A DNA stretch of 64,000 nucleotides from Flaccisagitta enflata (lineage: Eukaryota): positions 35,836,001 through 35,900,000 of the forward strand of contig OZ231126.1 of the NCBI GenBank assembly GCA_965153355.1. Direction: 5' to 3'. Position 1 is the stretch's first letter. Each line of letters begins with the position of its first letter. Position numbers and translations under genes: made by a program. A model generated the notes under the pieces. The model did not search any database. It had not been told where the DNA came from and worked only from the letters and a program-made list of their open reading frames with translations. Shown here piece after piece: positions 1 to 64,000 of this stretch.

Positions 1-74
<74 letters not shown>

Positions 75-466
75 GCCGCAACGATGAGGGCACTGTCATG
101 ATATTAGGAGCATTGAGGGCTTGAACAAACAGGATGAGATCACTGTTATTAGTGTTAATAAAAGGAAGTCTCCTTTTAGTCGTGTGCCCGAGATTAGAAA
201 TTGTTGGTGAGTCGGTTCATCGATCCACCGGTTACTCAGTGCGTTGTTTGGTCGGTCTGTAACATTGTTGAATTCTAACCATTTTTAACATTTAATCATC
301 CTATGATGTTTTTTGTATTTTTGTAAGTAATGAAATGCGCAACAAAAAGTAACTTAAAAAAAACGTTGAGAACACTGCACTGGACAGTTAAAAGAAAACA
401 GAACATTCAAAAGTATTCATCTATCCAATGTTAGGGACGACCTAATTTTGTGTGTTTTGTGTGTGT

Positions 467-869
<403 letters not shown>

Positions 870-973
870 AATATTTGTGCGTATTTGTGAGTCTAATGTA
901 ACTATTTATCTGTTTGTTAAGCTAAAGATAACTCGGAGTACGTTACTGTTTCCGTATATGAGCGTGCTGGACC

Positions 974-1430
974 TTTTTGGTCGCGGACACGCGACTCTAG
1001 AACTTGCCGTGTCGGTCTGTTGGTTGTTGTTGTTGTTAACCGGGGGAGTCTACCCGGGCGAGATGAGCATGAATGCGGCATCTGATTTTCAGAGAGGCCA
1101 TGCAATCCACCACATTGGGCCATGCTATTGGATCTTTTTGTGTAAGACTCCTGTCAACGTCGTGTCAAATTGTTGTCTGCTTCAACCGTAAGGGGAGCTT
1201 TATTTCAATCATAAACACACGCTACGCTAGCAATGCTACGTCTGAGCGGGGAACGCAGACGGGGATCGATCCCGCGACCTTCGAAATCGAAGGCAAGAGC
1301 CGTAACCACTCGGCCACCACGCGCCCGCCGGTCTGTTGGTCGGTTGGTCTGTCGGTCGGTTACGTCATATTTCTGTTTTCTGCTCCTGCCCACCTGACTG
1401 CGACCGGGGGAGAGTGTATACGACCTTGTT
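974..1430 (+). mobile_element. Helentron/DINE-1-like non-autonomous element (family A), interrupted by the SINE
   Basis: tttttggtcgcg..cgcgactct 5' end, GTCY microsatellite, 3' end ..gtgtatacgaccttgtt. Confidence 0.7.
1025..1328 (-). mobile_element. Full-length tRNA-derived SINE (tRNA-Arg-like head)
   Basis: Minus strand: A box TGGCCGAGTGG, B-box-like GGATCGATCCC, CT-TCG-A anticodon-like loop, (AAC)n tail; 12-bp TSD cggtctgttggt at 1013-1024 and 1329-1340. Confidence 0.88.
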
Positions 1431-1710
1431 CCGAATGGGCGAGGTTCCCGACAGAATTTCGCGGAAAAGGATACACGATCCCATATCAAAGATCTAGAAA
1501 GTATAAATCGAATTCAAGAAACTTGACCGAGAAATAGGGGATAGGCGTGGAAATCATGTTTTGGTGACGCCGTCAATTCGCGTTGCTTGTTTCCCTCAAT
1601 CGATTGCCTCTCCTCTCCTTGGTCTTGCACTGAGCTCATTGCACGGCACTGAGGGACAAAACGAAACAGACGTGATCTCACGCTACTCGGTCCAAGATCT
1701 CATTCGCATT

Positions 1711-3657
1711 CACTGCAAATTCTAAAGGTCATGTTCAAAATACATTAAACTGGCGCGAGTCAGCTATTGACTGGATCTCTTTTTTCCTCTTTGCGATAAC
1801 TGTGTGACAGGTGGTAACTATCCTTCAAAATAGCAGAAAAGGGTATAATCGAACAATATTACGGACCAATGGACACACTGATGGACCGACCCACTGACTG
1901 ACAGATAGACCGACCAGCACATATAGCAATGTGTCAAGTCGCGTGCAAATAACTAAAGGAGTCAGAACTGAGGTACTTGTAGGCCTGATAATTGTATTCC
2001 AAGTGCTTCAGTCCTTGGAGGTGCCAGGTTTTGAGCGGGGAAATAGTCGTATATTGGACTTCAAGTATACTTCTAGTTGGCCCAGTCACATGAAATTTTA
2101 ACTTTGGGTTAAACACCAGTAAAAAAATCCCGTAATTAGGCCAACTGGAGGTATGCTTTCATTGATTTTACTTAGTGTTGCTTTTGCAATGATTGTTAGA
2201 TTATGACGGCTTCCCTCTGAAGGCGACATTTGTGTTTCAAAGAAGATCAAATAGAAAAAATGTATAAATGAAAATGCAAAAAAAAAAATGAATAAGTCGA
2301 GGTGCAAATAAAGATGCGATTTCGGTTTCAGTCTCTTTTCATAACTATATTTATAACTATCTTATGATCTTTTTAATGAAATTTGTAATTTTGTAGTTTT
2401 AGATTATTTTATTAATAAAAGAAACCCTTGTTTGATGAAGGCGTTGCTTTGTTCTATTGACGAAGACAAGAAAGAATTACTGGAAATAATAGATTCCTTT
2501 AAAAATAGTAGAGCAAAAATTCAAAACCTGTGAAGGGAAAATTCTAAGATTTCAACAAATTGAACAATTTTGCATTTCTAAGAACATGACCCTTATCCTA
2601 TATGTTCTTAGAATGAGGCCATGTTTTTGAAAATGCAAAGTTTTGCATTTAAAGAGAGTCTTAGAATTTTCCCCAAGACAAGTCATGTTGCAAAATTAGA
2701 TTTTCCAAAGATTTCCTCCTTTTTTCTCTCCTCCTCACTTGCTCAGCGCTTTTTTTTTTTTATCTACAAATGATTTTTTATGCAAAACTAAAAATAATAT
2801 AACATAACAATGATATTCTTTAATGAAAAAAATCTAGATTTGTAAAATTAAAAGTATTGGAAAAAATGTTTTGACTCCTCAAATTTGTCCTTCGTTTGCA
2901 CCTCGACATAAAGATGATTGAGATGGCTCAGATATAATATTTAAAAGAAAAATTTGCATTGATTCAGGTTTAGCCAATGTTACCAAAAAATTTTTTTTGA
3001 AAATTTGTACTTATTTTATTTTTGGTCACTGACAGTGGGCTGGTTGAAATTCTAAATTTGCATAGGAAATGAAAAAAATGAAAAAACCAAGAATATAGTT
3101 CTCTTCTCAAATCGATTACAGAGAGGACTATGTTTTTCAAAATGCAAAATTTCCCTGTATTTGGCTTTCTTAGAATTTCAACCTCAGAAAATGAAAAAAA
3201 GTGTAAGCAGAAAATCACTAAAAATCATCATTTTCTTGCTTGTTTTCATGTGAATCGCATGGTTCAAATTGCATTTTAAGTCAGAATATGATAAAAATGT
3301 ATGCACCAAGTATCCTTAGAGACAATTTGTCCACTAAAAACATTCCAGCTTCACTATTGTCCTTATAATGATGCAAAAAGTATTGTGAAACACTTCATTT
3401 TCCTTCATAAATTTTCCGTCTTATTGTTGTAATTTCAAAACTATGTCTTAAAGTGATTAAAGAATCATGAAATGATGATATCATGTAGCTGTGTAATTAT
3501 ATAATTCCAATGTCATGTAATTAAGTTACTTTGTGGATAGAAGTACTTGTTGACAATTTTGAACGACCTGCATGACAAGAGGAAAAAAGAGATTCAGTTA
3601 ATAGCTGACTTGCGCCAGTTTATTGCATTTTGAACATCACCTTTAGGATTTGCAGTG
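1711..3657. mobile_element. Non-autonomous CACTG-ended (CMC-type) TIR element hosting nested insertions
   Basis: About 80-bp imperfect TIRs: cactgcaaattctaaaggtcatgttcaaaa..aaactggcgcgagtcagctatt versus the reverse complement at 3575-3657; flanks catt/cgtt may be a degenerate 4-bp TSD. Confidence 0.75.
2295..2908 (+). mobile_element. TA-flanked MITE (Tc1/mariner-like), copy 1
   Basis: TIR gtcgaggtgcaaa / tttgcacctcgac with TA on both sides; homologous copy at 50534-51146; an empty site is visible in the homologous repeat at about 42580-42600. Confidence 0.8.
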
Positions 3658-3792
3658 CGTTGTCGTAGATTGGATTCTCTTGTTGTCTTTTGAACCTAGT
3701 TCTCGAAATAATTGTGTGAAGGTCGGTCACGAAAAGTCAAAAGTGACATGTCCGCATTGCCGACTTCCGCTTGCACTGACACCATATCATTA

Positions 3793-4009
<217 letters not shown>

Positions 4010-5099
4010 CGTGCACATGTTTGCTTGTGTCTGTATATATGTGAACGTGTATTTATCAGAATGTTTGTTTCCATGTCTGTGAGAGTGAGATTTTGCTCGA
4101 TGAAGGAAGAGAGACACTTCTTTGGTGGGCTGTAAGTTTTTAGTTTTACTTGTATTTTGACGCATAAGAAGCGAACTCTGATCGCAGAGGACAAAAACAT
4201 AATCAAACCTATCCCTGACCTGTGACATGTGGCTAGGCGACTGTCAAGAGTGGATTGAGTGTGTAATCTTGATCCCATTTTTATTGCAGCCATTGTCGAA
4301 GCAGCCATATGATACGACCACGTTGACGTCATTGTTGACGTTGTCATTACGTTGCTCGTCGTTTTAGTCATCGTCATCGTCGTCATCATTTTCATCGTTG
4401 GTTTCTTCGTCTTTGAGGTCATCGTCATTTCCTAACGCTTGGTTATCGCACCCATAGCACTATACTTGTCAAACTCGTCATTGTTCTTGAGGTCCTCAGC
4501 ATCTGTGTGGTCATCACCGTCATGTTTGTGTTCAATCTTCATTTTGTTGGTCGTCTCTGTGATTGCATTGTCCTCAACTCTTCCTCGTCGTCATCTTGTC
4601 CATGATCATCCGGCTATTGCAATAGTCAGCGGCGTAAAAGGTCGGGACACAAAAGCTGTTGCGACTAAAAAAATAAAATAGAGAGAAAAGAGGATAAGGA
4701 AAAAAAGAAGAAAAGGAAGATAGGAAAAGGGCAACAAAGACGAGAAAAAGGTGAAAAAATGGCTGTAATCACTATTTTTTATAGTTTTGAAGCAAAAACC
4801 ACTAATAACTTTCTGTTGGTAAACTAAATCTGTCAGAAACAAATTGGGGGTGGCAGTACTTAAAATCTATCTCTCCTACACCACTGAGCCACTAGTCTTC
4901 GCTTTGTCACTCTTGCTTTCGTCGTCCTCGTCATCAAAGTCATCTTCATCAATGTCATCACATCGCCTTTGTCTTCATCATTTCCATAAACCATTGATCA
5001 ATTCTAGAAATGTTACAGTTTTGCTCAAAACAATGATACTCAATGATACTCAGGTTTAGAAAAATCTTTTTAGTTTGTTTTGATAGTAATGAAAATAGC

Positions 5100-5810
5100 T
5101 AATAGTCGCAAAAGCGTTACATGGTCAGCGGTACCCGATGCCCCTATGTTGGTGTATGTAAGGATGAGACGGTGAGAGGGGCAGCGGCCCCGGAGGGTCG
5201 ATGACCTATGATTCCACATAGGGCAATTTTCTGTTTGTTGACCAATGGGTCTGATTTGAGGTCTGAAATGTCAGATTTGGGGTCAGAGCTGAAAGGAGTG
5301 ATTTGTGCTTGAGTGGAGGGGACTTGGACAAATGAAGGTTTTAGAAGCTGATTTTGGCGGCTAAGATGTCTGATTATTAGTCTTGGGAATATGAGGCCTG
5401 CTTTTTGGCTGGAGAGGCCAGATTTTGGGTCTGAGAGGCTTGACTGGGGGTCTGAGAGGCCTGCATCTAGGTTTGAGAGGCTTCATTTTGGATCTGAGGC
5501 TTGATTTGGGATCTGAGAGGCCCAATTTGTGGTCTGAGAGGTCCAATCTAGGGTCTCAAAGGAAAAATTTGTGGTCTGAGAGGCTTAATTTGAGGCAAGG
5601 AAAGCCTGATTTTGGGTCTGAGAGCCCTGCTTTTGGGCCTGAGAGGCCTGATTAGAGATCAGAGAGGCCTAATTTGGGCTTGATTTTAGGCCTGAGAAGC
5701 CTGGTTTGAGGTTTCGGGGGGGGGATGGACAGACGGACAGACCGAAACCGAAGAAAATTGCCCTATGTGGAATCATAGGTCATCGGCCCCTCCGGGGCCG
5801 CTGCCCAAAA
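5100..5810. mobile_element. Non-autonomous element with about 54-bp inverted repeats enclosing a degenerate minisatellite (tctgagaggcct..ttt core)
   Basis: IR at 5179-5232 and 5752-5806; related fragment at about 24725-24925. Confidence 0.65.
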
Positions 5811-6347
5811 AGCACAGCTAAAAAGAGAAATGCCTCACTTTATTATGAATTTTCTATTTGCCTTTTGGCATAATCGAATGATCAGAAGCTTTCTGCCATG
5901 TCATCATCAATGCTGCAGCGGCCTTTGACGTCTCCTAAGTCAACGCCATCGTCTTCATCGTCTTCATCGTCTTCGACTTTCATAGCGTCATCATCGTTGT
6001 AGTGATACAAGGCCGTTGAACTAATGCGCCTTTTTTTTTTGTTTTTGTTTTTCTTCATCGTTGTGGAATCATTTCCGATCCCTCGGTAACTTGAGGCTCA
6101 GCCTCAGGTAAGGAAGGAAAGTGTATGAGAGCGCTGGCAGACTACCGAGACTTAAGTCTTTCGAATTGGCTTGGTCACGTCACTGACTCCATGCTCGCAC
6201 AGGTTCAGATATACATCCAATGCAGACAATCGAAAGCGACTGAAACCCCGCTGTAACAGACTAATACATCGGGACCTCGACTGAAACCCCGCTGTAACAG
6301 ACTAATACATCGGGACCTCGGAATAACGGTCTTGACGGGACTAGATA

Positions 6348-6860
6348 TTTTTAGTCGCGTGCTACGCGACTCTATAAGCCACTTTTCCGTCGGTCCGTCG
6401 GTCGGTCGGTCCGTCACAAAGCTGTTTAAAAGGCGTTTTACACAAAATAAAAACATTTCAAATGTTTTTGAATGTTTCTACAGCATTTATAAACCTCTAT
6501 AATCCACTTTTTGGTTGGTCAGTAGGTCTGTTGGTCCAACTGTCTGTCCGTCACAAAGTTGTTTAAAGGGTGTTTCAGCCAATCTAAAGACATTTTAAAT
6601 GTTTTTAAATGTTATTATGTCAATCATAAACCTCTATAAGCCACTTTTTGGTCTGTCTGTCCATCTGTCTGTCCGTCCATCCGTCCGTTCATCCGTCTGT
6701 CCATCCGTCCCTCTGTCCATTGGTTTGTCACAAAGTTGTTTTAAAGGCTTTTTGTTGCAAGTTTAAAGGTCTTTTTAAATGTTTTAATCTGTTCATCTGT
6801 CTGTCTGCCTGACTTTTTTGAAAGTGCCGACGCACGCGACTTAGGTCTAATGACCTTGTT
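6348..6860 (+). mobile_element. Helentron/DINE-1-like element, family A
   Basis: ttttagtcgcgtgctacgcgact 5' end, internal tandem duplications, 3' cacgcgact..ccttgtt. Confidence 0.75.
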
Positions 6861-6940
6861 GATTATCAAAGAGGGGGACTGTTAATCTTTTATCATGAAA
6901 TTGAATAATCTTTGTCCTATAATCAATTAATCATGACATA

Positions 6941-9900
6941 AAAGTAATCGCGGCTATCGCCGTGAGGAAAAAAGTTTTTAGCATTGGCTAGTTTTCACCA
7001 AACTTTCATTTTCAGTCACTGCAAATTCTTTTATTTGTTAGAATTATTCCAGAGCAATTGCACACATTGATTGCATTGAAAATCAAAGAAAAATAGGACT
7101 GAGCCAAATGAGCTAGATGAGCTAAGATACTCAAAATCACTTACACAGACAACCAGCTATGCTCACTTATTTTTGTGTGTGTTTGCATGCTCAGAAATTA
7201 TTCATATCAGAGGTGTCACGATACTATCGACTGGTCTATAAATCGGGCCGATTTTCTTTATTTCAAAAAATCTTCCTGATTCGCCAAAACACAAATGTAT
7301 CGGGTCAATTTTTTTTTTTTCCGGCTGAAAGGAAGCTAGCATAGATTTAGTAATGAGACTGATCTCTGAGTCTAAATAAGCTTGTAAAATTGAATTCTTT
7401 TGATATTCAATAAGTAGAAATGGAACAGTGAACGAGTTGAAAACAACTTCAAAATCATTTATTTAAGAATGAAAAATATGCAGAAAACTATGGAACCAAA
7501 GCAAGAAAATTCAGCAGATTATCCTCCACAAGTTGCTTCCAACAAAGTTTAGCATCACCGGGTTTGCTTACACCCTCCTCAGGTTGTGATGCATAAAGAG
7601 CAACTTTTCGCTTCTTGATGAAAGAAGTCAAGATCATTTTTTATCGAAAACATTCCCCATTTTGAAAAGAAGCCTTTCCGAGTAGCGCTTGAGCAAGAGG
7701 TAGAAAAGAACTTTCTGGCTAATTTGCAAAGTGATGGTAACTCTTGTTGTTTGCACCAAAATTAAAGTGGTTGTTCATTAGGGCCAATGGTTTTTGCATC
7801 AAATCAATTGAACACCCCAGCCCGCAGCTTTTTTAAACAGACTATGTCTATACTATTGAAAACTACTCGCTATATGACTTTTCTCCGTGATTTAGAGGTT
7901 CCAGTTTTGATATTTTGATCAGAACTGGATGGTGGTTGTGGTAAAAATGTCAAATTTAGGTCATTTTGGCCGCAAAGTTGGGCCACTTTGCCTTAGAAAT
8001 CGAACCTAAAATCCATGAGATTATAAAACTAGAGCTCAAGAGCTAACTAGTGGCGCAATCCGCATGTTTTTATCTTTATTCGTTTAAATTTGAGAGCATT
8101 TCAAAGATGAAAGGGTATGAGGGTCATTTTGCAGTGTCAATTTTAAAGGCAATTTTGACTCTTTTCACATTTTTCAGTATTTCTCAGCTTTAAATGGACC
8201 AATTTGCATAAAATTGGTGATCAAATTGAAGAGTTTTTGCTGCTCTAGCTGATGGTGAAAAAAATTTTGATCGATTTTGCCCTCAATTTTTTTTATTGAC
8301 TGCCAAAGCAGGTGTAAAAAAGTCAACTTTCTTGAAAATTGGCCAGTTTTGGATAAAAAATTAGACCACTTCTATTTTTTAAAAATACTTGAAATCCATG
8401 AGCAAAATAAAGTACTGCTCAAGAGCTAACTAGTGGTGCAATCGGCATGTCAATATGTTTTTAAGTTTAGATTTTACAGAACTTCAAAGATAAAAGGGTA
8501 TTTCAAAATGACCATTTGTGGTGATTTTGGCCATTTTGGCCTCAATTTTGGGTCACTTTGTCATAGATATCGATAAAAAAATCCATGAGATTATAAATAT
8601 AGAGCTCAAGAGCTAACCAGTGGTGTAATCCGCATATTTCTATCTTAATTTGTTGAGATTTTAGAGCATTTCAAAGATGAAAGGGTATGAGGGTCATTTT
8701 GCGGTTGTGATTTTAATGGCAATGTGACTCTTTTCACAAATTTTGATACAACTCGGCTTTAAATGAACCAATCATTGTAAAATTGGTGACCAAAATGAAG
8801 ATTTTTTGATGCTCCAGCCGATCCTGAAAGAATTTTTGATCAATATGGCCCACAAAAAATTCTATCGACTCTCAAAGCAGGTGCTAAAAGCCAGATATTA
8901 TTGCTTATTAGGCGAAAATGGTAGTATGATTACGCAACTTCCAGTTGAAACAAAGCCGGATACACGGCTACCCTAGTCGCATGTGGGTGGGCAAGGGCTG
9001 CGTTTGTGGTCACTGGAGCATTTGGGCAGTAGTAGTGATGTCCAAGAATAAAAGATATAAAAAGATTGGGTGGATGGACAGATGGACGGTCAAATCAGAG
9101 TGTAGAGACGCATATCACTTGACTAAAAACGACTTAAAATCTATAAGCAGATTTAACTACTGCCCATGTGGTAACCAGTGGCGCAATCAGCACATCTAGA
9201 TTTTTATGCGTCATGATTCTACAGGACTTCAAAGGTCAGATGTCATTTTTGCCTAGTAATTGTCATGTCGATAAATGCATCTAGGCGGAAAGAACTTCAA
9301 CCTACTACGTTTCTGGTTAGTTGGTCATTTTGTCACTATCATTGTCAACGATGCCTGAATGATCCCTAGGGTAGCTGCTTGTGACCATGTCATTTTAATG
9401 AACTAGTCCCATCATTCACGGTAAACTTTTACTTTGCTTTTGAAAATCACATTCAAGATGAATAGATGAAATTGTAAATGAATGTTTGAATCTGAAATTA
9501 ATATAAAATCGTGCTCTTCTTTCTTCATTACAATGCCGGCGGAAGACCAAATTTCCTTAGAGGCTTTAACAGCCGTCTTTGCTGCCCCTCCCAACTTTTC
9601 TCCCCTCACACAATGTAAAAAAAAGAAAAAACAACAAATGTCCATCTTGGTTGGACACTTAGAAGTCGGAAGTTCTTTCAGTGGTTGAATATTAAAAAAG
9701 GAATGACTGTGACTGCATAGAGTCAGATTTCTGTTAAGGCATTTTTGTGCATGCCTTTGAGTATGTGTACGTCTTTGAAAATGTGTGCAGCTGTTTGTGT
9801 GTGTGCATGTGACTTTGTGTTTTTTGTGTGTGTGAGTGTGAGAGTGTGTGTGTGTGTGATATCTATGGCGAAGCGACCCAAAATTGAGGCCAAAATGGCC

Positions 9901-12081
9901 AAAATCACCATAAATGATTGAGTGATCGAAATACTGAAAAATGTGAAAAGAGTCAAAATTGCCATTAAAATCACAACCGCAAAATGACCCTTATACCCTT
10001 TCATCTTTGAAATGCTCTAAAATCCCAACAAATTTAGATAGAAATATGCGGATTGCACCACTGGTTAGCTCTTGAGCTCTACTTTTATAATCTCATGGAT
10101 TTTTTTATCGATATCTATGACAAAGTGACCCAAAATTGAGGCCAAAATGGCCAAAATCACCATAAATGGTCATTTTGACATACCCTTTTATCTTTAAAGT
10201 TCTGTAAAATCTAAATTCAAAAGCATATTGACATGCCGATTGCACCACTAGTTAGCTCTTGAGCAGTACTTTATTTTGCTCATGGATTTCAAGTATTTTT
10301 AAAAAATAGAAGTGGTCTAATTTTTTTTCCAAAATTGCCCAATTTTTAAGAAAATTGACTTTTTTACACCTGCTTTGGCAGTCAATAAAAAAAATTGAGG
10401 GCAAAATTGATCAAAAAATTTTTTACCATCAGCTAGAGCAGCAAAAACTCTTCAATTTGATCACCAATTTTATGCAAATTGGTCCATTTATAGCTGAGAA
10501 ATACTGAAAAATGTGAAAAGAGTCAAAATTGCCTTTAAAATTGACACTGCAAAATGACCCTCATACCCTTTCATCTTTGAAATGCTCTTAAATCTAAACA
10601 AATAAAGATAAAAACATGCGGATTGCGCCCATAGTTAGCTCTTGAGCTCTAGTTTTATAATCTCATGGATTTTTTTATCGATTTTTACAGCAAAGTGACC
10701 CAAAATTGAGGCCATAATGGCCAAATTTACCATAAATGGTCATTTTGACATACCCTTTGATCTTTGATGTTTTGTAAAATCTAAATGCCAAAACATATTG
10801 ACATGCCGATTGCATTACTAGTTAGCTCTTGAGCAGTACTTTATTTTGCTCATGGATTTCAAGTATTTTTAAAAAATGGAAGCGGTCCAATTTTTTGTCC
10901 AAAATTGCCCAATTTTTAAGAAAATTGACTTTTTTACACCTGCTTTGGCAGTCAATAAAAAAAATTGAGGGTAAAATCGATCAAAAATTTTTTTACCATC
11001 AGCTAGAGCAGCAAAAACTCTTCAATTTGATCACCAATTTCATGCAAATTGGTCCATTTAAAGCTGAGAAATACTGAAAAATGTGAAAAGAGTCAAAATT
11101 GCCTTTAAAATTGACACTGCAAAATGACCCTCATACCCTTTCATCTTTGAAATGCTCTCAAATTTAAACGAATAAAGATAAAAACATGCGGATTGCGCCA
11201 CTAGTTAGCTCTTGAGCTCTAGTTTTATAATCTCATGGATTTTAGGTTCGATTTCTAAGGCAAAGTGGCCCAATTTTGCGGCCAAAATGACCTAAATTTG
11301 ACATTTTTACCACAACCACCATCTAGTTCTGATCAAAATATCAAAACTGGAACCTCTAAATCACGGAGAAAAGTCATATAGCAAGTAGTTTTCAATAGTA
11401 CAGACATAGTCTGTTTAAAAAAGCTGCGGGCTGGGGTGTTCAATTGATTTGATGCAAAAACCATTGGCCCTATTGTTCATTGGGCACAAAGTAAAGGTAA
11501 AAATCTCAAATATCTTATCTTGTAATACCGAGTGGTTTCTAAAACCTGTTGCTCTAACTGTAACCAGCATTTGTAAATGGGAAAAAAGGATTATTGACAA
11601 AAAATCGACCTAAGGTGGATACTGAGTCGATAATTTTTTTGAGATCGACCATGATTCAATCGACCTGGTCAATACTGTTAAAATAAAAATTGTGACACCT
11701 CTGATTCATATCATTTTTTCGTTTTTCGCGTCTAAAATCAGAAAAATGGAGCTAGAATGCTCAAAAATACCCTCAGAGATAAGCAACTATGCTTATAAAC
11801 ATATTTTCTTGTATTTGCATGCTCAAAAAAAAAAGATACACTCCATTATTGATCCTGCGAAAATAAATGTTTAAAAAATCATACCTCGAAAATATTTGTC
11901 TTAGAGAATTCTGCTTGACGCCAAATTAAAAAGAATTATCCAATTCACTTACCCTATCAATTTCATTCGAGGCCACCTTCGGCCGGATGAGATTCGAAAC
12001 TTTCTCCTAAGAAAATGAAAACCATGTTCCTTTGGAATATGTCAAAAAGTCGAAGACTGACTTTGATTTTTTTCCCAATAA
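6941..12081 (-). mobile_element. Helentron-like element, family B, hosting the hAT foldback
   Basis: Both ends homologous to 25889-26690; subterminal IR ggaaaaaagtcgaag; terminal hairpin cggc-tatc-gccg. Confidence 0.65.
7779..11472. mobile_element. hAT-like non-autonomous foldback element with >1-kb inverted arms made of 570-bp tandem units
   Basis: Termini TAGGGCCAATGG / CCATTGGCCCTA; 8-bp TSD ttgttcat at 7771-7778 and 11473-11480; caaagtgacc recurs at 10121 and 10691. Confidence 0.88.
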
Positions 12082-13311
12082 GTGTCATGAAATAGATACT
12101 AACAAGAAATTTAGATACCATTAATTACATCAATATTTGAAAATTCGTTCACAAACAATATTTTTTATATCTTTATTGTTATATATTTGGTCATTATTTC
12201 ATTTTGCTATCAAATGAGGCAATTCACCTTTATTAAAGGAGAATTTATAAGAATAGCCCAAAAAGTTGACCAAAAAAAAAAAAAAAGAAAAAAAGAATTA
12301 AAGCAGAGTCTGGTGAGTAAGGCTTAGGGGTATTTCAATATTACAAAAGCCTGAATATCTTTAGGACTTAAGTATTTTGTCCTGTGGAGCACCTTAAAAA
12401 GGGTTCCACTGTATCTATAAATCTTTGTTCTTTGGTTATTACATCAAAAGAGGTAGATATCTAACTCTTTACTGTTTTGTTATACATTTTCATTTCTTTG
12501 ACAAAGAACCGTGTTTATAAGAACAATGAGGCTCAGATGAGGAAAAAAACAAGAACAATCATCAGAACATCGCCAGCCTCAAAACTGAGACAATTTAAGA
12601 ACACCTGAACCCCATTGGTCGCCGTACTACAAGAATCTACCACAATGAATTGTATAAAAAAACTGAGCGGAGACTGCAACTGCAATGATTGACTTCAATC
12701 TGCACTGCGTTTCTAGTATGATTTGACCTACTTGAGATAAGTATACGGGTTAATATTCCCCACCATGTTTCAGTTACAGATCAAAGTTAGGCCATCAGAA
12801 AAAGAACATTCTAGCATTAGCTAGCGATCAAAGTAAAATAAGAACATCATAACAGTTTGAGCCTCAAATTCACCAGAAATTAAAAACACTGAGCCTCAGA
12901 AAACAAGGCCGGATACACGGCAATCCAGTCGCGGATGATTGGGCAGGAGCAGTAATGCAAAAACCAACGGACCGACTGTCATGGCAAGGTGTAGAGTCAC
13001 GTGTCCGTGACTAAAAATAATCTTTTAAAAAGAAATCAGTGTATGCGAAATTCTGTCACAGCCAATAGATGGAATTCCTTTGAAAGCGAGTGCGTTAAAG
13101 CGGGGTTCAACTGTATAACAAACAAAACTGAGAGAAGCTGGATCAAAATATTTTCTACTTCAACGAAAGTTTTGGTCGTCATATCTTAACGTTTTCCATT
13201 TAGTTTACAACCTCTCTTTCGCGGAGTGTTTCATCACCTCAAAGTTCTCGTACTCTCTTTCGCTCTCTCTGTCTCTGTCTGTCTTTCTCTCTCTGTCTCT
13301 TAGTCTGTCTG

Positions 13312-13415
<104 letters not shown>

Positions 13416-14075
13416 TATGAACAATTTTATTTTTCAGTTTATTTCTCCTGGCGCGCTCAACTCATGACTTTATCTTGAATGAGATTCTTTTTTTTCCCAC
13501 CGCCATTTTGTTTTCCAGACGGAACCAAAAGTGACAGTTCAAAATCTCACTCTAGCTTTTTTCGATGTTTTCTAAGCTCACAGTTTGAAATTTTGTCTGC
13601 GTATCCGTCTATAGTTAAATCCCGCTCTGACGAGTTTTTTTTAAAGGAATTACAGCGTAGCACCGCTAGAGCGCACCCGCTATTACGGCATGCCCGCCTA
13701 TAAGGCATAGAGTTTGCTGGATGTAAATTCATAGTCTATGTAACCTTATCATTATTTCCTGTATTGGCTATAAAAGAATTTTGCCTATAACAAACAAGAT
13801 TTTTAAGTCCCTTCAAATCCGTTAAAGCGGACATAACAGAACCATAAATTTTGACGCAGTGTCATCTCTACAACATGTCTAAGGCACATACACCGTATTG
13901 TAAGCTAAGGCCTATATCATGTAAGCGCTGTTCTCGTGATTGCTGTTTTAAAATCCGATCGACTCATTTCAAAATAATCCCGCGTAAACAGTATTACTTT
14001 CTCCGCTTAAAGAGAGTAGATAGCGCACTAAACGATTTTTTTCGAGAAATTTTTTGTGAGACCGAAGGCAAAAAG

Positions 14076-15089
14076 ATGCCATCCAAGAAATCAGACGTCG
14101 CCGAGGATGCTTCCAAGGTGAGACATAGTAAATTCCGCTTTAGCGCGTATTGGGCAAAGCGGGAGAAGTCCAGGTTGTGATTGTAGACTTAATATCAGTA
14201 GAACAACGAATATTATATTTCAAGGGCTAAAACGTAATGTAGAGGTACTTGTTTGTACGATTAAAGTTATGACATTAAGAAGAATTGTGTTCTTTTGCGC
14301 AACCAGGTGGAGGACAATGCCAACAACAACGCTTGCCGGTCGCGTTCCCGGTCCGCCAACAAAAAGCCAAAGGCCAAAGGTAGGACTAATAAAATGTCCT
14401 AACAGTATCTTGATACTACTTTACAAGAAATGCTTGACATCTACACATTAATTGATCGATCTTTTGTTTATTTCATTCTGCAGGGCGTTCAAAGTCCCGT
14501 GCCGGATCCAGAAAACGATCGAAATCGACGAAACGCGCGTCGTCGAAATGCGGTAAAAAATCGCCGGATGTTTGACTTTGAACCCCGCAGTTACGGATGT
14601 CATGGGACTGTCTGTTTTAGACAGATTTCTGCTATTCTCACTACAAGAACTAAAAGATAGCAAAAAGGGACTGAGATAGTGGCGGATTTCCTCTACTTTT
14701 GGCTGCGGCAAAGCGGAGTTTAACTGTTTGTGTTTTCTGACATGTTGATTGGTAAAGAAATGAATACGATAAAAAAGTCATTGCCATAGTAAACACAAGG
14801 TGCGCCATAGAAAGCATCGGTGAATGTCCTTGGAATTGTAAAACATGTCCGTATTGTTTCAGGAAAGGGACGTGCCTCTCGCTCACGCAGTCGCTCCAAG
14901 AGCCGAAAGGGCCGCGGAGGAAGTCGATCCAAGAGCCGAATGGGCCGTTCGAAGAGCCGCGGAGGAAGTCGATCCAAGAGCCGCGGAAAAGGCCGCTCTA
15001 CGGCCAGAGTCAAGGCCCACGCCGTCCGTGCTCATCAAGTGAAGGCTCACAACGTCAAGAGCCACGTCCGTCATTTGTGCAAGAAGTGA
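14076..15089 (+). CDS. Small basic protamine-like / sperm nuclear basic protein candidate, 136 aa; join(14076..14117,14307..14379,14484..14552,14863..15089)
   Basis: Three GT-AG introns with compatible phases (0,1,1); 411 nt in total. Protein: MPSKKSDVAEDASKVEDNANNNACRSRSRSANKKPKAKGRSKSRAGSRKRSKSTKRASSKCGKGRASRSRSRSKSRKGRGGSRSKSRMGRSKSRGGSRSKSRGKGRSTARVKAHAVRAHQVKAHNVKSHVRHLCKK. By hand count 24 Arg + 24 Lys. Exons are GC-rich against AT-rich introns. Confidence 0.82.
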
Positions 15090-15633
15090 ATCCAATGGTT
15101 TCTCAACAATGATCTAATCGAAATGATCAAAGACAGTCAACAGACACGGAAATCATCAACTGTCAGCTGAAATGATAATTGAATGACGATGATTCATACT
15201 CTTTTAGGTTTCAAACAGATACCAGCTCAGATAAACTGTCGACGGATCAGAGATGTAAACATAATCAAGCATGGCTATAGAACAAGGTCCTCTAGGGCCT
15301 GCAAAAAATTGCGACTCACGGACGCGCAGGGACATGCGGGGGGACACCTCCTACCATTAGGGAGGGCCCTGGCCTGATGCGGGCCTGGTTTAAAGTTAGG
15401 CCAAGAAAAAAAAGGCCCATTTTCTTTTTCTCTCAACTTCGGGGCCCTTTTTTAGCAAGTACAGTTGAGCATCACAAGAGCGCATTTCAAGGGACTGGGC
15501 AAAATTATGCCTTTTAGTGAAGCTGCCTTATTACCAATAAAGGAATAAAAACAAAATCCCAATGGGGGGGGGGGGAGAATTTCTCTTGCCGTCCCAGCAA
15601 ACAAGTATCCCTCATTTCGTTTCATTCGGAAAG

Positions 15634-17567
15634 CACTGTGCTTTTAAAAAAAATTCTCTGTGGAAAGTCATATAACTGTGGGTTTTTCTGCATTTTTGAG
15701 CAGTATTGGGGTGTATGAGCATGTAACTAGCAAAAACAAAATCATTCCCCGAGCGCTTTTTGAATAATCTTCAAAATAGAAAATAATTAAACCTATCTTT
15801 TATGCAGATTCTAATGAGTTGTATTGACTCATTTTTTGATTCCATATTATTATTCTATACAAAATTTCCTTTCATTTGATAGGTCACACTACATGGTTTT
15901 ATAGATAAATTAGGTTTTCATATTTTGAACCACCATTATTTTTTTGTAATGGTGACTTGAAAAATAAAAATTTTAATTCTTTGCAAAAATATAGAGTGCG
16001 ACCTATCGAATGAAAGGGAATTTTGTATAGATTAACAATATGTATTCAGAAATTTAGTCAACATATCCCAGAAGAATCTGAATTGAAATTAGGTCTATCT
16101 TTTTCTGATTTTGAAGATTACTCAAAAAACGCTCAGGGAATGATTTTGTTTATGCTAGTTACATGCTGTCACACCCCAATACTGCTCAAAAATGCAGAAA
16201 AACCCACAGTTATATGACTTCTCACTCACACATCTCTGGATACCCCCCCAAAGAGAATCGAAAATACCATTTTTTCTGACTGTGCTATTTGTCTTCAGGA
16301 ACATGTGGGCTACTAAAAAAAACAAAACACAAAAAAATTCTTTTGAAATTTTTTCATTTATTTCACGTTTTAGGTAAAAAAAAGGCATTTTTAGCACTTT
16401 TTAGGCAATAAATTGTTCATGCAGCTTAGAAAATCCAAAAAAATACTGGAAATGTATGGCAATAGATAGAATATACATGTTTTTACCCTTCATAAACAGT
16501 TTTTTTAAGTATCATACAGATTAGAGCTTAAAAATGGTTTAAAAATGACAAAATATGGCTTTTTTCAGAGTAAATTTGTTTTTACAGCATTTTAACTCTC
16601 GAATAATCTTAGAAAAGTGTAGTAGTAGTTTGAGCTTAACTACTTTTACCATGAACAATCAGTAAATTTTGATTTTTTTAGGTTTAGAGTTAAAAAATAG
16701 CTAAAAAATAGCAAAATATTGTTTTTTTAAGTATCTTATAGCAAATAATTATTCATGCACTTTTATAAATCTAAAAAAATACTGGAAATGTGTGGCAATA
16801 GATAGAATATACAAGTTGAAATGCCGTATTAAAAAATTTGAGATTTAAAAATGCTGAAAAAAGTCATATTTCGGCATTTTTACGCCATTTTTAAACTTTA
16901 ATCTTTAAGATATCTAAAAAAATTTTTTGTGAAAGATAAAAAAATGTATATTCTATCTATTGCCATACATTTCCAGTATTTTTTTGGTTTTATAAAAGTG
17001 CATGAATAATTATTTGCTCTAAGATGCTTTAAAAAACAATATTTTGCTATTTTTTTGTTATTTTTTAACTCTAAACCTAAAAAAATCAAAATTTACTGAT
17101 TGTTCAGGGTAAAAGTAGTTAAGCTCAGACTACTACTAAACTTTTCTAGGATTTTTCGAGAGTTAAAATCCTGTAAAAACAAATTTAGACTAAAAAATAC
17201 TAAAAAAAACATATTTTGTCATTTTTAAGCTATTTTTAAGCTCTAATCTGTATGATATTTTCAAAAACTGTTTATCAAGGGTAAAAATGTGTATATTCTA
17301 TCTATTGCCATACATTTCCAGTATTTTTTTGGATTTTCTAAGCTGCATGAACAATTTTATGCCTAGAAAGTGCTAAAAATGCCCTTTTTTTACCTAAAAA
17401 GTAAAATAAATGAAAAAATTTCAGAAGAATTTTTTTGTTTTTTGTTTTTTTTAGTAGCCCACATATTTCTGAAGACAAATCGCACAGTCAGAAAAAATGG
17501 TATTTTCGATTCTCTTTGGGGGGTATCCAGAGATGTGTGCACTCAGAATTGTTTTAAAAGCACAGTG
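15634..17567. mobile_element. CAC-ended (Chapaev/CMC-like) non-autonomous element made of two large palindromes
   Basis: TIR cactgtgcttttaaaa / ttttaaaagcacagtg; 4-bp TSD aaag at 15630-15633 and 17568-17571. Confidence 0.85.
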
Positions 17568-19528
17568 AAAGATATTCCTTCGACCGCAAGTTTTCCTACA
17601 ATTTCAATGGCAGAATTTCCTTGGTCTCCCAGCACGCTTTTCATGGCCATATCATAAAGTTGTGGCGTATGGCTTCAAGGTAAGTAAGAGTGTGAAAAAG
17701 AGACACACAGAAAAGAATTAATGGTGCAATTGAGACTTTTCCGAAATGAGATTTGAGTGGGTGGAATTGTAGATAGCAAAATAGTGGAGCAGCGAAACGG
17801 CGCAAAAGAGATGAAAACGTATTTTATGACTCTCTGGTGGAATCACGCGCGGAAGGAAGAATCGTAGACCATATCAACTGCAGTTTGTGAAAAACGAGCG
17901 AAAATGAAGAAAAGGGAATGTAACGTGTATCCAGAGGAATAAGATAGCACTAAATAACAGTCATTCCGCAACACATTTGCCTATGTAGTATTTTTGTTGA
18001 AGTCGAAGTCAATGGCCCTGCCCACAGCCCTTTTTAATGCCTTACTACATGGGAATAAAGAAGCCGCGTATCTAGTCATGTTTTTAGTCGCGCACTACAT
18101 GCGACTACACCCCGCTATGTAGGTTAGTCGGTTGGTTGTACGATGTCCGTTAGTCCCGATTTATATTTTGTGGCGATTGTGAGCTTTTCGGCCCTTTCTA
18201 ACCGCGACTCGAGGATTGGCAACTTTTTGGTCAGTTGGTTAGTCGGTTGATAGGTCTGTTGGTTGATCGATCCGTCCGTCCATCGGTTTGTTGGGCCGTC
18301 AATCTGTCAGTCTGTCACAATTTTTGACGTTTTTCGTCTCCCCGCTCCTGCCAGGGTACTTGACTGGCTCCCTACAATTCTGCCCCAGCCCACCCATCCA
18401 CGACTAAGATAATTGAGTATCCGGCCTTCTCCATCATTGTCCCTGGGACTTCCTGCCCACTTGCATACAACTAGGGTAACCTTGTATGTGACATTTAGTT
18501 AGTAGCGTGCTACGCGACTCTATAAGCCACTTTTTGGTTGGTTGGTTGGTTGGTTCATTCATCACAATTGTCGATTTTTTTGTTTTTGGAGTCGCCGCCT
18601 GCAAAAGTGCCTGAATAGCCTCCTACACTATGTGCTAATGCTCCTGCCCACCTCGCGCGCGACTAAGATTGCCGCGTAGCCGGCCTTTTTTTCCAACATG
18701 GCTGGAAAGACGCGGCTCTTACTCAGAATGACCTCGACCTCGAGGCTGACAAGAAAAGAAGGAAGATTGGATTTGATATTCTGGGGAAAATGGGTCACGT
18801 GCTCATCGCAGAATCACGGGCGACACATTCGCTCAGCAACTGGAAAATAGTTATAATCAGTAGATAGTGAAAAAGATGAAGGGAAGGTGAAGTGTTTCAG
18901 CAATTTCAGCCGTTGTCTTGTTATGCAGAAAGGGGAAGGGGACGCGAATGGTGAAGGAATTTAACTGTTTTAAGTATTGTCTAGATATATAGAATAGATG
19001 AGAGAGGGGGGAAAGGGATGGTAGAGGGGGTCAAGGCTTCCCCATTTAACTTCCAGAAGGCCACAACCTTGGAGGAATGGAGGATGTTTTACCAGGTGTA
19101 ATGGACATGATCACTGATTCACTGCAAACAAAAGCTTTGTTTGATAAAAGGATGAAAATCATCAGAGTAATGGAAGCAACCGTATGACACACATTTGTGT
19201 TACACCACGCATCATTCGCAACAAGTCATCATATCTCCCCAATGCACTTTGTTTTTGAAATTTCTGCAAGCGGTTTTGCATCACTGCTTCTGCCTAATGA
19301 CCCCTACACCTCTGCTCCTGGTCACCTGCACGTGAGTTGAGCCCTCGATCTTTTCGGTCTCACTGTCATGAAATGTCATAATTGCATATCGGCATTGAGT
19401 ATATGCAGGAAAAGTTGCATTCAGGAAAAGTCGATCGCGATGCTTGGCGGCTGGCTGTGGGGTGTCTGTGAAACCGGCGGGAAGCGATAATGAAGTCTCG
19501 TTGAGACACGCTTGTCAAATTGAAAATA

Positions 19529-19704
19529 CAGTTGAACCCCGCTCCAATGGACCCGCTTTCAACGGAATTCCGCCTTTAACAGATTCAATTTTTTGTTCCC
19601 TTGAACCTAATTCTTTTATTTCCTATATTGGCTGTAACAGAATTCCGCCTTTAACAAATAAAATTCCTTGGTCCCCTGAAATCCGTTGGAGCGGGATTTA
19701 ACTG
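19529..19704. mobile_element. pogo/Tigger-like MITE, 176 bp
   Basis: 19-bp TIR CAGTTRAAYCCCGCTCCAA, TA TSD; relics at about 13025-13115 and 13610-13830. Confidence 0.8.
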
Positions 19705-21256
19705 TACGACCATGACGAAGTCCCGCTGCCAGGCAGTTAATATCCAAGCTAGAGACCGAGCAAGAGCAATGTGATTTTGAAGCAAAGTCGAAAACGCCTT
19801 TTGTTCAAAACTCAACTACCTGTAAGAAGCGCCCCTTGTGACCGCTAAACTTCACGGATTGACGTCATTCTTTTTTTTACGAGTAGCAGACGTCCCACGC
19901 TTTCTGACTTTTTAGGTTTCGGAAATTATTTTTATTTTTTTTTAATGTTTACGGTCCTGTTTTATTGAACTCTCTGTGACGCTTTCGTCTCCTTTCCGCA
20001 ACTTGGAAAAAAAAAACGCAAGTCCAATCGATCCTGATCGAAAGCAGCCTGACCGAAAATCCCCGTCTTTCAGAGCGCGTCGGATTTACGTTTATCACTG
20101 TTAGACTGACGGACGAAGCGAGGTGAAGTCGCGTAGCTCATGACTAATATGAGCATTATTATTTGTGAAACTCACATTTATAAAAAGCTTTATCCGTCCG
20201 CTTTATCCGTCGGTTGGTCAGTTGGTAGGTCAGGTAACGCATTTGTTTGATGATTCACATGATGAATTGTTGCACATGTCACATGTCGCACGCATGTACG
20301 CATTGGCCTACTTTTTCAGAAATGTTATAAACAAGGCTGGATACACGGCTACCCCAGTCGCGTGCGGGTGGGCAGGAGCCATATTGGAGGTAATAAAAAC
20401 TATGCCATACTGGACAACGTAACCTCTTTAATGATACGATAATTTCCATCTCCGTCCGCGATTCTATTGGTTACCTAAGGTTTATTCTATTTGAACAGGT
20501 CTTCATATAAGCTATGCCTTCTTCACTTTCTTTTCCAGGGTGAATATTTTCCATTCAATTTGTATTTTTTACGAAATCGGCGGGCGGCTGCACCTCTCGA
20601 TAAAGGCCCGAAAACGCTGATCCGCTTTTCAAATTCTATCTCGAGAAGATGTGACGCGACATGGCGGAGCTCCAGTCAACTGACCATTGTAGGTAGTGTC
20701 AGATAAGTCGGTGTTTGTTCCACACTATGATGTTAGAAAAATTTGGCATGTTATAATTATTTGATCATTGATCCAGATTCTGCTCGATATCATTTGGGTG
20801 CTTCACATAACAAAAGTTGGGAGTATCCTCTCACTGGAGTTGCTTGATAAATTGATATTAGTATAAAAATTTTTAAGAATAAGTAATATTTAAAGGATTA
20901 CAAAAAAAGAAAAAAAAGAAAAAAAATATATAAGAATATATGTCAATAACGCTTTCAAGGCCACTGCTTAAAAATGAAATAAAAAATGATTAAAAAAAAA
21001 AACATTTGCATATAAAAAAAAATTTACAATATATGTTTATTTACTGATTTAATTGTTTGCATAATGAAGTCAAATATACACTAAGACAGTCATGGACAGT
21101 TGAGCAAGAGCATTAAAATAAAAATTGATCTCGATTTTAAAATTTTACAAAACAAAAATGGTATAATAATAATGAAAATTTTAAGATTCATTTTAAATTA
21201 GATAAAAAAAAACCCAAAAGAAATCCCCATCTTGTGCTATGTGAAGCACCCAAACC

Positions 21257-21338
<82 letters not shown>

Positions 21339-21720
21339 AGACTCGCGACTTCGTCCGTTGATCAGCGCCGACATTCGAAATGAAAGTTCGCGAAAGCGGG
21401 AAGCTGGAGATGCCGCCTCAAGGAGCAAGTGGACAAAGACGCCTTATGGTACGGTAATTACACAAATTCTATAGGTCCTTCCGGCTGAATTGCGTGAACC
21501 TAGTTTATAAGAACATCTAGGCTTGAATTTACTCCAAAATAAAGAACATAGGTCATGGTGTACAGGAACAGGAAATTTTGGTTTCATTCTACTAATTGCT
21601 TTTGATATAGATTTACAATAAAAGATATTATTTGGATTTCAGTCAAGTATTTTTGATATTTTTGGTATTTTTGATAATGTATAAGGTGTTTAAACAATGT
21701 TTTTAAACCCAGAATGCTAA

Positions 21721-22311
21721 CACCCCTGACAAAATTAAGCGAACTGAGGTTAAATTTCAATTATGTGAGCATGACAAAGTGAATTGAATGGTACTTTAGG
21801 ACATGTTTACATAATATGGGGTAATTTCCGTCTAAGTTTAGCCAAAGATACCGAATAAACTAGGTTGAAAACCTATCAAAATCTTTACAACACCATTTTC
21901 TGATAAATGACACTCCCACTGAGTCCATTACAACTAGCTTCCTTATTGTAGAGTTTTTACAGTTACAAGGGCCGCCCCTGTCCCTGTTCAAGGCCTCGAG
22001 CTCTCAAAATCATCATAGGAATAAAGTTCCAAGCAGTTAAAGACAGATAACTTGGGTGAAGACCTTGAAAAACGGCTGAAATTATATGTCACCCTAATGT
22101 GAAAATATATCTGGGAAAATTGGTAACAATTATATTTGCCTTTTCTAACTTGTCACCTTCTCACCCCTCTACCAATGAATAATCCCTCTCTATTGCTCTA
22201 CTATGTCAAAATATGACATTTTAGCTATCTCTGTCAAAATTTGTAGAGCTAGCGCCAATATTTCACACTTTATGGCATATGTTCCCAGTTCGCCTAATTT
22301 TGTCAGGGGTG
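21721..22311. mobile_element. piggyBac-like MITE, 591 bp
   Basis: 26-bp TIR cacccctgacaaaatta(a/g)gcgaactg; flanks ctaa / ttaa. Confidence 0.75.
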
Positions 22312-22768
22312 TTAACTATGGTTTCATAACTATCAGAAATAAAAATTGAATGTTTGAATTCCTTAGAAAAATGGTGAATATAATTTCAAAATGTTGTTGG
22401 GTGAAATTATATCACAGCCTCAGTAAAGAAAATTTTGCATTTCTAAGAACATGGCCCTTTTCTCATATGAGGCCATGTTTTTGGAAATGCAAATTTCTTT
22501 ATTTCTATGCAATGATATAATTTCACTTAACTGGAGTGAGAGGATAAAGTATAATTTTCTATAAAAACTCTTCTTTTTCCTCCCTTTTTTCAATTCATTA
22601 TAGATGTACTTTAAATCTATATTTCAGAGATTATCTATGCAAAATATTATTGTTAGAATATTTTTTCAAAAAAAAAAATTATAAAAAAATTATATGAAAA
22701 ATATAAAAAAAATTATAATGACGCATGAAATTTCTTCTTCCCGTACACTGCGTCATAGGGGAAATTTC

Positions 22769-23090
22769 AAGGGGTGTATATAATTGCACGACCTTTGATT
22801 TCTTACCCCCCCCCCCTGGTCCTTTGATTTTCTTCCCCGCGGAGTCGAAGTACAGTTGATTTTCTTTCCCATATACTCCCTATATAGTAATATTTTGGTT
22901 TAAATAGTATAAAATTGTGTTGTAGTAACTAAATATTACATTTTAGTACTGTCAAAAGTGTAAAATCATCTATATTTTTCATCTTTTCATATTTCCACCC
23001 TTTGATTTCCTTCCCCATTTCCAAATCCTTTGATTTTATTCCCCCCCCTGCCGGGGGGGGGGGGGGATTATGCAAGAATATACAGGCCTG
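22769..23090 (+). mobile_element. hAT-like MITE, 322 bp
   Basis: 8-bp TSD gaaatttc at 22761-22768 and 23091-23098; imperfect TIR; repeated cctttgattt motif; relatives at about 24600-25030, 27690-27800 and 62300-62550. Confidence 0.72.
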
Positions 23091-23221
23091 GAAATTTCTC
23101 CTCCTCCTCCTTCGTTCGTCCCCTCCCTCCCCAAATCAAATCCCAGCCTCCAGGCCCAAATCTCAGCCGAAGAAATAAAGAAACGTAGAAAGAAAGAAAC
23201 GTAGAAAGAAAGAAAGAAGGA

Positions 23222-23265
<44 letters not shown>

Positions 23266-24085
23266 GAGAAAAAGAGACTGAGAAGGAAAGAAAGAACGAA
23301 AGAAAGAAAGAGAGTTGCACTGATTTATTTGAGTCACATTATAGGTACATTTTTGAATGTTTTGTTGTGTCATGTACACTTTTTTTCTTATTAAAACCTA
23401 GTCACATGCAAAAGCCCACTTCGTAGTGTGCCTCAATCAACTTTTCTGATTCATAACATTACACGTTCTTATTTCAATTGCAGCCGAGTTTCCTGGAATT
23501 GGTCCTCCAAAGCGCGTTCTCCAGCCATGTGGGACTGTAGGACACCTGGCTTCTGCAAAGACGACGATTTGATGAACGCTCAAAGGAACCGAAGTCAAAG
23601 GTGCAGTAACAACGAGGTATGTGTGTGTGTGTGTGGGTGTGTGTGTGTCTGTGTGTGTGTCTGTGTGTGTGTTTGACTTCCAAGAAAAACTCATTTTATT
23701 AAAAAGTACTCATCCCTGCTCTTAATAGGGCCAATTTTAAATAAAAGGGCAATTTTGACCCGATCTGGATCTTTGACCTTAGTTTGACAATCTTCCTGAA
23801 GGAATATCATCAAAAGAAGTGCACTTCCTTTTTTCAGTTTTTTGCAAGGATTATGAATCTGCAATTTAATCTATAAAATTTTCATTTTGAGTTTTTGACC
23901 TAATATTACCTTTGGCCTAATACTTCCGCCATAAAAAGATTTCAAAAAAAATTTTTGCTGTTGAATTCTTACTCTGTGGTGTATTATCTTCAAAAAAACC
24001 CGCAGGGATTAGTACTTTTCAACAAAATGAGTTATTATCTTCAAAAAAACTCGCAGGGATTAGTACTTTTCAACCAAATGAGTTA

Positions 24086-24168
<83 letters not shown>

Positions 24169-25245
24169 TGAGTGAGTGAGAGAGAGACGCGTCTTTTCGT
24201 TTATTGGTTAATGAGTCACATTTTTAGTCACAGACGCGCGACTCTTCAAGCCACTTTTGCGCTTTCCGTCCGTCCATCCGTCACAGCTGTTTAAGGTTTT
24301 CCGCTCCTGCCCACACATCCTGACTAATGGTGTGTATATGGCCTTGTTATCATGTGATCTCCAGTTTTCTTTATAATTTTTTTCTCCAGTTTTCTTTATA
24401 ATTTTATCTCCATTTACAGGGTCACCCACTGCTGTTTGATGCCATCCTATTCAGTGGCGTTTTCCGCATCATCCCTCTCAATCGTTCAAGTTCAAAAAAG
24501 TCAGAACCCTCAGGAGAAAGATCCATGAAGAGAATCAAATATTTAACAAAGACTACTTGGATATTAATCTTTAACTAAGACAACTTGGATTCTTGGATAT
24601 CCGATTTTTGTATATTTCCCCCCCCCCCCTTTTGATTTTCTTCCCCGCGACGCATTACAAGATCTATGATTTTCTTCCCCATATTGTTTTTGAGATTTAG
24701 TGTTAAATTGTGTTTTACTGATTTGCCTCAGAGGGCAGAATTCAGGCCTGTAAGAGCCTAGGGGATGGATGGACAGACTGACTGATGGACAAACGAAAGT
24801 CCCCCTGTGTGCCACAGGTCTTTGCCCCCTTCTGGGCCGCGGCCTTGCTTCCTCTCCAATTAACAATCATGCAAGGCAGGGCAACGGGTATCGCTGAACA
24901 CATATTGCCCTTGGGCGACCTGTTATGATTTGGTACTGCTAATTAGTTTTATTTTCCCCAAATTTTCTTATTTTTTCCTTTTTTCCCCTTAGATTTCCTT
25001 CCCAATCTCCAAGCTCTTTGATTGATTTCCTTATGCGCCTTGACTTACTTATTACCACGAGGAGATCAGTGTTTTGTTACACATTTAATATCTTTGCATG
25101 TCTTCTAGTTTTTATGTAAATAAATTGTTCCAAAGAATTATGGACTCACGTCAATAATAACAAACAAAAAGAGACAGTTATTACAATTCAAAAGGTATTT
25201 TCAGAAAAAGATGTTTCAAGAGTTCATTGGGGAAAAGGCAAAAAG

Positions 25246-25304
<59 letters not shown>

Positions 25305-25888
25305 CACGCTGTAATGTCGGCCTTGTTTTCATCAAAATACACTTTCTTTTATTAGAACCAAGTGCATGAGAACGTCAGGCTTAAAAACCTCAAAAATTTA
25401 AGAACATACTGAGAACATTGGAAGCCTTCATTTTTTTAAAAATTTAAGAACAAAAATCTTTAACAATAAAAGAATGCTAGGCTTAAAATCTTAGAAAATT
25501 TCAGAACATGCTAAAAATATTAGAAAGCTACATTTTATCGTTGAAAGTAATTAGCTAGGACATAATTTATAAGTTTTTACTGCAAGCCTAATTCTATTTT
25601 CATTCACTAAGAATTTTGAACTTGCAGCTTTGTTGTTTAATTGACATTTTCTTTCATTTTCCTAGAAGACAAACTCAAACCAATTATATTATGTATTTAG
25701 CAAAAGAACAATTTAAGTGTCGGCGATGTGGTCATGAGGAGAAGACAAAAATACAGCAGTATTTATAGCGTCAAGATCTGCAAGGGTGATTTTTCGGACT
25801 GCAAGGGTGATATGTTGGACATAAACTTCATGCTACGTGTATCAATCTCTGTCTCTTTGTCTCTGTCTGCCTGTTTGTTTGTCTGTCC

Positions 25889-26690
25889 TTTAGTCGGGAA
25901 AAAAGTCGAAGTCAGTCTTTGACTTTTTGACATTAGAGAGAAACATAGTTTTAATTTTATTATTAAAAAGTTTTAAAATTTGATCGACTAATAGAGGCTT
26001 CCGATGAAATTGATAGGGGAAGTAAATTTGAAAATTCTCTTTTATTTGACACCAAGCAGAATGCTCTACGACATTTTTTTTCATTATGATTTTTTAAAAA
26101 TTTATTTGCAAAAAAATCAAATTAATTTTTTTTTGATTTATTATGATTTTTAATAGGATCAATAAAGGAGTGTACTTATGTTTGAGTATGCAAATATAAG
26201 GTAATATGTTAAAGAGTATAGCTGCTCATCTGTGCGGGTTTGTGAGCATTTTAGCTCATTTAGCTTAATTTTTTTTATATTAAATGTAATAAATAAATAA
26301 ATGTTTTGATAAATGTTTAAGCAAGCAGATACAAAAAAGCATATCAGTGAGCTTAGTTGCTTATCTGTGATTGTTTTTAAGTATTCTAGCTCATTTTGCT
26401 AATTTTTTTTTCTCTGATTTTTAATGGGATAAATAAATGTTTTGAAGTGAGCATGCAAATACAAGAAAGCATATCAGTAAGCATAGTTGGTTATTTTGTA
26501 GAATTTTTTGAGCATACTGGCTCATATGGCTCAGTCCTATTTTTCCCTGATTTTTAGCGCCATCAATGCATACATTTGCTCTTGATTTTATCTCACAAAT
26601 AAAAAGATTTTCAGTGACTGAAGACAACAGCTTAGTAAAAAGTGACCAATACTTTCGACTTTTTTCCTTACGGCGACAGCCGCCACTACT
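25889..26690 (+). mobile_element. Helentron-like element, family B (short copy)
   Basis: 5' gggaaaaaagtcgaag followed by a local IR; 3' ttcgacttttttcc then hairpin cggcgacagccg. Confidence 0.65.
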
Positions 26691-26756
26691 GGTAAGAGGT
26701 GCGCAAAATCACATTTTCAAGGAAAAAAAAAAAACGCTGAGGATGAATAAATTCCG

Positions 26757-26905
26757 GTTTTTAGTTGCAGACTCGCAACTTTATAAGAGGCCTTGTCCGT
26801 CGGTTGGTCGGTCGGTCGGTCACGCTCGAGTTGAAAAGTGGGAAAAGGAGCATTTCCGCCCCTGCCCACCCATCCGCAACTGGTGGCCGTGTGTCCGGCC
26901 TTGTT
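26757..26905 (+). mobile_element. Family A element
   Basis: tttttagttgcagactcgcaact..ggccgtgtgtccggccttgtt. Confidence 0.75.
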
Positions 26906-27065
26906 GGTCAATAAACAGGGAATGAATGACGCTGATTAGGACAAATTGTGGCAAACCAAAATTTTACTCGTTATTACCTCACCTTCTCCCAGTTTTGATT
27001 TTTCGGAAAATACGCAAGGTCGATAATTTCGAGAGAGCCAAACATGTTTTCATCAGGAGTGTATA

Positions 27066-27681
27066 TAGTAAAAAATCTCAGGATTATGTCAAAATTGGGT
27101 TATTTTACCGTCCATCCTGTGCTAGACCAATTTTGACCCAAGGAATCCAAATCTGCAGTCCAAAATGGTCTCAGGTCAATATTTCGATAGGCTACGGCTA
27201 CATTTCTCAGGTCAAAATACTATATAAGGTCAAATTTTCAAAATTGGAAATTTGTCAATCTGATTGCAGATTCAAAATCCTTGGAAAAAACTATTAAAAG
27301 AAAGTATCTTTCTTTTTTTGAAATTTTGATTGGAACATAGTCAAAATTAGCGTTAAACATCCAAAATAGCGTAAAATTGCCCTTTTGTCTAAATTTGGCC
27401 TAATTTTGACAAATAATGTTAATTTTGGCTATGTTCTTATCAAAATTTTGAAAAAAGAAAGACACTTTCTTCACACAGTTTTTTGCAAGGATTTTGAATC
27501 TGCAATCAGATTGACAAATTTCCAATTTTGAAAATTTGACCTTATATTGTATTTTGACCTGAGAAATGTAGCTGTAGACCATTTTTGACTGCAGATTTGG
27601 ATTCCTGGGGTCAAAATTGGTCTTGAATGGGATGGACGGTAAAATCCCACAATTTTGACATAATCCTGAGATTTTTTAGTG
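27066..27681. mobile_element. TA-flanked, almost fully palindromic MITE
   Basis: taaaaaatctcaggattatgtcaaaatt.. versus ..aattttgacataatcctgagattttttagtg; arms of about 280 bp. Confidence 0.78.
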
Positions 27682-28037
27682 TATATAGTTCCATAACCTC
27701 TGATTATCCCCCCCCCCTTTGATTTTCTTCCCCGCGACACATTGCGCCGCATAAACAAATCTTTGATTTTTTTCCATAAAGCAATACACCGGCGGGGGGG
27801 GGGGGATACGGATACGAGTACGGATACGCGACTCTATAAGCCTTTTTTCAGTCCATTGGTCCGTCTCAAAATAGTCTTTCAAGGTATTCCGCTCCTATCC
27901 ACCCGTCCGCGACTAATGCCGCCGTGTATATGGCCGTGTTTTCCAGTTTTTTCTCCTTTCCCCCAGATTTCCTCTTATTTTCTTCCACTTATATTTTCCT
28001 TTTTGTGGATTGTAAGATCCACTTGATTGTGGGTGGA

Positions 28038-28229
28038 TTTTTAGTCACCTGCACGCGACTCTACAACCCGCTTTGTCCGCCCATCAGGCGGTCGGTCGGC
28101 CACACTTTACTTTTTTTTATGATTTTATTTCTTTGACCCCACTGCTCCTGCCCAAATGGTCTAATAAACTTAAATATGGCCTCTGCCCACCAGCACGCGA
28201 CTTCGGTAGCCGTGTATCCGGCCTTGTTT
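28038..28229 (+). mobile_element. Family A element
   Basis: tttttagtcacctgcacgcgact..cacgcgacttcggtagccgtgtatccggccttgtt. Confidence 0.75.
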
Positions 28230-29194
28230 TCACTACTATTCGCTTTTTTTTTTCTTTCTCTTTCTTTTTCCTGTTTTCTTCTTCTTCGTCTTCATCTTCG
28301 TCTTCGTCGTCATTGACGTCTTTGTCGTCTTTGTCATCGTTGTCTTCGTCATTGTTTTCATCATCTTATTCTTCATCTTTGTTGTCTTTGGGTTCTTCTT
28401 CTTCTTCTTCTTCTTCTTCTTCTTCTTCTTCTTCTTCTTCTTCTTCTTCTTCTTCTTCTTCTTCTTCTTCTTCTTCTTCTTTTCTTCCTCTTCCTTTTCT
28501 TCTTAGTCTTCTTTTTCTTCTTCTCTTTTTCTTCTTCTTCTTCTTCTTCTTCTTCGTTTTATTCATCCTCCCCCGCCGCTCCGTACAATTTGATTTGCGT
28601 TGAATCCGCCGTTGAATCGACGGCGCCGCCCTGCTTTATTTCATGCTGTTACGGCATTGTTTCATAATTAACAGAGAATTCATTTACACTACGGGAAAGA
28701 GGGGGAAATTCTGCACTTTCAATTTAAATCTTAGGTGTTAACTCCAATTTGTTTGGTCACTGTGAAATTTCAAAGTTGATCCTAACAATTACAGAAATAA
28801 AGAGTGAATTGTTATTTACGTTGCGCAGAAAATTTATCGCGCGCGTTCTTTAGCAGGCTGCAGTCGATTCTCGACTTGTGCATAATTCAAACTTGTGTTT
28901 GAAACTTAAGAATTTGTAAAGGCAGTTGAGTTCAAAGAAGAAAGAAAGTTAAAGTGTGTCGCCTTCAGAGAGGTTCATTACGATAAGTAAAATTGTCATA
29001 ACATCTAAACTATTTAAGCAATCAACGTGAAATTTGAAACAAAGACTAATGATGATATGGCGGACATACGGTTTAAAAATGATAGTCGTGAGCGGATATT
29101 AACAACGGGTCACCTCGGTCTCTATCCAAGCCGTGAACACTTTTTCACATTTCTCCCCTTTTCCACTTCTCATCGATTATTTAAATTTTCATTG

Positions 29195-29410
<216 letters not shown>

Positions 29411-30529
29411 AATAGAAAGAGAGAGAGGAATCAGACAAAAAGACAATCAAAGAGACAGACAGAAAGATGTAAGATGTAAGGAAGACAAGATTTACCGAGT
29501 ACGTCTTTATTCTGTTCCAAATGTTTTGATAGTAATTATGTATTCTTATTAACATGCCAGTTCGAAGACCTCAAATGTCAAACCCTGACGTCTTTTATTG
29601 ATTGGTTTGCGTGGCGTAAAATTTTAGTCTGAGAGCTTAATAAATTTGCGACGCCTAATTGCGTTTATTCGACATTTCATTCCCGTCAAAAATGTTAATT
29701 AGGGGCAGCGGACAATATCAGCCAAATTTAACGCAAAAAGTTTTCAATATGAAGGAACATGGCTCGGTCCCGACTAGCGACCGAGCCCATTTTCAGACAA
29801 TATTACCTATATTAGAACGTGAACGTTTTCCCAGAATTTCTGTGATTATTTCGATAGACAAACCCGCTCCCCATAAACGTGAGTGGAGCGGAGCGGCTGA
29901 TCCCGACTATCAAAAGTAAAATCATTGGATGCTTTCCCCAGAATTCATGAGCTGCAAAGACTAAGTAATTTCTGCCTTAACCTTGGACGAGAATGAACTC
30001 GGCTCAAATCGTTCATCAAATTCAAGCAGACGTCATGACAGATTTTGCGCCGTTGGCAATTTCATCTTACTTTTAACCCTCACTTCATAAAATTGAGAAA
30101 AAAAAAGCAATTTGTCTTCCACGTTTTCTGTTTTCTGCGCGAGATGTTTTTTTTCACACACTTTCCGACGCGATTGGATTTTCAACTCCTATTTATCATA
30201 CTCTTCCTTATTTTTTATTCTTTATTACTTCTTTTTTCTTCTTCTACATCTTGCACCGTCAAAACAAAGAAAATTCCTTAGGATTAACCGACAATATTTG
30301 CATATTCATTGGATCATGAATGGCGACGCGATTCCCCTACTTGCCCATCGCGAAAAATCATATCAAGCCATAAATGTCATGCAATTAATTCATATGCGTC
30401 GGAAATGTGCCGGGCCGCGGGCACACGAATTTCTAAAATTGCTGTTAGTTTGATCGTTCCATGGTCAGAGTGGCTCAATTACATTTAAAAGATGCAAGCG
30501 ATTTTCAAAACACTACCCGCGACTGGGAG

Positions 30530-30741
30530 GCCGTAGGAAGAGATTTCGTTGGAGCTGTCCCGACTGTAGGGAGAAATGAAAATGTTGACCATTAAATAAG
30601 GCTCCACTAGTAAAATTTTCTGGCCTTGTACAGACTTCAATGACAAGACGCCTCTGATTACTAGTGGAGCCTTATTTAATGGTCAACATTTTCATTTCTC
30701 CCTACAGTCGGGACAGCTCCAACGAAATCTCTTCCTACGGC
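30530..30741. repeat. Perfect 84-bp inverted repeat with a 44-bp spacer
   Basis: 30530-30613 is the exact reverse complement of 30658-30741. Confidence 0.92.
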
Positions 30742-30999
30742 AATCCTGATGAAACAATGAAAAAGAAAGGGCGTCCCTATCCTTGGCTATAAACGTCAAA
30801 AACTCCATTTAATAAAAACATCTCAGCTTTAATCCGACGTTAATCTCTCGACTTGATGATCTCGATCGGTTCTTCGTCAATTTGATCTTTTTACTTGCAT
30901 AGTCTTAAAATGAATCAAGTTTTCAATTTCTCTTCAGACGAGAAAATCCGTATTTACGACATAACAGAGGGAGAAAGGGAGAGAGAATATTGAATATTG

Positions 31000-31084
<85 letters not shown>

Positions 31085-31736
31085 GGGGCAGAGAGACATA
31101 GTGTCAGAGGAATTAGTGGTTTAGCAAAGCTACAAAGAGAAGGAATTACAGAGACAGAAAAACCGAAACAACGATTTTACTTTTCTTCTTTGAAGAAAAT
31201 CAATAAAATTGACCCACAAATATTTCTCTCTTTCTCAGTTTTCTGTCTTACTGTCGTTGCCTTTGTTTTCCCGTAATGAAGTTGGTCATGAAACAGCGGG
31301 TGGAAAAGTGTGGCGGCCGTCGGTGGGTGGAGGAAGAGGAAGAGGAGGAGGAGGAAGAGGAGCGATCGACGACGCTCGAAGAAGTGGGAATTTAGGAATC
31401 CCATCGTCAATTATGGATAAACACCAAAGCGTGTTAGGATTCTTTCCCTTAAACTGTGTACGGCTATTGTTTTTTGAAAGGCATATAATAGAGGTGCTAA
31501 TGAAAAACCCCGTTAAATCTGTTTTTATAAGATGATGGCGTTGGTGGTAGCCTGGTTTAGGTGTCGTCCCCGTTGTCGTAACTTTGACCGAAATAAAGTA
31601 AAACGACATTTATCAAATTTTGTACCTAGAACTTGATTGTTACCATCGAGGGACATTCTGTAATAAAGGAGGAAAGTAAGACAGTTCGTTGAATGTTGGT
31701 GTACATCATCGTTGACCGTGGCATTTTGACCTCTCG

Positions 31737-32182
<446 letters not shown>

Positions 32183-33857
32183 TATCTTGGTCGCTGTTTA
32201 CCGAGACGACTTTTATCAAGTCATGGATGTTATGAGGCTCATGTTACTTCGTGGCCGAGATCAAAGGTCGTCTTTTGAAAGGTCGATTTGGGAGGGAAGA
32301 TCATTATTTCAAAACTCAACCGACTGGAAAAGGGTCAACTTGAGTAACTTAGAATCATCATCAAGACATTCTTGGTCCAGGACATAACATCGACCTAAGC
32401 TGGTGCGCTATGCATACCTTAAAATGACCTAAAGCACTATAAAAAAAGACTATTTGCGCCAAAATTTTGGACGGACCGACCGACGGACCGACACAGCAAT
32501 GTGTAGAGTTTCGTGTCCGCGAATGAAAAACGATATTTCAGAGGTGGACTAATTAACACGGCAAAGTTGTTTCAGAGTTCACGTTATTAGTTCATTGCTA
32601 TAATCTACTTAGATAAATCTCTCCAAAGTTCCGTACTCGATTTTCGATCTAATTCTTTGTAATTCAGTTAAAATCCATTGTCCCCCACCCGATTCGCGGC
32701 AACATGCCAAAGCAAAGAGCATTTTGTCCGCAATCCACATTCTTCGTCATTTTTTTTCATGCATGGCAAAATTGAGGAAGCCTTTTGTTTCTTTTTTCCG
32801 TATCTCGGGTGGTTATTTGCAGAAATTCAACCAGTGACCGTCATCAAACATGAGTTAAATTCAATTATGGTTGATTGAGCAGTAATCCTATTTACATAAT
32901 CTCTGAATGTGGATTCGTTAAAAAAAAAGAGATATGAAAGGAAAGAGTTTGCCTTTGATTTTAGGCTTTGAGTTTGAAAAATCTGTATTGACGTTTCTTT
33001 TTCGTTCTTCAATGTTTTTTTTTCTTTTTTTTTTTGCGACAAAGCATCTCTGTTTCATGATGGTTGCCCACTCTTTGTTTGATAATTTATTTGGTTTGCC
33101 TTTCAAAGCACCATATCACGACAATCGTGAAGCCACAGGCCCTTGCTGTAAGCTTACTCGATCAAAAGACAACTACTTAAGATAATGTGAATGAGGGCAC
33201 CATGATGCATCTCTGCTAAGTAGGCCTACCAGCATGCAGAACTAAAGTAATATACGATGAACAGGTTGGGCGATGTTGAGTCTTCTCTTGTTAGCCGGGA
33301 TTCGGGAGCGATCGCCTCATATTCAGCGCTAAGCGCTACACCGTCTTTGCAAGCTATCACACCTACCAGATTGGGAGGCAATCAACCGCAACGCTCCCGC
33401 ATCGCTGTTCAATGAATACCGGCATCTTAAATAACCATACTCTGGGCTGGGTTTGGATCTATCACGTGTCCCCTGACTTGGATTGTAACCATGAAACCAG
33501 CATTTGGGCCCATATAAATTTTGACTTTAGCCATGAAACAGAGATTTTGGCAAAGGGACATGAAACCAGGAATTGGACCTCTGGAGTCTGGAGACACTCG
33601 AATTAGGAAATCGGGACAACAGAAAAGGGTAAGCCTGAAGCTGTAGGAAAAGCAGAGCTTTACTTTTTCGATGCCACCGTCAGGGGCAATAACCACTAAA
33701 ATCAAGTATCACGGCATTCCCCATTGTGCCGAGGTAAAAAAAAACCAATCCTATTCTATTAACGATAGGTGAAATTCATTTTAAAGGGAAATATCGAGAA
33801 TACCGCGGTGAAGAAAAACCGTCCATTAATTTTTGATCACCTCTAATTGGTGAGAGT

Positions 33858-34169
33858 TTTTAGACGCGTGCACGCGACTCTACACCCCGCTTTTTCCGTC
33901 CATCCGTCCATCTGTCGGTCTGTCTGTCGGTCGGTCGGTCCGTCACACTTTTACTTTAATTATCAATCTTAACTCCTATAGTCATTTAAGAGTATATTGA
34001 GTCATCCTAAGTCATTCTAAGTCATTCTAAGGGGGTATTCGCATTGGGAGAATTATCAAGATGTTACATAGGGAATATCTGGATATCATCTTGACAATAT
34101 GCCCAATGCGAAAACCCCTTATGTCATTATGTAAGTCTCGCACGCGACTTAGAGGTGTTGGCCTTGTTT
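33858..34169 (+). mobile_element. Family A element with a 10-bp (gtcattctaa) repeat and a nested palindromic mini-MITE of about 90 bp (34028-34121)
   Basis: Family A ends; insert taagggggtattcgcattggg..cccaatgcgaaaacccctta; uninterrupted relative at about 55530-55903 (-). Confidence 0.65.
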
Positions 34170-34728
34170 TTTTCTACAAGTAAGAAAAAGGACGGCTTAA
34201 TAAGAATAACAACCGGGGCAAGGAAAAAAAAATCTACACTTATAGAAATGTCTCTGAACATCTGAAATAATGATCCTCACTCTTTTAATTGTTTTATTTA
34301 CCTTTGATTAATTTCTTTTCCTGCTTTGGCTGGTCAAAATACTTGTCTGAATGGGTTATCCAATAAGGATTCCAGTGTAGTATTTTTCTCTCTTTTCAGC
34401 CTGAGGAGTGACAAACTTTTCTAGTTTTCAATCAAGAAAAAAATGATCTTGAAAAAAAAAACTGAATCTGGCTAAGACTAAGACAATATAAGCTTCACCT
34501 AAGCAACGAGTGTTCTGAGAATTCTCCTATGGTTATTTTCCCAAGTCTCGTCGTCGCCAATACACTAAAAACCTTTGCAGACAACTTTTTTAAGTACTGG
34601 GCTTTCTTATTTCAACCACTCAAAGAAATCGTCTAGGATTGCAGGAAAAACATCTCTAATTTCTAAACATCATTTTCTGAATATTCCCACCCTTATTCTT
34701 AACGAGAATGAGAGAGCCAGAGAGAGAG

Positions 34729-34859
<131 letters not shown>

Positions 34860-34976
34860 GGGAGACGTTGAAATTTGTATTCCCAACTCCCAAGTCTTTT
34901 CAATTTGGCAGCAATACCGGAAGAAACTTCCTTCAATATCGAAAAAAAAAGATTTCGAGATTATCCTTTAGGGACT

Positions 34977-35079
<103 letters not shown>

Positions 35080-35973
35080 CCGTTCATCGTTCAGTTGGTC
35101 CGTTGGTTTATCACTCACGCTCAAATATGAATTTTGATTGGTAATTCATGTTTCTATTGGAAACGTCCTGAATATTAAATTTCATATCGTTTTTAGTCGC
35201 GTGCTACGCGACTCTACACCCCGCTTTGCTTTGTCCGTCCGTCTGTTATGGGTCCATGGTATATATGCAAAAGGGAATTCTGACCAGCACGACGCCGAAA
35301 ACAAAGCAGATGAGTCATAATGTCACAAAATGGAAATGGACGCTTATCAGTCATTGATGGTACTGGGTTTGGAACTTGGGATGTCCACTTAGCGATGCCA
35401 AATGAAAACCATTGCAATATGAAGCGATGATAAGCTATCAGACTAAAACAGTATACGGTCTTTCCTTCATATGGAAGACCAATTTTCGGACGGAAAATAT
35501 GGTGCAGAGGGAAAAGAGAAGAAGCAAGACGCAGATGATGGCGGCCAGTGCCGTCTTCTGAGCTGGCGTCTTTGGACTGGGCGCCAGAGTGGCTTCTAAA
35601 AACGCCATAGAGCCCTCCTCGCATTTCCGAGGCGGCTGCACCAGCGTCAATCCTTGCGAAGCTGGCTTGAAAGAATTGGGCAAGCCTTCGTCGCATTTGT
35701 CGCCTGTGTGAAGAAGAGGGATTGGACAGCTTCAATTGTAGATTCAGCGATTCCCGAAATCGCTGCGAGAGTAATCGAGAATGACATGAAATCCAAGTCC
35801 TGCCTAAATCGCTAGACATCATCAATTGGCTGATGGCGGGAGATCCATAGACCCCGATGCCTTCGTCCACGGTGGTAAAGATGGTTTTCCCAATGCCCCA
35901 ACAGAGCGGACGTTCTTATTGATTTTGGTCCAGGTTTTTCCAAAGTCCTTAGAGAGATGAACGGAGAAGCCGC

Positions 35974-37225
35974 GAAGTTTGGGGTTTCTCGACTGCCCTG
36001 TTCGTCAGCCTTCCTATGCGGATGACTTTACAATCAGCCAGTCGTCTTCTGAATTAGCTGAGATTGAAAGAAGACTGCAGAGCGACGTTGATGCCGTGGA
36101 AGCCTGGGCTATCAGCAAAGAGCTTGTCATCGCTCCTTCCAAGTCTTCAATCACGTTCTTCACCCCCGACAAAGCTCGTCAGTCTCGCACTCACCCGAAT
36201 GTCACCATCGCCGGCGCCCAGATTCCTCTGAACAAGACGGCCAAAATCCTTGGCGTGACCATGGACACCCACTTCTGTTTCCATGCCCACGCTGCTGATT
36301 TGGTCAAATCATGTAAGAAGAAACTGGGAATACTCCGCGCCCTTGCTGGCACCGGTTGGGGCTGCCAGAAGGAATTGCTGCTCCGTACATTTAAAACCTA
36401 CGTCGAGCCTAAGATCAGCTATGCTGCCGCCGTTTGGTCACCAAATGCTAGTGATGCTTCTTTCGGCTCCATCCAAAAGATCCAGAACACCGCTCTTCGC
36501 ATCGCCACCGGCTGCCACAAAGCCGCCACTGTCGAGCATCTCCATCATGAGGCCAAATTCCCTCTCGTCCGTGATCACCTCGATATGCTTTCTGCGCAAC
36601 ATCTTGCCAGCTGTCTCCGTCCCTCGCATCCCTCTAACGCCGTCGTCACCGCTCCTTCCGGCCCCCGTTCCATGAAGGCAACCCTTCAGAGCAAACATCA
36701 GGCTGCCGTCGATCCCTACCTTACTAACGGCTCTGTTGACCCGGCCACTTACAAGACTGTCCTTAAAAACATCCACACGGACTCAATCGCCGCTTCCATC
36801 GAGAAACTGAAAGCCGTCAACCCGCTTCTCAACACCACGCCGCCAGAAATTTCACCATCAGAGAAAAACCTCAGTCGTATCCAGCGCACAACTTTGGCTC
36901 AATTGCGCTCTGGCAGCTGCCGCCTCTTAAACGATTACAAGGTCCTCCTAGGTCACACGCGTTCTGCCTTATGCCCGGAATGTCTTTTCCACCGTCATAC
37001 TTCTAAACATATATTTGAATGTGATGCTGTCCCAACTAATTTGACGCCGCGGGACCTCTGGGTCAACCCGGCAACTGTCGTCGGCTTCCTCCAAACTCTC
37101 CCTTCTTTTTCGTCTTTGCTTCCTGCTAATCCCCCGCCTCCTCCACCTCCTCCTCAACCTCCTGACTCTACTTGACCCAGCGAAGTTTTCTACGTGGCTT
37201 CGCCACCCGGGGAAACAACAACAAC
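35974..37225 (+). mobile_element. 5'-truncated non-LTR retrotransposon (RTE-X-like LINE)
   Basis: 14-bp TSD aacggagaagccgc at 35960-35973 and 37226-37239; (AAC)n 3' tail; short 3' UTR with a stem-loop (gcgaag..cttcgc). Confidence 0.92.
35979..37175 (+). CDS. C-terminal part of LINE reverse transcriptase ORF (no true start)
   Basis: Uninterrupted 398 codons beginning just before the catalytic YADD; KILGVTMD, LRALAGTGWG, IQNTALRIATG, LAQLRSG and the C-terminal CPEC..H..HIFEC motif, all typical of LINE RTs. Confidence 0.9.
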   Translation: MGFLDCPVRQPSYADDFTISQSSSELAEIERRLQSDVDAVEAWAISKELVIAPSKSSITFFTPDKARQSRTHPNVTIAGAQIPLNKTAKILGVTMDTHFCFHAHAADLVKSCKKKLGILRALAGTGWGCQKELLLRTFKTYVEPKISYAAAVWSPNASDASFGSIQKIQNTALRIATGCHKAATVEHLHHEAKFPLVRDHLDMLSAQHLASCLRPSHPSNAVVTAPSGPRSMKATLQSKHQAAVDPYLTNGSVDPATYKTVLKNIHTDSIAASIEKLKAVNPLLNTTPPEISPSEKNLSRIQRTTLAQLRSGSCRLLNDYKVLLGHTRSALCPECLFHRHTSKHIFECDAVPTNLTPRDLWVNPATVVGFLQTLPSFSSLLPANPPPPPPPPQPPDST

Positions 37226-38402
37226 AACGGAGAAGCCGCTAAAGCGAGAAAAGGCGAGGAGCAGATCTGGATTGTAGCGGTGGAAAAAGATTCTGCCGTC
37301 GACGTGGACCGAAGTCATATATTTCTCCAACCAACGCCGGCGTCTTCGGTGATCCACAGTTCAGACTGCCTCATCCTTTGCGCTTTCAGCCCGAAGCGGA
37401 TCACAATGATTTTCGAGATGTCGATCGGGGACGGTTGAAGTCCGTTGTCTTTCCGGCCGTAAAATTCTTCGCTCCCCTCTGCGCCGCCTCCGATTTTCCG
37501 CGTAAAAGTGATGCCGCCATTGACGCTGACAAAGATGGACGAGTTAGACGTGTCACCGCCGATGTCCAGCGGTCCCAACATGAAGCTGGGCATGGAGAGA
37601 ACGATCACGTGACGATTCTCTTTTCCAGCTATGGCAAACATCACTTCCTCTTTGCTTCAATTCCCAAAAGCTAACTCGGAAGTGCCTTTGATCAGTGTAG
37701 TGTCGTCATCGTCCGTGACTTGAGCGTCAAATTTCGCTTGTTGCTCGGCGTTTATGGTGCATATTGGAGCTAAAGAGGTGGAAGCAGAGTAGTCGAGAAA
37801 GAGGCAAACCGACAGAAGGAAAAGAGTAGCAGCTTATGCAAGCGCGTTGTATTTTGTTAGGTTGATCATCGTCTTTGTTTATTTCCTCTGTTTTCGATTT
37901 TTGCCGATGTTTGAGTCCTGGAAGTTCGCCAATACAACGGTACGTCGTTATCATTGACTTCGTCTCTGCCAAAGTTCTTTCTCTACATGATTGGCTAACT
38001 TTGAAAGAAGATTAACAGCCTGGTTATCAATACAACCATTTTTCTGTAATATTTTTTGAGTCGCGTGCTACGCGCTTTGTCCGTCCGTACGTCCGTCGGT
38101 CTATTGGTCGGTCACATTTTATTTTTTTTTTCTGGTTTTTTTTTATTCTTTGACCCCACTGCTCCTTTCCAAATGATCTAAAAACCTCAGATATGGCCCC
38201 TGTCCACCCGCATGCGACTGGGGTAGCCGTGTATCTGGCCTCATATCCGGCCTTAATAATCATATTTCAAGGCCTGAATGTTCGGAAATATCGGGTTGTT
38301 CTTCCTTGAAATATCTTAATTCAGACTCATACCTTTCGCGATGTTTTTTCTTGGCGCCACAATGTGAGTCCCGGTTATGAACCCAAACTGATAAAATGAT
38401 TA

Positions 38403-39016
38403 AGTCGTGGTGCAGAACAGCGTCAAATTTAACAAATCATTCTGTTCTGTGATGGAATACGCTGCTATGCAGCGAAAATATAACAAAAACTAAAGTCTTA
38501 TGCATGCTTTATGATCCCTAAATCAATTAAAAAGCGGTTAACTGACCAATGGTATTGATCTCGCATCGGTAGAGTCGCAGCATACTCAGTGAAACAACAG
38601 ATTTTCTTAAAAAGAATTGCACGGAAAACATTAGGTGTTGCCACGTGAAAAACCGAATCTGTCTCTGAATGCAAAATTTTGCATTTTTAAACACATGGCC
38701 TGTTTCTTAAAAGTGTTTAGACTGATGCCATGTTTTTCAAAATGCAAAATTTTGAATTCAGAGATAGATTCGGTTTTTCACGTGAGACATGTCTGTGCAC
38801 AAGAATCAATTTTTGTAAAAAATCCATCAATTTGGCATCCTTTTTTCTCACATTTCCTCAGTATATGGTACAGAAAAACGCTTTTCTATGCAAAAAATTG
38901 ATGATTACCAACTACAAACCTTTATCTTAATAAAAAATCTTTGAATAGATAAAAACAAAAAATATTGTATAAACTGTTTTGACTGGTCAAATTGCGTGCT
39001 CATTTGCACTGTGACT
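38403..39016 (+). mobile_element. Related, diverged TA-flanked MITE
   Basis: Termini agtcgtggtgcag / ttgcactgtgact with TA flanks; central palindrome 38642-38784. Confidence 0.55.
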
Positions 39017-40501
39017 TAACCTTTTTGATTTTAATCTGAAACTCCTTCATTCAGTAAGGACTGGTTTCTCCCAAAAACGGTTACACGAAAATGAAGTTTA
39101 ATGACGACCTGGAACAAAACACGGGAAAACCAGGTTGTGGGAGACAAAGAGATATTTACCGGTTGAGAAAATTTCAATTGACTCGTTATAACCTGAACTG
39201 ATACGTTGGCTGATGATAATGATGATAATGATAATAATGATAATGATGATTATTGCCGACCGCAACAAATCGTGAGCAGTCAGTGGCCAAATAAGTTGGA
39301 TCAAACTTAACTAGGGATGTGGAAGCTCGCTCTTGACCGCTTCGATTTTGGTGGGTGGGGTTGCTACTATACAAATATTTGATACTACTATACTATTATA
39401 CTAATATTGGAACTACAAAATGGAAGCGGAAGCGGAAGTGAAAAAAACTAATTAAAATCTTTGACTATTTTGAAGCCCTTTGAAAAGACTTTCATTTGGC
39501 GCCAATCTGGTATAGCAATCTTTTTTGTTTAAAAATGGCTTTTAAGTTGAATAAGAATATTGCATATTTCAATTTCGCAATTCCAATGCATTTTAGCAAA
39601 ATAGTGCTTCTCTTTGCTGAACGTTAGGTTCTCAACCGTTTGAGATACAGACCTGGGGTTGGTCTAGAACGAAAGATTTTTTCAGAATTTTTAAAAATGA
39701 TTCCACTGGAAACAGTTTTCGGATCTATTTTATTGAAAAACAAAGAGGTGCGTCTTTTTTTATTTATGCAGTAGGTGGGCAGGAGCAGTGAAAGTTGCCT
39801 AATTTATATTTAAGCAGGGACAGTTGTGAGGAATTGAAAAAATTAGGTTAGTATCATCTGAGATAAATTGCGTCAATGCTGGGAAGATTTGAGGGATAGA
39901 CCAACCAACGCACTAACTGACTGTAATCATCTTCAGGGTTTCTAGGCAAAACTCAAAAATCAAAAAACGTTTTTCGGTAGCAGATATTTACTCAAACAGA
40001 CATGTACGAGCAAAAAAGTGAAGGACAAGGGAAAAGGGATAGATGGACTGTTGGACAGATTGATGATGACGAATGAGCAGACGGACAATTCGACAATCGG
40101 ACACTTGGAAAACCTCAGGGCAAATGTATTCGGTTAAAAGGTAGAAAACGCAAAGGGCTACGAATTGGGCCCCAAACGATTCTCCCCAACACGAGCACCT
40201 TCAAAGCGTCTGTTCACCCATTCCACATTCTATCGCCGATGCGGTCAAAAAAGGGTCATGATTCATGAATCTGTTAGCCAAAGAACCGCCCTTTCGCCAC
40301 CGGGACCTAGACAGGACCTTCAATTGGATCGTAATCCCAAAGGATTATCTCTCTCGTTCCTTCCTTTCATTTCCCGCTTCCTCCTCTGTCTGATTTCTTG
40401 TCTGAACTGTCTTCCTCTGTTTTTCTATTGTACTCCTGCGATTCCTACATTTCCTGCTCTTCTTTCTGCCTGCCTTTCATCCTTTCTTTCTTACTCTCTT
40501 C

Positions 40502-40571
<70 letters not shown>

Positions 40572-40646
40572 CTCGTCTTTGTTGTTTCTTTATCTGTCTC
40601 TGTCTGTCTCTCTGTCTCTGTCTCTGTCTGTCTCTGTCTCTGTCTG

Positions 40647-40730
<84 letters not shown>

Positions 40731-41438
40731 GGGGGAAGGGGGGAAGTGGCACTGATCCCCAAAAAATCGACGGCATGATCAGTGGGGCAGAGGGCATTTA
40801 CAGGAAGTTGGTTAGCCTGTTATTCGTTGTTCCAACATGATCCACCACTTGCCACCAAACAAAAGTGTCAATGAATTGATTGCTGTCCAATCTTTAGTTT
40901 TCAATGGGAAAATCTCGTGGAAAAAAACCCCATGACATTGTACTCACCTGGAACAAAAAAATTAAGTGATTATAAACGCTGTCATGTCGTATCCTGTGTC
41001 GGCGGTGCCTTTCCTTGACACTTGCATAAAGTGTCACAACCTACACTGCCAACAAGACAGGATACCGAACCAATAAGAAGTCTCTTGCCTTGCAGGTGGA
41101 CAGGGGCAGTTATGCCCTAATGCGAAAGGGTAGGGACAGTTGAGCGAGTGAGCAAGGGCAGTAATGTGGGTGTGCTGGTTTGGATGGGGCAATAATGCTC
41201 GGAATTCAATATTTCGGCCGATTTTGCTTTACCGACCTTCCTTCTATTTATCTTAAGATGCGTCCACGCATCAATATGAGACTCTAGGTCTGAAGGTCCG
41301 AACTCCGAAGGAAGGTCCGTTATAAATTCAAAATTTTCTAAACATGACTTTTAGGGGTTTCTTTTTTATTTCTTTATTATACATCTAAAGAGGACGCATC
41401 AATTGGCCTTGCAAAGGGAAATTACAGACCATGACAGC

Positions 41439-41776
41439 TGGGGGGGTCGGTAACAACGAACTTTGGAAATGCCAATCGGATATATGACCAAAGTGTGCAC
41501 AAAAACGATATATAAACACATGTGAAAGGAAAAAGGAGTCACACCATACCATTTACAGTCGTGCCACACCCCTTATTTACATTGTAATGATTAGGGAGAA
41601 GGAAGAGGAAGAGGAAGCTCCTATACTTTACTATGGGAAAGGTAGGGTTGGCACGACTATAAATGATAAAATCTCATGAACTTTTCCTTCTAGTTCTCAG
41701 GTTGTTTTGTGATTGCGCATGGTCTGGTGATATGTCCGATTGGCATTTCCAAAGTAGGTTGATACCGACCCCCCCA
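41439..41776. mobile_element. hAT-like MITE, 338 bp
   Basis: About 52-bp imperfect TIR starting tgggggggtcggta; 8-bp TSD atgacagc at 41431-41438 and 41777-41784. Confidence 0.85.
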
Positions 41777-42855
41777 ATGACAGCACTATTTCATATATCA
41801 TCGTTGCTTTGAAATGCTCAGATTGAATACCAGTTGGCAAGCAGGCGGCTTATTTCCCTTTCTGTCGCTTTCCCCTCTCAGTTTCTCGTCCTTGGTGATC
41901 GTGAGTGCGAATACTGAACATGGAATTCTCTCTCTCTCTCTCTCTCTCTCTTCTCAGACACACGCACTCACACACACAAGTCGGTTGACCTCTAAATCGC
42001 GTGGGTGATTTGCTATTTAGAGATAATTTGCGCAACTTTTTGAATCTATGATATGATTTTACCCTCAGTCACCAAGAGTCTCTCTTTTCAATCATCACTT
42101 CTTGGTCGTAAAATGTCCAGCATCGGTCATCTATGATGATTGATGTATACATGTAAGACGTCAAATCTGCCAGGGAAAAATGAAGTGCTAGTCAATAATG
42201 GACTAATTATCCATCCACAAATGGTTTCATTGCTCAAGTTGTCACTGGATACACTTATTATGTATGTCTGTTTCATATTTTACGCTTTAAGTTGCCTTTT
42301 GATAAGCAATTCGCACGGCAAATGGTAAAGCAAATGGGAAAGCCACAACCAAAAAAATTTTGCATTTTCAAAAACATAGTTCTCTGTAAAAACGATTTGG
42401 GAAGAGAACTATGTTCTTTGTTTTTTGCAAACTTATAATTTCGACCAACCCTTTGTCAGTGACAAAAAGGAAATTTGTAGAAATTTTCAGTAAATCTTCC
42501 TCAAAAACATAGGCTAGATCTTAGTCTTTTGCTGAATGGATGCAAATTTTACTTTCAAGTATCATGCATGTCTTATCTCAATCATTTTTATTCACTTGAT
42601 TTTCTTTTTACATTCATGTACGTTTTCTATTTTGACCTTTTTGATACCCTAAGTGTTGGCTTCGTGGGCACGCTGTCGCTGTCGTTTATTTGTGAGAACT
42701 TAGTGTTACCAAACTTTCTCTTTTTATAAAAAAGCTTATCATATACAATGTACTTAGAGATATATATCAACGAGGCTTTGCTGTATCTTGGAATATAATC
42801 CCATCTAGAGAAGAAAGAAGAAAGAAGAAAGAAATAAGGAATCAGAGAAAGAAAA

Positions 42856-42947
<92 letters not shown>

Positions 42948-44113
42948 AACAAAAAAAAAAGACAGAAAGGAAGACAGAAAGAGAGAATAGAATAAAAAAG
43001 CAGAAAGTTGAATGACGCATGTAGTCATATACTATATGATATAGACAGAAAGAAATGAAGCAGTGGAGGATAGAGGGAACAAATGAAAGATAAAATAATG
43101 AAAACAAGTTCAGTGAGGATGAATAAGTATTAAGGGGGAAAAGGGCGTTTTATGAATTCCTTTGCCAATTAAAAAAAGTCCATTTATCATCATTTCGATA
43201 GAATATCATAATTGTTCCACACGAAAAATTATATGCAGGCGGCTTTCTTCTGACTTTCTCTCTTTCTGCACCTAGTATCTTGTTATCTAACGATCTTTCG
43301 GGCCACAGATTTCTGATCTTATTAAGCCTGAAAACGAGAGCATTTGCATAACTCAATATAGAAAGAAGGAGGCACACACATTTCTCGGTACTCAACGCAC
43401 TCTTCCTGATCTATAATTCAATTAGATATGTGCAAATAAGTTACCGGATAAGAACAACGCATACTTTTTCAACAGAAAAGGAAAAAAAAAAGAAATATGG
43501 GAGCAATCGAGAAAGAAATGGTTATAAATATATGTATATCATGTTATCTTTTTGTTCGAAAAATGAAAACGACACGAGAGAGACATAAAAACTAGCCTTT
43601 TTTTGGTAATTACTAGCGTCTATGTCAAGGTTCACAATGATATGAAGTACATGATAAATTATACAAGCAAGAAAATCGCCAGGATATCTATCATCACAAG
43701 TATGAAAAAGAAGTGGCAATTCAAAAAAAGAGAATTTTGAAAGATATGTATCGGCGGTATGCTTTATGTAACGATATGCTGTTTTTTCATACTTGTGATG
43801 ATAGATATCCTGGCGATTTTCTTGCTTTGAAAGATATGTATCGGCGGTATGCTTTATGTAACGATATGCTGTTTTTTTTCTTTCACAGAAACGTCTTATT
43901 TGACAGAAATTGATGAAGAATGAGACAGTTAAAATTGATTCGTTTTTCGCCTGATGAATATTCAACGAAGCGGACAAAAAAGCTAGCCAATGGCAATGAA
44001 TAACCTGTCGGCTTACGACCAAAATACGCTGCCTTTTTATGGGGTCATTCATCGGTAACGAAAGGGGAAACCAAGTTTTTTTTCCACGGAAGAGGAGAGG
44101 GAGATACAGAGAG

Positions 44114-44269
<156 letters not shown>

Positions 44270-44806
44270 AGAGAGCAAAAGTTGCAAGGTCAATGATACC
44301 AACTGGCGCGCCTTTACAGCTGAAGTCCGCACCGCACAAATTGGAAGATAAATAAACCAGTTCCTCCATCATGAATTTCATCTATGTGTGATATGGTGAG
44401 GAGAACATTTGGTTCGAATTCAGACATGTTACGTTGGAAGGGGGAAATTTTTAACAAATACACGAAACGCCGCAATCGACTAAGGGTAAAAATGAGCGAG
44501 CTCATACAGTGGGATGAGTGCGCTTCATGAGCGAACACTGAAAGCAGTTTGACGGGCAGCGAATGGAAAATGAGACCAGTCGACAGATTTAAGAGGGGCT
44601 GGCGGGCTGACGGGCCTAACAAACGGACAGACGGACGGACGGAAAAATCGACAAACTTTAGAAATGCTCTGACGCATAGATAAAAATGGATAAACAGCGC
44701 GAGAAAAGTAAGTGGAAAACAGTGAATGAGATGGAATAATCGTGAAAGTGAAAGGATGAGAGAAAAAAATCCCGACACCGGGATGTTATAAAGTACAAAG
44801 AGAGAG

Positions 44807-44988
44807 AACAAGGCCGGATACACGGCCAATACCAGTCGCGGACAGGTGGGCAGGGGCGGAAACGCTGTTTTTTCCACTTTTCGACTCGTGCTCACCGACG
44901 GACCGACCGACCGACCGACCGACCGACCGACCGACCGACCGACGGACGGACAAAGCCTCTTATAGACTCGCTCGTCCGCGACTAAAAA
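44807..44988 (-). mobile_element. Helentron/DINE-1-like element, family A (clean copy)
   Basis: aacaaggccggatacacggcc..agtcgcggac..(GACC)n..gtccgcgactaaaaa. Confidence 0.8.
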
Positions 44989-45118
44989 GAGAAAGAGAAG
45001 AGGTGAAACGAATGGAGGAGAAGAAATTTATGTTGGTTTTAAGCACGTGAGTACAGGGGGAGAGAGAGAGGGGAAATTATGGGAAGAGAGAGTTGTTTTG
45101 GGGGTAAAAAAGACTTGG

Positions 45119-45124
45119 TTTATT
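45119..45124 (-). promoter_or_regulatory. Candidate polyadenylation signal of the Fas2-like gene
   Basis: tttatt on + = AATAAA on -, about 290 nt downstream of the stop. Confidence 0.4.
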
Positions 45125-45415
45125 GTCGAATTCAGGGGGAACACACGCGGCTCATTGAAATACAGTCCCATGGGGAATAAGTTAGATGTTAGTTATTCAC
45201 ACACAATTCGCACGTTTTTTTTATACGCACTTCAACGTACAGCTTGGCTTGCGAGGTATGTTTGAGTACAGCCGCCCACTCACGTCGCAAACATTTTAAC
45301 ATCAATGCTTAAGATGGACAAGAGACAAACAGACAGACAAACAGAACAAGAAGATGGAAGAAATAAATCTAAAAAAAAGCAATTTTCTTAATGTATTCAC
45401 AAGAACGTTGCTTCT

Positions 45416-53560
<8,145 letters not shown>

Positions 53561-54213
53561 TGTATCAGGAGTTTTTTTTCCTCCGTTTTTTTTTCTAATC
53601 CTTTCCTTTTTTTTATTCTTTTTTCCTCTTTTTTTTCTAATATTCTGCCATGAAATTCTTTCCCTTTTCGCCCTTTTTTTTCCCTCCCACGATTCGTGAC
53701 CGATAAAAAAAACGCACTAACGCACAAAATGCAGAAGAAACAGGGAAAAAAAAGTTCCGCCTTGAACAAATCGTATTCGGTCGTCCGTTTTATTTCCCTT
53801 CTTTTATTTTTCTTATACGTCCCCCTTCGTCGTTAATTATGGATTCTTTTTATTTCGTTATAGTAATTCTTTTCAAATCATTATTTTTCTTTTCTCGAAA
53901 TATTCAAGGAGGGGAAAAAAGAGAGTAAAAAATAAAAGTCCGGAGGCTTCGTTCTCTGTGGCCTGCCTCCATTCTCACGCGTTTTTCCGCACTTTAAAGT
54001 CTCCTTTCTTTTTTTCGTTGTTTTTTTTTTCTTATTTTGCTGTTTTCTTTTTTACATTTCCCAATACACTTTTATCCGGTCATTTTTTCTCAACCTCGAC
54101 GATGATTTTTTTCCTCAATGCTTTTTAATTCATATTAACTATTTTTTTTTCTTTTAATCGAGAAACGATTTTCAGCCGTTCTTGCGGAAAAGATGAAATG
54201 AAGCAACAGCAGT
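53561..54213 (-). other. Possible 5' UTR part of Fas2-like coding exon 1
   Basis: Strong polypyrimidine acceptor cttttttttttctccttttcttcAG at 54214-54240 on the minus strand; upstream exon not identified. Confidence 0.35.
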
Positions 54214-54315
54214 CTGAAGAAAAGGAGAAAAAAAAAGAAAGAGGAAGGTCAGATAAGAAACAGAACTAAAGGAGGAAAGCATTGAAATTGGAGATGACGA
54301 TGTTAACGATTAAGG

Positions 54316-54951
<636 letters not shown>

Positions 54952-56014
54952 ATAAGCGAAACAAGGGACCCGAGGTTACAATATCGCCGCGGTCCACGGC
55001 GGTCGGGGAAGGCATGTGTGAATTCTGCGTTCGTACACTTTTGGACGGACGGACCAACGGACGGACAACGCCTCTTTGAAATTCATGTATCCGCGACTAA
55101 AAGCTTTAGTTGGTCAGTACACACGTACGAGAGAATAAATACGAAAGAAAAGCGCGTAGGTGGAAATCGACGATTTGTGGAGGAGGAGGAGGAGGAGGAG
55201 GAGCAAGAGGAAGAGGAGGCGGTTAAAAAAATATGAGAGTAAGCGGTGGACGAAAGTTGAATCGAGGCCAGAAGCTAGGAGGCGGTCGCGTCAAAGGAAA
55301 AAGTAAAGAAAAGAACAAGAAGCAGATGAGAGGAAACATGGAGGAAGAGACAGAGGCCTAGAAGGAGGAAGAGAAGAAACAGAAAGAGAGGGAGACGAAC
55401 GGGAGGTAAGGTCGAGAAAGGGCGAGAGAGTCGTTGATGAATGGGAAAGGACGCTCTTTCGCTCTCGGGACGTCTGTCTTGCAGAGTCATGAAGACAGAG
55501 ATGGAACGAGAGAGATTCAAGAGAGGACAAGGCCAACACCTTTTAGTCGCGTGCGGGACATAAATAGCTTAACATCACTTAGATTGACTTTAAATGGCTC
55601 AAGGTGACCTGAAATGACTTAAGATGACTAAAAATGACTTTATTGACCATATTGACCTTGTTGACTTAAGTGACATAATATAACCCAATATGACTTAAAA
55701 TGACTTAGAATGACTTAAAATGACTTAAAATGACTTAGAATGACTTACTATGGCATTTGGGAAGGAGCTGTGAGCCCAAAAAGCTTAAAAACGCTGAAAA
55801 AGTAAAAAGGGCACCAACCAACCAACCAACCGACCGACCAACCGACCGACCGATCGACCAATCGACAAAGCGGGGTGTAGAGTCGCGTAGCACGCGACTA
55901 AAAGAAAAGAAGAAAAAAGATTGAATGAAAGGAAGAGGAGAATTATAATAAAGGGTATCTCTGTTTTTGTCTGTCTCTCGGGTACACAATGTTGGCCTCT
56001 GTGTGTATTCTAGG

Positions 56015-56111
<97 letters not shown>

Positions 56112-56364
56112 TTCTACATTTTTTCTCTTTATTTCTCCTCTCAATTTTCTACTCTAAATTTTAGTCGTGCGTCGGAGGACGAACTCCAAAAGCGCGACGA
56201 GGATAAAACAAATAGACACCTAAGTGGAGATGGATTGAAAAAAGAGAAAGACTAAAAAAACGATAAAATCTGAATTAAAGTCGAGACCATCATCCAGGGT
56301 CAAAAACTGTAAAAAATTAATCAACAGATAATAATTTCGCGGCCAATTATGTTAGAACGGAAGC

Positions 56365-56421
<57 letters not shown>

Positions 56422-58805
56422 TTAGAAAGACAGGCAGATAGACAGACAGAGTGACAGGCAGACAGTGAGGGAGAACGGAAGAACAGATGATAAAGGAGAG
56501 ACACCCGAATGACAAAGGAGGGACTAAGATTTAGAAGAAAAAAATATGCAGCATAGATGAAGGAGAACACAAACACACAATTGACACAAACACACCCAAA
56601 CACACCTAATCAGGGGGCAGGTGTTTTTACGACTTAAGTCAACACGGATTGTTGTCGAATTCTACAACGTGTCCTTTTTTTAAAAGCGGGGGTTTCAAAA
56701 AGAGGCGGTAGAACTGGGAGGAGAACAAACAAACACGTTTCAACCTCCTCCAAGTTTTCTCTCTCTCTTCTTCTCTCTCAGTCTTCTAGGCTCAGGCCAG
56801 GTCTAAGGGCAAAGGCTCAAACAAGAGCTCGTGATGATGACAATCGAATCGAAACGAAACAGAACGTGACGAGATGATGAGAAAAAAAAAAAGAACAACA
56901 TGACAAAGGAAGCAAACATTGTTAAAGTCCTAGATTGGTAGTACCCTCGTCCGACCAACCCAAATATGTAAATAAAGCTGGATGTACAGTTTGTACACGG
57001 AAGAATTATAATCCCCGTTAGAGACGCTGTTAATGACAGCGGTTCACAATTTTCCTTGACGCTCAGACTGACCACCCGACATTAAGTGAGAATGGATGAG
57101 TTCAGATACGCGATGAAACAATGAAAGAAAACGAAAACGAGCACGAGGGCAGACATACTCAGCAACTGACAAGAAAGACGAGAGCAGTCGACAACACGCT
57201 CGTCTCTTCCCGCGATGGTATTTATGAGCTAATCTGACTCAAAATCCCCGCGCGCGATCACGACTTGATACCTGAGCAGGCTGAGTTAGCTGCGCTAAGC
57301 TTTATGCGTCAACCATCTCAAATCGAGATAAGAAGGGGAAAAAGGCCTTAGACTTAAGCCGCGAGTCAGAAAGCTAAACGAGGGAGACGCGAAAAAATTT
57401 GATGGGGAGTGACACCGACAAGAATGATTTTCTTTTCTTTTTTTTTTATTTTTGCCTTTTGTTTGAGAGAGTCGAAAAACATTGGCTGCGAGGCGAGAGG
57501 GAGAGAGGGCAATCGGACAGCAACGTGGTATGGATGTGACCTGACGGTAGCGCGCTTTCATCGACTAAGCTTCAGAAATTCGGTGTGGCTCTGCTTTGTA
57601 AACGGTTCAAATCAGGAATCAAATTAGGCCGTGTACGAATTTCTATCTGTTTAGAAGATATAGGGGCAACTTTACTTATGATTATGTACGACAAGTGGAC
57701 AAAACTGAAAAAAAACAAACAAACTGTAAAATAACATAAAAAAACTGAAAAATGTATTTGGAAGCATTGAAAGGTGTTCCCGTTACAATTCCGCTCCGAT
57801 CTATCAATACTCATCCCACATTGAAATCTGTGCCATCGAGTAAAAAAAAACGTCGATAACCTCGACAGGCACAAAACGAGGTTACGCAACCTCGGCCGCG
57901 ACCCTTTGGGGCGACCCACAAGCGATTCTGGGTTCATTGGCCGGGGCGACCCCAGGGAGATCGGGACATACGTCAACCCTTTTGCCGTGTTCTTGGCGTT
58001 ATAGTGCACCACTGACAAATTTGATGGCGATAAATTGTCGGTGGGAATTTAGACACGGACCAAAGGAAAATGGAAGAAGAGGGAGGAATTTGGATTCGGA
58101 ATCTGCTTTTGTACAACTGTGGTGGCAGACTGGAAGGTTTGGTACGCCTGATTCTTCTTTAGTCGCGCGCTACGCGACTCTACACGCCGCTTTGTCGGAC
58201 GGTTGATCGGTTGGTCGTCCCATTTTTACTTTCATTTATGTTTTTGCGGTCATTGACCTGACTGCTCGAGACCTCAATTACGGCCCCCTGCTCTCCCGCA
58301 CGCGACCGGGGTACGTAGCCATGTTTCCGGCTTTTTTTTGTATATACCCTCATTCTGTCTGTCCACATTTGTCTTGGACTTTGTGATTTGTCCTTTTTGC
58401 GTTCCTTTCTTATTGCCAACCAACCATCTCCACTGATCTGCTTGTGTCTATCCTTTTCTTTCTCTCATGCGCCAAATTATGTTTACAATAGGTCATGTAT
58501 GTCACTCTGTCTGTCTGTGGGTCTCAAATACAATAGGTCGTCGGACCACCTGGCCTTGCAACTCATTCTGTTGTAGGTCCCTATCTTTTTCAAATTCATT
58601 CTTTCAGCTCAGGTTGGGTTATTTATCTCAGGGACCAATGTCTACGTTACAAAGAGGGTATTTTGCCAGTCAGTAACTCAGCCACCAGAAAAGACGACAA
58701 CAACCAAAACAAATTTTCTCTTTTTGTGCGCGATTTTTCTCATACTTTAGCAAAGTGTCACTAAACACGCAAAGAATAAGAGAATATTAAAAAAAAAGTG
58801 CAAGC

Positions 58806-58909
<104 letters not shown>

Positions 58910-59135
58910 CATGGTGACAAATAAGGCGGACAGACAGACAGACAGATAGATACCGAAAGACCAACGGACAACATACACGGAGACTGGAAGACAGAAACGT
59001 CAGAGAGTGAGAGAGAGCGAAAGAGTCATAAAAGCAGACAGACAAGAATAGATATATATATATGCAGACAGACAGACCGAGTCATGTCATGAAAGCTGAG
59101 AGAAAGCAAGTCTAACATCCGAACAAAAAAAGATC

Positions 59136-59780
<645 letters not shown>

Positions 59781-59949
59781 GTGACAGGATTGAACCGGAA
59801 GCGAGTCCGCGATAACGCGAAAGGGATGAGGCTAACAATATGGCGTCTACCACGTTTTTGCCTTTTGGTCCATCTCGCCTTTTCTCATTGACTTTGGCCA
59901 TTGCCTTAACAGATCCTTCTATCCAACAACCGGGTCGAAAGAGATTGAA

Positions 59950-60042
<93 letters not shown>

Positions 60043-60310
60043 TCTTGTCGATTGCGAAAACGATAACGAAAACGACGATTATGGCAACAACGACGAAGAT
60101 GATATCAATATAAGTCGGCAAGGATGAACAAAGGTGATCGGTGATAACGCGGCATCTTCAAGACGGCGTTGCAAAAGAAAAGAAAATCGAAGCTCAACGA
60201 AAATGGAAATCTTCCTAAATGGTTTGTTAAAGACCTGATTTCCCAGGACCTGAATTCTCATCCTGATTGTCTGTCTCTGTCTCTGTATCCGTCTATCCAT
60301 CCTTATCACA

Positions 60311-60359
<49 letters not shown>

Positions 60360-60362
60360 ACA

Positions 60363-60443
<81 letters not shown>

Positions 60444-60452
60444 GCACTCACT

Positions 60453-60523
<71 letters not shown>

Positions 60524-60592
60524 TTCAACTGTTTTTGTGTGAAATGTTACAAAAAAGCCCCTAGATGGAAAATCATTAAACAAAACTGATAC

Positions 60593-60794
60593 AACAAGGC
60601 CGGATACACGGCCATCAGTTGCGGACAGGTGGGCAGGGGCGGAAATGCGCGTTTTTACACTTTTTGACTCGTGCTCATGGACGGACCGACGGATGGACCG
60701 ACGGACGGACTGATGGACGGACCGACAGACGGACCGACGGACGGACCGACGGATGGACAAAGGCTTTATAGAGTTGCGTGTCCGCAACTAAAAA
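60593..60794 (-). mobile_element. Family A element
   Basis: Same termini and GACS microsatellite as 44807-44988. Confidence 0.8.
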
Positions 60795-60908
60795 GTAAGA
60801 AATTTACAATTTTCTTTACAGTTTATACTTTTTACTTATGTCGGTCTTGATCCTCTCGAATCTGAGAGCTCTCCTACATCTTAGGCTGTATTTCCAAAAA
60901 AATTTCAA

Positions 60909-61056
60909 TTTTTAGTTGTGGACACGCAACTCTTTAAGAGCCTTTGTCCGTCCAGTCCGTCGGTCGGTCCGTAACCACGAGTCGAAAAGTGTGAAAACGC
61001 ACACTTTCGCCCCTAATCACCCGTCCGCAACTGGTGGCCGTGTATCCGGCCTTGTT
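60909..61056 (+). mobile_element. Family A element
   Basis: tttttagttgtggacacgcaact..ggccgtgtatccggccttgtt. Confidence 0.8.
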
Positions 61057-61151
61057 CAACCATGAATCATTCCTTATTCTATACCGACTTGCTTTTCATG
61101 ACCGACTTTTACCACATCCATAGATGTGGTTGACGTGGCCTCCCCTACATC

Positions 61152-61372
<221 letters not shown>

Positions 61373-61851
61373 GGAACGTGATTTGACTCGCTGATTGCGG
61401 TTGTCTCTATTGACTTCCCCCTTTTCATTCTGTCGTTAGCATTTAAGCAGTCATCGCGGCTAATCAATGAGGGAGTCTTCTTCGAGCTATTTTCGGATTT
61501 CAATTTTCCCCGTGAACTCTCGGAGACTGATTGAAGGACCGAAGGATTTACCGACCGACCAGTCGTCTTTTTAGATGCGTCCTCGTATCTCTATAAGAGG
61601 GTCTGTCTGTCCGTCCGTCCGTCCGTCCGTCCGTCCGTCCGTCCGTCCGTCCGTCCGTCCGCTACACCTCCTTGGAATTCGCAGTTTTTGGCACTCTTCA
61701 GCCGCGAGGATGTCCTGTATCTGGTCGTTAGGATATTTTAGCCTGAAGAGCTTATTCGATACTATGTCGTCATCTGTTTGTCCGTCCAAGTCAACAAACA
61801 AATAAACCAACAAACAACCAACCAAACTAAACACACACACATGCACACACA

Positions 61852-62004
<153 letters not shown>

Positions 62005-62171
62005 TTTTTCGGTTTGGTAATTGTGGAAGTAATGATATCGATTTTGGTGACAAAAACGTTCATCAAAGAAAAAACTCTTTTCGTCGTGAATTGATGATGA
62101 ACAGACGATAATCACGAAGCGAAGGCTATTAACGATAATTGATATGGAATGTAGGGGCGCCGGTCTCAACA

Positions 62172-62268
<97 letters not shown>

Positions 62269-62934
62269 TCGATGACGATGATGAGGAAAATCATCAAATA
62301 GGGTTGTATGAAATTGTGTCTCTTTTGATTCCCCCCCTGCCTTTTATTTTCTTCCGCAAGACGCATTACGTTGCATTTCAAAATCTAAATAATAAAAAAA
62401 AACAGTGTAGTTAAGGTTTAAATAGTGTTCAGTAAATTGTTTTCTAATCAGTTTTTATGATTTGGTACTGCCAATAGTTATATTTTCCCCAAATTTTCTT
62501 TTTTTTTCTTTTTTCCTTCTTTGATTTCCTTCCCCATCTCTAAACCCTTTGAAAGAAAGAATAGATGAAGAAAAATAAGTAGTATGTCTGTGTCTTATGC
62601 ATTGTGCGAGCATTTGTTGCATGTTGCCTGCTTTTCTCGTGTCCTTTAAAACAGCAAAAGGTTGTTCTCATTCACGCCGAATTTGTTTTTCTTTCGGTAA
62701 CAAAGCTTTGCCATTTGTAAAAAGACAAACAGACAGACAAGCCGCTGAAAAGGCAGATCTAAAAGGCCCTGGAGGGACATTTTCATAAACGTCATTTTCT
62801 TTTTCTTTTTTTCAATAAAAGAGGATGAAAAGAAGCGAAGAAGAAATGAAAATAGAAAATATTTCATCTCAATTCTAGATACCGAGTGCGGGAAGGAAGA
62901 AACGAGTGACAAAATTGTCGCAGGGATGGGGACA

Positions 62935-63033
<99 letters not shown>

Positions 63034-63167
63034 CGTTGTTGCTGCCGTTATCCTTGATTTTTTTTTACAGAATTGTCTTCATCGTTATCGGAAAGCGCAC
63101 TGGAAAGAGAACCTGTTGATTGGACGCTTTCAAAAATAACAATTTGGTTTAAATAGTAACAGGAAAG

Positions 63168-63249
<82 letters not shown>

Positions 63250-63727
63250 GAGGATAGGAGAAAGAGAGAGCCAACTGATAGAAAAGAAAAGATTGAGATT
63301 TTGGGCAAGGAATCAAAAAGATAAGAAAAGGAGGATTGAGGAAAAGAGAAAACTTGAGGATTGAGGAAAAGTGAAAAGTTGATTGGGTTATAAAACTTAT
63401 AATCACATGATGATATTTCTCTATTTAGGACACGCCGAGGAGGAACAAAGTTGGAACAAACAGTTGGTAGAGGTAATGATCGGGAAAGAGTCACCATACT
63501 TGTCATTTACTTTTCGAATGAAAAACCTACGAGAAGTATTGCATGTACATCGAATATAAAGATTGAGGAAAGATTATACCAATGCATTGCACTTGCACGA
63601 TGAATGAATGCGTCTTATCCATTTTCCTGATCCCAATAAAGAGGCACAAGGTCTTAGCGTGACATGACCTCTGCAAAATCAACTTTAACTAGAACACGTC
63701 AATGATACTATGCAGTACCTACGACCC

Positions 63728-63865
63728 TTTTTAGTCGCGTGCACACGACTCTACAACCCGCTCTGTCCGTCTGTCTGTCTGTCGGTCTGTCAGTCACACT
63801 TTGCTTTTTTTCGCCGCCCCTGCCCACCCGCACGCGACTAAGGTAGCCGTGTATCCGGCCTTGTT
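63728..63865 (+). mobile_element. Family A element
   Basis: tttttagtcgcgtg..cacgcgactaaggtagccgtgtatccggccttgtt. Confidence 0.8.
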
Positions 63866-64000
63866 TGATCATCACCTCACTTGCTGGCTCGCGGGCCTAA
63901 AACGGTTCAAGATTTGCCGTAAAAGCACCTCAGTTTTTTTTGTGGCAACCTTTCCGGTCCTTTCAAACGATTTCGCCCTAAATCATTAGATATCGTCGCA

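What the first reader, a model, noticed from the sequence alone, without database searches (positions are those of the whole stretch)
14076..15089. Hidden 4-exon protamine-like gene: acidic leader, RSKSR core and a (V-K/R-A/S-H-x)4 histidine tail
Seen: four short GC-rich exons join in frame through canonical GT-AG introns into 136 aa. All 5 acidic residues lie in the first 17 aa; about 35% of residues are Arg or Lys; RSKSR occurs five times; the C-terminus VKAHA-VRAHQ-VKAHN-VKSHV-RHLCKK has evenly spaced His plus a Cys. Known: RS-rich basic proteins lacking an H1 winged helix occur as invertebrate protamine-like sperm proteins (e.g. bivalve PL-III), RS tracts are SRPK substrates, and some protamines are made as precursors with a cleaved leader. 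Inference: a lineage-specific chromatin-condensing protein whose His pentapeptide repeat may bind Zn or form a beta-strand DNA-binding module. I do not recognise this tail from any described animal SNBP.
Basis: partly seen in the sequence, partly recalled or inferred. Interest (0 to 1): 0.75.

Follow-up and report, generated by a model that had tools for sequence, protein, structure and literature searches.

The report
Spliced orphan gene for polycationic protein
A small four-exon gene of a marine planktonic animal is real, spliced and expressed, and it encodes a very basic serine/arginine/lysine-rich protein with a conserved histidine-repeat tail that resembles sperm DNA-packaging proteins in composition only, so its function is still untested.

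Summary
Exons 14076-14117, 14307-14379, 14484-14552 and 14863-15089 (+) join through three GT..AG introns into 136 codons.

Transcript contigs from marine metatranscriptomes of three studies carry exactly these junctions, and none covers the intron interiors. Of 19 differences among those contigs, 13 are synonymous in this frame, against 3 and 2 in the other two frames (P = 7e-5).

Related proteins were found only in a marine eukaryote transcript catalogue. A second, diverged lineage (58-69% identity to exon 4) keeps the same layout: an acidic/Asn leader ending in Cys, a variable [K/R]-S core with a KCG cysteine, four V-[KR]-[AS]-H-x pentads, and a C-terminal Cys followed by lysines.

Nothing matched in Pfam, PDB sequences, JGI metagenomes, IMG/VR, the ESM Atlas or the searched literature.

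So this is a genuine orphan family of disordered polycations with conserved cysteines. The sperm-chromatin (protamine-like) reading fits the composition, the cysteines and the narrow distribution. It has no expression or localisation evidence; I give it about 0.42. A somatic RS-type nuclear protein is the main rival. Zinc binding by the tail and cleavage of the leader are untested.

The parts
14050..14075 (+). 5' UTR as far as transcript contigs reach. No ATG lies upstream within it, and A stands at -3 of the start codon.
   Evidence: table 8: X1 record 1 aligns from 14050, and 7 letters of the contig before that do not fit. Sequence.
14076..14117 (+). Exon 1 coding part, aa 1-14: start of the acidic leader.
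   Evidence: Junction 14117|14307 seen in X1 (table 5: skips 189, GT..AG).
14118..14306 (+). Intron 1, 189 nt, GT..AG, 37.6% G+C.
   Evidence: Depth is 0 in bins 14120-14247.
14307..14379 (+). Exon 2, aa 15-38. Holds the end of the leader (Asn run followed by Ala-Cys, Cys24), then the first RSRSRS stretch and a Lys-rich stretch.
   Evidence: The Asn-run/Ala-Cys motif is conserved in P0002-P0011.
14380..14483 (+). Intron 2, 104 nt, GT..AG, 30.8% G+C.
   Evidence: table 5: skips 104, in X1 (2 contigs), X3 (2) and X7 (1).
14484..14552 (+). Exon 3, aa 39-61: basic Ser/Lys/Arg core ending in the conserved Lys-Cys-Gly (Cys61).
   Evidence: The KCG motif recurs in the repeat unit of the second lineage.
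14553..14862 (+). Intron 3, 310 nt, GT..AG, 40.3% G+C.
   Evidence: table 5: skips 310, in X1 (2 contigs), X3 (1) and X7 (1). Depth is 0 in bins 14568-14823.
14863..15008 (+). Exon 4, first part, aa 62-110: RS/KS repeat core. It contains a 32-nt direct repeat 45 nt apart (14907-14938 and 14952-14983, 97% identical). Its length varies between transcripts.
   Evidence: family D4. table 5: in one X1 contig, 85 nt between 14905 and 14991 are replaced by 97 letters.
15009..15086 (+). Exon 4, tail, aa 111-136: four V-[KR]-[AS]-H-x pentads, then Arg-His-Leu-Cys-Lys-Lys. This is the best conserved part of the family.
   Evidence: The pentad His, Val and Lys/Arg columns are invariant or at least 90% conserved in 10 rows. 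The four 15-nt units are only 5-12 of 15 identical as DNA, so they are kept at the protein level.
15087..15232 (+). Stop codon and 3' UTR as far as contigs reach.
   Evidence: table 8: X1 record 1 ends at 15232 and X3 record 10 at 15219. No depth beyond bin 15208-15271.

Best explanation
This is a genuine, spliced and expressed gene of a marine planktonic metazoan. It encodes a 136-residue, largely disordered polycation (pI 12, net charge +43) of an undescribed, lineage-restricted family.

My committed reading is that it is a sperm nuclear basic protein. It would be protamine-like in composition and in how it works, but not by descent from histone H1 or from any known protamine.

Proposed mechanism (all steps below are inferred, none is shown):
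1. The alternating [K/R]-Ser core binds the DNA backbone electrostatically and neutralises it.
2. Phosphorylation of the many Ser residues keeps the protein soluble and weakly binding until it is deposited. Dephosphorylation then drives condensation.
3. The conserved cysteines (end of the leader, the KCG motif in the core, the C-terminal Cys) lock the condensate through disulfides.
4. The conserved His pentad tail together with the terminal Cys either binds a metal such as Zn, as mammalian protamine P2 does, or is a short helical docking or DNA-groove element.
5. The conserved acidic/Asn leader masks charge, or is removed, during maturation.

What is shown: the gene model, its transcription and splicing, purifying selection on this reading frame, and conservation of the architecture.
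For: Gene reality:
- All three junctions are seen in transcript contigs of runs from three studies, with no depth in the intron interiors.
- 13 of 19 contig differences are synonymous in this frame, against 3 of 19 and 2 of 19 in the other frames (P = 7e-5).

Family:
- A second lineage (P0002-P0011) matches end to end: 73 of 120 aligned residues are identical for P0006, and identity to exon 4 is 58-69%.
- It has the same leader motif, the KCG cysteine, the His pentads and the C-terminal Cys followed by lysines.

Features that fit the sperm-protein class:
- K+R is 35-41%, Ser about 20%, and aromatic residues number 0-1 in all 8 full-length members counted.
- pI is 12.0. The passages I read in PMC12216123 give pI >= 12, cysteine clusters and N-terminal precursor cleavage as typical of protamines.
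- There are 3-6 cysteines per member, at conserved places. Cysteine cross-linking is described for SNBPs in PMC12216123 and PMC11607694 (passages).
- The repeat number in the core varies between transcripts.
- Distribution is narrow: no hit outside the marine transcript catalogue.
- Serine phosphorylation at deposition is described as a general property of protamines in PMC11607694 (passages).
Against: - There is no evidence at all on sex, tissue or stage of expression. The runs that hold the transcript are bulk plankton metatranscriptomes.
- The one raw-read run laid gave 0 reads, which is no test.
- K+R at 35% is low for a protamine. Alternating R/K-S tracts also occur in somatic nuclear proteins.
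- The mostly synonymous variation indicates purifying selection, not the rapid evolution reported for many SNBPs. PMC13148410 does report non-dynamic SNBPs in Hymenoptera (abstract).
- There is no winged-helix domain, which the passages I read in PMC13148410 and PMC11607694 treat as the mark of PL-type proteins.
- The tail structure is uncertain. It is a helix at pLDDT 85-88 with a 10-row alignment. In a single-sequence model of a relative it has no secondary structure and a mean pLDDT of 58.5.
- As a helix the tail is not amphipathic (moment at 100 degrees 0.92; 16% of shuffles reach it).
- His residues spaced five apart are not the i, i+4 spacing that favours metal chelation on a helix (my own knowledge).
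Confidence: 0.42

Rival explanations
1. It is a somatic or ubiquitously expressed RS-type nuclear protein. It would be an RNA-binding, speckle, nucleolar or chromatin-associated disordered polycation whose R/K-Ser tracts are substrates of SR-protein kinases. The conserved tail would be a protein-docking element.
For: - There are 25 RS/SR dipeptides and 15 [KR]-S-[KR] triplets in 136 aa, plus two RGG motifs.
- The transcript is present in bulk plankton metatranscriptomes of several studies and years. That is what a generally expressed gene would show.
- Selection on the frame is purifying.
Against: - There is no RRM or any other Pfam domain.
- No relatives were found outside one narrow set of marine transcripts among 1.84 billion representatives. 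Core splicing and nucleolar factors are usually widely conserved.
- The RGG motifs are not conserved in the second lineage.
- The conserved cysteines are unusual for RS domains (my own knowledge).
Confidence: 0.3
2. It is another nucleic-acid-coating role of a disordered polycation. Examples would be a ribosome or mRNA storage factor, or a DNA/RNA protectant of resting eggs or stress stages. The His/Cys tail would act as a metal- or pH-sensitive switch.
For: The charge, the predicted disorder, the conserved His and Cys and the apparent abundance in plankton transcript data (many catalogue variants) are compatible with this.
Against: There is no positive evidence for it. No similarity to any known factor of this kind was found in Pfam or PDB sequences.
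Confidence: 0.15
3. It is not a protein-coding gene. It would be a transcribed low-complexity GC-rich locus whose open frame is a by-product of repeats.
For: - Several other frames and the opposite strand are also open over exon 4. This is usual for R/S/K/G codon sets.
- The window is full of simple repeats.
Against: - The three phase-compatible GT..AG introns are confirmed in RNA.
- Variation is concentrated at third positions in this frame only.
- The non-repetitive leader and tail are conserved at the protein level in a second lineage. The four tail units are only 5-12 of 15 identical as DNA.
Confidence: 0.03

Closest known systems
Bivalve PL-III type protamine-like proteins (Mytilus)
   Same: Both are small (PL-III 11.8 kDa according to PMC13113032, passages; this protein 14.8 kDa). 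Both are Arg/Lys-rich and contain Cys and His residues. Both lack any structure-based identification.
   Different: No sequence similarity could be tested, because I hold no PL-III sequence from a tool. The His pentad tail and the acidic/Asn leader are not features I know from PL-III (recalled). PL-III is shown to be in sperm chromatin; this protein is not.
Mammalian protamine P2 and cephalopod protamine precursors
   Same: All combine an N-terminal, less basic part with a basic body. Cleavage of N-terminal precursor domains is described as common in PMC12216123 (passages). P2 has His plus Cys residues and binds zinc (recalled; one search gave search listings only, which I did not read).
   Different: No Pfam protamine model matches. 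Arg content is far lower here (24 of 136) and Lys equals Arg. The gene has three introns. Cleavage and metal binding are untested here.
H1/H5-derived PL proteins of insects and spiders (Nasonia Nv-PL1/2, Steatoda protamines)
   Same: They are highly basic, have disordered Arg/Lys-rich regions with cysteines, and are restricted to a lineage (PMC13148410 and PMC11607694, passages).
   Different: Those proteins carry or derive from a winged-helix domain. None is detectable here by Pfam or in the models.
RS domains of SR and SR-related proteins
   Same: Both have runs of alternating Arg/Lys and Ser that are plausible kinase substrates.
   Different: There is no RRM. The RS runs are short and interrupted by Lys and Gly. 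The protein has conserved Cys and a His tail, and no orthologues in the wider databases.
Viral protamine-like DNA-binding proteins (baculovirus P6.9)
   Same: It is a small Ser/Arg-rich polycation whose phosphorylation state affects DNA binding (PMC12159748, abstract in the search listing).
   Different: This gene has spliceosomal introns and lies in animal DNA. No relative was found in IMG/VR viral contigs.

Membership tests
Protamines P1/P2 and other Pfam protamine families | Sequence match to the family profile | tested here: not met
   The exon-4 peptide gave 0 Pfam families at E <= 0.01. The full-length relatives P0004 and P0006 and the partial P0012, scanned at E <= 10, gave only chance hits far below the curated cut-offs, and none was a protamine model.
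PL-type SNBPs (histone H1/H5 derived) | Winged-helix globular domain, or clear derivation from one | tested here: not met
   No linker-histone hit in Pfam. AlphaFold2 models show no globular fold. The feature is taken from passages of PMC13148410 and PMC11607694.
Sperm nuclear basic proteins (functional class) | Strongly basic composition (high pI, Arg+Lys-rich) | tested here: met
   pI 12.0, net charge +43, K+R 35.3%. Seven relatives have K+R of 35-41%.
Sperm nuclear basic proteins (functional class) | Expression restricted to the male germ line | not testable with these tools
   Only bulk metatranscriptome contigs hold the transcript. The one raw-read run gave 0 reads, which is no test.
Sperm nuclear basic proteins (functional class) | Presence in mature sperm chromatin | not testable with these tools
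   This needs acid extraction and mass spectrometry of sperm nuclei.
SR proteins | One or two N-terminal RRM domains | tested here: not met
   No RRM in Pfam scans of exon 4 or of the relatives scanned (P0004, P0006, P0012).
SR proteins / SR-related proteins | Long RS domain of consecutive RS/SR dipeptides (the criterion is recalled, not from a call) | tested here: inconclusive
   There are 25 RS/SR dipeptides in 136 aa, but the runs are short (longest RSRSRS) and interspersed with Lys and Gly.
Pentapeptide-repeat proteins (beta-helix) | Match to the pentapeptide-repeat profile and many tandem pentads | tested here: not met
   No Pfam hit. There are only four pentads, and they are modelled as a helix or as disordered.

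The most novel reading that the evidence does not exclude
This is the main sperm DNA-packaging protein of a major group of marine zooplankton. It would be a protamine analogue that arose independently, in which a conserved His-pentad plus Cys tail (metal- or redox-switched) replaces the winged helix of H1-derived PL proteins, and in which the conserved acidic/Asn leader is a cleaved pro-region.
Probability: 0.25. Interest if true: 0.65.

Novelty: new variant of a known kind. Interest (0 to 1): 0.42.

Why it matters
[quoted passage not shown] It would come from a planktonic animal group for which my two literature searches found no SNBP sequence data. It would also provide a short, conserved His/Cys module that is easy to test for metal-dependent DNA condensation.

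If it is somatic, it is still a conserved, abundant, uncharacterised polycation family that is visible only in marine transcript data.

Either way, the practical gain is a verified gene model for a low-complexity gene that standard annotation and homology tools would tend to miss or mask.

Tried and rejected
- Whole-genome search: no genome is held for this window.
- Cluster and name look-up for P0001 and P0002: the service was switched off. The source names, accessions and taxa of the relatives therefore remain unknown.
- JGI metagenome contigs, scanned twice: pattern matches (598 and 15 stretches) but no relative.
- IMG/VR viral contigs: 158 stretches matched a pattern, no relative.
- PDB sequences with the family profile: only a chance hit at E 1.5.
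- ESM Atlas: no usable hit for a full-length relative. For the 31-residue tail, the best scores were 0.80 and 0.77 to unnamed clusters, a level that shuffled proteins reach a third of the time.
- Literature full-text search for six peptide strings of the family: 0 papers. The string RSKSRS together with 'protamine': 1 paper, on mammalian comet assays, which I did not read.
- Earlier findings of this scan: nothing for this genome or this sequence. One unrelated archaeal polycation came up by words.
- Rfam on the whole window: 0 matches.
- Pfam on 82 of the 101 ORFs of at least 75 aa that end before 34.5 kb: I left out 8 that overlap the gene itself and 11 overlapping frames over simple repeats. 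Only two sub-threshold hits resulted, so the neighbours stay unannotated.
- Self-association of the tail (residues 40-74 of the exon-4 peptide, two copies): the complex job gave no verdict (score 0.02, mark 0.32). It counts neither for nor against binding.
- Raw reads of run X15: 0 reads laid out of about 6% of the run read, which is no test.
- Fold search: not run, because the only confident element is a single helix, which gives meaningless matches.
- Taxon: PDB matches of the Ig/fn3 ORFs show a metazoan cell-adhesion-type protein but do not narrow the phylum.

Full report
**1. The observation**

- The ATG is at 14076.
- The exons are 14076-14117, 14307-14379, 14484-14552 and 14863-15089.
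- The three introns are 189, 104 and 310 nt, each GT..AG.
- The CDS is 411 nt and gives 136 residues.
- Exons are 52-61% G+C and introns 31-40%.
- All 5 acidic residues lie within the first 17 positions.
- K+R is 48 of 136 and Ser is 28 of 136.
- RSKSR starts at residues 40, 72, 83, 90 and 98.
- His stands at 114, 119, 124, 129 and 132. Cys stands at 24, 61 and 134.
- pI is 12.0, net charge is +43, and there is no aromatic residue.

**2. Is it a real gene?**

A run search with 13950-15250 listed 15 runs. Fourteen hold part of the stretch, 13 of those are on record as RNA, and they come from 7 studies. All holders have shares of 0.04-0.24, as expected if only the exons are present. Apart from one run labelled with an organism code, the holders are marine metatranscriptomes.

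I laid four runs on 13800-15700.
- In X1, one 588-nt contig covers 14050-14115, 14305-14377, 14482-14551 and 14862-15232. That is all three predicted junctions; the tool marks each as GT..AG with 1-3 letters that fit either side.
- Junction 2 is also in X3 (2 contigs) and X7 (1 contig). Junction 3 is also in X3 (1) and X7 (1).
- Intron-interior bins (14120-14247 and 14568-14823) have depth 0 in all three runs.
- The fourth run, X15 (raw reads), laid nothing, which is no test.
- A second X1 contig (598 nt) is a diverged variant. It has the same junctions, about 7% other letters in the exons, and unalignable 5' and 3' UTRs. In the core, 85 nt are replaced by 97, which is four more codons.
- X7 holds a third variant of exon 2.

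Whether these variants are alleles, paralogues or sibling species cannot be told from metatranscriptome contigs. No second copy lies in the window.

The 19 differences listed table 3 fall at third codon positions and are synonymous in 13 cases. Random single changes in this CDS are synonymous 24.7% of the time, which gives P = 7e-5. In the other two frames only 3 and 2 of the 19 would be synonymous.

Caveats: the contigs are not independent samples, and the table lists only differences that pass its thresholds. Even so, the direction is clear. This frame is translated and is under purifying selection.

**3. Relatives**

With the exon-4 peptide (74 aa, window 14865-15086) I ran these searches.
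- The word-indexed search of 5.8 billion clusters found one longer protein, P0001, among 2689 candidates. Among proteins of similar length it found none in 143 candidates.
- The exhaustive HMMER search of 1.84 billion representatives found one protein, P0002, at E 3.4e-6.
- Searching with P0002 gave 11 proteins at E <= 0.1 among the 8000 candidates scored. All carry the source label 'merc'.

I take that label to be the Marine Eukaryotic Reference Catalog, assembled at the protein level from marine metatranscriptomes. This rests on the abstract of bioRxiv 10.1101/386110 as shown in the search listing. The equation of the label with that catalogue is my inference.

P0001 is a frame-shifted reading of a close variant of this gene, with only the last 45 residues or so in frame.

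P0002-P0011 are a second lineage.
- After about 20-35 residues that are evidently translated 5' UTR, each has a Met-Pro start.
- An acidic stretch with an Asn run ending in Ala-Cys follows.
- Then comes a [K/R]-Ser core with none to three copies of a 16-residue unit containing Lys-Cys-Gly.
- Then come four V-[KR]-[AS]-H-x pentads and a C-terminal Cys-Gly-Lys-Lys.

A script alignment of the spliced window protein with P0006 gives 73 identical of 120 aligned residues, from end to end.

In the 10-row alignment A1, the pentad Val, Lys/Arg and His columns and the Ser-Thr-x-Arg just before them are invariant or at least 90% conserved. The fifth position of each pentad varies. The four tail units are only 5-12 of 15 identical as DNA, so the periodicity is kept at the protein level and is not a recent DNA repeat.

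Caveat: because the catalogue is a protein-level assembly, the variation in repeat number and the frame-shifted chimeras (P0001, P0009, P0010) may partly be assembly artefacts. The length variant seen in a nucleotide contig does not depend on that.

**4. What it is not**

- No Pfam family matches exon 4 at E <= 0.01. The relatives scanned at E <= 10 (P0004, P0006, P0012) gave only chance hits far below their cut-offs.
- No PDB sequence matches.
- JGI metagenome contigs gave no relative.
- IMG/VR gave none.
- The ESM Atlas gave nothing usable.
- No paper in the searchable library prints any of six strings from the family.

So there is no RRM, HMG box, linker-histone winged helix or protamine profile. 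There is also no hydrophobic N-terminus; absence of a signal peptide is read from the sequence.

**5. Structure**

- AlphaFold2 on alignment A1 models residues 46-72 of the exon-4 peptide, which is the tail, as one helix at pLDDT about 85-88. The rest scores about 48-54 per ten-residue block up to residue 40 and 65 for residues 41-50.
- A single-sequence model of the trimmed full-length relative has mean pLDDT 58.5 and no assigned secondary structure. Its highest block (73) falls in the tail region.
- As a helix the tail is not amphipathic. As a strand it has no alternation. The only significant hydrophobic moment is at 144 degrees, which is a harmonic of the five-residue period.

The tail is therefore the one candidate structured or ligand-induced element. 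Its conformation is open.

**6. Surroundings**

The window is animal DNA. Two long ORFs on the minus strand (48085-50325 and 51744-53327) carry Ig and fibronectin-III domains of the DSCAM/NCAM/Robo kind.

Around the gene nothing else could be annotated. Of the 101 ORFs of at least 75 aa that end before 34.5 kb, I scanned 82. I left out 8 that overlap the gene itself and 11 overlapping frames over simple repeats. Only two sub-threshold hits came back. Rfam finds nothing in the window.

A (TC)n tract lies 650 nt upstream, and MITE-like inverted repeats start 430 nt downstream of the mRNA end. The whole window is unusually rich in microsatellites.

The frames open on the opposite strand over exon 4 are what an R/S/K/G codon set produces. 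The GT..AG orientation fixes the transcribed strand as +.

**7. Interpretation**

What is shown: a spliced, expressed, selectively constrained gene for a disordered polycation with conserved cysteines, a conserved acidic/Asn leader and a conserved His-pentad tail. It belongs to a family seen only in marine eukaryote transcript data.

What is inferred: its role. The composition falls in the range of protamine-like sperm proteins. The following are all features described for SNBPs in the passages I read (PMC12216123; PMC13148410; PMC11607694):
- conserved cysteines;
- a less basic N-terminal part;
- repeat-length variation;
- narrow distribution.

That makes a sperm chromatin-condensing protein my best single reading, at about 0.42. 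The mechanism would be electrostatic DNA neutralisation by the [K/R]-Ser core, control by Ser phosphorylation, disulfide locking, and a possible metal or docking role for the tail.

Nothing here speaks to the defining property, which is male-germline expression and presence in sperm nuclei. The same core would suit a somatic RS-type nuclear protein (about 0.30) or another nucleic-acid-coating role (about 0.15). Membership in the H1-derived PL family and in the Pfam protamine families was tested and not met. The claim is 'works like', not 'is a member of'.

**8. Novelty and score**

The family is undescribed as far as my searches reach (for the literature; for the databases). It belongs to a familiar kind, the lineage-specific disordered nuclear polycations, so I rate it a new variant of a known kind. 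Interest is moderate at 0.42. The gene model is a solid result, and the attractive functional story is still only compositional.

Noticed in passing
window 1-64000, e.g. 54317-54949 (GAT x212), 59136-59781 (AAGA x162), 592-869 (TG x139), 31736-32183 (GTT x151): The window is extremely rich in long microsatellites: 44 Tandem Repeats Finder rows with score of at least 150 in 64 kb. This explains the strong local GC and AT skews seen. It may be a hallmark of the source genome.
   Followed up: partly
window 15660-16225 and 16227-17539: Two MITE-like foldback elements lie just downstream of the gene. One has 279-nt arms (80% complementary, 8 nt apart). The other is a nested structure with 322-nt arms (93%), bounded by a 25-nt terminal inverted repeat.
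   Followed up: no
window 48085-50325 (-) and 51744-53327 (-): Very long open exons (747 and 528 codons) encode Ig I-set/Ig_3 and fibronectin-III domains, including a DSCAM C-terminal Fn3-like match. They belong to a cell-adhesion receptor gene and show that the window is metazoan. Part of each ORF overlaps simple repeats.
   Followed up: partly
window 35961-37172 (+): A 404-codon open frame has a weak, sub-threshold reverse-transcriptase match (RVT_1, E 0.0017, 18.5 bits against a cut-off of 29.6). It is probably a decayed retroelement.
   Followed up: no
window 14016-14075 (+), compared with P0002-P0011: The stretch upstream of the ATG is open in the coding frame. Its translation shares short motifs with the translated 5' UTRs of the second lineage, which hints at a conserved 5' UTR. 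All twelve catalogue proteins (P0001-P0012) begin with Met-Gly followed by different residues. This may be a remnant of a cDNA template-switch oligo that marks true mRNA 5' ends; that idea is recalled, not tested.
   Followed up: no
window 14905-14991, and P0004-P0008: The length of the RS/KS core varies. One transcript contig replaces 85 nt by 97. Catalogue proteins of the second lineage carry none to three 16-residue units. The latter may partly be an artefact of protein-level assembly.
   Followed up: partly
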